A stretch of DNA of 63,936 bases, filler included, from Octopus bimaculoides (taxonomy: Eukaryota), in NCBI RefSeq assembly GCF_001194135.2. It is 6 parts of 6 records of this genome, joined end to end, with 100 filler letters (N's around TTAATTAATTAA, not from the genome) between each part and the next. Parts side by side here need not be neighbours in the genome. Positions count along the whole stretch, not along the records: positions 1 to 21,039 come from NC_068991.1; 5 more parts are not named here. One strand, given 5' to 3'. Of the stretch, positions 1 to 63,936 are shown piece after piece. The notes beneath the pieces were generated by a model. It searched no databases. It had not been told where the DNA came from and worked only from the letters and a program-made list of their open reading frames with translations. Within the stretch, counting starts at the first letter, position 1; each line of letters starts with the position of its first letter. The position numbers were made by a program, and so were the translations under genes.

Positions 1-227
1 AAAAGACACCATTTCGAGCGTGGCTGTTTTCGTGCGGGTGACACGTAAAAGCACCCACTACACTCTCTGAGTGGTTGGCGTTAGGAAGGGCATCCAGCTG
101 TAGAAACTCTGCCAAATTAGATTGGAGCCTGGTGTTGCCATCCGGTTTCACCAGTCCTCAGTCAAATCGTTCAACCCATGCTAGCATGGAAAGCGGACGT
201 TAAACGATGATGATGATGATGATGATG
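1..227 (+). mobile_element. SINE 3' half ending in (GAT)n (family 4)
   Basis: GGCATCCAGCTGTAGAAAC core and CATGCTAGCATGGAAAGCGGACGTTAAACGATGATGAT tail. A near-identical copy lies at 39219-39408; diverged copies at 13950-14237 (+) and 63770-63885 (-). Confidence 0.8.
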
Positions 228-904
228 TGTATATTTGTGTGTGTTTGTGTTTGGCTCCCCTTACAACTTGACAACCAATGTTGGTTTCTGTACGTCCCTA
301 TAACTTTGCAATTTGGCAGAATAGTCTGCACTAAAGTAAGTACCATGGCCAATTTGTTTGACTGAACTCATTAGAGGCATTGAGACTGAAAGAAGTAATA
401 CACACTCTCTTCCACAGGACACCAAGGCTACTTCTCTAGTGCTGGTGTCACAATAATATGCACTGAAGTGCATTCTTATAAGGTGATTGGTGTCGGGAAG
501 CGCACCCAACCAAAGAAACAATACCAAAAATACAGCATACAGGCAAGCTGTCTTTCTCTGACCCATCCAGTAAGTTAAAATAAAGACAGACTCAGACCGT
601 GACAATCTGTCTCCTTTATTTCAGCATGAAAAGTGGGCACACAATGACAATGCCAACACATACACAAGCAGGTATATCAGAAAAGATTGTGTGTGTGTGT
701 GTGTGTTAGAATTCTTTTTTCATTGCTGACTGGCTTGAACTCTTGATGTCAAGACTTTATGACTAATGTAATTTCCTCATAGATGGTACGGCTGCATGTT
801 AGATGTTATACATGTTTAATAAAACCATATCTATTGCATTGAGTTCTCCACAAGAAGCATGTGATGAAACTATTTCACATTTTTTTTTATATACTATAGT
901 TATT

Positions 905-1286
905 GTTGTTGGCACTCCGTCGCTTACGACGTCGAGGGTTCCAGGTGATCCGATCAGCGGAACAGCCTGCTCGTGAAATTAACGTGCAAGTGGCTGAGCA
1001 CTCCACAGACATGTGTACCCTTAACACAGTTCTCAGGGATATTCAGTGTGACACAGTGTGACAAGGCTGACCCTTTGAATTATAGGCACAACAGAAACAG
1101 GAAGTAAGAGTGAGAGAAAGTTGTGGTGAAAGAGTACAGCAGGGTTTGCCACCATCCCCTGCCGGAGCCTCATGGAGCTTTTAGGTGTTTTCGCTCAAAC
1201 ACTCACAACGCCAGGTCTGGGAATCGAAACCGCGATCCTATGACCGCGAGTCCACTGCCCTAACCACTGGGCCATTGTGCCTCCAC
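905..1286 (-). mobile_element. tRNA-derived SINE (family 1), near complete
   Basis: Minus-strand head with A-box TGGCCCAGTGG and B-box GGTTTCGATTCC. A near-identical copy lies at 17020-17320. Confidence 0.85.
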
Positions 1287-1429
1287 ATAGTATAGTTAAT
1301 GTAGTTGATATTAAACATTATAATCCTCAATTTGAGACACGGAAAAAGAGCCAGGCCTACTGATTGGATGCAAATCATATGGATTCCATTTGCCCTTTTT
1401 AACCTGGGTGGAAGACCAAACGTCCAACC

Positions 1430-1720
1430 AAGCCTTAAACTACCTCACTCCTTTGAGCTCTCAGACTAGGATTCTGGTTTAAAAGGATAAAGAATAAAGC
1501 TCCTTCCCAAGTCATATACTCACAGGGCTGGTTTCCTGGATTCTCTGGCATATATACTGCCCCCAGACAGGATGTCAATCTGTCGCAGGAATACTTGTTT
1601 TCACCAACCGAGTGGACTGGAATAATGTAAAATAAAGTGTTTTGCTCAAGAACACAACACAACACATCATCCAATCCAGAATTGAAACCACAATCTTATC
1701 TAACTGCTAAGCCATTCTGG
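1430..1720 (-). mobile_element. SINE remnant with conserved central domain
   Basis: Minus strand GTTGTGTTCTTGAGCAAAACACTT..CCAGTCCACTC core and a degenerate B-box. Confidence 0.55.
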
Positions 1721-3122
1721 GGATAACTTAATATCTTGTATTATTTCCTATTGCAGCAATCCATGAACCAGTAAGGGAGCCTCTCAGAGTTGTTCACCTT
1801 TCTAGAAACTGCAGCCAAATCTTCCTCAAATCACATCCTTCTTTCCCATTTTTTTTTTTAAAGAATGACTGAGTCCACTGGGTAGTGTAGTCCTAGATAA
1901 ACATGCTGTAGAAGCTTGGCTGGTCATGATTGGAATGCTGTTTGATGACTGGTCTGCTCAATTGGGGCTGATTTGGCCTTAAATGACAGCAATCACCCAT
2001 GTCATATCTACCTCTCTTCACCTCCCCTCTGTCTAAAATCCTTCAATGGCACTTGATGTACAACCAGTAAGCAGGGGGGAAAAATGAACTGACAAGCACA
2101 TATTTTATTTATAAATCAATATGCTTATGTATATTTATATCGTGGTGGGTTCCTATCATTCGACAATAAGGATTCAGGCAGTCGATTAATCAGCCGAATT
2201 ACCTGCTCCTGGTTTAATGCATAAGTGGCTGAATATTCCACAGACACGTATCTTTAATGTCGTTCTTGGACAGAAGCAGCATGACACTGTATGATAAGGC
2301 TTATAAATTGCAGGCCTACCTGACGGCCTTTTATATGTTGATATATAGTAGGATTGAACCTGGGAGACCTTATGGTTGCAAAGCGAACCTCCTAACCAAT
2401 CAGCCATACTGCACCTACATATTTATGTAAAGTGACGATCTATATGAAACAGATGGATGTCTCGTAAATAAGGCAGCATGTTTTATATTAAAAACTCAAT
2501 TAAAACATAAAAAAAAGGAAACGAAAACAAAATCGTTTACATTAAAATTTTAGCTGTTAATTCCTTTATATTATATAAGTTCATTTGTTGTTTTTTTTTT
2601 TCTCAGCTGTATTTTAAGGTTTTCTGTGCTTAACCTTATTTATCAAAATAACACCAAATATCCTTTAAGTAATGGAAAAGGGAAGCCACATTAGATAATG
2701 TAGTCCGATATACACCATTCCGGTAAAGTGAATGTAGAGAATCATGGCTTGAAGGAATTCAGTTTATTACGGATGGGGTGGTGTCAAACACCAATACTAG
2801 ATAGTTACTTTTAGCTACAATATACATGTCACAGGGCCATCAAAGACAAAACCAATACCTTATAAATGAATATAATCTGAGCTGATGACAGCTTATGAAA
2901 TATGTTGGAGGACTGATCCTACATTTATATAGACGGAAACTGTGGAAGCCTAGTACATATTATTTTAATTCTGTGGAAGGTATTTTACATCACTAAAAAC
3001 ATTCTAAAACTTTTAAATAAATGCATGTATGACATCGATTATTCAGAACCTAGTTCCAAATCCGTTCTGGATGACCGATTTTTTTCTTGAAGCAGGGGTG
3101 GTCACTTTAGTCAACACAGTCT

Positions 3123-3341
3123 TTAACCCTTTAGTATTTAAACCAGCCATGTCAGGTCTTAATATTTTACCTGTTTCATGTACAAAGTGGCAAGATCAGT
3201 CTTCTCAAACCTACCCTACAATGTTTAGAATATGCAGTCACATCATCAAAATTTCAAAGCTACAAGATAATGTATGATTAATTCAAAATGATTTGAATAA
3301 ATAAGCATTACATTTGGCAGTAATCTGAATGTTAGAGTTAA
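3123..3341. mobile_element. TTAA-flanked (piggyBac-type) MITE
   Basis: TTAA-CCCTTTAGTATT ... GAATGTTAGAG-TTAA: degenerate TIRs with TTAA at both ends. Confidence 0.6.
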
Positions 3342-3899
3342 ATGAAATATAGGTGCCTGTATATTAGTATAAATAATACAAATTTATGAATCTTATTGGG
3401 CTACACAGGTTGATTGATTGGGCCAAGAAGTACATGTTGGAAGGACTTTGAGGCTGATCCGTCAGCTCAATGGAACAAATGTTGTGAATGGTTGGTTTTT
3501 AAAGTGTACTAGCTAATCAGAGATCGTTTTTCAGTAGATGTATGTCAATAAAAAACAAATTTTGGTAATTTTGGCTACACATGCCAAAGCACCGTGTGTC
3601 TCAAAAGGGCAGCTAACCTCTATGCTTATACAAGAGTTTTCTTTTCAATCCCAAATAACTATATCAGGCCTGTTTGCACTTGGTAGAAGATTAATGAGAA
3701 TGTTTCTCTAATATTGTGTTTACATATGTGTGTGTATACATATACAAATAATATATGGGATGGGTATGTTCGTGTGTGAAGATTATTATACATGTGGTGT
3801 ATATGTCTATATAGACAAAGATGTGTGTGTGGTGTATATGTCTATATTGACAAAAATGTGTGTGTGTATATGTATGTATAGATAGATATTAATCACGGC

Positions 3900-4200
3900 C
3901 GAAGATTCCTGACAGTCTCTACAATTGTGGTTCTGTCGGTTTACTTTTCAGTTGCTAATATAAACAGGGGGCAGAACTCTTCCTGTAAACCTGTAGTTTT
4001 TTGCATACTAGATCTTGTGTTCCTGTCCATTGTCAAAACAGATTATCGTGTCCTCCTGCCAATACTCTAGTTTGCCGTTGTCTGCCAGGTTTAACTACTG
4101 TATGCCCACAAGGAATATACAGGTTTATGAAGGTTGACTCTTTCCTCATATCCCTGTCAGGGGTGGCTATACGGGCACTATGCTTTGCCGAAGGCATAGT
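3900..4200 (-). mobile_element. possible CR1/L2-type LINE 3' remnant
   Basis: QGYEERV..L..YSL and FTGRV resemble CR1 YEERL / FSQRV. Weak match. Confidence 0.3.
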
Positions 4201-4221
4201 GTGCAGGGCGCGGTTGTCACT

Positions 4222-4600
4222 CAGTGCGTAACTGGTACTTATTTAATCGACCCCGAAAGGATGAAAGGCAAAGTCGACCTCGGCGGAATTTGAACTCAGA
4301 ACTTCGCGGCAGACGAAATACCTATTTCGTTATTGCCCACAAGGGGCTAAACATAGAGGGAACAAACAAGAACAGACGAACGGATTAAGTCGATTACATC
4401 GACCCCAGTGCGTAACTGGTACTTAATTTATCGACCCCGAAAGGATGAAAGGCAAAGTCGACCTCGGCGGAATTTGTACTCAGAACGTAACGGCAGACGA
4501 AATACCGCTAAGCATTTCGCCCGGCGTGCTAACGATTCTGCCAGCTCATACCGCTAAGCATTTTGTCCAGGCTGCTAACGTTTCTGCCATCTCGCCGCCT
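4222..4600 (-). mobile_element. tRNA-derived SINE (family 2), tandem dimer
   Basis: Two GAGTTCAAATTCCGCCGAGGTCGAC modules (minus strand). The same layout occurs at 25525-25910, and monomers or partials at 7000-7330, 18095-18280, 19160-19372, 21915-22186 and 34290-35600. Confidence 0.85.
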
Positions 4601-4699
4601 TCAATAATTATAAATAATAAAAGAACTTATTTTGGACCAATGAAGGCAGCTCCCAATGATAAATTGCAACAACAATAAAAAGAATATGCAAAATCGGAA

Positions 4700-5140
4700 C
4701 AGGAGTGGTTAAGAAGCTTGCCTTACAACTGTGCGGTTTCGAGTTTAGCTCCACTGCGCGTTACGTTGGAAAAGCAGCTTCTGCTTTAGTCTTGGGCTGA
4801 TCAATGCTTTGTAAGTGAATTTGGTAGAGGGGAAAGCGTGTGAATGTCCGTTGTGTATGTGTGTGTGTGTGTATGTGAGTGCCCGCGTCCGTGCTTGTTT
4901 GTTTTTTTACGTTAATGCTACAGAAATATTTTTTCTAATTTTGGCTCAGCTTTTACGAATGCTGATTTGTTTACGTTTTCGTAACTTGGCGGTTCGGCAA
5001 AAGAGATCAATAGAATAAAGAAAGTATCAGGCTTTAAGAAGATGTACAAGGAGTCGATTTGTTCGACTAAAGCCTTCGAGGTGTGCCCCAGCATGGTCGC
5101 AGTCCAATGACTGAAACAAGTAAAAAATAACAGAAAAATT
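4700..5140 (+). mobile_element. composite SINE (family 3 head + (GT)n + tail)
   Basis: Head GTGGTTAAGAAGCTTGC..GGTTTCGAGT, microsatellite middle, tail ACTTGGCGGTTCGGCAAAAGAG..CAGCATGGTCGCAGTC. The same architecture occurs at 36010-36500. Confidence 0.65.
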
Positions 5141-5549
5141 ATCGATATTACTGTGTTAAATGAGAACAAATGCAGCAGCCTTTGTAATTACGAAGTTTGT
5201 ACTACCTGAGATCTATTGATTATAGAATATCAAAGTACAAACTACAACGAAAACAAATATACAGAAAGAAATAGAAAATAAGGCATTAATGAAATCAATA
5301 ACAAAAAAGATAAAACAAGAAAAATAAAACTATCAAAAGAAAGGGAATAGGAAACAAATGCTACAGAAATATTTTTTCTAATTTTGGCTCAGCAGTTTTG
5401 TAGGGAGAGGGCATGTTGTTTACATCGACCCACGTACTCGACTGGTACTTATTTTATTTGCCCTTCATAAATAGCAAAAGACAACCCAAGTCAATGAAAT
5501 GTTTTCTAACAAGCCCAAGTACACTTGTCAACAACACGAAACCGACAGT

Positions 5550-6420
5550 AAAAAAATGTGGAGACCAAACTGGGTTTGTACTGACAGAGGGGATTACTGG
5601 AAGCATGCAAATGCTTTTGTACACCATTATGTCAAACGCGGTTACAGTGAATCACGATTAAAGGAAATAGCAAATGAGATAGCTAAGATTAGCAAAGAAA
5701 GTCAAAGCTACATGCATAATTTTAGCAAACACAATACAATATGTGACATAATCCCTTTAGTGATTAACTGGCACCGAAATTTCGCTGGTATTTCAAAAGT
5801 GTTGCATGAAAGTTAACAGCATGTTGCGGAAAGTATCCTCGTTTCAAACAGATATTTCCTCAACCGCCTATTGTAGCCCTTAGACAGAATAAAACTATAA
5901 GAGATCTATTGACCACTATTTCTGACTCCAAGAAAACTAACATTGGAGTATCTTCACGCTGTACCTTGAAAAACAACCGCAAGAAAGGTAAGTCCTGTTC
6001 ATTGTGCAACAACATGAGTGAGGTGAATTCCATCAGGAATCATAACAGAAATGTTATGATTTATACAGAAGGTGAGACATGTAGAAATTCTCATTTAGTG
6101 TATGCGGCAGAATGCACGAAACAACTTGGTTTATGTTGGTTATACAACAGAACAATTAAACAAAAGGTTTAATGGGCACAGATTCGACGTCAGGCACAAT
6201 AACAGTAGTTCGACAGAACTTGCCGAACATTTTGTTTCAAACGGCTGCAATTTTGAAAAAGACTTGAAAGTGCACATTCTCAGAAAATATTCTGAATCTG
6301 CTACACTTTCAATACTCAAAATGTATGAGGAGAAATAGGTTTGCGGGTTATTAACATCACGCTCTGGCGGAATGGATAAAATGACAGAATATCATCAAAT
6401 TTATGCAGAAATGTTTGATT
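5550..6420 (+). mobile_element. Penelope-like element remnant (thumb/linker + GIY-YIG endonuclease)
   Basis: Disrupted frames read HYVKRGYSESRL, IPLVINWH, CSLC, LVYAAEC, YVGYTTEQLNKRFNGHRFD and LAEHF. This is the characteristic PLE C-terminus. Confidence 0.85.
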
Positions 6421-7496
6421 AAATTTTCTTTTTCTTTTTCATTTTTCTTTCCTTTTCTTTTCGCTAGTTATAAAATTGAAGCTTAAAAACTGATGATGTC
6501 ATTCCATCAACGTGTGGAAGCTGGTTGCTCTCGTTCATATTTTAGATCTCAATTTCTATAATTTTGAATTTTTATCACTTTTTATTTTGAACTCGACAAA
6601 GACAAGCTTGCTGTCGAAATATTGTTCAACCAATAAGATATCTATTGCAATTGCATCGCGCTCTTCGTCTTGTTTGCTTACCTTTGTAAAGAGTTACGTC
6701 AATCTTTTTAAAATATGATAATAATAATAACAACAACAACGACAATAATAATAATAATTATTATTATTATTATTATTATAATGTTTATTGATTTAGGTAA
6801 AAGGCTAACAATTTTTAGGAGCGAAGATCAATTTATATCAGTGTTTGACGAGTACTTTATTTTCTCGACTCCGGAGGAATAAAAGGTTCATCTCTGTAAA
6901 GAACTTAGAACGTAAATAACCAAACAACATGGCATTTTGTCTGACGTTTTAACGATTCAGCCAAGCAATGGCAATTTTAACACAAGGCTAGCAATTCAGG
7001 AGAGGGATTAGCCAAGTACATCGACCCCTGTTCTTAACTTGGGCATCCTTTTATCGACTGTGGAGAGATGAACGAGTAAAGATGACTCCACAGAGATTTG
7101 AACCTAGAATATAAAAAGTTGGAAGAAAAACGATGAGGTATTTCCCCCATAACGAGGTATTTTTCCCATACTCAAATGATTTCGCTAGCTCGCCGCTACT
7201 TAAGGCCACAAATTTAGGGGTACATTATTTTATCGACTCGAGGGTATACACGTTGAAGTAGACCTAGGCGAGATTTGGACTCAAAACGTAAAGCATTTTG
7301 TCCGATACACAACTGATTCTGCCAGTTGTTGATGATGATGATGATGATAACAATCATGGTGACAGCGATATACTTTGGCAGAGACATTTCTCGACAGCGA
7401 CGGTGAATAAAGAAGCAGCGCTCAAATCATTGTTCAGTTGGTGTGTTGGTGAGTTGGTGATGATCTTTGTCGAGCCCAGAATGTTAAAAGCCGTTA

Positions 7497-7703
7497 CTAT
7501 TGTAATACCATGACGATTCCTGCTTGACAGAACAGCAACAGTCTAAGTGGCGAAGGAAATAATGCAATAACGGACGTCATTGTCATACAGGAACGGTAGA
7601 GCCCTCTGTTGTTGATCGGCTGAAGTGGTCGGAAGTTGTTTCCCAATAATATTCTCGGTCCTCCCGCGCCGTGCTCAGACAACAGAGAGCGAAATATTTC
7701 AAG
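7497..7703 (-). CDS. alpha-carbonic anhydrase-related protein, terminal exon F (phase 0-stop)
   Basis: Acceptor tataattacag. 207 nt encoding LEIFRSLLSEHGAGGPRILLGNNFRPLQPINNRGLYRSCMTMTSVIALFPSPLRLLLFCQAGIVMVLQ*, with the CA C-terminal motif N-x-RP-x-QP-x-N-x-R followed by a hydrophobic tail. Confidence 0.93.
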   Translation of the reverse strand, partial: LEIFRSLLSEHGAGGPRILLGNNFRPLQPINNRGLYRSCMTMTSVIALFPSPLRLLLFCQAGIVMVLQ

Positions 7704-7789
7704 CTGTAATTATATGTAGTGTGCGTGCGTGCGTGTGTGTGTGTGTGTGTGTGTGAATATGAGAAGAGAAAGAAGGAAAAGAGATTAAA

Positions 7790-8320
7790 AATCCAGGCAG
7801 ATATCAATAAAGCACCCAGCTTTAAACAAATTTGGTTAACTATATCCAACAATCAGAGACCAGTAAATGCAAGTAGAATACACATCCAAGGTAATTCCTC
7901 ATGTATGACAAGTCGATCCAAATACCATTTCGAAGAATTTCGAGAAATTCAGAGTATTAGACAATGAAAATACGTTTAGAGAAAATCACATTTTTTCAAA
8001 GCCGACAATTGTGTTATTATCTAGGTTCATGTGCCATAATTTGGAAATATAAATTTCATAACCATTCTCATTCATTTAAGTATAGAAGAAAAGGTAATTC
8101 TACAAATTTTAGTAAATGCATTTGGGATTTAAAAGACAGAAATATTAAGTATGATTTAAAGCGGTCCATTATTAGTTACGCACCATCGTACAATATTGGT
8201 AATTCTACATGTGAACTTTGCCTTAAAGAAATATATTAATTGTATTAAATTTTAATGAAAATTTGACAAATGAAATGTTGCCACAAATTTTAGAAGACAT
8301 TTAAATGTTTCATTTCTTAA
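7790..8320 (+). mobile_element. Penelope-like GIY-YIG remnant in the last intron of the CA-related gene (antisense)
   Basis: YYLGS..KYKFHNHSHSFKYRRKGNSTNFSKCIWDLKDRNIKYDLKRSII..YN..CELCLKE matches the PLE endonuclease tail. Confidence 0.8.
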
Positions 8321-8799
8321 TTATAACTGATTTTCATATGTTATATAATAATTTTCATAAAAAAAGTTTACTATATTTAATAAAGAGATAACTAATTGTC
8401 GTGACATAAAATCTGTTTCTATTTATCGTAACGTAGAATTCCTATGTTTAATTTTTTAATTCTTTCGTTATCAACTAACGTCACCAGTTGTTGAATTCAA
8501 AAATAGCTTTTCTTAAGATTATATTTCTACTTCGCGTTCTTTTTGTGTGCGTTCGTGTACTAGAACTATTTCCTTAGTTCACTTTGAATTTAATTAAATT
8601 TGGATCACCTTGAAAACGTTGGGTTAACATGTATTTTCGGAAATATCAATTTCAATGATATTTTCGATATCTAGATATGTTAATACAACAGAAACAATTG
8701 TCGACTTTGTAAGATGAATTCTACAATTAAAGATGATTTTGTGTGTGTGTGCTGCAAGGTCAATATGCCAACCGCTTATTTTTGTATCTCTTACCATAC

Positions 8800-8957
8800 C
8801 TGTCCAGTGGAAATATGAACTGTTTCCCAAAGTATTATCCAGGTAACTCCTTCTCTGCAAGGTGGGAATGTGACACTGCCCCGATAGGTAATAAAACAAG
8901 ACCGGTTCCTCGGAAGAAAAGCTTCTAGATTCCAATTTTTCACACGATACTGATTAT
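8800..8957 (-). CDS. alpha-carbonic anhydrase-related protein, exon E (phase 1-0)
   Basis: Acceptor atcttctttacag and donor CAG|gtatgg. 158 nt encoding (D)NQYRVKNWNLEAFLPRNRSCFITYRGSVTFPPCREGVTWIILWETVHISTGQ, matching the CA motif Y-x-GSLTTPPC-x-E-x-V-x-W. Confidence 0.95.
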
Positions 8958-9161
8958 CTGTAAAGAAGATATATATAAGTTTATATAAATAAGGATAAGA
9001 TCGTTATATATTTATATATTTACTTCCGTCATTATATTCACTGCGGAGGTATTTTGACCATATCACACGAGGAGTTTAGGCGGGTAATTTAGACTGGTCG
9101 TGTGCATACGTGCATATATATATGTGTGTGTAAACGTGCGTATATGTAAGTATTCGTATGT

Positions 9162-9196
<35 letters not shown>

Positions 9197-9217
9197 ATTT
9201 ATGTACTATTTGTGTGT

Positions 9218-9275
9218 ATTCCACTGATGAGGCAAAACATTTCTTATGCAAACCCAGAAATCCGGGATCTGGAAT
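9218..9275 (+). ncRNA. type I hammerhead ribozyme motif (Penelope/retrozyme type)
   Basis: attcca(9218-23)-CTGATGA(9224-30)-stem II region-GAAA(9257-60)-tccggga-TC(9268-69)-tggaat(9270-75). Stem I is a perfect 6 bp. There is one unpaired A at the base of stem II. Confidence 0.6.
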
Positions 9276-10222
9276 TATCCAATAATTTTTTGCTAGTTTG
9301 TTTTGTCTCTTTGTCTTCTCTCCTAATGCTATATGAACATTTTATGTGGTTTTAAAGTCAAGTTTTGGCTGCTATATCTAGCATGGTGGTATCTTTTAGA
9401 TACCCTTAATTATAATTTTGATGTCATATATANNNNNNNNNNNNNNNNNNNNNNNNNNNNNNNNNNNNNNNNNNNNNNNNNNNNNNNNNNNNNNNNNNNN
9501 NNNNNNNNNNNNNNNNNNNNNNNNNNNNNNNNNNNNNNNNNNNNNNNNNNNNNNNNNNNNNNNNNNNNNNNNNNNNNNNNNNNNNNNNNNNNNNNNNNNN
9601 NNNNNNNNNNNNNNNNNNNNNNNNNNNNNNNNNNNNNNNNNNNNNNNNNNNNNNNNNNNNNNNNNNNNNNNNNNNNNNNNNNNNNNNNNNNNNNNNNNNN
9701 NNNNNNNNNNNNNNNNNNNNNNNNNNNNNNNNNNNNNNNNNNNNNNNNNNNNNNNNNNNNNNNNNNNNNNNNNNNNNNNNNNNNNNNNNNNNNNNNNNNN
9801 NNNNNNNNNNNNNNNNNNNNNNNNNNNNNNNNNNNNNNNNNNNNNNNNNNNNNNNNNNNNNNNNNNNNNNNNNNNNNNNNNNNNNNNNNNNNNNNNNNNN
9901 NNNNNNNNNNNNNNNNNNNNNNNNNNNNNNNNNNNNNNNNNNNNNNNNNNNNNNNNNNNNNNNNNNNNNNNNNNNNNNNNNNNNCCTCAGTCGAGTTCCA
10001 GATCATCTTTGCAATTTCAGCTGGTTATACTCGAGATTGCTCCAATCTGGCCAGCCCCAAGGAAAAAATAAGCTAAGTGCATTAGATTCCTTGGAAGAAA
10101 GCAGCGAATGTATATGAAAACAAGGACGGAAAAAAACGGAGAATGTTACACAAATACAAATAACAGGACATAACAACAGGTGTCTTTCGACCAAGGACGA
10201 ATTAAATTAAGCTGGTGTTGTC

Positions 10223-10261
<39 letters not shown>

Positions 10262-10934
10262 ATTTAAATAAGAGCCATAACGCAATCCATAATAAAACTT
10301 GTTTAATAACCTATGCACATTGCAATGCAAGATCCCGGCTCATTCTGAGATAAGAATATGGAGTTTTGCATCTCTTCAGGGTCAAGTTACATCAATTCAC
10401 AGCAGACAGCAAACAGCAGACAACATTAATTGTTGTACTTAAATTACATGTGTATAAAAGAGTTATAATCAGGTTGTAACGACATGAACATATTGAAACT
10501 GCTTACAATATCGGTTAAGAAAACCGTTATATAGTAAAGTAACTAAGTAGAGTAGTTAACCTAGGATGTTAAGTAGCGACAAGCAATCGACGCTGTAAAT
10601 TCAATAAAAACCGTTGGACTTTTGAAAGTAAATAAAACGAAGAAAGAAAATTATCTGTTATATATCTTAATAAAAAATGTAAATTGAAGGTCAAAGAGAG
10701 GTAAATCTAGTAAATAATATTTTTGATTTATATAATTCACTCAATTGTGAATAATCATATCAAATAATTATATTTATTTTTAAGTTTAGAATAGTTATGA
10801 GACTTGTTTTAAGGTTATGTAAACAAGATAAATTAGAAAATATGAATTATAAATAATAAAATAAAATAAATAAGGTTACAAGTCAAGTAATTTATTCACT
10901 AGTTAATACCAAGTTCATCCATCCACCCATTATT

Positions 10935-11270
10935 TCTAGAAGGATCGTTGGGGTAGAGTGGTGAAGTATCTTCTCCATAAGGTCCTATCAGAAGCAACCT
11001 TCATTAGACTTTCCGGATGAATTCCCAAGCTTGACCATCTCGTTCGTGGTGGTCTGCTCATCAGTCCCCTGCCGGTTGGTTTAGCTTGAAAAACCCGTCT
11101 TTCGATTCTTTGCTGCAGCATTCTAATCAGATGTGCGTAGTATTAGAGCCTTGACCTCTCAGTGCAGTGAAGTAGCGGTTTGACCTAGAGAGACTCTCTG
11201 ACCTCCAAGCTTCGAACACTGTCAAGTAATGTTACTCCAGAGACTCTTTGGAGGAACCCCGTTTGAGATG
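10935..11270 (-). mobile_element. RTE-clade LINE 3' remnant
   Basis: RRVFQAKPTGRG..RPPRTRW..LG..VASDRTLWR resembles the RTE ORF C-terminus. Confidence 0.7.
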
Positions 11271-11476
11271 CTTGTATTCGTTATGAAAAATAAATTTCTC
11301 TAAAAATCTTCGTAGTTGCTATAGCGGAGGTAAGAGAAAGCTGACCCTTTATTCCTGAAGCGGCAAGGAACCGTGTTTTCTTCTCGCAGAAGAAAACCAC
11401 TCTAAAACTCGCTATCTGTTTTTTAGTGTAGCCCACTATAGTTACTCGGAGTAGATACTTAAAAATTACGATATAC

Positions 11477-11543
11477 CTTTAAAATTTATCATTCTCAAGT
11501 TATTGATTATTTCATGAAATGCACTATTTTCAATGACGCCAGT
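11477..11543 (-). CDS. alpha-carbonic anhydrase-related protein, exon D (phase 0-1)
   Basis: Long polypyrimidine acceptor ...ttttttttctaattttcag and donor AAG|gtatat. 67 nt encoding TGVIENSAFHEIINNLRMINFK(D). The phases bridge exons C and E exactly. Confidence 0.85.
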
Positions 11544-11789
11544 CTGAAAATTAGAAAAAAAAAATGAAAAGAAAAGTTTAAAAGAAACAACTAAAAGTAC
11601 AATGAAAAGTATAAAACTGATATGAAGTAAAGTTTTATTGTATTTGGATCTTGTGGCAAAAGTGACTAAAAGAGAATACTACAAGTAGCTTTTATTATGA
11701 TGTTGACCCAGGGCAATCCGTTCGGCCTTTTGTCCAACCATCCATTCAACTATCCATCCGTCCATCCATCCATCTATCCACCCATGCAC

Positions 11790-12140
11790 CCATCCGTAGG
11801 CCACGGGTTATGATCTCACTTGGCTTGCCGGGTCTTCTCACGCACAGCATATTTCCAAAGGTCTCGGTCACTAGTCATTGCCTCAGTGAGGCCTAATGTT
11901 CGAAGGTCGTGCCTCACCACCTCATCCCAGGTCTTCCTGGGTCTACCTCTTCCACAGGTTCCCTCAACCGCTAGGCTGTGACACTTTTTCACACATCTAT
12001 CCTCATCCATTCTCGCCACATGACCATACCAGTGCAGTCATCTCTCTTGCACACCACATCTGATGCTTCTTAGGTCCAACTTTTCTCTCAAGGTATTTAC
12101 ACTCTGTCGAGTATGCACACTGACATTACACATCCACCGG
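11790..12140 (-). mobile_element. RTE-clade LINE 3' end (young), truncated by gap
   Basis: RWMCNVS...LREKL...QERRLHWYGHVARMDEDRCVKKC..VEG..GRGRPRKTW..VVRHDL..LGL...DRDLW, with no disruption seen. Confidence 0.92.
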
Positions 12141-13411
12141 NNNNNNNNNNNNNNNNNNNNNNNNNNNNNNNNNNNNNNNNNNNNNNNNNNNNNNNNNNNN
12201 NNNNNNNNNNNNNNNNNNNNNNNNNNNNNNNNNNNNNNNNNNNNNNNNNNNNNNNNNNNNNNNNNNNNNNNNNNNNNNNNNNNNNNNNNNNNNNNNNNNN
12301 NNNNNNNNNNNNNNNNNNNNNNNNNNNNNNNNNNNNNNNNNNNNNNNNNNNNNNNNNNNNNNNNNNNNNNNNNNNNNNNNNNNNNNNNNNNNNNNNNNNN
12401 NNNNNNNNNNNNNNNNNNNNNNNNNNNNNNNNNNNNNNNNNNNNNNNNNNNNNNNNNNNNNNNNNNNNNNNNNNNNNNNNNNNNNNNNNNNNNNNNNNNN
12501 NNNNNNNNNNNNNNNNNNNNNNNNNNNNNNNNNNNNNNNNNNNNNNNNNNNNNNNNNNNNNNNNNNNNNNNNNNNNNNNNNNNNNNNNNNNNNNNNNNNN
12601 NNNNNNNNNNNNNNNNNNNNNNNNNNNNNNNNNNNNNNNNNNNNNNNNNNNNNNNNNNNNNNNNNNNNNNNNNNNNNNNNNNNNNNNNNNNNNNNNNNNN
12701 NNNNNNNNNNNNNNNNNNNNNNNNNNNNNNNNNNNNNNNNNNNNNNNNNNNNNNNNNNNNNNNNNNNNNNNNNNNNNNNNNNNNNNNNNNNNNNNNNNNN
12801 NNNNNNNNNNNNNNNNNNNNNNNNNNNNNNNNNNNNNNNNNNNNNNNNNNNNNNNNNNNNNNNNNNNNNNNNNNNNNNNNNNNNNNNNNNNNNNNNNNNN
12901 NNNNNNNNNNNNNNNNNNNNNNNNNNNNNNNNNNNNNNNNNNNNNNNNNNNNNNNNNNNNNNNNNNNNNNNNNNNNNNNNNNNNNNNNNNNNNNNNNNNN
13001 NNNNNNNNNNNNNNNNNNNNNTATATATATATATATATAAACAGACAAGCAGTTGGTATCAGGTTAGATTATAGCATTTATATATCTAAGTATGGGTGTT
13101 CATCATAAGGAGGACGGAAGTAAGACTATATGCAGACAATATTTTACACCTTATTTCAAGAACAGATGCGCAGATGGTGCATTTCCCTGCAAACGATCCG
13201 AAAGCGACATTAAGGCAGTCATCTACTCCATCATCAGAGGAAGAATGAAATAGAGCATTAGTAGCGAGCTTTGGTCTACTACAAGTGTAAGTGTAGAGGA
13301 AGTTAATATCCCTAATTTTAGTTGCAGTTCAAGTTGGAGTTTTAGGCAACAAGGTAACCTGAGCACTAATCGTATGGACCTATTACTTTACATCATCAGA
13401 CGTTATATTAC

Positions 13412-13452
<41 letters not shown>

Positions 13453-13478
13453 CTCTCTCTTACACTTTTGTTGTTTCT

Positions 13479-13533
<55 letters not shown>

Positions 13534-13633
13534 NNNNNNNNNNNNNNNNNNNNNNNNNNNNNNNNNNNNNNNNNNNNNNNNNNNNNNNNNNNNNNNNNNN
13601 NNNNNNNNNNNNNNNNNNNNNNNNNNNNNNNNN

Positions 13634-13697
<64 letters not shown>

Positions 13698-14416
13698 TGG
13701 GTAACCATGTGTCTTCTCTATAGCAAGACACCCATTTCTGCCTCTCTATTTCTGTTACACTCTAACCTTTCATCATCTGATACCAGACCACCTCTAATAC
13801 CACCTTTGTTGTGGCAAGACACCTGCTTCTGTCTTTTTGTCTCTTTGTCATACTCTAACTTTCATCCTCTGACACAAATGCCTTTGTCCCTCTCATTATT
13901 CCTTGTCTTGCGAGTTACTTGGTTACCATGCCAATGCTAGTGCCAGGTTAAAAGCATCCAGTCCACACTGTAACGTGGTTGGCGTTTGAAAAGGCATCTA
14001 GCTGTAAAGATCACGCTAAAACTAACCTCACCTGTGCTAGTGCTATGTGAAAAGCACCGAGTCCACTCTGCAGAGTGGTTGATGTTCGGAAGGGCATCCA
14101 GTCGTAAAAACCCGCCAAAACAGACACATTAGCCTAGGATAGTTTTTCTACCTGGTCGGCTCCTGTCAAACGTCCTACCCATGCATGCATGGAAGACGGA
14201 CGTTAAACGATGATGATGATGATGATGATGATGATGACGGTTTTAAAAATATCAGATTAACACCTATCTTATGGAAGATACGAAGATTTTCCATCTGGTT
14301 TATGTTAATCTGTTTGAAGTTATATTTCAGATCATTTTTAATTTTTAGAGAAAATTTTCAAAATAATGAGACTGTATCATGAACTTATTCTTAGATTTTT
14401 TTATATGTATGAATAT

Positions 14417-14461
<45 letters not shown>

Positions 14462-14658
14462 GGTAAGTGTTTGTGTATGTGTATGTATGTGTATATGTAT
14501 GTATGCATGTATGTATGTATGTATGTATGTATGTATGTGTACATGAGTATGTATGTATGTGGAGTGAGAGAATAGTGAAGAGAGAGGGGAGTGGGAGAGG
14601 GGGAGTGTGTGAGAGAGAGAGAGAGAGAGAGAGAAATGCAAAAAGAAAGAATTCTTAC

Positions 14659-14751
14659 CTGGACGAAGTAAGCAACTACTACAAGGCTGTGTCCTTTTTT
14701 CCAGGCCAATTGCTCAGAAGTAAATTTATAAGAATAATGGTAAATTTGAAC
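14659..14751 (-). CDS. alpha-carbonic anhydrase-related protein, exon C (phase 0-0)
   Basis: Acceptor tctatttag and donor CAG|gtaaga. 93 nt encoding VQIYHYSYKFTSEQLAWKKGHSLVVVAYFVQ, which aligns to the CA segment LHLVH...DGLAVLGIF with His119 read as Gln. Confidence 0.9.
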
Positions 14752-15084
14752 CTAAATAGAGAAGGAATGATGGCCAAATAAGGAGGAATTCAGTTAGTGA
14801 ATCAATGGTTACAATTTTTTCTTTTAAATAGAATCAGCTGTGGATACATTGGAAGGATTTTGCATTACAGTCGTGCTGGTATCATCGTTATTATCTTCTT
14901 TGCACACTTAATCCTGAGACAGTCGTGCTGTTGGAGGGGCAGAGCCCTTAAGCTAGTCTTCCATCGGGTCCTGTCAGAAAAACCACCGTCTCCAAACGAT
15001 CAGATTGTATCCGCAAGCAAGACTAACTGAGCTTCTGCCCTTAAAACCAGCCCGGCAATCCTTTCTCGAGACGTTCTTATCAGG

Positions 15085-15862
15085 CGTGGCTATATGGAAA
15101 GAAGCTTGCTTCCCAATCACATGGTTCCAGGTTCAGTCCCACTGCGTGGCATCTTGACTGAGTGTTTTCTACTATTGCCTCGGAACGACCAAAGCCTTGT
15201 GAGTCGATTTGGTAGACGGAATCTGAAAGAAGCCCGTCGCATATATATGTGTGCGTGCGCGTGTGTGTATCTATTATCTTTTATCCCTTACCTGTTTCAG
15301 TCATGAGACTGCGGCCATACTGGGGCACCCCTTGAATTTTTAGTCGAATGAATCCAACCCAGTACTTGTTTTTTAAACCTGGTACTTATTCTATCGGTCT
15401 CTTTTACCGAACCACTAAGTTACGGGGACGTAAACACACCAGCACCGGCTGTCAAATGGTGATGCGGGTACAAACACACACACATATATATATATACATA
15501 CATATATACACTAGCCCAAGGTGCCACTCAGTGGGACTGAGCCCGGAACCCTATGGTTGGGAAGCAAACTTCTTACCACACAGCCACTCTTGATAATACT
15601 TACATACATACATACATACATACATACACACATACATACATATCCTTTTATTCTTTTATTCATTTACATATTTCAGTCATGTGACTGTGGCCCTGCTGGA
15701 ACAAATCGACCCCAGGACTTATTCTTTGTAAGCCTACTACTTATTCTATCGGTTTCTTTTGCCGAACCGCTAATTTACGGGGACGTAAACACACCAACAT
15801 CGGTTGTCAAGCAATAGTGGGGGAGAAACACAGATATACAAATACACACACACACACAAATA

Positions 15863-15898
<36 letters not shown>

Positions 15899-15960
15899 TA
15901 CATATATCTATATATACGACGGGCTTCTTTCAGTTTCCGTCTACCAAATCCACTCACAAC
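15085..15960. mobile_element. cluster of family 3 SINE heads and tails
   Basis: Plus head at 15085-15240; minus tails at 15280-15480 and 15660-15840; minus head pieces at 15510-15590 and 15915-15960. Confidence 0.75.
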
Positions 15961-17019
15961 ATTTAAATATTTTGGTCGTGTACTACGGACATATCTTTTA
16001 TCTTTTACTTGTTTCATTATTAGACTGCGGACATGCTGGGGCACAACATCGGAGAATGCATTTATGTATGAATATGTGTATGTATGTATGTCTGTATCTG
16101 TATCTGTGTGTGTGTGTGTGTGTGTGTGTGTNNNNNNNNNNNNNNNNNNNNNNNNNNNNNNNNNNNNNNNNNNNNNNNNNNNNNNNNNNNNNNNNNNNNN
16201 NNNNNNNNNNNNNNNNNNNNNNNNNNNNNNNNNNNNNNNNNNNNNNNNNNNNNNNNNNNNNNNNNNNNNNNNNNNNNNNNNNNNNNNNNNNNNNNNNNNN
16301 NNNNNNNNNNNNNNNNNNNNNNNNNNNNNNNNNNNNNNNNNNNNNNNNNNNNNNNNNNNNNNNNNNNNNNNNNNNNNNNNNNNNNNNNNNNNNNNNNNNN
16401 NNNNNNNNNNNNNNNNNNNNNNNNNNNNNNNNNNNNNNNNNNNNNNNNNNNNNNNNNNNNNNNNNNNNNNNNNNNNNNNNNNNNNNNNNNNNNNNNNNNN
16501 NNNNNNNNNNNNNNNNNNNNNNNNNNNNNNNNNNNNNNNNNNNNNNNNNNNNNNNNNNNNNNNNNNNNNNNNNNNNNNNNNNNNNNNNNNNNNNNNNNNN
16601 NNNNNNNNNNNNNNNNNNNNNNNNNNNNNNNNNNNNNNNNNNNNNNNNNNNNNNNNNNNNNNNNNNNNNNNNNNNNNNNNNNNNNNNNNNNNNNNNNNNN
16701 NNNNNNNNNNNNNNNNNNNNNNNNNNNNNNNNNNNNNNNNNNNNNNNNNNNNNNNNNNNNNNNNNNNNNNNNNNNNNNNNNNNNNNNNNNNNNNNNNNNN
16801 NNNNNNNNNNNNNNNNNNNNNNNNNNNNNNNNNNNNNNNNNNNNNNNNNNNNNNNNNNNNNNNNNNNNNNNNNNNNNNNNNNNNNNNNNNNNNNNNNNNN
16901 NNNNNNNNNNNNNNNNNNNNNNNNNNNNNNNNNNNNNNNNNNNNNNNNNNNNNNNNNNNNNNNNNNNNNNNNNNNNNNNNNNNNNNNNNNNNNNNNNNNN
17001 NNNNNNNNNNNNNNNNNNN

Positions 17020-17320
17020 AGTGGCTGAGCACTCCACAGACACGTGTACCCTTAACGTAGTTCTCGGGGATATTCAGCGTGACACAGTGTGACAAGGCTG
17101 ACCCTTTGAATTACAGGCGCAACAAAAACAGGAAGTAAGAGTGAGAGAAAGTTGTGGTGAAAGAGTACAGCAGGGTTTGCCACCATCCATTGCCGGAGCC
17201 TCGTGGAGCTTTTAGGTGTTTTCGCTCAATAAACACTCACAACGCCCGGTCGGGGAATCGAAACCACGATCCTATGACCGCGAGTCCGCTGCCCTAACCA
17301 CTGGGCTATTGCGCCTCCAC
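17020..17320 (-). mobile_element. tRNA-derived SINE (family 1), gap-truncated
   Basis: High identity to 990-1286. Confidence 0.85.
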
Positions 17321-17520
17321 ACTGCAGTATACTTTGTTCTAACAGAACATCTATGTTTAAGTGGGGATAAATATTACCTCTCGGTATTAATACTGCCTCT
17401 GTCGCTAATACATGTATGTATATATGTGTGCGTGTGTGTGCGGGTATACGGTCGCGTGTGTGCACTTTACAAACATACAGTTATATACTCACATCACCAA
17501 CAAATATAAGTTACACCTAC

Positions 17521-17666
17521 CTCCATTGGGTATCGCCGTCCTTCAAGCAAATGTTCTGATCCTATAATATCTACGGATCCCCAGTGGAAAGCCATTTTAT
17601 GTGCAATATACATTTCGGTCAGTCCTCCACCTTGCAAATGCAAACCTTTCTGCAGTTTCAACGTCA
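17521..17666 (-). CDS. alpha-carbonic anhydrase-related protein, exon B (phase 1-0)
   Basis: Acceptor cctattgttattgcag and donor GAG|gtaggt. 146 nt encoding (V)TLKLQKGLHLQGGGLTEMYIAHKMAFHWGSVDIIGSEHLLEGRRYPME. GGGL, FHWG, GSEH and YPME are CA motifs; canonical QFHFHWG reads KMAFHWG here. Confidence 0.95.
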
Positions 17667-18329
17667 CTGCAATAACAATAGGTCGAAAACTTCAGATTTT
17701 GATGGATGGATGCGTTTTCATATGTGCTGAGTCATCGTGAATGCAGTGTTGTATGAGGCATGTTGCAATGGCGATGCGATGCAATGATTTTTGGTGGTTG
17801 TGTTGAGTATTAGTATGAGGAGCAATAATAGCGGTAGCAACAGCAACAACAACTGAAACAATAACAGCAAAAACAACAACAATAACAATAATAGTAATAA
17901 TGATGAAGATAATGATGATTTCTTTTATTTCCTACCAGGACAGGACGGCAAGTGAGGGGGACAACACAAAGACGGACATAAAGTGTGGGAACTTACATAG
18001 AACGGATACGATTTACGAAATAAATACAAGTATACATTGTACTCAATATTGATTTCAAATTTTGGCATAAGGCCTAAAAGTTCAGGGATGGGATAGGTCG
18101 GTTAAATCGACCCCCCCCCACTCCCACCTATTACTCAACTGGTACTTATTCTATTGACCCAGGGTGGATGAAAGGCAAAGTCAGACCTCGGCGGAATTTG
18201 AACTCAGAACGTAAAGACGGGCGAAATGCCGCTAAGTATTTTGCCCAGTATGCTAACGATTCTGCCAGCTCGCTACCCTTACATTGAATACAATATCAAC
18301 AAAACAATAGGAAAAAAGAATGATAGTGA

Positions 18330-19060
18330 TGCGATCCTCCAAGGACAGAGAACATCTATGGACAATCTAAGAACACTACTAAGCAATATCTATCCATGTA
18401 CGAACTAAAGCCCGTTACCGTTTTCGGCCCATCACTTTCTCCAAACAGTCACGCGAAGTACTGCTGGAATGTCACACACATCTGCTCGGAACCGAGTAGC
18501 ACTCGCCGGTCCCGATCCATCAAAGACCCGATCGTAGTTTTGTTGCCAAGTCGCATCTCCACCATTCGGGCCCATAGGACGGTTTTAATTCCTTCATGTT
18601 AGAACGCACGAGTTTTAGCTCCGACAACGCAACGCAACCTTCGTGTTTCGCCTCAAAGAAATAGTCAAGGGCTGTTCTCGTCGCTAGCACATCGGTTGCA
18701 ATGTCTTTACTAATCATTTCTCCAAGTTTGCCAACTAGCTCTCCTTCTAATCGATTTCTTTCTATTGCAGACTCTTTGCTAAACGCTATTGATTCTACTC
18801 TAATCGTCCTCTTCATGGCGACAAACCGGTTGTTGACGATTGTGTCTCCCCCCCCCCCCNNNNNNNNNNNNNNNCCGTCAACTGCCGCTTAGCTAATTCG
18901 CTAATCCGGTCTCTGTAGTCCTTGCGTGCCGGAAAGGATGTGTTCAACTTCCAGTTGCCGAGTACCTGTCAACGGAGCCTATCTAAATCGACTGTGCAGA
19001 TTACAAGTTGTGGACAATCTATGCTGTCATTATCTGTTGCCCTACCAAATACTAGATCTA
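18330..19060 (-). mobile_element. Tx1/L1-clade LINE ORF2 remnant (end of endonuclease + linker)
   Basis: VDLDR..GNWKLNTSF..DYRDRISEL, then KRTIRVESIAFSKE..LEGELVGKL..ALDYFFEAKHEGC. Confidence 0.75.
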
Positions 19061-19767
19061 GATACGATGTGAATGATCTATTGTGGTTGCTCGCCGCCTT
19101 TGATAATAATAATTACAATACCAGCAAAGACAACGACAACAACAACAACAACAACAACAATCCTTTCTACAGGAGGCACAAGGCCTCAAATTTGGGGACA
19201 AGATTAAGTCGATTACATCGACACCAGTGCGTAACTGGTACTTATTTAATCGACTTCGAAAAGATGAAAAACAAAGTCGACCTCGGCGGAATTTGAACTC
19301 AGAACGTAGTAGCAGACGAAATACTGCTGAGCATTAACGTCCAGCACGCTAACGATTCTGCCATCTCGCCGCGTAATAATAATGATAATAATGTCAACAG
19401 AACGACCGCAACAGCAACAAATACAACAAAATGAATAGTCAAAGGACCATAATGGTCTGTCTTTGCGCATACACACGTCTCTATTCCAGTGTTTGCGTGC
19501 GTGCGTGTGTGTGTGTGTGTGTGAGTGTGTGTGTACGACCACTTTGGAAATAGCAGCCAAATCTGCCTCAAATAGGACACATTGTATAATATAGTAGGTT
19601 CTAGGTATACTAGAGGTCACAAATTAATTTTCTGTACTCGAAAATTTACTCGAACAGGGCTGATCCGGAGCCATTGCTTCCAACAACAACAACAACAACA
19701 ACAACAAAAACAACAACGACCATAACGTCGTCCATGACGACGATGGCGACAACGACTAAATTATCAC

Positions 19768-19932
19768 CTGTGTGTCCCGTGTTAGTCATTGTTAAATTAG
19801 ACGCTGTGTTCGAGTATCCCGAGAAAACCAGTTCACGGTGTTTCACGTATCTGGTGTCTTTAAGATAAATACTTATTGGCGACTGTCTTCTGCCACCGCA
19901 CGAAGGATATTCGTTTTCCCAGTCTTTGTTGT
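19768..19932 (-). CDS. alpha-carbonic anhydrase-related protein, exon A (most 5' confident exon, phase 1-1)
   Basis: Acceptor tttttttctcctttgcag and donor CAG|gtgata. 165 nt encoding NKDWENEYPSCGGRRQSPISIYLKDTRYVKHRELVFSGYSNTASNLTMTNTGHT(V), with the alpha-CA motifs C-x-G-x-x-QSPI and N-x-GHT. Confidence 0.93.
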
Positions 19933-20049
19933 CTGCAAAGGAGAAAAAAAGGATCTTTATGATTTGACGGCCAACGCTTGTTTTCTTAACGAAACCCTAA
20001 AGATCCGAAAAAAACAAAAAAAAAACAAACGTAAAGCACATGTAATACA

Positions 20050-20102
<53 letters not shown>

Positions 20103-21083
20103 ACACACGTACACACACAGATACAGACGTACATACACATATTCATACATAAATGCATTCTCCGATGTGGCGCCCCAGCATGTCCGCAGTCTAATAATGA
20201 AAAAAGTAAAAGATAAAAGATATGTCCGTAGTACACAACCAAAATATTTAAATGTTGTGAGTGGATTTGGTAATGTAATTGTCATGCTTTTAGAGAAAAT
20301 GACATTCACACCTAGTTGTCAAAGTCCCACCCAGATACAGACTTGTTGGACATCGTTTCTCTTTTCCCTTTCTAACGCCAATAGAACAGTTTCCGTTCAT
20401 CCCAAAATGCAAGGATAGGGAAAACTGAGTGAAGGTTCTCGTGTCGGATTGAGAAGGGGCGGACCTTAATCTCATCACGAGACTTTATCATCTGGTTGAT
20501 AACTAATGAAGAATTAGGAACCTTCTGTGTCTGTCTCCTGTCCGGTTGTAAACTTCGTATGCGTTAATACGTTTTATACCTGCCATTTGTTTATTTACAA
20601 TACAACTTTTCATTTTTATTCAGAACCCGACATTCTCGTAATTTTTTTCGTATCCGTAATACGATCTTTTTGCATTCACTGGTCTATAGAATTTCATACC
20701 ACATAACTGTATCGAACTCACCAATCTCGGAGACTTGGCAAGGGCCGTGTGCTGCCAGAGGCCTCTACTAATCAATAAGACACTTACGCACACGCATATA
20801 CACGCACACACATACATGCACAGAAGGGGTTAGGCATCCACCAAGTAATCACTAGGAACAGCAGGAATAAAGCATTCCACTTACCTACGTGATAGCTCCA
20901 CCCTGCAAAAATTAAAAGCAAATTTTAACTTGGAAAGATGTGACAGCCATTTGCATCTACAGCACGGTAAAACTAGTAACTAAATAACTAAAATAATTTC
21001 CATTCACCTTGCAATTATACACACACACACACACACACANNNNNNNNNNNNNNNNNNNNNNNNNNNNNNNNNNNNNNNNNNNN

Positions 21084-21095
21084 TTAATTAATTAA
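21084..21095. other. assembly gap spacer TTAATTAATTAA inside an N-run (also near 39163, 42829, 47884, 62047)
   Basis: The identical 12-mer is centred in five ~100-nt N blocks and gives stops in all six frames. Confidence 0.9.
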
Positions 21096-21402
21096 NNNNN
21101 NNNNNNNNNNNNNNNNNNNNNNNNNNNNNNNNNNNNNNNTTTTCCGTATCTGCAATACTTTTTCAATATCTCCAGTAGGCACGAATTTCATATCCATCAC
21201 TAAAAATATTTGATTCTTGCTCTATAGAGAAATATTTGATGATATATAAAAATAAAAAAAAGAAATAGAACTTAGAAAATCTGAAAATTTGTCTTTTTTG
21301 TAAAAGGTGTCTCTGGAGGTGTCTCCTCACAGCATAAGGAAGTTTATTTTGTTTATTTCTTTTTTACAAAGCCGTTGGGTAAAATTGCTTTCAGCAGTTA
21401 AC

Positions 21403-21483
21403 AATAATAAAACTTTGAGCGGATATATCCGTTTTCTGCCTTCAAAGTGTTAAACGTGGGTCTAAAGACAACATGGACTCCGG
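21403..21483 (-). CDS. candidate upstream exon of the CA-related gene (phase 1-1)
   Basis: Strong acceptor tttttttcattgcag and an open frame GVHVVFRPTFNTLKAENGYIRSKFYY(Y) that joins exon A in frame. The donor (T|gttaac) is weak. Confidence 0.3.
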
Positions 21484-22968
21484 CTGCAATGAAAAAAATT
21501 CTCCTAAGAGAATTGAACTCAAGGGATTTTATAAGCCTGCCAAAACGTTCTATAACGTTCCATAAGATGTTTTTAAGCAGAAAAATTAGACATTTTCTGA
21601 CTGTCACTGCCTATTACAAACTAACGTCACGGAGGATTAGCTGAATATTGCCAGATATAGTATTATTATTATTCATCAGTGGTAAATATATCTAAGTCAA
21701 TATTGTCATATGCTGTATTTTTAGCATATAAGTTGACGTAGTGTACACATTCAAACATTAACACTATCTTTTCAAATCCTGCTGCATATCACTTGGAATT
21801 TTAGATCCTCCAAAGTTATCTGATGTATAAGCCAACTGACCTTTTCAGATGTAAATTTTGGTCTGAAAAGTTCTTCTTGTATGGTAGAAAATGCTGTATA
21901 GAATATTCTTTTCTACTCTAGGCATAAGGCCCGAAATTTTGGGGGAGGGGACCAGTCGATTAGATCGACCNNNNNNNNNNAGGCATAAGGCCCGAAATTT
22001 TGGGGGAGGGGACCAGTCGATTAGATCGACCCAGTACGCAACTGGTACTTAATTTATCGACTCCGAAAGGATGACTTGCAAAGTCGGCCTCAGCGGAATT
22101 TGAACTCAGAACGTAAAGACGGACGAAATACCGCTAAGCATTTTGCACAGTGTGATAAAGTTTCTGCCAGCTCGCCGCCGCCTTACCGTATAAAATATTA
22201 TTCGCCAACGGTTCTGGCTTTCGAATTTAAAGCATTCCTGGTTTGAATTCGAGAAAGTCTATTTTTTACAAAGCAACAGTAAACTAATGTTCTCGTGTTA
22301 TTAAACGCGTGTATTTAGTATGAATATAGTGCAGAAGGCAAAAAATTGCAATGAAACTCACGGCAGATTTAGAACAGAAAATTACAAATTTTCACCGATA
22401 TCTCATTAGAAAGAAGGGGCAATACATCAACGTAGAATTGGATTAAGAATATAGCTGAAATACCTTGCTTTTGCGTTTTTGTTTTTTTTTTTTGTACGCC
22501 TACCAATAAAGCTGCTGATACCAAAGGTAAAAAGTGCAGGTGATAAAGAACAAATCCAAGTTCATAGTCATATTAAGCTACCTTGCTTTCAGAACCGAAT
22601 TATAACCAATGTTTATTTTTAAATGAAAAACAATGATAAATATAAAGTTCCCTTTTGGTGATTTCGTTCACGTCTGCTAGAAAGGTTGGATGGCTGAATT
22701 TGGAATACATTCATGCATTGAAATTGTGTAGAAAATGCCTCCAGGTTGTTTAAGAAGGTGAAAAAAAAACTTGTTAATTGGAGCACGTTCAGATCCCATT
22801 TAACAAACAATGTCAAGAAACATCAAAAACGAAACAATTCTATTACTGAGGAACCCCCCCCCCCCTGGTCAGGAGCATTAATGTCTACGCTGCATTCTTT
22901 CGATGTAAACTTAAATCTTTTAAAGACAATGTTTGTTTCGAATAATACTGTAGTGGCGCGAAATTATA

Positions 22969-23090
22969 GCCGCCATTGAGGAAGTACTATTCTGCGCATG
23001 CGCAGGGGACTTCACCACCGGAAGCCTCTCGAGTTGCACATGCGTAGTAAAACTCGTACTTAAGCAGTTAGTTTCAATTTCTCGGTGAGT
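22969..23090. promoter_or_regulatory. candidate promoter: YY1-, NRF1- and ETS-type motifs plus a splice donor
   Basis: GCCGCCATT at 22969-77, palindrome CTGCGCATGCGCAG at 22992-23005, CCGGAAG at 23018-24, GCACATGCGT at ~23036-45 and G|GTGAGT at 23085, all in a locally CpG-richer patch. Confidence 0.5.
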
Positions 23091-23369
23091 TGAGTTCAGA
23101 CCTACATGACAACACCTCGCTCCTCCACGAAGCATTTTTACACTGTTCTCTGGCAGGCATCAAGGAAGACCTTAACCTTCCATTACCAAACCACAATTTA
23201 ATCAGCGGCTGCTAAGCTGAATGACAGGAATTTGTATAACCAAGTATCATCCTAAATAAACCTTTTTATTATGTTGTTAATTGTTCTGATGTCTCTTCAT
23301 TTGTAATGCTGTTGAAAGGTGATAGAGAGAGACTAACGTCTCGATGACAAATATCATAACTATTGCAAT

Positions 23370-23800
23370 ACAAATGGATGGTTGATGGAGAAGGTCATCA
23401 ACAAATGGCAGTTATGTATGCGGTCCAACACAAAGTATATTGTGCAATTTTGAATAAAGTCTTGAGGAGGTTTCCGTGGAAAGAAATGTTGAAATTGGAG
23501 CTTCAAATGCAAGGAATGGGTAAAAAGAGCATTCTTTTGGGAAGGAACTGTGGAAAAGAAGTATAGATTCCTAAGTAGAATTGGGAACTTTCAATAATTC
23601 AGATCTTTTGTAGATTCCTTTATACCAGAGGATGAACGTATTTACTGCAAGATTTGGAAACTTTATCATATATGGGATTATTTTTTGGCAATAACAAATA
23701 TCTAATACAGAAAGCGGGAAAAAATGTTGTAATATTGCCAGCGAGATTCGAATGCTGCGACTGCTGTAATCCACAAAGCTGTACTAATGCTTACACCAAA
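23370..23800 (+). mobile_element. RTE-type apurinic endonuclease remnant
   Basis: Decayed frame VCGPTQ..NFE..LEEV..VEIG..NARNG..FGK....TFNNSDLL, which parallels AYAP / FYE / GDFNA.G / IGK.G / N.L in RTE endonucleases. Confidence 0.5.
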
Positions 23801-23972
23801 GCGACATCACAACACTTCACGTCTAAATTACAATGCTTAACACCAACGTAGCTAAGTTTACGCATACCAGGGTCAGCGGCCTTTCAACAGGAATCTCAAT
23901 ATACACAGTATCAAACAATGATACATGTATATAATTTACGCGCGCGCACGCACACACACAAACACACACACA

Positions 23973-24053
<81 letters not shown>

Positions 24054-24169
24054 CGTTATTAACCTTGGAAATAAAATCTCTAAAGTATTTATGATTTGTG
24101 TTTCAAAATTGCTGTATCACTTACCGAAGATTTTTATTGCCAATAAAATAACTTTCAAATGAAGTTCAT

Positions 24170-24900
24170 TTTAAGAGTTCTACTAAATAATGCCATAAAA
24201 ATGCCAATGTGTGTATATTCAATAAACTGTTACTATTTATAATTACAATGTCATTACAACTATAGTACTTGATAAACGTTATCTTTCTCTGTAGGTTAGT
24301 CACATTAAGGAATGACTTTAACAGGTCTTTGTAATGGCGAAAGATCATTCTCGTGGTCTTTTCCAGGTGGTTATTTCACTAATGAGGACATGACATGGAA
24401 ATCTCACTTCCTTCGCTCTGACCATATGTTCTATCATAGCTGGTATTTCATGATTACTTCTATGCTTCCACTGTTGGCTTCTTTTAGGAAAGCATTACTG
24501 GTTTTGTAGTCTGCCCTTTTGATATTTAAGAAGGCGCAGTTTCTTTTTCTTTTGCTGGTGGAAACGTTCCAGATTTTTCACAGCCGTATGACGACATTGA
24601 AAAAGCATAAGTTTCGTTTTTGGAGTGGTTAGATGTTTGTTCTCTGTAAGTGTTCCCAAATGCTGAATGGGTAGATCTAATTCTGCGTTCCACACCATTT
24701 TACAGAAGTTCATTTATTGGACTGAACACTTTCAAAATAAGGAAAATGATCGACTTGTTCAACAGGTGTATCAGATATGGTGATATTGAAATGAGGGAGG
24801 TTGATCTTTGAAGCAGGTTGAGCGAGGACTTTGGCCTTTTCTATATTCACTGTGAGACTGTCACACATCTGCCGCCAATCTGCTAGAAACTTCAAGCAGC
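24170..24900 (-). mobile_element. RTE-clade (BovB-like) RT/3' remnant
   Basis: LTVNIEKAKVLAQPA..ITISDTPVEQVDHFPYF, ENKHLTTPKTKL, KNLERFHQ and RHYKDLLK. Confidence 0.8.
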
Positions 24901-25524
24901 TCCTGACTAGAAACTTCAAGCAACTCCAAACCTGTTTCTATCTTCTTTGTCCCATCGATGTTGTGATTTTCAAGTAAAATAAGATAAAAACATTGAGGGA
25001 AAATAGCCATTATAATATAGACACAAGGCCTGAAATTTTGGTGGAGTAGATAGTCGAGTGCATTGTCCCCACTTCAAGACCCCCAAAGTACACATATATG
25101 TATTGATATGTGTGTATGTGTGTGTATATATATATGTGTGTGTGTGTAAATATATGTATTTGTGTCTGTGTGTGTGTGCGTGCGCGAGCGCGTACAAATG
25201 TATGTATATATATGTATGTATGTGCGTGCCTTTACGTTTGACATAGTTTCGTGCCTATATCCCGTAACCTTACCACTGCACTAAACATACATTGCTAAAA
25301 TAGGAACCAGACCCAAAAGTAAGAACTGAGGCAGTGGGGGTGGGGATATGAACAGATAAAATTCCTTTATATTTTATACGGGTTGATTCAGAAGTCCTGG
25401 TAACATTTAAATAAGTTAAAATTTTAACTTTTTCATTTATTAGAGATTTTGTTTTTATATATATATATTTTAACACCATCTTAGCTACTTTGTTGTGTAT
25501 ATATTTTGGTGAAATAATCTTTCT

Positions 25525-25910
25525 ACTTTAGGCACAACGCCCGAAATTTTGGTGGGAGCGGGGACAGTCGATTAGATTGAGCCCACTACGCAACTGGTAC
25601 TCAATTTATCGACCCCGAAAGGTAAAGTCGACCTCGGCAGAATTTGAACTCAGAACATTAAGACAGACGAAATACCTATTTCTTTACTGCCCACAAGGGG
25701 CTACACACAGAGGGGACAAACAAGGACAGACAAACGGATTAAGTCGATTATATCGACCCAGTGCGTAACTGGTACTTAATTTATCGACCCCGAAAAGATG
25801 AAAGGCAAAGTCGACCTCGGCGGAATTTGAACTCAGAACGCAGTGGCAGACGAAATACCGTTAAGCATTTCGCCCGGCGTGCAAACCGTTTCTGCCAGCT
25901 CGCCGCCTTA
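25525..25910 (-). mobile_element. tRNA-derived SINE (family 2), tandem dimer
   Basis: Same two-module structure and spacer as 4222-4600. Confidence 0.85.
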
Positions 25911-26738
25911 CACACATGTATATATATATAGAGAGAGAGAGAGAGAGGGAGAAAGCGAGAGAGAGAGATACAGATATGCATACAAGACATAAATACAAAC
26001 ATATATATAGAGTGTAGGAGAGAGCTTAGTGCAAATATGCGTTTGTTAACTATGAATGTGTGTGTGTGTATGTGTGTGTGTGTGTGTGTGTATGTGTGTG
26101 TGTGCGTGTGTGTGTGTGTTTATGTCAGTAGGTCCAGGGTAGAATGCTACCAACAGTCTGTTACAAATAATCGATGCATTGATAAATGGTTCAGCAAGTT
26201 TTTCTCATTTATACGATTGAGCAATACAATGCCTGAGCCACTATAAATATCCATGTTTTCATACAATTGCGAATATTACTACTAAGACTTCAACAGCTGT
26301 ATACCCACTTTTTATTTAACAGCTTTTCGATGGAATTTTGGGGCAGTTACGTGGGGATGCTCGATCACCTAGAAATAGCAGCTAAATTACTATCAAATCA
26401 CATCCCACCGCTGTATATAAAGGACGGGACACGTTACCCACAAAAGACGAGACTACTGTCTAGAATGTCATTCTCTGGAATATTTGACTCGATCGCTGTT
26501 GTCCAGGATCTAAAAGAGAACAACAACAACAACAACCGCCTACTGATCTGGTTTTATGGTTTTCTCTGATCATCTCCTCAATGAGCTTACACGATCGCGC
26601 AAATAAGATATCAGATAGTGAACTCATAGGTCGGAGATTGTTACTTTCTTATCGGTGCAGAGACGACTCAGTAACCTTGACACGTAGATGCTGCACGTAG
26701 AGCTGCAAATTGACAACATAGAGAAAGAACTATTTAAT

Positions 26739-26776
<38 letters not shown>

Positions 26777-26800
26777 GGCGGCGGCGGTGGTGGTGGTGGC

Positions 26801-27099
26801 TTAACCCATTACCTACCAGTGATCTCATAAGAGATCACTTAAAAATTACAAATTTCGTAATTATCTGTCAATATTTACACATATCTAACCTTTTTGCTAT
26901 ATCAACTAGGTATATTTCTCTGATATTCAAGTGAGGTTTGCTAATTTTTCACCCAATATCTCGCTTATTTCTATTTAAAATGTTATTTTGAAATGTTATT
27001 TTGATCATTCCAGCGTGTTTCTAAGGCTGTTTTATGTTAGAAATCAAAGTTTCATAAAAAAAATTCCAGTTGATAGAATTATGGGAGGTAATGGGTTAA
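26801..27099. mobile_element. piggyBac-type MITE
   Basis: TTAA-CCCATTACCTACCA ... TGGGAGGTAATGGG-TTAA: 14-bp TIR with one mismatch and a TTAA TSD. Confidence 0.85.
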
Positions 27100-27149
27100 C
27101 TTTGACTGAGCAAACGGTTATTCAAACACCTACCATTAACCACAATATT

Positions 27150-28300
27150 CGGAAGGAATTTCCATCAAGACACCAATAATCAAAGATGAAATAACTGAAG
27201 AAATATCTAAGGCTCTTTTGAATCAATTGTGGATAAAATAAAGGACATTTCGAAAACTAAACAGCTCTAGTTTGCACCACGTTTTTCGATAATGTAATCT
27301 GTAAAAAAGAAAAAATGATAAAAGAAATAAAATAAAATAAAATGATTGGTTATCAAGTTTCCGAACTTCACGTTCAATCACTTCTGCAGTACACGTTGTC
27401 AATAGTGAAATCTATTGGTATTGATGTGTGTCACCCAATACTACCATTTTGTAGTCCGAACCATAAGCAGAAAAAGCTCTGGTGTTAAGTGAAGTTAGGT
27501 ACTGCTGTCTCATTTGCTCTCTGTCTACTGACACGCTCAATTATTCAACCTAGTAATGGGTGACTGCATAAAAATTGTAAACGATTCAATGAGAATTTAT
27601 GTAATTTATGTAGTTACAGGAAGGAAAAGGTGGTCAGGTGGAGGAGCTGAAAATCTTATCCAATACACGCTGGATCTATCAGTAAGATTCATGTTACGGT
27701 GTACATTGTACACTTCAGTGAATTTCGGATATTCTAACACATTTTAGAGAGAATATCAAGTCATTGGAGACGCAACATGAGGGGAAATCACTCTGTTCTA
27801 CTACAGTCTTCTGATGACAAAAATGCTACAATTTTCTTCACTGATTATGAATGTTAGCGAGCTAATTGATATCCTCTTGCATTAAAGATCTTGATCAAAA
27901 GAAGCTGGATACCCACAAAAGTATGTGGCATGCGATGAAACAGCATGACATTGAGCTTCAAAGGAACGATCAGTTTGTTTGGGAGAAACCAAAATAGCGA
28001 GGAGAATTGCCACGACATTTAGAGCACTCAGTGATTAGTGAGACTGTTGGAAACAAACCGATAAGTAATGGAGAATGCTTTTGTCAATTCTCGGCGTGAA
28101 ACCTTCATTCCTATCTTGGATCAGGTTCGCAGAGTTCTTACGCTACTTTTCAGTAGAAACTTGTTATATAATGAAGACTCTTTCTCATCTCGATTCTCAA
28201 AGTTACTCTTTTCTCAACGTTGAGTATTATAGCAGAGATTTATCGGCTGAACTTGGACGACGCGAAGATACAGAATCACGTATTTTGAACTCACATTTTT
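27150..28300 (+). mobile_element. Tx1/L1-clade RT remnant
   Basis: Decayed frames include LKILIK and WRMLLSILGVKPSFLSWIR, similar to the L1-clade RT segment (L..L...GF...F..WI). Confidence 0.5.
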
Positions 28301-28399
28301 TTTTCTGGTTTTCCCTGACAATGGATATGTAAGAATAAATTTTAAAAAATAATTAAAAGCCGTGTTGTAAACATTATCGAACACATATACTCGTCGGTA

Positions 28400-29160
28400 G
28401 GAATTCAGTTCAGGTACGTGATGCTGATAAGCCACCATAATGGTGAAACATTGATGTCCATCGTTCGTGGATGGGATTTGGGGTGTGTTGAATCGCTTGT
28501 CTATGACTTTCAAGTGTTCTAACACCGAGCGCTTTGATGGAATCATCTCCACCACGCTATTTACAGCCCACCGGCGAACAAGCGGAGCTCCTACATTGAG
28601 TATGCATATTCGGTAATGTTAAAGCTTTGTATAAGTATAGAGAGCAAACATGAAAACGTGAATATCGTTTGTTATTGGATTGTAGGGAATCACTTGACGA
28701 TTTCATTTTCACGAGATACATGTTGGATGAGTCAGCATAACAGAGGCTAACAAGAACATTTGAACTTGCAACCGAAAGTGTTTTAACACCCACTGCTACG
28801 ATGGAGTCATCTCCACAGCTCTATTTCGCAGCCGACAGGCGAACCAGCAAAACACATACATTGAGTTCGATAATGTAAACAACACCAGCGCTGCTTCTAC
28901 TTCATACTTCAATAGGTCTTTAAATAACTTCCTTTCGTGTAACAATAACACGGATTTATCATAATTAACTATGTACAATTTAACAACAGCTGCTCATATA
29001 ATCTATCAGGATGTACATGCTAACAGGATGGTCATATTAATATTCATTTATGTCTTTACAATAATCTGAATGATGAGTGGTTGGCTGTCAAGTTGACTGA
29101 ATATCAAAGAACGAATAGATTGGCGCTGGTTCAAGTCCTGCAGATGCACTGCTTTGAGTA
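28400..29160 (-). mobile_element. Tx1/L1-clade 3' remnant
   Basis: Fragments VFCWF, AVEMTPS..VLKHFRL and LVRRWAVNSVVEM resemble the Tx1 ORF2 C-terminus. Heavily decayed. Confidence 0.4.
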
Positions 29161-29371
29161 CATATTCGAAACGCTTAATTTTAAATGAGTGAACCCTCTG
29201 ATATTTAATTAGTTACTTAGAGGAAGCGATGTACGAATCAATATTACAAATGGCAGCAGTACCGAGGGATTGGTGGCCGGTGTTTGTTTGGCTTACAATT
29301 CCAAGTTCAATATCGCGTATGGGGAAATACACTTGCTGTCTCATATTCATGTGCATTTCTCGACAGAAGCC

Positions 29372-29402
<31 letters not shown>

Positions 29403-29914
29403 GGCTGCTGCTGTTGTTGTTGTTGTTGTTGCTGCTGCTACTGCTGTTGTTGCCATTTTTGTCGCTGTTGATGTTTTTCTTTTTGTTGTAGTTGTTGAGT
29501 GACGCGCTGGACAGGAATATGGTCAAGAGTATTCTGGTCATGGCCATACCATCCTTCTTTCGGGCATTACATATCTAGGACTACACTATACAATGTTTCT
29601 CTCACTCTTGAAGACGATGGGGGTTTAATTACAGAAGATTTGGCTGCATTCGCGTAGATAATACTGCGAGAACCTTATTATTCAAAACGGACTATCCTAA
29701 TATGATAAGACTATCCTAATATGATAAGATTATTATTCAAAACGGACTATCCTAATGTGTTAAGATTTTAACAGGATATTAAGCACTCTAAGAACACATT
29801 TGGGGTCAAAAGAAGTAATAAGTTCACTAGCAGGACTTCAACCACATAATTATCTTTTGCCAACCAGCCATCTTATCCTTTACACTACATTCTTGTTTTC
29901 TCTTCCATCTACAT

Positions 29915-30182
29915 CAGTGGTTCTAAGCCATTTTTTTAATCAATAGACCCCTTCGATTCTAATTTTATACTCTGGTGGACCACCATGACTATTCGCTATT
30001 TAAAAAAAAAAATCCTATTATATTTTCATAAGCAAATATTTTTAGGGATTGTGTTTTAAAAATATTGTTTAAATATTTGGTGTTTTGTAGAAATATAAGC
30101 TTTTTATTGCTAATGACTTTTAACAACAAAATCCTATATGGACCCCGCAAGAATCATATGGACCCCCGGTTGAGAACAACTG
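29915..30182. mobile_element. hAT (Charlie-like) MITE
   Basis: CAGTGGTTCTAAGCC ... GGTTGAGAACAACTG termini. The 8-bp flanks are diverged (atctacat / gttttgat). Confidence 0.7.
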
Positions 30183-30866
30183 GTTTTGATATTAGCAATG
30201 GTTTTTGTTTTCCTACTGCTTAACTTCATTATTCCATCGCCNNNNNNNNNNNNNNNNNNNNNNNNNNNNNNNNNNNNNNNNNNNNNNNNNNNNNNNNNNN
30301 NNNNNNNNNNNNNNNNNNNNNNNNNNNNNNNNNNNNNNNNNNNNNNNNNNNNNNNNNNNNNNNNNNNNNNNNNNNNNNNNNNNNNNNNNNNNNNNNNNNN
30401 NNNNNNNNNNNNNNNNNNNNNNNNNNNNNNNNNNNNNNNNNNNNNNNNNNNNNNNNNNNNNNNNNNNNNNNNNNNNNNNNNNNNNNNNNNNNNNNNNNNN
30501 NNNNNNNNNNNNNNNNNNNNNNNNNNNNNNNNNNNNNNNNNNNNNNNNNNNNNNNNNNNNNNNNNNNNNNNNNNNNNNNNNNNNNNNNNNNNNNNNNNNN
30601 NNNNNNNNNNNNNNNNNNNNNNNNNNNNNNNNNNNNNNNNNNNNNNNNNNNNNNNNNNNNNNNNNNNNNNNNNNNNNNNNNNNNNNNNNNNNNNNNNNNN
30701 NNNNNNNNNNNNNNNNNNNNNNNNNNNNNNNNNNNNNNNNNNNNNNNNNNNNNNNNNNNNNNNNNNNNNNNNNNNNNNNNNNNNNNNNNNNNNNNNNNNN
30801 NNNNNNNNNNNNNNNNNNNNNNNNNNNNNNNNNNNNNNNNNNNNNNNNNNNNNNNNNNNNNNNNNN

Positions 30867-30900
<34 letters not shown>

Positions 30901-31517
30901 CCAAGAAAGAGAGAACAACTTTCAATGGTCAGTGTTCATATTCACTCAATATATTTCAAAGCATCGGAATACTTCACACCAAACATAGGTACACTCATAA
31001 ATACATGACATAATATAAAAATGTATTAATTTATAAATATATAAATACATAAATGTACTTGCGAGGTTGTATGTCCATATATAAAAATCAATATATATAT
31101 GTATATACACTCTGTTCTGTCTTGCCTGCTTGTTTTGTCTCCTCTATACGAACCCGATTTAAGATGTGAATTCAACATTAAAAAAAATTACTCTATGCTT
31201 TCGTTTACTTGATGTGAATAGATGTTAGGTGTTATTTATTTTGTGTTTATATCTTAAATCTCCCCCAGAACTCATATTACTTCAGGAACGTCTGTTTGTC
31301 ATATTTCCCACATTTCTAATCCCTGTGTTTGCAAAGTTTTGTTTTCATTTGTAATTGGACAGTATTTTCGATTCCTCTGTTGGTATGTTTCTCTCCCCAA
31401 ACGTCATCCTCCGTCAATCATTGAATGTTTTTTTTATTTTTCCTACTCCATTTTCAATGTAGCAAATTGCTCGCCCTGTCACTGCAGTGTCATGACTTAC
31501 AATATTGTCATTCATTC

Positions 31518-31587
<70 letters not shown>

Positions 31588-31594
31588 TAATTAC

Positions 31595-32390
31595 CATACT
31601 CAGATTGGATTGTTGGAAAAGAAAAGAATCCTAACATCGGGCTACAACAAGTAGCCTTAGATGCCAAAACCCCTCCTGTTATATTACAGCAAGTAACCTT
31701 AGATGCCAAGAACCCTCTTGTCCCTAATAACACTGTTTTCTGCATCTGTACGAAACTGGGTTTTATGCCTATTTCCTCTCTCCATCTGTTCAGGTCTTTA
31801 GGGATAGCTCCCAATGCACCTATAACTACTGGGATACATTTTACCCGCACTTTCCACAGGCTCTGTAATTCAATAGCTAGGTCCTGGTACTTTGCTATTT
31901 TTTCTATACTTCTCATATTAATGTTTTCATCATTTGGGACTGTAAAGTAACTGTTGCTTTCTACTCTCTGCTCAGTCACTTTAAATATACCCTTCTCTAC
32001 CCGAAGTGTTAACATCTGTTTTCTATGGCCCCTTCAGTTAGGTTAACTTTCTAAATAGCACCGTATCACTATCCTGTTTTCTTCGCTGGTCCACTTCCTC
32101 CTCTTTGCTCTATTATCTGCTGATGCTCTATTAGGATGACATCTGTGGTCAGTCTGCATCTTTACTGATCCATTGCCGAGCGAGAGGCCTTCCCTTAAAG
32201 GTCCAGCTTCATTTTCGCTGCTACAACTAGAGTTCTTCGGAAACACCTGTCTCTCATAAACTGAGGTAAGGTAACGCTCATCACCAATGTCATCACCATT
32301 AGTATTTTTTGACATCTGATCGTTTCAAACAACTTTCTATTGCATCATTTGTTGCACCTCTGTACTGATAGGGTAGTCTGTGCTGCATTT
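31595..32390 (-). mobile_element. R4/Dong-clade non-LTR element, internally deleted (N-terminus fused to restriction-like endonuclease tail)
   Basis: KRRKWTSEENRIVIRCY..RGHRKQM..KGIFKVTEQRV runs directly into TVPNDEN..EKIAKYQDLAIELQSLW..IPVVIGALG..QKTVLLGT. The 3' end abuts (ATT)n at ~31520-31590. Confidence 0.8.
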
Positions 32391-32629
32391 TTTTTTTTTT
32401 TGTGCGGGAGCGGGATATATTGTATTGTATCAATAGGTTTTGTTACGGGTTTTCGTTTGAGTCTTCTGTTGTGTTAGTTTTTATGTTGTGCGTTGTTTGT
32501 GTAGCGCAGGTTGTGTTCTTCTGTCAGATATCGGCCTTCTATGGCACATGTTGTGGGTTTTGTTCATTTTGTTGGTTATTTACAGTATGAATTTATTCTT
32601 GTATGTCTTTGCAGGGGTGTTGCATAGTA

Positions 32630-32664
<35 letters not shown>

Positions 32665-32754
32665 CCAGATATGTATNNNNNNNNNNNNNNNNNNNNNNNN
32701 NNNNNNNNNNNNNNNNNNNNNNNNNNNNNNNNNNNNNNNNNNNNNNNNNNNNNN

Positions 32755-32793
<39 letters not shown>

Positions 32794-32897
32794 CTCTTAA
32801 ATCAACTATTTCATAGTATTTATGATTATCTGTCCGCCGCTCTTTTGCTTGGTTTTGTTATGGGTTCTGTTAATTATTATTATCATCATCATCATCA

Positions 32898-32929
<32 letters not shown>

Positions 32930-33175
32930 GAGTGAGAGAGCAGTGCATGCCATCAAAGTGACACTGAGGTAAAATATACGAAGCCCAGAATACCCATCAT
33001 GACTAGCTGTCTGATAAGGGTACACCAGGTACATGCATCATAGCCATATGTGCGCGACATGGTGATCTCATATCAAGCGCATGACCTCGCAGGTGGGGCC
33101 CAGTTAGAATTTTCTTCAGGTCGAGTAGCCCATCACGCTTAAAAGGTCCCTGAATAAGGTTTGTTCAAGTATGAT
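32930..33175 (-). mobile_element. 3'-terminal repeat ending in (TAA)n, probably R4/Dong-associated
   Basis: Reverse-complement similarity to 57560-57800. Abuts (ATT)n/(ATC)n at 32870-32930. Confidence 0.55.
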
Positions 33176-33421
33176 GAGCGAAATCACTTTCAGTATCATC
33201 TTTCAATTCTGTTTCCTTTTCTTATCGAGTGCCTTCCTAACACCTGGAACAGAGAAACGCACCGTATACATTTGTAGGCCATGAAAATAATCACACCAGA
33301 TTGTTAATTTACAAAGTCATGTCATTGAAAAAAAGGGAAGAAAGACAGGAAGAAAAGGGAAAAAATATAAAATATAAAAGTAAACAAAGAAAATAAATGG
33401 CAAAAAAAAAGGAAAGAAAAT

Positions 33422-33575
33422 TCACAGCGACAATGCTCTTCTCAATACGTGTGACGTAGCAGTAAAGATAAACTCTTGCACTTCCTGCATGGATGATAAT
33501 CCAGGGATCATTCTTACATAATTTTCAGTTCTTTTTCTGATCATTCCAAGTGCTCCTATAATCACTGGTATTATT
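33422..33575 (-). mobile_element. R4/Dong-type RLE tail fragment
   Basis: IPVIIGALGMIRK..ENY...IPG..MQEVQ..TATSHVLRRAL*. Confidence 0.75.
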
Positions 33576-33802
33576 ATTGTTGTTGTTGTTATTATTGTAT
33601 ACTCGTCATTGTTCAACGTCCTATTTGTCCCTTGTATTGTATTGTCCCTATATGGCTTGTGTTCAGCCCTTGTGACCAATGAAGAAATTATTATTATTAT
33701 TAAATTCAAATTACGACAAACGTAAATAAACAAACGAAGTTTGCTTTTAGAAGCGTTGAGATGTCTTAGAAAGTTAAAGAAGTGATTTTAAATTCTCAAT
33801 CG

Positions 33803-33854
<52 letters not shown>

Positions 33855-34416
33855 GTTATTATTATTATTTGCATTTCATTTTATGTTCCTGTTTAAGATG
33901 TAAATATAATATGGAAATTTCTAGTAACTGCAAGTGGCTCTTAGCAGCTGGTACTTAGCTCCGGTTTCAGGGCGACAAGTAGATGAGATAAATCTCCTTT
34001 GGAACAATGAAGTTCGTGAGTTTGATCTAAGTTAGAAAGCTGTGATGAAAATCGGACACTGTAGTATCAAGAAGGCCGATCTAACACATTAAGTAGAGGA
34101 CAGGATACAAAAAAATGTACAATGATTGACACAGATAATGTTTACGAGGAAAAAAGAACACACCAACGAAGGAATCCAAAAGAGTGTTTACTTACAAGTA
34201 TACTCTTCTCCACCCACGACACACTTATCTGAACACGTAAACTTCTTAGTATTTTATGTCAGAATAAACCATCATCACTTTCCTTGGGACAAAATGCTTA
34301 GCGGTAGTTCTTCCGGTTCCTTACATTCTGAGCTCAAATCCTGCCAAAGTCAATTTTGCCTTTCATCATTTTGTCAGAATTTTTGTGGTTGATAAAACAA
34401 GTAACAGTTGAATACC

Positions 34417-34680
34417 GGGGTCGATGTGATCGACTTCTCCCTAAAAATGTGGATTTTGTACCAAAATTTGAGACCATCGAACACTGGGGTCGATGTGATC
34501 GATTTCTCCCTAAAAATGTCGATTTTGTACCAAAATTTGAGACCATCGAACACTGAGGTTGATGTGATCGACTTCTTCCTAAAAATGTCGATTTTGTACC
34601 AAGATTTGAAACCATCGATTACTGGGGTCGATGTAATCGACTTCTCCCTAAAAATGCTTTGTACCAAAATTTGAAACCGG
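34417..34680. repeat. 69-bp minisatellite, about 4 units, SINE-tail derived
   Basis: Units start at 34417, 34486, 34555 and 34624. The unit contains GGGGTCGATGTGATCGAC and GTACCAAAATTTGA from the family 2 SINE tail. Confidence 0.9.
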
Positions 34681-35089
34681 TGAAGGCAGCGAGCTGGTAT
34701 AATCGTTATCACGCTGGACAAAATGTTTAGCTGCATTTCTTTCGTTTTTTTCGTTCTAAGGTCAACCACCGAAATCAATTTTGTCTTTCATTCTTTCGGG
34801 GTTCATAAAATAAGTAGTAGTTCAGGAACGGGATCGATGTAATCACCTAGGCACCTCTCTCAAAACTTCAGTGGTTATGCCTATAGTAGAAAGGGTTATT
34901 AGGAGTGGCGGATTGGCAGATTCGTTGTTGCATTTCTACCTGCTCTTTTCGTTCTGAGTTCAAATTCCGCCGAGATCGATTTTGTCTTTCAAATAAGTAC
35001 CAGTCTTTCCAAATAAGTACCAGTTGAGCACTTGGGTCAATGTAAGACTGCTCTCTTCCTGGTACACATAGTGAAAAAAAATTATAAAG

Positions 35090-35600
35090 GCGACGAGCTG
35101 GTAGAATTGTCAGTACTCCTAGAAAATGCTTAACGGCATTCCGCCCGTCTTTACGTTTTACGTTCAAATTCCGCCGAGGTTGACTTTGCCTTTCATCCTT
35201 TCGGGGTCGATAAAATAAGTACCAGTTTAACATGGGGTTGAAGTAGTCCACTAGCCCCTCCCACCATAATTTCATGCTTTGTGCCTATAGTAGAAAGGAT
35301 TATTATTATTATTATTATTATTGTTATTTGGCAGAATCGTCGGAGCGTCGGAAAAATGCTTTGCTGTATTTCTTATTTCTCTATTGCCCACAAGGGGCTA
35401 AACACAGAGGGGATAAACAAGGAGAGACAAGCGGATTAAGTCGATTGTATCGACCCTAGTGCGTAACTGGTACTTAATTTATCGACCCCGAAAGGATGAA
35501 AGGCAAAGTCGACCTCGGCGGAATTTGAACTCAAAACGTAGAGGCAGACGAAATACCGCTAAGCATTTCGCCCGGCTCGCTAACGTTTCTGCCAGCTCGC
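35090..35600. mobile_element. cluster of family 2 SINE copies in both orientations
   Basis: Plus copy at 35090-35260 and minus copy at 35370-35600 share the core motifs. Confidence 0.75.
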
Positions 35601-36009
35601 TTTGCTGTATTTCTTTTGACTCTTTACGTTCTGAGATCAGAGTCCATCAAGGTCAATTTCCCTTTTATTATTCCGGGGTCAATAGAACATAGTATCATAC
35701 AATTACCCCTGGGTTGATGGTGTTGACTATTGCTCTTCGCCTCAAAACATAGCCTTGACTCACTGATTGGAGAACGCCTGCTGTAAATCATGCATTCAAC
35801 CCTTGCAGTTTTAATCGCTGAGCATTTCTGCTTCTCCTCATTGCAATTTCGAATCGTATCGTTTTCAAAGCTGTGTCTCGATATCTCTCGTCCAGTTGTC
35901 TGTGCTCAGTGAAATAGAGGGTTTGCTGACCCTTTACTGGACTTCCGAGACAGATGGGAAGACAGAAAGAAGGAACGTGTCCTCAAATCAGTACAGACGT
36001 AGTAATAAT

Positions 36010-36500
36010 AGGCTCAGGCGTAGCTGTGAGGTTAAAAAGCTTGATTCCCAACCATAAGGTATTGATTTCAGTCTCAATAGCAGCCTTTTGGGCAAGTATC
36101 TTCTAATATAACCCCGAGCCGACCAAAGCTTTGTGAATAGATTTTGCAGACGGAAACTGAAAGAAGCTCCTCGTATATGTACGTGTGGCTGTACACACAC
36201 ACACACACACACACGCACATACATATATGCGTGTGTGTGTATGTGTGGGTATTTCTGTATGTATTAATGTACATATGCATGTGTTTTCCTGTTTGTGTTT
36301 GTTCTCTTCACAGCTTGACAACTATTGTTGGTTAGTTTACGTCCCTGACGGTTTGGAAAAAAAAAAGGACCTATAGAAGTTCCTGACTTACAAAAAAAAA
36401 GTATTGGAGTCGATTATTGCGACTAAACCCTTGAAGGTGGTGTCCTAGCATGGCCGCACTCCAATGACTGAACGAAGTAAAGGACAAAAGATAAAAGAAA
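36010..36500 (+). mobile_element. composite SINE (family 3)
   Basis: Head, (CA)n middle and tail as at 4700-5140. Further heads at 38325-38490 and 44630-44775 (minus); a tail at 63490-63670. Confidence 0.75.
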
Positions 36501-37370
36501 GATAAATGCTTGCCAAAGGCATCCAAGAGCCAGGCGGCGATGGTGTTAAACTGGGCGACGCATTACGTCTACCATTCATAGTGTTGGGTCTGTTGCTGAG
36601 TTAATCTAATGGCGACAGTGGATGTATTCCATTATCTTTCGTTGTACGTTTTTTTTTCTTCTTACGGTTGCCACAATGCTGGTTTCCCTTGTAATTTACT
36701 TATGAATAAACATACACATGCAAACAGAAACACGTTGGTATGCGCACACATTTACAGATAAAATATTTGTTCATCCTATTTTCTTCGTCGAAAACAGTTT
36801 CATTCTATTTCTTTACCCCATCTCTCTCACTCACGTACTCTCTCTCTCTCCCCCCCTCTTTCTCTCTCTACCTCATCAAATATTTCTGTTTCTTCTCTTT
36901 CACCTATTGACCAACACACTCATAAACTCAGTCTTGTTATCTCTTTCCCACTCTGTTTCTATCTGTCTGTCTATCTATTTATCTATCTATATATATATAT
37001 CTATATATATATATATATNNNNNNNNNNNNNNNNNNNNNNNNNNNNNNNNNNNNNNNNNNNNNNNNNNNNNNNNNNNNNNNNNNNNNNNNNNNNNNNNNN
37101 NNNNNNNNNNNNNNNNNNNNNNNNNNNNNNNNNNNNNNNNNNNNNNNNNNNNNNNNNNNNNNNNNNNNNNNNNNNNNNNNNNNNNNNNNNNNNNNNNNNN
37201 NNNNNNNNNNNNNNNNNNNNNNNNNNNNNNNNNNNNNNNNNNNNNNNNNNNNNNNNNNNNNNNNNNNNNNNNNNNNNNNNNNNNNNNNNNNNNNNNNNNN
37301 NNNNNNNNNNNNNNNNNNNNNNNNNNNNNNNNNNNNNNNNNNNNNNNNNNNNNNNNNNNNNNNNNNNNNN

Positions 37371-37800
37371 NATGTCTGTCTGTCTACCTATCTCTCTGCC
37401 TGTCTGTCTGTCTACCTATCTCTCTGCCTGTCTGTCTGTCTACCTATCTCTCTGCCTGTCTGTCTGTCTACCTGCCTACCGGTTTGTTTGTATGTCTTTC
37501 TATCTATTGATTGGTCGATGGTTCGATGGTTCGATGCACCTACCTACCTACCTACCTACCTATCTACCTGTCTATCTATCTATCTACCTATCAAACTATC
37601 TATGTTTGTCTGTCAGCCTGTCTATCTGTCTGTCTGTCTGTCTATCTGTCTCTATTGATTGGTCGATGGTTCGATCCATTTACCTACCTACCTACCTACC
37701 TACCTACCTACCTACCTACCTACTTACCTACCTACCTACCTACCTACCTACCTATTTATTTATATTCCCATCTTTCTAGTCACTTGTTTATCTTTCTGTC
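37371..37800. repeat. compound tetranucleotide microsatellite
   Basis: (TCTG)n, (CTAC)n and (CTAT)n, with an internal CTATTGATTGGTCGATGGTTCGAT present twice. Confidence 0.9.
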
Positions 37801-38243
37801 TCTCTGTTTACTCCTCTAACCCTAGCCCTAACCGCTCTCTCTCCTCTCCTCTATCTCAAAAAAAGTAGAAGCTAGAGTCTGTTCCGATCCAAAGGCCCTT
37901 TTGGTCAGAACTTAACTCAATTTCCACAGCATTTAAGTGACTGAAAATATAGAATTTCCCTCTGGATTGTATTTATCAAAAGCCAAAACCTTCACTAAAC
38001 TTACTCCGAGTTTCTCTTTTATTTTCATCTTCAAATCGCCAGACCCAACCAAAAGGCGTCGACGGCTTGAGACTCCAATAATAACCGCAATGATATATTA
38101 AAAATTCATCATAACTTCCTCCGCTCAAGCCCCCTCTTGGCGCGGAGGCCCCCTCTTGGCGCGGAGCCCAATCTGAATAAGTCTGTCTATTACGCTTAAA
38201 ACCGGTCCTGTGTGTGCGTGTGTGTGTGTGCGTGTGTGCGTGC

Positions 38244-38308
<65 letters not shown>

Positions 38309-39080
38309 CACACACTCACATACACACGACTGACTTCTTTCAATTTCTGTCTACCAAATCCACTCATGAGGTTTGGATCGGCCCAGGGCTAGAGTAAAAG
38401 ACAAATTGCCCAAGGAGACGTGTTGAGAGACTGAACCTGAAACCATGTGGTTAGGAAGCAAGCTTCTTACTACACAGGCGTGCCTGCGCCTATAAAATAT
38501 GAGATGCGTACGGAGCCTAGGTTTCCGAAGCAGTCAAACATCTCAGTACTAAGTAGACTCGACGTTGCGTAATCCCAGTGATCGAACGAGAAGCGATGCT
38601 TTCAACCATGATATGGCTGCGTAAATGAGGTGTTTAAAATATATAATGAAAATAAATACAGTCGATTGCCAAACCTTTTGATGATGTAAGGTCACCAGGT
38701 ATTCATCGAGGTGCAGTTTAGTTTCATTCAATGGCGGAGCGGAGTATTGTGTGTTATATTGATCAGTACTCAGCTGGTACTTCAACGCTCAACCTCATGA
38801 AAATTATATGGACGATGTTTTCACAGTGTGTATTTGTATCACACACGCGCGCGCGCGCGCGAGCCCTTATATACGTATGTAAAAAATCCTCTGTTTGTGA
38901 TATAAAAGAATACCTGTGTACCACGTGGTAATTAATTGTTACCAACGTGCTTACAACTTGATGCAAGATTGATTAGATGGGATAATGATGAAAAGATCAT
39001 ACATAATGTATTAAAATTATTTAGGAACTCCATTGTTTGATACTTGTTCTGTTTATGTGTGTGTGTGTGTATGTGTGTGT

Positions 39081-39118
<38 letters not shown>

Positions 39119-39218
39119 NNNNNNNNNNNNNNNNNNNNNNNNNNNNNNNNNNNNNNNNNNNNTTAATTAATTAANNNNNNNNNNNNNNNNNNNNNNNNNN
39201 NNNNNNNNNNNNNNNNNN

Positions 39219-39405
39219 CACGTAAAAGCACCCACTACACTCTCTGAGTGGTTGGCGTTAGGAAGGGCATCCAGCTGTAGAAACTCTGCCAAATTAGATT
39301 GGAGCCTGGTGTAGCCATCCGGTTGCACCAGTCCTCAGTCAAGTCGTCCAACCCATGCTAGCATGGAAAGCGGACGTTAAACAATGATGATAATGATGAT
39401 GATGA

Positions 39406-39408
<3 letters not shown>
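39219..39408 (+). mobile_element. SINE 3' half (family 4)
   Basis: Almost identical to 42-227. Confidence 0.8.
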
Positions 39409-39453
<45 letters not shown>

Positions 39454-39541
39454 ATGCAACCTCATCCTCATGTACACATGCATACATGTAACATAATGCA
39501 TATATATTTAAACATTTATACATATAAGTCTATGTATATAT

Positions 39542-39586
<45 letters not shown>

Positions 39587-40338
39587 CATATAAATATATA
39601 TACATATATATATACATGTATATACATACATATATATATATTTATGTATTACATTTTAACTTCATATGCCTGAAGAGAATGGTCTAATCAAACATTCAAT
39701 TTGTATTATATTATTTAACCCATCATTTCTTTTAAAATTTTAACCTTGTGATTCTATTAACTCTGATGAGAGAACCATAGAATATTGCTATGGTTGGAGT
39801 TAGTTCGCCCATAGCAACCTATGTCTTTTTGAAACGGTTTTGAAACTTTATACATAGACTCAATGCATGTTCCAGACTCCTTATGAATCAGTTTACATCC
39901 GCTTTATCATCCTCTTCATTCAGACTTCACAAGTACATGTGTGGACTTACACCTTTTTATATATTACCATTTATGCATTTGTAAATTTTTATCTGTGGAT
40001 GAATTTTTATATATTTATAAATTTTCGTGTTTATGTATGTATTTATAAATTCTTAGAAATTTTTATATATCATATAGATGAATGCATCTATGTATGCACA
40101 TTGTATACCATGGAGAACTTCGTTAATATGGGTTGAATAAATATATACATCGGCCTTTGAATTTGTTTTCTCCTCTCCTTAATATTACATTCCTGATGCT
40201 CTATCAGAGTGCTATTCGGTTGAGCTGTATAAAGTGAATATCTATATCACTTATTTCTTCATTGTTCTACACACACATATATATATGTACATATATACAT
40301 ATATATACATACAGACATATATATATATACATACATAT

Positions 40339-40411
<73 letters not shown>

Positions 40412-41212
40412 NNNNNNNNNNNNNNNNNNNNNNNNNNNNNNNNNNNNNNNNNNNNNNNNNNNNNNNNNNNNNNNNNNNNNNNNNNNNNNNNNNNNNNNNN
40501 NNNNNNNNNNNNNNNNNNNNNNNNNNNNNNNNNNNNNNNNNNNNNNNNNNNNNNNNNNNNNNNNNNNNNNNNNNNNNNNNNNNNNNNNNNNNNNNNNNNN
40601 NNNNNNNNNNNNNNNNNNNNNNNNNNNNNNNNNNNNNNNNNNNNNNNNNNNNNNNNNNNNNNNNNNNNNNNNNNNNNNNNNNNNNNNNNNNNNNNNNNNN
40701 NNNNNNNNNNNNNNNNNNNNNNNNNNNNNNNNNNNNNNNNNNNNNNNNNNNNNNNNNNNNNNNNNNNNNNNNNNNNNNNNNNNNNNNNNNNNNNNNNNNN
40801 NNNNNNNNNNNNNNNNNNNNNNNNNNNNNNNNNNNNNNNNNNNNNNNNNNNNNNNNNNNNNNNNNNNNNNNNNNNNNNNNNNNNNNNNNNNNNNNNNNNN
40901 NNNNNNNNNNNNNNNNNNNNNNNNNNNNNNNNNNNNNNNNNNNNNNNNNNNNNNNNNNNNNNNNNNNNNNNNNNNNNNNNNNNNNNNNNNNNNNNNNNNN
41001 NNNNNNNNNNNNNNNNNNNNNNNNNNNNNNNNNNNNNNNNNNNNNNNNNNNNNNNNNNNNNNNNNNNNNNNNNNNNNNNNNNNNNNNNNNNNNNNNNNNN
41101 NNNNNNNNNNNNNNNNNNNNNNNNNNNNNNNNNNNNNNNNNNNNNNNNNNNNNNNNNNNNNNNNNNNNNNNNNNNNNNNNNNNNNATATATATATATATA
41201 TATATATAACAT

Positions 41213-41376
41213 GTGACAATTAGTTGTGGCAACACTATTGTTGCCCCAATATATAATAAAGCTTTGAAAGATAGTGGTTTTAGCAAGGAAATAGCCTATA
41301 CACCTGTTATTAGCCGAGTGACAAAGGAAAGGAAAAATAGGAATAGGAAAATTATCTGGTTCACACCACCTTACCC
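41213..41376 (+). mobile_element. Penelope-like element fragment (post-RT linker)
   Basis: APIYNKALKDSGF....RKNRNRKIIWFTPPY matches the PLE IIWFNPPY motif. Confidence 0.75.
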
Positions 41377-41430
41377 CCCATATATATATATGAATATATA
41401 CATACATACATACATACATACATACATACA

Positions 41431-41489
<59 letters not shown>

Positions 41490-42746
41490 AAAGCCATTAA
41501 GATGAAACTAAACACGTCAGTGTGCATATTTGATGATAAATTTATATACATAAATACATGTATGTATGTTCTTTTTAGGAACAGTCTATACATATATTGA
41601 AAGTCGGTCCTTAAGAAGAAAACTATTCATATCAGCTGAAATTTTGGATGAAGTATGTTAGTCACAGAATATGAAGACTTTAAACCAATGACTAGAATTT
41701 ATAGTAATATTTTTAATTAGAATTAAAATTAAAAATAGTGCCAAAAATTCTATTCCTTGACTTTATATACATATATAGCAAATAAGTAACAAGGATGTCA
41801 AAGTATTACTATGCTATACAGCATTTGTAAGTGGTTCCATTTTTTTTCAAACAATGCAAGCATTACATCAGTTTGAAATACACTGCCATCTTCATGTATT
41901 TGGTAGATGTAAACTGAAAGAAACCAGCTGTGTGTGTGTGTGTGCGCGCGCGCGCGCGCATGTGTGTGTTTGTGTGTGTATTTATAGACATGTATGTGTC
42001 TCTGTCTATATAATGTATCTGTATAGTGTGGCGAGGAAAGAAAAAATGATGGTAAAATGTTTGACACCATTGTTGGTAACTGCTAGTTATGACAAGACAA
42101 ATTTGTGGTTACTTCACAGTTGTTATCATGAGAACTCAGCAATGAGACCATTTAGTTGGACTTTGTGGATCATAAAGCTGGTTGCTATTTATGTGGAAAG
42201 TACTGAGTTGCTGGTAAAAACTGTCTCTGAATTGATAATTTCATAGCTGGTTGGCTCTCATTTGTGGCTAAGTTTTAATACTTCATGGGTGGTCTGCTGT
42301 TCATTGTTGCTATGTCTTCATATTTCATAGTATCAATATACTCTGCTGTCAATAGTTGTTATGTCACCTGTGGCTACCACTATCACAGCTACCAGAAACA
42401 CTGTAACTATTCACATATTCAGTATTGACTGGTGTTCTGTAATCTGGTTCTGAACCTCAGGGGTTGAGTGTCAAGTGGGCCTACCCAGCTGGTAAGTTCT
42501 CCACAATGGCCTCCTTAATTAGTATTAGTATTTCTTAGTATGGCACTGGGCTGCATTTTCTTTAGTTAGAAAAGTGATGATGTAGACTCAGCTGTTGATG
42601 CCAGCTTGTGTGGTTTTAAATGGATGCTGACAAAAGCAAACTGCCAACATGTAGATCTACATTTCAATTACTGGGTACCAGGAATATAACAACATGATGT
42701 ATTTGCTACAAACAAACACACACATACATAAACATGTGAGTATGTG

Positions 42747-42784
<38 letters not shown>

Positions 42785-44011
42785 NNNNNNNNNNNNNNNN
42801 NNNNNNNNNNNNNNNNNNNNNNNNNNNNTTAATTAATTAANNNNNNNNNNNNNNNNNNNNNNNNNNNNNNNNNNNNNNNNNNNNTATGGTTATAGAAAGA
42901 TCCATTAGGAAATCTTGATGTATATGGGGAAAAACTTTTGGCAGGGGATTTTTACGGTGTAAACCGGGCGGTGTACATCACTGGGTTTGATTTGATTTGT
43001 TTGTTTACATTCTGAAAGAAAATAACGATGGTAGGTTGCGTACCGTCGATTATTCCTTCACTCTCTTTGATATATGTGTTTCGCTAATAATAGTAGTGTT
43101 GGTGATGGCAATAATGCGACCCTGAAGAGATGGAGTATCCAGCAATTTATAATTTATAATTTATAATTTGTAATTTGTAATATGTTGTAATATGTTATAA
43201 TATTTTATGGGACATTTTATGATGTGGTTTATTTATCCTGGATACTTTATTGAAATGTGCATAGGTTTGGTTTATTGTGGTTGTTTCTGCTATTTTAATT
43301 GTTGCTGCAATAAAGTACCTTCAATGCATCGATTTTGAGCTCCATCTTTTAAGACACACACATACACACNNNNNNNNNNNNNNNNNNNNNNNNNNNNNNN
43401 NNNNNNNNNNNNNNNNNNNNNNNNNNNNNNNNNNNNNNNNNNNNNNNNNNNNNNNNNNNNNNNNNNNNNNNNNNNNNNNNNNNNNNNNNNNNNNNNNNNN
43501 NNNNNNNNNNNNNNNNNNNNNNNNNNNNNNNNNNNNNNNNNNNNNNNNNNNNNNNNNNNNNNNNNNNNNNNNNNNNNNNNNNNNNNNNNNNNNNNNNNNN
43601 NNNNNNNNNNNNNNNNNNNNNNNNNNNNNNNNNNNNNNNNNNNNNNNNNNNNNNNNNNNNNNNNNNNNNNNNNNNNNNNNNNNNNNNNNNNNNNNNNNNN
43701 NNNNNNNNNNNNNNNNNNNNNNNNNNNNNNNNNNNNNNNNNNNNNNNNNNNNNNNNNNNNNNNNNNNNNNNNNNNNNNNNNNNNNNNNNNNNNNNNNNNN
43801 NNNNNNNNNNNNNNNNNNNNNNNNNNNNNNNNNNNNNNNNNNNNNNNNNNNNNNNNNNNNNNNNNNNNNNNNNNNNNNNNNNNNNNNNNNNNNNNNNNNN
43901 NNNNNNNNNNNNNNNNNNNNNNNNNNNNNNNNNNNNNNNNNNNNNNNNNNNNNNNNNNNNNNNNNNNNNNNNNNNNNNNNNNNNNNNNNNNNNNNNNNNN
44001 NNNNNNNNNNN

Positions 44012-44560
44012 ACCATTCACTTTCGACCAAATCATTCATTTTCGACCTATCCATCCATTTTTGACCAAACTATTCATTTTCGACGAAACTTTTTCGATCT
44101 CTTCGGATCAAACGATTCATTTTCGACCAAACTCACTTTAGACGAAATCGACTAAACCATTCATTCTCGACCCGACCAAACTGTTCATTTCCGACCAAAC
44201 CATTCACTTTCTACCAAACCATTCATTTTCGAATAAACTATTCACTTCCGACCAGAGCGTTAACGTCCAATCCATTCACTTCCGACCAAACCATTCACTT
44301 TCGACCAAATCATTCATTTTCGACCTATCCATCCATTTTTGACCAAACCATCCATTTTCGACCAAACCATCCATTTCCGACCAAACCATCCATTTTAGAC
44401 AAAACTATTCACAAACAAGCAATTCATTTTCGACCAATCCATTCACTTCCGACAAAACCATTCACTTTCGACCAAACCATTCATTTTCAACCATATTCAC
44501 TTCCGTCCAAAGTATTCATGACCAAATCATTCACTTCCGACTAAACTATTAACTTTCGAA
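44012..44560. repeat. degenerate ~19-21 bp minisatellite
   Basis: Repeated variants of ACCATTCACTTTCGACCAA(A). Extends into the preceding gap. Confidence 0.85.
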
Positions 44561-45725
44561 TATATTTTAGTCTAAACCAGTAAATAACCATGCTCAAGGT
44601 GATGTTCCACGCATTTATATACATGTATATATACGACAGGCTTCTTTCAGCTTTAGTCTACCAAATCCCCTCATGGTCCGAGGCTGTAGATGAAGGCAAT
44701 TGCCCAAGGTACCACACTGTGAGACTGAACCCGGAACCCTGTGGTTGGTTAGCAAGCTACTTACCACACAGCTAATATATAGTTTGCAATGACTTTCGAA
44801 AAATTCAAATAGAAAGATGGAGCTGTTTTGCTCTGTCTTGTTTTATAGGAACTTCATGGCTCAAATTATTATGTTTTGAAAAGGATTTGATTGGTAGAAG
44901 ATAGTTACCTGACAGGTCTTTAAATTTTTTGTAGGTTCCCCGCTACGTCCGTATGTTAGTATTAAGTGACANNNNNNNNNNNNNNNNNNNNNNNNNNNNN
45001 NNNNNNNNNNNNNNNNNNNNNNNNNNNNNNNNNNNNNNNNNNNNNNNNNNNNNNNNNNNNNNNNNNNNNNNNNNNNNNNNNNNNNNNNNNNNNNNNNNNN
45101 NNNNNNNNNNNNNNNNNNNNNNNNNNNNNNNNNNNNNNNNNNNNNNNNNNNNNNNNNNNNNNNNNNNNNNNNNNNNNNNNNNNNNNNNNNNNNNNNNNNN
45201 NNNNNNNNNNNNNNNNNNNNNNNNNNNNNNNNNNNNNNNNNNNNNNNNNNNNNNNNNNNNNNNNNNNNNNNNNNNNNNNNNNNNNNNNNNNNNNNNNNNN
45301 NNNNNNNNNNNNNNNNNNNNNNNNNNNNNNNNNNNNNNNNNNNNNNNNNNNNNNNNNNNNNNNNNNNNNNNNNNNNNNNNNNNNNNNNNNNNNNNNNNNN
45401 NNNNNNNNNNNNNNNNNNNNNNNNNNNNNNNNNNNNNNNNNNNNNNNNNNNNNNNNNNNNNNNNNNNNNNNNNNNNNNNNNNNNNNNNNNNNNNNNNNNN
45501 NNNNNNNNNNNNNNNNNNNNNNNNNNNNNNNNNNNNNNNNNNNNNNNNNNNNNNNNNNNNNNNNNNNNNNNNNNNNNNNNNNNNNNNNNNNNNNNNNNNN
45601 NNNNNNNNNNNNNNNNNNNNNNNNNNNNNNNNNNNNNNNNNNNNNNNNNNNNNNNNNNNNNNNNNNNNNNNNNNNNNNNNNNNNNNNNNNNNNNNNNNNN
45701 NNNNNNNNNNNNNNNNNNNNNNNNN

Positions 45726-46020
45726 ATAAAATTTCTGAAATCTGTAAGTTGTTCCAATGTGTACGTTCATAGTATTAGGCAGTCATCTAAGTAACGTTTC
45801 CAGTTTTCTTGTAAATATTTGTGGAACTTCAAGCAGTCGGGGCAACTTTTGTCGCCATCGCAGTCCCAGATATTTGTTTGTAAATATTGCCATCGAAGTC
45901 AAATAAGTCGTTTTCGAGGATAAACTTTAATCCGTCTGTGACGAAACTCTTTTCAATTGTGTCGGAATTTTCTGAGTTAATTTTGCAAGCAGGAAACCGA
46001 TAAAAATTTGTAAGATCAAC
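45726..46020 (-). mobile_element. Penelope-like reverse transcriptase fragment
   Basis: LKFILENDLFDFDGNIYKQISGTAMATKVAPT matches the PLE RT motif F-x-G-x-x-Y-x-Q-x-x-GTAMG-x-x-x-AP. The fragment abuts a gap. Confidence 0.85.
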
Positions 46021-46266
46021 CAACCTCTACCAATCAAATGCTACTCAAAACATACTAATTTGAGCCTTGAACTCCCTATAAAACAGAGCAAACTTCAAAC
46101 ACTAGTCAAAAGCAAGACAGCTGCGACACAAGCCACGTGATTCTCTTTGAACGTTTCGAAAATCAGTGTAAGCTGTGATACCGGTTAAAGCTTCAAATAT
46201 TTTTATAAAAAACATTTTAACTATTCTTAGTGCATTTTCAACTTCTATTTACCTATACATGTTCCT

Positions 46267-46316
<50 letters not shown>

Positions 46317-46879
46317 GCTTTCTTAAAAATGTATTTATGTGTGTAAATTACTTTCACAACAAAGAAAAAACGAAAATCTAGGAACAATATCGATTACTAT
46401 CCGTAGATGACAAACCAACTAGACGTACGATCTAAGGTATTATTCGGTACATGTTTATTTAAAACATTATAATTTGTATAGAGATCAAGGGGACTGATGG
46501 TGGGGTGAGTAAGAGAAATTGTCCCTTAAGAAAATCTGTTATGCAGCTTAAAATTCTTGCTCTGCCCGAGAAAGAAACAAATAAAAAGTGATAAAATGAT
46601 AATAGACCCGATATAGATTTAGTTGTTATGTTGTAGTGTGCCATATTTTTATTTCTATGATACTAGTTTTTGTTGCTAATTTTCTCAAAGTCAGAATAGG
46701 GTACGCCTGTCACTCGTAAGAAGTGGAATATAGGGTAAGACAGGGGAGAAATATTTTTGTTAGGTGGGATTTGGATTACGGAAATCATAGAGTAAGTCAG
46801 AGATAAATTATACTTAATCATTTTCAAACGATTTATAATTACATATATGAGTGTGTATGTGTGTGCTTGTGTGTGTTTG

Positions 46880-46932
<53 letters not shown>

Positions 46933-47949
46933 GNNNNNNNNNNNNNNNNNNNNNNNNNNNNNNNNNNNNNNNNNNNNNNNNNNNNNNNNNNNNNNNNNNN
47001 NNNNNNNNNNNNNNNNNNNNNNNNNNNNNNNNNNNNNNNNNNNNNNNNNNNNNNNNNNNNNNNNNNNNNNNNNNNNNNNNNNNNNNNNNNNNNNNNNNNN
47101 NNNNNNNNNNNNNNNNNNNNNNNNNNNNNNNNNNNNNNNNNNNNNNNNNNNNNNNNNNNNNNNNNNNNNNNNNNNNNNNNNNNNNNNNNNNNNNNNNNNN
47201 NNNNNNNNNNNNNNNNNNNNNNNNNNNNNNNNNNNNNNNNNNNNNNNNNNNNNNNNNNNNNNNNNNNNNNNNNNNNNNNNNNNNNNNNNNNNNNNNNNNN
47301 NNNNNNNNNNNNNNNNNNNNNNNNNNNNNNNNNNNNNNNNNNNNNNNNNNNNNNNNNNNNNNNNNNNNNNNNNNNNNNNNNNNNNNNNNNNNNNNNNNNN
47401 NNNNNNNNNNNNNNNNNNNNNNNNNNNNNNNNNNNNNNNNNNNNNNNNNNNNNNNNNNNNNNNNNNNNNNNNNNNNNNNNNNNNNNNNNNNNNNNNNNNN
47501 NNNNNNNNNNNNNNNNNNNNNNNNNNNNNNNNNNNNNNNNNNNNNNNNNNNNNNNNNNNNNNNNNNNNNNNNNNNNNNNNNNNNNNNNNNNNNNNNNNNT
47601 GTATGTATATATATATATATATATATATAAATGAATAAATGCAGAGCAAATGAGGGAGAGAAAGGGAGAGAGAAAGAGAGGGGGAAAGCGTTATGTACAT
47701 ATATATATATATATAAATATATATGTACAGAGAGAGAGAGATGTATATATACATATAGATATACACATATATATATATATATCTGTGTAGGTGCGTGTGT
47801 ACATATTTATACCTGATTGTTAATTATCTGAAAATCTTANNNNNNNNNNNNNNNNNNNNNNNNNNNNNNNNNNNNNNNNNNNNTTAATTAATTAANNNNN
47901 NNNNNNNNNNNNNNNNNNNNNNNNNNNNNNNNNNNNNNNTATATATATA

Positions 47950-50056
47950 TGATCTTTGCAGTTCCGCACGAACAATGAAGTGTATAAATACGATAGCAAT
48001 CACTTTTCGAATTTCTTTATGACTAATGCATCTTCAAACATGAGTATATGAATTAAAGAAAAAGTAATGAAAATATGACACATAATTAATAAATGTAGAA
48101 AATAAACGTAATGATATATCGTTTAAAAATACTGATCTCTTGTCAAAAAAATTTAATGTGTTTTTAGATCAATGTATTCTATTTAAGAATCTTCTGATTA
48201 ATATATTTTATATGTAGAAAAATGCAGTTTCATGCTAGACTTCATATCTCTTTCTACTTGTATCAAATTGTTTTTTGAGACACGTTCGAATATTTCTAAG
48301 TTTTCTTATAGTTGTATTCAAAATATAGTCTCAAATAAATACATGCTATAAAATACATAACTCCACGACGAGGGTGGCATGCTGAACTCGTTGAAATGAT
48401 ATTATTTGTAATATCAAGGTCTCAAAAATCATCATTTTGTTGAACTGAGAAAAATTTTAAAAACTTCAGCAGAAACAAATGGCCGTTCAGAAAGAGGAGA
48501 TAGAGGTACGCCTTTGGTTAAATGAATGTTCAAAACCATTGAGATTCCCTCGTATAAATGAAACATACACAACGATTTTCATTGTACGATACGATGAAGG
48601 CGCGGGGAAAAGTTTGATTTGCCACAATAGATAATTTTCATTACCATGAAACGCATTAGATTGGAACCTGTTAATGTGCTCCAGGAAAACCACCTCTGTA
48701 TTTTCTGTCACTTTATCCAGCAAAACAAAATCGTATTCTAATTTCTTTATAAAATGATATGGCATATTCCAATTTCAAAAGAATTAGACAACCATATCTA
48801 AAATGTTGAATAACGTAGTTTTATTCACTGTCTGGAATTATTAGTCACATGGCGTATATGAATTTAATTCCAGGACACAGCCAGATGTAGCTTAATATGA
48901 TCATCAGATAAGTTAAGTCACGCCCACTTGAAATTGCAATATATCTATAAATAATGCTGATGGTTCTTCTCACTTCGATGTAAATATATATGAAAAAATA
49001 ACATCTTGGGGCTCTATATTCAGTATCGTCTCTCGGCCTTTATTACCTTGTATATATGCCGATTATGCCTATTACCATTGAGTATATTGATTTACTTATA
49101 TAATACTATATGTTTATAAAGAATACACTATATCTGAATCAACATACGATCAAGCAAATTAATCTATTGCAACACTGGTTTATGAATTCCATCTTTTCTA
49201 TGCTTTCACACAACATTATATTCATGTACTCCGAATGTCTTATATTCCAAGGAAATGGGAGTAACTATACGCTGTGATTCAACATTTAAGATATGTCAGT
49301 CCACTTATTTTCAACCCAAATATAACACACTATTTTATGAAAAAACTATAATACGGTTATGATTTTGTGAATAAACTACCATATTAATCAATTTTCTATA
49401 TCGCAAAACATTACAATCAACAACCAAAATAAAATCTCTTCTTTATTTACAACTTCCATTTTTTGTCACAAACAGAAATCAAAGCTATATGTGATATAAT
49501 GAGTTTATGCATTGTGATAGAAGCCAATCTATTAAATACACCAGTGAACTGCAAGAGCTTATACGTGACAATGAAATTTACAGGTAGGATACATAGTGAA
49601 AATATTCCTATATGTGGAATTCGAATTAAAGACCGACAAGTTACTAGTGGTAAACAATGGCCTCTAAATTTTTAATCTTAAAAAAGGAAATGTGCTTCAA
49701 ATATCTGGATCACAATGAAAATTCGCCCATATATTCTTTCTATGACAATTCAGTTTGAGAGACAGGTTTCATTATTTACACCAAATACATGTTTGGAAAT
49801 AGTCTCGGACTGTAAACAAGCGAAGCGCATGTTATCTATACGTATAGTACAATGTTCATTAACGTAAGTTTTACGTCTCTATTTTACCAGTTTTCAACGA
49901 AGTGAATCAAACGAATGAAAGTTAAATGCATTGGCTACGAAGGACATATCGATGTTTAAGCAATTTGTCCGACACACTCCCAGTTCAGTTAACTGTGACT
50001 TCACTTTTAATGATGTTACTAAGTTTGAAACATTGCCAAATTTCAAACAAATTACA
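47950..50056 (-). pseudogene. second decayed LRR (probable TLR) pseudogene, cut off by assembly gaps
   Basis: Acceptor-like ctttattttcag, then hydrophobic LQLGLLSLAVICL. LRR fragments include FIKKLEYDFVLLDKV..INRFQSNAFHG, LNGFEHSFNQ..TSI, DLDITNNIIS, LRLYFEYN, VSKNNLIQV and EYIDLK. Many stops; no TIR seen. Confidence 0.6.
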
Positions 50057-51189
50057 GCCAAAGACAACAAACCTAATTGCAAGCCTGAAAATAAAGAATT
50101 GCAAATAAATTATATAACAGAAAATTTGATAAGAAATAAAAAAAGACAACTTTGAAAATATCGTTTCGTAGTTGTCACTTTATATAAATTATATTTGTTA
50201 TAAGTATAGAATAGTTTTATTCAGTTAATCAATAGACAATTGGCTTTACACATTTAGATAGTTTTCCGTTTCTATTTTTAATAATTGAGTTATTAATTCA
50301 GTAGACATGTGCCATGTATACAATTTAGATTCTCTATTTAACTGGCGATAGGAAGTAAATTTCATAAAACATACTCAAATAATTCCATCTTACAAACATC
50401 GCTAATTGCCTTTTAAACGAGATGAATATGATACATTTCATTCCCTCTATATTGAATATACTGCCCTCCAAATACAAGCAAATTCCTCAATGTACCTTTT
50501 AAGAAATAACAGCAGTACATTCAAACGTCGTAATGATTCTTTATAAAGATTTAATGTGAGGACTTAATGAGTGGTTCGAGATAACCACAATTCCGTATTA
50601 CATCGAATTTATTGCGCACTTCAAGACAGATAGGGAAATACTCTACTTATTTTTTTCTGAGATAAATACAATACTTTAGACATGAAAAACAGAAAATATG
50701 GATCTAAACAGCATTAAGCCAATAACAGATTATATAAACTCTGTCTGGACTTCCAATTTGTTTTGTATATACTAAAAAACCGCCCAGTTCCTATAACCAA
50801 GGACGCCATCCAGACATTGTGCTTACATGGCTTTCACACGAAAAGACATAGTAAATGTGAATGATTAACCGACATTTTAGAAAACAAATATTGTAACCCT
50901 AAGACTGAGTGAAATTAGACATGAAATCGCAATTAAAGCAACAAACAAATTTACGCTAATAAGACCCTGTTACACCATAACTCTCAAATCGCACGAAATG
51001 TTTAAGTAAACATCACACTTATATAGACATCTAAACAACAACAGCACTATAGCAATAATAATATTTGCAGCTCCAGACACCGATCTGATGTATTGCACAA
51101 ACAATAACAATTCACATATTATGATTATCTCTCTTCCACAGGGATAAAAAATTAATATGCATTAATACATTAGATTTTGAGAGCGTAAA

Positions 51190-54100
51190 ATATGCTATTA
51201 TAGCCATGCTGCAAGTGCAACCGATTATACAGAGCATACCAGAATTCGGAGTACGGCTCTTCAGTTCGCCTATGTATAATATCTGAAGTAAGATATTATG
51301 GATCAGATCTGTTCTGTTAAACAACAATCACAGCTTGTATTTCCTGCTATGATGGATCAGAACGGATCAGGAGCTAATAAAAAAAAATTTAAAAAACAAA
51401 ACAATAACCAAATATCATGTGTGTGGCAAATATTTTAGATAAGATAACGAACATACTGCAAGTAACTTGTGTTTGCGTCATGCTTTCTATTTTCAGTTCA
51501 GTAATTCTTCTTACATGATTAATGCCTTCTGGAAATGTGTGAATGACAGAGCTTCCTGAATATGTCTAGTTTCGCAGAGTCAAGCAATTAAATCTATTTC
51601 ATTTCAAAATAAATAAAGTATTTATCTTAACTCAATATTGTAAATTCTATTGCATTGTTTCCTTTATGTCATTTAAAAATACGCATAATTGCATTAAGAA
51701 AAGTATTTTTTCCCCACAAAAAATTAGTGAAACACAAAAAAAAAAAACAGAAAGCAATTCAAAGAACTTACAATAGAGTAAAATGAATACCAACAACATT
51801 TAAACAGAACTGCTTAACCATCATCAGGGGATTAAGAATGGATGTCAAAAGTGCATAATGTCGTCCAAGACAGAATTATCTGAACGTTTTTGTGTTACAT
51901 TAAAACATAAGTAAATTCTATATCTGACGTACGATCGTTCAATAAATATATGGCTGTATAGCGTAAGAAATGACCTAAGGAGAATTTTGACTGACAAGTT
52001 AAAGAAATCTTTTGAATAGATAACAAATGACATCTGACATGAACATTTTTCAACAATTCGGTACTCATATATATATATATATATATATATATACTAGACT
52101 CATAGTCTCACCTACTTATTATTCACACAATCTAAACTGTCTCCCATACTTCATTTGTATATGTGTGCGTGTGACTAGGTGTGTATGTGCGATGTGCGTG
52201 TGTGTGTATATGTTTGTGTGCCTCTAACTTCCTAAGTCTCTCTTTCTCTCACTCCCCCTCTCTCTCTCTGTATATATATATGTATATATATATATATTGC
52301 TTTTATATATATGCACACACAAACAGACTGACAAACATACGCACGCGCGCACACACCATAGTTTTTACAAATTTAAGATCTATTTGAGTTTTATCATATT
52401 CGTGTTGTATTGAGATCTGCTTTTACGCTGCTTTAGTTTATATAAAATATACATTGCGTGTAATTATTAAATTGGAAAATCGAAATATTAACGACTCGTT
52501 GTAATTAATAAACAAGTCTAATGTGCTAATGTAGTATTCCAACATATTTGTGCAGTTTTAATGGAGCTGCTTAATAATAATTCACATGGGTTTTGTAATA
52601 AGCGTGTCTAATTCGTTGTCTTGTCAAAACCGGAAATTTGTATATTCCCTCACATCAAGGACGTTGCACCTATTTGTGGACGACGTGGTGAATTTGCAGT
52701 CGAAATGAAAGGTTGTTCGTATTCCGATATCTGTAGCCGATGTTATAAATGTTATAAACACAAACATTTGTTTGTATTATGCTGTTGAGCAAAATAAACA
52801 ACAATCATATTAACTTTAGATGTAAGTTTATGAAAGCTTGTTGCAATCAATCTCTGAAAATCTTTCCATCAATTAATTTAAGTTCTTTGATTCTGCATTC
52901 TCCGATGCTGAACAGAATGTGTCATAATTACAGTAATATCTATTAGAATTTTATGTCAGTATTGCATTTATTCTTTTGAAATACATTTGATTTTATACAA
53001 TCAAATAACTGATTCAAGTAAGGAGATGAAACCTAAGAAGTTTGTGAAAATTATATATTGGTTTACATGTTGAATACTTTAACTGAAAGGATGAGAGACG
53101 GAGTTAATAAAACGGAAAATGATATTTGCTAGAACAGGCTGGCCTATAAATAAATCGCTGCACTGTTACGGCTCAATTTTAGAACACAAAGAGAAGAGTT
53201 ACATATGTATGAACTATTTTCTTCTTTTCTGTGACGAAAGACTATAAGGAAACACTTTCATTTAGTTGTTCTCATTGAACACCACATGTCTTCATATGCT
53301 ATAAATGAGCGATTTTACCCTTCTTAACATCACCAGCTCTCATTTATTTGGAACATGTTATGTATCCAAAACCACCAAATGCAAATTCAGGAAAGAAAAT
53401 GTTTATGAATAGTATCGTTTATAGCAAGTGACAAGGAAATACGTACAAATCAAAACACTAATAAAAAGGTCGAGAAGTAACACTATTCAACGACTGAGCT
53501 CATAGATCTAAGAGGAAGCAAACTTCTAAAACTGTAGTTTGGAACGAAAATTCATATATTTCAAGATAGAGAATAGAAATGTCTAATAAACCCGGCGCGA
53601 ATATCTTAGGACCCGTTAATATCTCAGATAAATAAAAACAATGGCGTGTATTTTAAGGAACTAAAGTAGAGTACAATGTAATGGTTAGCATTTTTTTTTT
53701 ATGCTGATGATTGAAAAAAAGTATTTATAATTACGAGCTTCATCTGCCGAAAAATCATAATTATAACAATGAATCTTCTATTACATCTATAAATTCATGA
53801 AATAAACTTTTAAAAGTATGCCATCTTTTCCTTTGTTATTCATTTGTAATCGTGTTAGAGTTAATTCTATACGATTTTTATACTTAGCATTTCCCCAGAG
53901 TTTGTAGCACTTATATCAGGAAAATATTTCGAAATTTTTATGCAATGTATCATATTTTACCGGGTCAAATTCCATGGCATGCTCTCGTTTCTTAAAGTAT
54001 CAGTAAATATTATGTATCATCTGATACTCCAGTTTTTAGATATCGCGTCATAGATTTTATGAATGAATGGCATATTTGCTACCTGTGATATAATCACTGA

Positions 54101-55132
54101 AGCTAAAAAATCTCTAGCGAAGATACTTGCTTAGTAAGTTAACTATGTGCGTATTGATTAGCTTTATTTCTGTTTACGTTGTTTCGTAAAATTTATCACC
54201 AACTTTCTCTAATCATGGAACTAAGATCTCCGAAACGTTTAGAGTTAACAAAAATCATTTCGCCATCTTTTGCAAAAGTATCTTTGTCATTTTTAAGTAA
54301 ACTGTGTCCTATCGGTATTCTGCCTTTCTAGTGGCTCAAGTGTATCCTGTTTGTTGGTTTTAACTCTCATGTATTCCATTGAAATCTTGTCAGAAAACTA
54401 CATTTATTTCTTCGGCTCACTTGGTATAACATTTCAGATTGTTTTAATACATTATAGTGTTGAATTAATGATATTCAACACGATAGAAGACAGTTCCAAT
54501 AAAATATATCAAAAACTTAGTTTATCGCGACCGAAACAACCGAACTTTAAAATGATTTCCTTTTGAAGTTGAGTTGTTGCTATAAATAGTGTCTAATTTA
54601 GAATACAAACACAATGCTGGGTGTTTCGAAGAAACTGAACAGAAAATGGAGATTTAGCGAAATTTTAAACGTAACATAATTCGAATGAAAAAATTTTAAT
54701 GAAAATATATCAAAAAAACATTTCTTAGCCTTTCATAAATTTTCAATATTTGCGAGTAAAACGCATTAATTATTCAAACGTCTGACATAATATTCAGATA
54801 TACATATGCTTGGGATATTAATTTTGTTTATCGTTTATATAATAAAGCAAGTTTATATAGTTGAAGTGGTAACATAGCCAAGTCTACCGACTGAAAACGT
54901 GCTCAACATGTCTGGTAATAATTTTCTGAGCAGAAGGTTACTTTAAAGTTACGAGCTTATTTCCTTCTAAAATTATTGGAAAGAATCTGCAGTTATTTGT
55001 CATATGCCATTCAAACATTCTCGATGGTAGAAGTTTGATTAAAACCTTACTACACTTAAATATAAGTTGATTAGTAACCTTCTTGACACTTCAATGTTAT
55101 CACCACACTCGTTCTGTTTCTATTTGACCTAC

Positions 55133-55178
<46 letters not shown>

Positions 55179-55182
55179 ATAT

Positions 55183-55215
<33 letters not shown>

Positions 55216-56480
55216 TATATATNNNNNNNNNNNNNNNNNNNNNNNNNNNNNNNNNNNNNNNNNNNNNNNNNNNNNNNNNNNNNNNNNNNNNNNNNNNNNN
55301 NNNNNNNNNNNNNNNNNNNNNNNNNNNNNNNNNNNNNNNNNNNNNNNNNNNNNNNNNNNNNNNNNNNNNNNNNNNNNNNNNNNNNNNNNNNNNNNNNNNN
55401 NNNNNNNNNNNNNNNNNNNNNNNNNNNNNNNNNNNNNNNNNNNNNNNNNNNNNNNNNNNNNNNNNNNNNNNNNNTACATATATATATATATGAGTGTGTG
55501 TCTGTGTGCGTGCTGCAAATATATGTATAATTTGTGAGATTTAGAGAGACATTAAACCTTTTTTCCTCAGATGTTTTCCTGCTTTTCATGTTAGCGATCA
55601 ATACTCTTTTTATTGAAAGTAATATTATCGTTGATAGACGACTCTGTCAATTTGTGAGATGTTTTCATGAATATATGCCAACATTGCTTCATTATTTTTC
55701 GGTTATTAGAATTGCTCGGTCGGCGAGGAATTGGTCTCTGCAGACAACAGAGAATAGAGGTCACTACTCAAATGAATGGAATATTTCACTTGGTCGTTTT
55801 GTCTGATATGTTAACCTCAGGCATAATTGTGAATTCCCTTAAAATATCGTGTTGAAGTACCGGCTCCTAGCACTGTATCTCTGAAAAGAACCTAATATCG
55901 TCAAATGTTTTATGTTTTATTTTTATTTTATATATACATATGTATATATTATATATATAATGTAATACCATTTGTAATTAAAGACATTTTAATCATGAAA
56001 TAAAAGATATAGCACCAATTCTGTACCGCATTTGATGTTTAAAGTAGATCTCCCTGGTGCCTGTTTCAAAATTAATGTCTTACGCTACGACTTTCTTTTT
56101 CGCTTAAAGAATCTATGGCATCTACCTACTTATCAAAAGTCCTAGCCAAGCCTTCCCTGCTGGACATCATTATAGTTGGCTGCTTTATTGAAATATTCAT
56201 TCTCAGCAGGCTGTGCAACAGAATGTGTTTCTAGAGTAATTAAACTAGCTACGAACACTATAAGCCTTGTCCATCATAACACTCCATAACATTTCGTTGT
56301 AGGATATTGTCTACTTGTTTTCTTTCATTTTCCGTTCTTATGAAGAAATAAAAGACGATATCTGGAAAGCACTTAAAAACTTGTTGGCACCTCAAACTTG
56401 CTACAGCAGTACGTTAATTGAACAGGAATAATTTTCTTTTTTACTGAAGCGACTTGTTAATTAAATCAATAAATCGTAAA
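51190..56480 (-). pseudogene. decayed Toll-like receptor pseudogene (LRRNT-LRRs-LRRCT-TM-TIR)
   Basis: Frame-hopping translation gives an LRRNT-like CSKFEVPTSF..LLFLHKN (~56.3 kb) and many LRR fragments (HTFKSL ~53.8 kb, SILKYMNFRS ~53.55 kb, FPEFAFGG ~53.38 kb, SLCVLKLSRN ~53.17 kb). These are followed by an LRRCT-like TFHFDCK (~52.7 kb), hydrophobic MLLVFILLY (~51.78 kb) and TIR-like RKLC/IHTFPEG..ITE..IES..ILSKIF and EFWYAL (51.5-51.2 kb). Stops and frameshifts are frequent, and microsatellites are inserted at ~52.1-52.35 and ~55.15-55.5 kb. Confidence 0.65.
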
Positions 56481-56769
56481 CTTAGAACATTCTTATTAGA
56501 TATTTTAATACATTTTCTAATGGCTTCCAAGAAAAAGAGGCGGTTTTGTCACTTACAGGAGAAAACGTGTGAAAATGACAAAATGAAAGGCGAATAAAGA
56601 AAACGTGAGAGGAAAAAGAAAAGAAACAATATGAGAAGTAAATGTAAATGTGGAAACATGGTCGAATAATAAAAACAAACAAAATAGCGAAGCGTGTAAT
56701 TAGTCTTTAGAATATTATTCATTTTGAAGAAATAAGGAGGCTGCCAACTACAAGATCAGTATCAACGGC

Positions 56770-57134
56770 AAATATATTGTACTTTTATAGTTGTTAGTGT
56801 TGTTGCACCCGTTCTTCTTCTTCTTCTTCTTCTTCTTCTTCTTCTTCTTCTTCTTCTTCTTCTTCTTCTCCTTCTTCTTCTTCTTCTCCTCCTCCTCCTC
56901 CTCCTTCTTCGTGTTCTTGTTCTTGTTCTTCTTGTTCTTGTTCTTGCTCTTCTTCTTCTTCTTCTTCTTCTTCTTCTTCTTCTTCTTCTTCTTCTTCTTC
57001 TTCTTCTTCCTTTTGTTGTGATTATTATTTTGAGTAAACATGCTGATGATGATGATGATGATGATAGCAATGTTGATTGGAATGATATTAAAAATAAATG
57101 AGGAACAATAAATAACACTGAGGATAGTAGCAGT

Positions 57135-57189
<55 letters not shown>

Positions 57190-57236
57190 AGAAGAACGAC
57201 TACACGAAAATCAAATAACAACAACAACAACAACAC

Positions 57237-57283
<47 letters not shown>

Positions 57284-57285
57284 GT
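56770..57285. repeat. compound trinucleotide microsatellite
   Basis: Consecutive (CTT)n, (CCT)n, (GTTCTT)n, (GAT)n, (AGC)n/(AGT)n, (AAC)n and (AAT)n. Confidence 0.95.
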
Positions 57286-57309
57286 ATTCAAATCTGTTGT
57301 GCGTAAATG

Positions 57310-57802
57310 AAATAATGATAATCATTGGAAGTACTAAAATGTACATGTTTTGTCTTGCTGTAAAAGATGGGCTACAGCAAATATTCTGCACAATACAACA
57401 GATTTGATTGTCAGTTGCTTGACCTTAATCAGGATAACATGTTTCTTAGTGGCTGACGGTATGTTTGGCGTTGAACGCAAACAGGATTAGTGGGGGAGCA
57501 TCATAGCTAAAGTTTAGTGTTTGAATAATTCACCACTGGCAGCATGAATGTTTTCGTTCATCGTCCTAAAAAAAATCCTTATTCAGAGACCCTTTGAGTG
57601 GGCTGGGCTACTCGACCTGCAGAATGAACTAACTGGCTCTCACCTACATATTATTCATGATAAATGCATACTATGTCACGCATATTGTTGTGACGCATAT
57701 GCCTGGCGTACCTTTATCGAACGTGTAGTTATAATGGGTATATTTGGCTTCATTTGTTTGTACCCCATCGCGTTACTCTGATGGCGTGTGATGCTCTCTG
57801 TC

Positions 57803-57871
<69 letters not shown>

Positions 57872-57920
57872 TAGCAAAATGTGGAATCTGAAGACGAAAA
57901 CAATACCTATTGTCATAGGT
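57310..57920 (+). mobile_element. R4/Dong-associated 3' repeat + (AAT)n followed by a second RLE-tail start
   Basis: 57310-57800 mirrors the 32930-33175 repeat and ends in (AAT)n. MWNLKTKTIPIVIG follows, before a gap. A related segment recurs at 58240-58480. Confidence 0.6.
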
Positions 57921-58100
57921 NNNNNNNNNNNNNNNNNNNNNNNNNNNNNNNNNNNNNNNNNNNNNNNNNNNNNNNNNNNNNNNNNNNNNNNNNNNNNNNN
58001 NNNNNNNNNNNNNNNNNNNNNNNNNNNNNNNNNNNNNNNNNNNNNNNNNNNNNNNNNNNNNNNNNNNNNNNNNNNNNNNNNNNNNNNNNNNNNNNNNNNG

Positions 58101-58212
<112 letters not shown>

Positions 58213-58649
58213 CGATGCAGCACCAAGCTGTGGCATCCTTGGTTTCTCATCTTAACTGATTGGAAGTGTTATCATATACATTGTTATGCCGTTGTATAAA
58301 AATGGGCTATAGCAAAGATTCTGCACAATACCACAGCTTTTCTTGACACTTGTTTGGCGTTAACAAGTTAAGCATGTCTCTTAGTGGCTGACTATAAGTG
58401 CATCTCTGTAGATGTAGTGGAGGAAGCATCATAGCCATGTGCTGAGAGGTATTCTTTGAGGGTGACTTCGAATAAATAAAACAATGGACATATGTTCATA
58501 TACAATTGTAGTGGTGTCTCTAGAAAAAAGAACTTCCACCTAGAGACAATTAACAAGTAAGATTTAGGATTTCGTTGAGGACAAAAGGGAGGTGGCCAGG
58601 CGCAATGCACCATCTGACATGCAATCCCAGCTTGAGAGGCATTTCATAC

Positions 58650-61600
58650 CAATTCTAGCGGCTGCAGTGGCATCATGTAGTCAGTGTTGAGATACATACA
58701 CATTTCAAGACGGATGACTTCGTATTCGTTTGACTCCAGACTTCAGGGTTGTCAAATCAAACAACTACGAAATAGTTCCATATCAAGCAGCTAAACAAAA
58801 TACTCACCTACGGGTTATAAACCCATCATTAGACTGCAGGTTCAGCTCTTATTCATGGACTGTCATTTATGGTTTACTTTGAACTCAGTACAGAAATTAT
58901 TACCACAGTTATGGTTTGACCTCTCAAACGTCTTTTTTACAAGTCGATCCAATGAAAATGCCCCAATTTAATGACGAAATAATTTGGCAATATTTGACGT
59001 TTAGATGGTAACATTAAACGATGATGATATATACACTTACAGTAATTCTGATTGATATTCTACGACAGCTTGATTTGAAACCGGTGCTCTGCGAGATTTG
59101 CCACCCAACGTGTTGAGTACTGTCACATTCCATTAAAGACAACTTCCAAACTGAATAAACAAAATCTTTAGACAAATCATATATCACCCGAGATTACCAG
59201 CAAATTACCTGAAGTTGCCTCTTTATTTTGCTCAATTATAAGCCGACCAGCATGCCTTGATATATTTATTGCTGGCAATACCTCATTTACTCGATACGTG
59301 CAATCATTAACGCAACCAACCTCTATGATGTTACATTGCAATAACATCATTCGTAAAAACGAAAACGCATTCCTCGCTCTCTTTCGAAATAGAAGTCAGT
59401 CAGACATTTGCGTTCATGTATCAGTAGCTTAGATCTAGTATATATTGAAAGTGAGATCGATAGCACACTTTTCACTCTAAAATCGTGAGTCTATGTTGTT
59501 CTAACTGGATGGAAACTTTGCCAGGAAACTAAACAGATGTTATAGTATAGTGAATCTATATATCCTCTGAAAGCGAGAACAGGACTGGTTAAACTGGCGA
59601 CAACCATCAAGTATCGATCTGGAAAAGTAACTACCTGAAATGGCTAGGTTCGTTGCCCATCAACCATAATGTATATCATGAAAGTTAAATGTTGTTGAAA
59701 GATTCCCTAGCGTTTAAACACTTGTGCACTTTTTCGGTTGTACTGACAAGAAGCGTCAATGTTTTGCTTATAACTTTGACAATGACTAAAATCTAATTTG
59801 CTTGCATAGTAAGTCGGTTGTTAACGATAATATTCTTATTGATTGCATAATAACTTAGCAGTGCAACAATTCTCTGATTCATGTAATTTGGAGATCTCAT
59901 ACCCTGTGCTCCACTGCAAATAACACAATCTATATGCTCTCAACTAAATATCTTTAACAATTATGTTCACAATAAAGTTCAGCCGTATATCAGCTGGTGA
60001 TATCCGATTTTTGGAATACCTAGTGTTATATGCCTAATGTCTGGGGTAGTTCGTTGAAGAAAACATTAACATTGATACGCAATAACCCTTCTGGTTCGAC
60101 GAACAGTTGCCAAAAGTGTCGTTGGAAATCCACACATATGAACGTAGAATCGAGTTTCAGTTGTCTTTCCAATTCAATTAATCTTAAGTCTTGCTTTGAC
60201 GCTACAGAAGGACTCTATTTCCCGATGCTTACTCACTATTTTTGAAACGTATACGCTTTAGCTGGGAACGAATAGCATTCGGCTTTCACAATAAAGAAAT
60301 GATAGTCCAGCATTCTCACTGCTACATGTTCGCCTGGATTGCTTTCTCATTTGCAACTTTTAGTTTGCTCAATAGCTCCTGTTCTAATCTGCTTTTATCG
60401 ATATCAGCATCTTTGAAAAATATCTTAGAAATTTTGCGCTGATCATCCAAAGAAATTATTTTAACAAAATTATATAAAAGAGTTAGAATCTGACGTTAAG
60501 GACAATTATAATAACAAAAATTAAACACAGGAGCACATTTACATGCGTGGTACATGTGTATGCATATGTGTTCATGTGCGTATGTGTTAGTGATATGTAC
60601 ATGTTTAAACTTATTAAAAAAAACATGGTTTTATATTGTAAATATAAACATGACGCAGACATATATAAAATGTAGAGAAATTTTATAAAAAGAAATATTT
60701 TAATCAAACTTGACAACATAACACTTAGAAAAACTATTCTAAAAAATTGCTATAATTAGTTTAATTCCTATTTCGAGTCACAGTTAATTTTATGAAGATA
60801 TTTTTTTTCGTCAACAATTTTCTTTATATTTCATTGCAATCAACTCTTTTCGATCGACCGTCTGCATACCACTCAACTTACTCTGAGCAAAACCACTTTA
60901 ATCACAAGAAGTAAATGTGAGATTGTATTTACATTTGTCAAAGTGTAGGTAGGTATTTCTTTTTTCTTACGAAACTTCTGTGGATGGTCCCATTTTCTTT
61001 TCTGTAGTCCCCACTCCAAATGGGAATTTTTCTGTTAGAGTATGAGGAACCTCTGACAAAGTCTTAATATAAAGTTTACGATCGATGTTTGGTGATGATC
61101 TTCGCAAAATTACATTTCATGCTTGTATTTCATTTTGTTGGTCATATGGATTCCCTCAATCAACATTAAGATGTGGAAGCTTTTCTTGTATTCTTGACTG
61201 TTCAATTTATTATTGCTATTGCTATTCTGAATTTTATCGTTCCATTTGGTGTATTTCAGTATGATGTAATTTCGCCCGATCATAGTAATGAATTTTTTTT
61301 GTTGATGAGTTTATTCCTGTCGGTTTTGTTCAAGCTGCAAGTGAAGCTCTTAGATGCACCACCTATTATTTCGGTTTTTAGCTAAAAGTAGCCATTTAGC
61401 CTCAATATTATCTTTTCAGAAAAATCGCCATTTGTGATGCACCATTTGTGCGAAACTGAAGCTGAGGCGTTTAAGATGGAGATAAATATAAGTTTTCACA
61501 TGCCGATATTTGCTAAGATACAGGTTTCGGAAAGGATTATTTATCTAGTCATTATTTTGTATTCTGCTTTTGAGGTTCATATTTGTTTGGAGATTTCTGT

Positions 61601-61780
61601 TATGTTTTGCAGATGTTAATCACAGAATTTTGGAATTATTTTTTCGTTGCAGAAATTTCGGCTCTATAACCGGTTGAACTAACAAGCTCGCATCTAGTTT
61701 GGCTGTTTACTATATCTGCTTACCCAGGTGCACACATTTCTTATTCGTTAATCTCTGCCCTGTGTGCAAAAGCCATTTTA
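58650..61780 (-). mobile_element. near full-length decayed RTE-clade LINE (endonuclease + RT)
   Basis: In the expected order on the minus strand: endonuclease-like TKH...DF (~61.1 kb), RT-like TFICVDFQ (~60.13 kb), IIVNNRLT (~59.83 kb), FKSSCRRI (~59.07 kb) and LGHFH..KRRLRG (~58.95 kb). Many stops. Confidence 0.55.
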
Positions 61781-61811
61781 CAGCAGTAACAACAGCAAAT
61801 CCAGGAAGTTG

Positions 61812-61886
<75 letters not shown>

Positions 61887-62102
61887 GTTCAGTAGTTTTA
61901 TTTTTATAACGTGCTTTCACTTCACTACCGAGAGCAGCTCTGTGCGCCTTGGGTATGTGCTGTGGTTTGCTGTGGTGTTCTTATGGTTACTGTATTGAAA
62001 GTNNNNNNNNNNNNNNNNNNNNNNNNNNNNNNNNNNNNNNNNNNNNTTAATTAATTAANNNNNNNNNNNNNNNNNNNNNNNNNNNNNNNNNNNNNNNNNN
62101 NN

Positions 62103-62164
<62 letters not shown>

Positions 62165-62937
62165 TGTATGTTTGTATATGTGTATATAAATGTGTGTGTA
62201 TATATGTCTAATGTGTGTGTATATATATGCATATGCACTTATACATGTATGTGTATATATGCAGACAAACGCATATATGCATATATATACACACTATCTC
62301 ATGCAAACCTACATATATGCATGTATTAATTTACATGTGTGTGTACGTTCATGTCCATATATGCACAAACATAATATATGTTTATATGTGTATGTGCATA
62401 CATATATATACATGTACACACGCACACGCACACTTGCCTGTCTTTTAATCATCAATAATAACTTGGTTAATTGACTTGTCATTAATTCTATCTAATTACC
62501 AACTGCATGCCTTCAGTTATTGCCTGATGAATGAGCCTTGATTTTATCTCTTTATATATCTTATCAATGCATCTATCAACCAACAAACCAACAAACCAAC
62601 CAGTCTAACACTTTATAATATATATATATATAATATTTTGTTTTGTTATACTTCATTCTTTTACTGCATGTTTTTTTTTTCCACAATCCATCTGGTTTTT
62701 TTCTTGTCTATCATCAATCTACTATTCATTTGTCTATCCACTCGTCTTCCAATCTATATATTCAGTGCTCTGTATAGCCAGAGACCTAATTTTTTAAACA
62801 TGTATTTCTCTGCAAAAGATACAAAACAGCACCTGATGAATGGTGGCTGTAAATCAGATGAAGTTATATCTGATGCTACCAGGAAACTCTGAGTACTGCA
62901 TGTGAGTGTTCTATGCTTATATACACACACATTTATA

Positions 62938-62977
<40 letters not shown>

Positions 62978-63331
62978 TTTATATATATACATATGTATGT
63001 ATGTATGTATGTGTATATATATATATATACACGCACATACATATGTATGTATGTATATATATTTATGTATGTGTATATGTATGTTTGTTTATATATATAT
63101 ATATATGGAAATAGATACTCAATCAGTTGGTTATAAGTATTTTTGAGTATTAGTTGTTTGATCTACCGACTGATGTATTCTGTGAATGAGTATGGGATGT
63201 GGTTGAGTATTCTGTGGACATGTGTACTCTTAATAGAATTCCCTGACAGAATCTATCATTCATTCATTCACCCTTCTGTCTCTCTGATTTATTTATTTTC
63301 TGTAGTATATGTTTAGGTGCGTGAGTATTTG

Positions 63332-63362
<31 letters not shown>

Positions 63363-63897
63363 GCATATACGCACACACACACACACACACACACACTGAC
63401 CAATGCCTTGTCAGTGAATTTAGTTGATGGAAACTGCGTTATAGTTTGTTGTATTTGTCTTTGTATTTACATTTTAACTTCNNNNNNNNNNCCCCCCCAT
63501 CGACATCATTTGGCAGTTGGTGCTGGTTTGTTTATGTCCCTGTTAGAGAAAAGAGATAAAATAAATATGAGACTTAGGAAAATAAGTCCTAGGGTTGAAG
63601 TGTTTGACTAGAACCCTTCATGGCAGTGCCCCAGTATGGCCACGGTCTAGTGATCAAAGCAAATAAAAGTTACACTCATATTAGTGTGTGCGTATGTATA
63701 ATATATACATATATGTGTGTGTGTCTGTGTGTGTCTATGTATGTGTATATATATATCATGATGATGGTCATCATCATTTAATGTCCATTGTCCATGCTGG
63801 CATGGGTTGGACAGTTTGACCAGGGCTGGCAAGCCGCGGAGCTGCACTAGGCTCCAGTCTATTTGGTAGGGTTTCTATGGCTGAATGGCCTATATAC

Positions 63898-63936
<39 letters not shown>

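Follow-up and report, generated by a model that had tools for sequence, protein, structure and literature searches.

The CA-like domains of PTPRG and PTPRZ1 are ligand-binding modules for contactins. The GPI-anchored carbonic anhydrases (CAs) CA4 and CA15 and the type I transmembrane CA9, CA12 and CA14 are active enzymes with a full His triad. Tandem-CA proteins of gastropods and other invertebrates carry second domains in an x-H-Q state at the zinc-binding positions 94, 96 and 119 (e.g. Arion vulgaris A0A0B7AKW3, Bradybaena and the metatranscriptome proteins P0038 and P0042). The vertebrate CA-related proteins (CARPs) CA8, CA10 and CA11 have the alpha-CA fold and are acatalytic through lost zinc-binding histidines (PMC2873310), and CA10 and CA11 are secreted neurexin ligands (PMC8024894, PMC6487704).

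In this work, we analysed a CA gene of Octopus bimaculoides located in a window of 63,936 nt (filler included), whose positions 1 to 21,039 come from NC_068991.1. This gene, ObCA3 (chromosome record CM046611.1; RefSeq XP_014786583.1 for isoform X1 and XP_014786584.1 for isoform X2), was already on record: its isoform X1 carries the RefSeq name "carbonic anhydrase-related protein 10 isoform X1", and it appears in two papers, as ObCA3 (PMC6639325) and as ObiCA9X (PMC5618409). We consider, with a probability of roughly 0.6, that the window contains the greater part of an intact gene with 8 exons for a 310-aa secretory-pathway protein of alpha-CA fold, which derives from an inverted local duplication and is likely a pseudo-enzyme. 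Sequence comparisons support ObCA3 as a lineage-specific addition to the known CA-related class.

An earlier note on this DNA had described an intact spliced alpha-CA gene of six GT-AG exons (165/146/93/67/158/207 nt) with about 277 uninterrupted codons. This was confirmed on the minus strand by canonical splice sites, compatible phases, a PF00194 match and identity to XP_014786583.1 from an internal Met (Met47 of the note's frame) onward. The six exons total 836 nt, i.e. 277 codons plus stop, with an AG acceptor and preceding polypyrimidine tract at each exon and a GT donor at each internal exon; all the motifs announced (KMAFHWG, VQIYH, PSCGG, PPC, NLT and NRS) were located as described. The 5' end of that model was incomplete, as exon 1 begins in phase 1 and two further exons lie upstream. 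The features are given below, with the neighbouring paralogue ObCA4 and its O. sinensis orthologue OsCA4 as references.

20885-20902, minus strand: micro-exon, 18 nt, GG TGG AGC TAT CAC GTA G, encoding (G)WSYHV(D), where the mature CA domain begins with W-x-Y
19932-19768, minus strand: exon 1, 165 nt, with Cys23, the QSPI motif, the NLT sequon and His64 (TGHT); 165-nt counterpart in ObCA4 and OsCA4
19906-19892, minus strand: PSCGG in exon 1, Cys23 codon at 19900-19898
19798-19790, minus strand: NLT sequon in exon 1
17666-17521, minus strand: exon 2, 146 nt, with KMAFHWG (Lys92, Ala94, His96), then GSEH (E106/H107)
17598-17578, minus strand: KMAFHWG in exon 2, Ala94 codon GCT at 17592-17590
14751-14659, minus strand: exon 3, 93 nt, starting with VQIYH, which includes Gln119 and Tyr121
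14751-14737, minus strand: VQIYH in exon 3, Gln119 codon CAA at 14748-14746
11543-11477, minus strand: exon 4, 67 nt, encoding TGVIENSAFHEIINNLRMINFK; a 73-nt exon in the paralogues
8957-8800, minus strand: exon 5, 158 nt, with the NRS sequon, GSVTFPPC (Thr199, Phe200, Cys203) and the in-frame donor CAG/GTATGG
8907-8899, minus strand: NRS sequon in exon 5
8865-8857, minus strand: PPC in exon 5, Cys203 codon at 8859-8857
8795-8799, minus strand: 5-nt extension of exon 5, added when the competing donor ATG/GTAAGA is used
7703-7497, minus strand: exon 6, 207 nt with the TAG stop (7499-7497), coding for the final CA strands LEIFRSLL...NNFRPLQPINNRGLYRSC and a hydrophobic tail, MTMTSVIALFPSPLRLLLFCQAGIVMVLQ (about 7589-7500)

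The micro-exon, absent from the first model and from RefSeq, has the acceptor tttttgcag, the donor gtaagt and a phase fitting exon 1, and a homologous 18-nt exon (AWDYHN) occupies the same place at both paralogue loci. The signal-peptide exon MVGKKTFKMVHLMATFSGMLLISLVS, homologous to the paralogue's MEKTFWMVYLMATFSAMLFVHLVS, lies just beyond the window. The extended model thus comprises 8 exons of 79/18/165/146/93/67/158/207 nt and 310 aa, to be compared with 73/18/165/146/93/73/158/255 nt in ObCA4 and 76/18/165/146/93/73/158/252 nt in the O. sinensis orthologue. Exon 4 was recovered by tblastn and is crossed unbroken by the Pfam match; eight open AG...GT candidates of 67 nt exist between exons 3 and 5, and it is the sole one to fit the CA profile.

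Five N runs, all intronic, are present at 18860-18874 (exons 1/2), 16132-17019 (2/3), 13534-13633 and 12141-13021 (3/4) and 9433-9984 (4/5); the same gaps exist in the chromosome-scale assembly, so that physical continuity and intron lengths across them are as assembled. Each run is flanked by colinear exons of the same strand, and no segment of the Pfam profile is absent. Since exon number and sizes match those of the gap-free paralogue loci, no coding exon is concealed in the gaps. The first AATAAA is found about 640 nt downstream of the gene, at 6861; about 9.6 kb downstream there is a Pellino gene in convergent orientation.

The alpha-CA fold proposed in the earlier note was borne out by sequence and structure. 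The PF00194 match, far past chance (E=6.6e-71), runs without interruption from position 4 to position 253 of the 254-position profile and scores 239.7 bits vs 257-258 bits for the His-complete paralogues; the AlphaFold2 model (pLDDT 94.1, pTM 0.88) has CA XIV, VII and II as best PDB structural matches, with TM of 0.85 when query-normalised and 0.89-0.92 when target-normalised. Alignment to human CA II, using a reference verified as 100% identical to PDB CA II, revealed Q92K, H94A and H119Q, with H96 kept and Cys at positions 23 and 203. The zinc triad is consequently A-H-Q, encoded by GCT at 94 and CAA at 119, both of which are CAC in the paralogues; only His96 remains, as had been claimed. 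The catalytic accessories are retained, i.e. the His64 proton shuttle, the Glu106-Thr199 gate, Glu117, His107, Tyr194, Asn244 and Arg246, and the bulky Tyr121 and Phe200 are located in the CO2 pocket.

The nearest relative of ObCA3 is ObCA4 (XP_014780512; P0179; 'carbonic anhydrase 12 isoform X1'), with 48% identity and the same 8-exon layout, lying head to head with it about 45 kb away and keeping His94, His96 and His119. Both ObCA4 and its O. sinensis orthologue (P0194) share with ObCA3 a homologous signal peptide, both sequon positions, four cysteines, the hydrophobic tail and the 18-nt micro-exon, and ObCA4 also shares promoter-proximal DNA. A neighbor-joining tree placed ObCA3 with (ObCA4, OsCA4) with a bootstrap of 98%, and the Pecten CARP outside; the PTPRG/Z grouping obtained 22%. 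The suggestion that the gene is lineage-specific was therefore upheld, as its sister is a neighbouring catalytic-type octopus CA and not the CARP-clade representative of the tree. Because this nearest relative is a head-to-head neighbour with a complete His triad, loss of the zinc site presumably followed the local duplication and was independent of CA8/10/11 and of PTPRG/Z. ObCA3 would have arisen by inverted local duplication of this membrane-type CA ('CA12-like', with all three ligands), then lost His94 (to Ala) and His119 (to Gln), exchanged the second-shell Gln92 for Lys and gained two bulky CO2-pocket residues, Tyr121 and Phe200. Its K92/Q119/Y121 appear convergent on the PTPRG/Z state.

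ObCA3 might instead be a decaying duplicate, i.e. a very young or incipient pseudogene with an ORF open by chance and non-functional products, which we regard as unlikely. Several features go in this direction: two zinc ligands are gone, the C-terminus is truncated through an indel relative to the paralogue, and the canonical exon-5 donor is weaker (GTATGG vs GTAAGG in the paralogues), with a new strong GTAAGA 5 nt downstream that shifts the frame. Use of the latter yields RefSeq isoform X2, both donors being represented as RefSeq isoforms, with a frameshifted last exon (stop TGA 7585-7583) and without the last strands and tail, and reproduces exactly the P0001 sequence (...HISTGQVCLKYF...VPV); the paralogues read GTAAGGCAAG at this place, without a second GT, and have the canonical donor only. 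The O. sinensis and O. vulgaris annotations contain no orthologue, though the paralogue's is annotated, the syntenic DNA examined ending about 5-8 kb short of the expected place; and the sister lineage (ObCA4/OsCA4) has a dN/dS of about 1.2 between octopus species, so that constraint in the ObCA3 subfamily may be weak. However, the divergence from ObCA4 (dN 0.44, dS 0.95-1.3, omega 0.34-0.46) corresponds to a dS of about 1, i.e. about 7 times the O. bimaculoides/O. sinensis distance, yet 8 of 8 exons are open, five have kept their length and none of the 14 splice sites is non-canonical. Simulated neutral survival of an ORF this long had a probability of 0.007 at 0.13 substitutions per site, was about zero at 0.25 and essentially zero beyond; the ORF has thus stayed open over a dS for which neutral survival is below 1%. 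ObCA3 has kept all family-invariant residues as well as the two disulfide cysteines and the two sequons, the Pfam score is merely 18 bits under that of the paralogues, and the ObCA3 branch is about as long as the paralogue lineage's. The loss of the zinc site is not very recent either, as His94 to Ala requires at least two nucleotide steps.

A retained pseudo-enzyme, or independently evolved CARP, is what we infer from the zinc site, since one imidazole ligand is most likely too few to hold a catalytic zinc. H94A causes the greatest loss of zinc affinity among the measured human CA II zinc-site mutants (PMC10175565), and human CA II with H119Q alone stays active (Lesburg et al. 1997, cited in PMC6639325), so that the main grounds for the acatalytic reading are His94Ala and the loss of two ligands together. 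Residual CO2 hydration or esterase activity from a remodelled metal site (His96, the Gln119 carboxamide and water or another ligand) seems improbable: all the accessory residues are kept and, according to the same citation, His-to-Gln and His-to-Asn ligand swaps in human CA II retain activity, but Ala94 gives no ligand, H94A is the zinc-site mutation with the most damaging effect measured in CA II, two of three ligands are lost in addition to second-shell Gln92, and Tyr121 and Phe200 crowd the substrate pocket. Moreover, x-H-Q is typical of PTPRG/Z and many CARP-like domains, and is the commonest non-catalytic state among 368 collected CA domains, including PTPRG (EHQ) and PTPRZ (LHQ). Rescue of the ligands by A-to-I editing was ruled out, since GCU has no A, and from CAA it could produce only CGA, CAG or CGG, none of them a His codon.

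As an orthologue of vertebrate CA10/CA11, ObCA3 would be a neurexin-type ligand, secreted and already present in the bilaterian ancestor; this is very improbable. The RefSeq X1 name and Gln119, also present in CA10/11, point to it, but the adjacent His-complete paralogue is closest by far, in identity, bootstrap, exon layout, signal peptide, tail and promoter-proximal DNA. In addition, Pecten P0027, of the mollusc CARP clade, is just 32% identical and outside in the tree, and ObCA3 carries Ala at position 94, where CA8/10/11 have Arg. The RefSeq names are best-hit artefacts, since the other isoform, X2, is called 'CA 9'. ObCA3 resembles CA8/10/11 in having an alpha-CA fold with lost zinc-binding histidines, and differs from them by its apparently independent origin, Ala94 and a C-terminal hydrophobic tail.

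PTPRG and PTPRZ1, among the best PDB sequence matches to ObCA3 (E of about 1e-39 to 1e-37), share with it Lys92, a non-His94, His96, Gln119, an aromatic residue at 121 and the Cys23-Cys203 pair. Unlike them, ObCA3 is a stand-alone CA domain that stops after a short tail, without FN3, transmembrane and phosphatase parts, and it keeps His64 where they have Lys. The best non-octopus matches (35-38% identity) are the second x-H-Q domains of the invertebrate tandem-CA proteins; several carry A/V/I/N-H-Q as ObCA3 does, which shows that this zinc-ligand loss has recurred in molluscs. These proteins, unlike ObCA3, are multi-domain, and they do not cluster with it in the tree.

Finally, ObCA3 resembles CA4/CA15 and CA9/12/14 by its signal peptide, Cys23-Cys203 pair, predicted N-glycosylation and C-terminal hydrophobic segment, CA XIV being its best structural match and CA6/9/12/14 being among its best sequence matches; it differs from these enzymes by A-H-Q. 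The extracellular traits put forward in the earlier note held: the cysteine pair is present in the alignment, both sequons (NLT, NRS) exist and their positions are also sequons in ObCA4, and the hydrophobic tail is homologous to the paralogue's. The signal peptide, which an extracellular location needs, would be cleaved around SLVSG/WSY, and the protein would be stabilised by a Cys23-Cys203 disulfide and N-glycosylated at the two conserved sequons. Its tail is predicted as a 17-residue helix; a small frameshifting indel makes the C-terminus shorter than the paralogue's, and the hydrophobic stretch, of only about 13-17 residues, has no clear omega site. Through this short helix ObCA3 may be displayed on the cell surface or released from it, the helix being either a possible GPI signal or a possible membrane anchor without a tail; a GPI anchor, a transmembrane anchor or no anchor are all candidates for the putative tethering. 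The former active-site face of ObCA3 may then serve as a binding surface and not as a catalyst. In ObCA4, by contrast, the tail is 18 residues longer, ends with HKYRPTEW and resembles a transmembrane segment followed by a short cytosolic stub.

Six spliced exons had been claimed for ObCA3, the minus-strand Octopus bimaculoides carbonic anhydrase (CA)-like gene analysed here, which lies in eukaryotic DNA (about 39% G+C in the window, many microsatellites and five N gaps). All AG/GT boundaries proved canonical with agreeing phases, and the joined exons (836 nt) contain 277 codons before the stop. As exon 1 begins in phase 1, upstream coding sequence is required, and two further exons were located. 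The coding features are as follows (a slash marks the exon boundary).

ObCA3 signal-peptide exon: L001 (the ObCA3 locus) 5710-5788, past the window edge beyond an assembly gap, 79 nt, donor CAG/GTAGTT, encodes MVGKKTFKMVHLMATFSGMLLISLVS
ObCA3 micro-exon: window 20902-20885, minus strand, 18 nt, acceptor tttttgcag/, donor /gtaagt, encodes (G)WSYHV(D)
ObCA3 exon 1: 19932-19768, minus strand, 165 nt
ObCA3 exon 2: 17666-17521, minus strand, 146 nt
ObCA3 exon 3: 14751-14659, minus strand, 93 nt
ObCA3 exon 4: 11543-11477, minus strand, 67 nt
ObCA3 exon 5: 8957-8800, minus strand, 158 nt
ObCA3 exon 6: 7703-7497, minus strand, 207 nt including the TAG stop

The micro-exon lies about 950 nt upstream of exon 1, and W-x-Y marks the start of mature alpha-CAs. 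The product of the signal-peptide exon is a candidate signal peptide, with basic n-region residues, a hydrophobic core and homology to the N-terminus of the closest paralogue, ObCA4 (MEKTFWMVYLMATFSAMLFVHLVS-AWDYHN). Both upstream exons were validated by this homology and by an 18-nt exon at the equivalent place in the two paralogue loci, those of ObCA4 and of its O. sinensis orthologue OsCA4. Another signal-peptide candidate (L001 6856-6904, MFVFLAILLLSLSVLH) was dropped, since it is L001 5710-5788 that shows homology to the paralogue N-terminus. The full coding sequence thus comprises 933 nt, 310 aa and 8 exons (79/18/165/146/93/67/158/207 nt, compared with 73/18/165/146/93/73/158/255 in ObCA4 and 76/18/165/146/93/73/158/252 in OsCA4), and no premature stop, frameshift or broken splice site was found in the canonical frame across these 933 nt. 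For exon 4, eight open 67-nt AG...GT candidates exist between exons 3 and 5, and the CA profile fits only at 11543-11477, which has a long polypyrimidine tract.

Each of the five N runs is intronic, the flanking exons are colinear on one strand and in profile order, and no profile segment is absent. Since exon number and sizes match two gap-free paralogue loci, no exon is concealed in the gaps. Closing them through the chromosome-scale assembly failed, as it consists of the same contigs re-scaffolded with identical gaps; intron lengths and physical continuity are therefore provisional.

The claim of an alpha-CA fold was borne out by a single-stretch match to Pfam PF00194 (E=6.6e-71 over profile positions 4-253 of 254 for the six-exon translation; 239-240 bits for a curated cut-off of 27, with positions 3-253 covered). 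The best solved relatives by sequence were CA6, the PTPRG/PTPRZ CA-like domains, CA9, CA12 and CA14. AlphaFold2, run on the 277-aa form without the N-terminal extension, predicted a confident CA fold with a ten-stranded central beta-sheet (pLDDT 94.1, pTM 0.88), and the top Foldseek match of this model was the CA XIV ectodomain (TM 0.85 query-normalised and 0.91 target-normalised, rmsd 1.3 A).

Residues were numbered on human CA II (100% identical to PDB CA II). The zinc triad reads Ala94 (GCT), His96 and Gln119 (CAA), as had been read from the sequence; the paralogues carry CAC at both altered sites, so that Ala94 took at least two nonsynonymous steps. Relative to human CA II, the changes are Gln92 to Lys, His94 to Ala, His119 to Gln, Val121 to Tyr, Leu198 to Val and Thr200 to Phe, while His96, His64, Glu106, His107, Glu117, Tyr194, Thr199, Trp209, Asn244 and Arg246 are retained. 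The gate, shuttle and second-shell set accordingly keeps Thr199, Glu106, His64 and Glu117, with Lys at position 92. Rescue of the histidines by A-to-I editing, a check named in the earlier note, fails on the codons: GCU holds no A, and CAA can become only CGA, CAG or CGG. Of the zinc-site mutants measured in human CA II, H94A does the most damage (PMC10175565). Because H119Q alone is tolerated, according to Lesburg 1997 as cited in PMC6639325, the inferred loss of zinc rests on the double loss together with Q92K. With Ala94 and Gln119, ObCA3 most likely does not keep the catalytic zinc. The functional class of carbonic anhydrase-related proteins (CARP) is defined as alpha-CA-fold proteins without one or more zinc histidines (PMC2873310), and ObCA3, with two of its three zinc-ligand histidines replaced, belongs to it.

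When 1.84 billion representatives were searched exhaustively with HMMER, one protein stood at 47% identity, the O. bimaculoides 'CA 12' (P0057), whose full isoform P0179 (326 aa) is ObCA4; every other match was at or below 38%. ObCA3 maps to CM046611.1:17,311,695-17,323,987 on the minus strand and ObCA4 to 17,373,312-17,389,557 of the same chromosome on the plus strand, so that the two genes stand head to head, about 45 kb apart. The duplication took in the 5' flank, as about 580 bp of promoter-proximal region and signal exon (L001 5214-5794) are still 67% identical to the O. vulgaris paralogue (positions 39911-40515 of its locus, L004). ObCA4 and OsCA4 both possess His94, His96 and His119. 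A neighbor-joining (NJ) tree of 56 CA domains, which includes no vertebrate CA10/11 sequence, grouped ObCA3 with ObCA4 and OsCA4 at 98% bootstrap and left a Pecten CARP-clade protein outside; the association of ObCA3 with PTPRG/Z reached 22%. Membership of the CA10/CA11 orthogroup, implied by one RefSeq name, was rejected on this NJ topology. The tree and the head-to-head His-complete neighbour instead indicate that an inverted local duplication came first and that the zinc site disappeared afterwards, in an event separate from those of CA8/10/11 and PTPRG/Z, and the suggestion that the protein is lineage-specific gains from its sister position to ObCA4.

At positions 92/94/96/119/121, ObCA3 reads K/A/H/Q/Y, PTPRG K/E/H/Q/F and PTPRZ K/L/H/Q/F. 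Judged on these residues, the ObCA3 site (K92, A94, H96, Q119, Y121) converges on the PTPRG/PTPRZ pattern, sharing Lys92, a non-His residue at 94, His96, Gln119 and an aromatic residue at 121. The architecture differs: PTPRG and PTPRZ combine the CA domain with FN3, transmembrane and two phosphatase domains, whereas ObCA3 has none of these and stops 30 residues past the CA domain, where the RefSeq gene also ends. A longer PTPRG-like gene was discarded, since stop-to-stop ORFs of at least 70 codons on both strands yielded transposon remnants only and the neighbouring gene downstream encodes Pellino in convergent orientation. CA-fold proteins without catalysis are well known as a class: CA8/10/11 and the PTPRG/Z CA-like domains belong to it, as do many proteins of invertebrates. 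Among 368 collected CA domains, the H-H-H triad was present in 308 and x-H-Q was the main non-catalytic state; loss to x-H-Q is a recurrent outcome and no oddity. The finding opens no new biological category. ObCA3 offers a clean, datable case in which the catalytic parent is adjacent and head to head, the zinc site is lost and the residue pattern converges on PTPRG/Z, and the ObCA3/ObCA4 pair is a natural one for back-mutation and for asking what role a zinc-less CA fold plays.

Between ObCA3 and ObCA4, dN was 0.44 and dS 0.95-1.29 (omega 0.34-0.46), whereas dS between ObCA4 and OsCA4 was 0.13, which puts the age of the duplication at about seven times that of the species split. In simulated neutral evolution, the probability that a 310-codon ORF remains open was 0.007 at 0.13 substitutions per site, falling to about 0 at 0.25. 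All splice sites of ObCA3 are canonical, five exon lengths are unaltered, every family-invariant residue is retained, the Pfam score is just 18 bits under that of the paralogues, and the NJ branch does not exceed the paralogue lineage in length. The open ORF, splice sites, invariant residues, Pfam score and branch length together argue that a folded protein has long been under purifying selection. A recent pseudogene, for which the earlier note had expected dN/dS near 1, is rather unlikely in view of the omega of 0.34-0.46 against ObCA4 and of the open frame.

Several signs nevertheless point the other way, away from a functional and selected ObCA3: a changed donor, a tail indel, the lack of an annotated orthologue and a fast subfamily. 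Exon 5 ends in tandem donors 5 nt apart (window 8795-8800, minus strand), an in-frame CAG/GTATGG and a frameshifting ATG/GTAAGA created by a C-to-T change, while the paralogues have only the first donor, in the stronger form CAG/GTAAGG. We infer from a rough consensus score, computed from position frequencies, that the two ObCA3 donors are about equal in strength. Use of ATG/GTAAGA reproduces RefSeq isoform X2 (XP_014786584.1) exactly, shifting the frame to an end at TGA 7585-7583 with loss of the last strands and the tail. At the C-terminus, a small indel has brought TAG TAA into frame, leaving 18 residues fewer than in the paralogue. The annotations of O. sinensis and O. vulgaris contain no ObCA3 orthologue. 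Finally, the subfamily evolves fast, with a dN/dS of about 1.2 between ObCA4 and OsCA4; such a rate is unusual for an intact CA and could reflect positive selection or relaxed constraint. ObCA4 (L002 10001-26246) and its O. sinensis counterpart (L003 10001-56015) share 71% amino-acid and 86% nucleotide identity, and 83-93% in introns. The gene described in the earlier note is real, and its interpretation as a probably zinc-less CA-fold protein is supported as far as sequence can tell.

The shorter ObCA3 tail was at first sight, on the protein alignment, an 8-aa deletion followed by a Lys-to-stop change; this was abandoned because the DNA alignment shows the small frameshifting indel directly after ...GIVM. 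The paralogue's last 18 residues (DNSYFWYLVLHKYRPTEW) are gone, and their DNA is still traceable in the 3' UTR. AlphaFold2 predicts a helix of 17 residues for the resulting C-terminal end, LLLFCQAGIVMVLQ, which lacks cytosolic residues and shows no obvious omega triplet of small residues; the ObCA4 tail is longer and resembles a transmembrane segment. The extracellular-type cysteine pair claimed for ObCA3 is present at positions 23 and 203, and the NLT and NRS sequons, likewise claimed, are the only ones in the protein, with NAT and NQT as counterparts in ObCA4. The predicted Cys23-Cys203 disulfide and two N-glycans would fit an extracellular life. The signal peptide would send ObCA3 to the ER, and the C-terminal hydrophobic helix, having no cytosolic residues after it, could serve as a GPI signal or a tail-less anchor; on this predicted helix, membrane tethering is plausible. 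By likeness to the PTPRG/Z-contactin and CA10/11-neurexin pairs (PMC8024894), we hypothesise that ObCA3 may have a binding role. At its fullest, the reading would make ObCA3 an octopod-specific cell-surface pseudo-enzyme derived from a catalytic membrane CA, which re-invents the PTPRG/PTPRZ ligand-binding face (Lys92, Gln119, aromatic 121) as an adhesion or recognition module, for instance for a contactin-like Ig protein, and in which the tandem exon-5 donors switch between a tethered full-length and a truncated form; we give this whole about one chance in ten.

Word-indexed and exhaustive HMMER searches recovered nothing but ObCA4 orthologues from O. sinensis and O. vulgaris, while the Argonauta matches were unrelated CAs. 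Upstream of the paralogue, the O. sinensis locus (L003) extends for 10 kb. In O. vulgaris (locus L004), the 40.4 kb on that side of the paralogue contained no ObCA3-like exon; as the corresponding distance in O. bimaculoides is about 45 kb, the covered DNA ends a few kb before the expected position and speaks neither for presence nor for absence. Downstream, the ObCA3 locus is bounded by a convergent gene for a Pellino protein of 518 aa with Pellino FHA and RING domains (L001 31912-32293; past window position 1, at a distance of about 9.6 kb from window position 7497), which is usable as a synteny anchor for an orthologue in other cephalopods; a 42-aa fragment of the Pellino C-terminus gave no match when used as query for the syntenic O. 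sinensis locus. The O. vulgaris protein P0267 ('hypothetical predicted protein', L004 10001-70265, OX597824.1) models the ObCA4 orthologue only in part and as a chimera, with an unrelated 120-aa N-terminus and skipped exons, the true start exon being at L004 40434. A second copy of the paralogue terminal exon lies at L003 61137-61352, about 5 kb past the annotated stop; it has about 39% protein identity to the ObCA3 tail exon, is closer to the ObCA4 version, and may represent a duplicate of the last exon or an alternative to it.

From an internal Met (MTNTGHT...) to the stop, ObCA3 is identical to XP_014786583.1 (isoform X1, 'carbonic anhydrase-related protein 10 isoform X1', 230 aa), and XP_014786584.1 ('carbonic anhydrase 9 isoform X2') has its first 163 residues in common with it. 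Both RefSeq models are 5'-truncated, as they lack the signal-peptide exon and the 18-nt micro-exon that the paralogue loci keep. The supplement of PMC6639325 lists the gene under the name ObCA3 (Ocbimv22006872m.g), and a tree in PMC5618409 labels it 'ObiCA9X', but neither paper comments on its zinc site; searches under the locus name and on octopus salivary-gland CAs returned nothing specific. The names 'CA 9' and 'CARP 10' are best-hit artefacts and misleading, and published trees have treated one RefSeq model as an ordinary alpha-CA; for annotation, the corrected model of 8 exons and 310 aa is thus useful. The gene was already public under a CARP name; biologically, it adds to a well-known class a member that is lineage-specific and was derived independently.

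In the 3' flank of ObCA3, overlapping open frames on the plus strand (window 5475-6335) end in a GIY-YIG-like motif (VYVGYTTEQLNKRFNGHR; Pfam PF01541, E=2.7e-4, just below cut-off) and look like a Penelope-like retroelement remnant; the long ORFs scanned in the window gave no domain besides this weak match. Two intronic open frames (window 11819-12037 and 10939-11142, minus strand) resemble by eye the C-terminal tails of non-LTR retrotransposon ORF2 (LHWYGHVARM...RGRPRKTW) and had no Pfam match. An interspersed repeat of about 300 bp occurs in direct orientation at window 989-1287 and 17020-17321 (93% identity), with many copies in the O. vulgaris locus, and a repeat pair of about 190 bp lies inverted at window 15942-16131 and 20079-20272 (93% identity).
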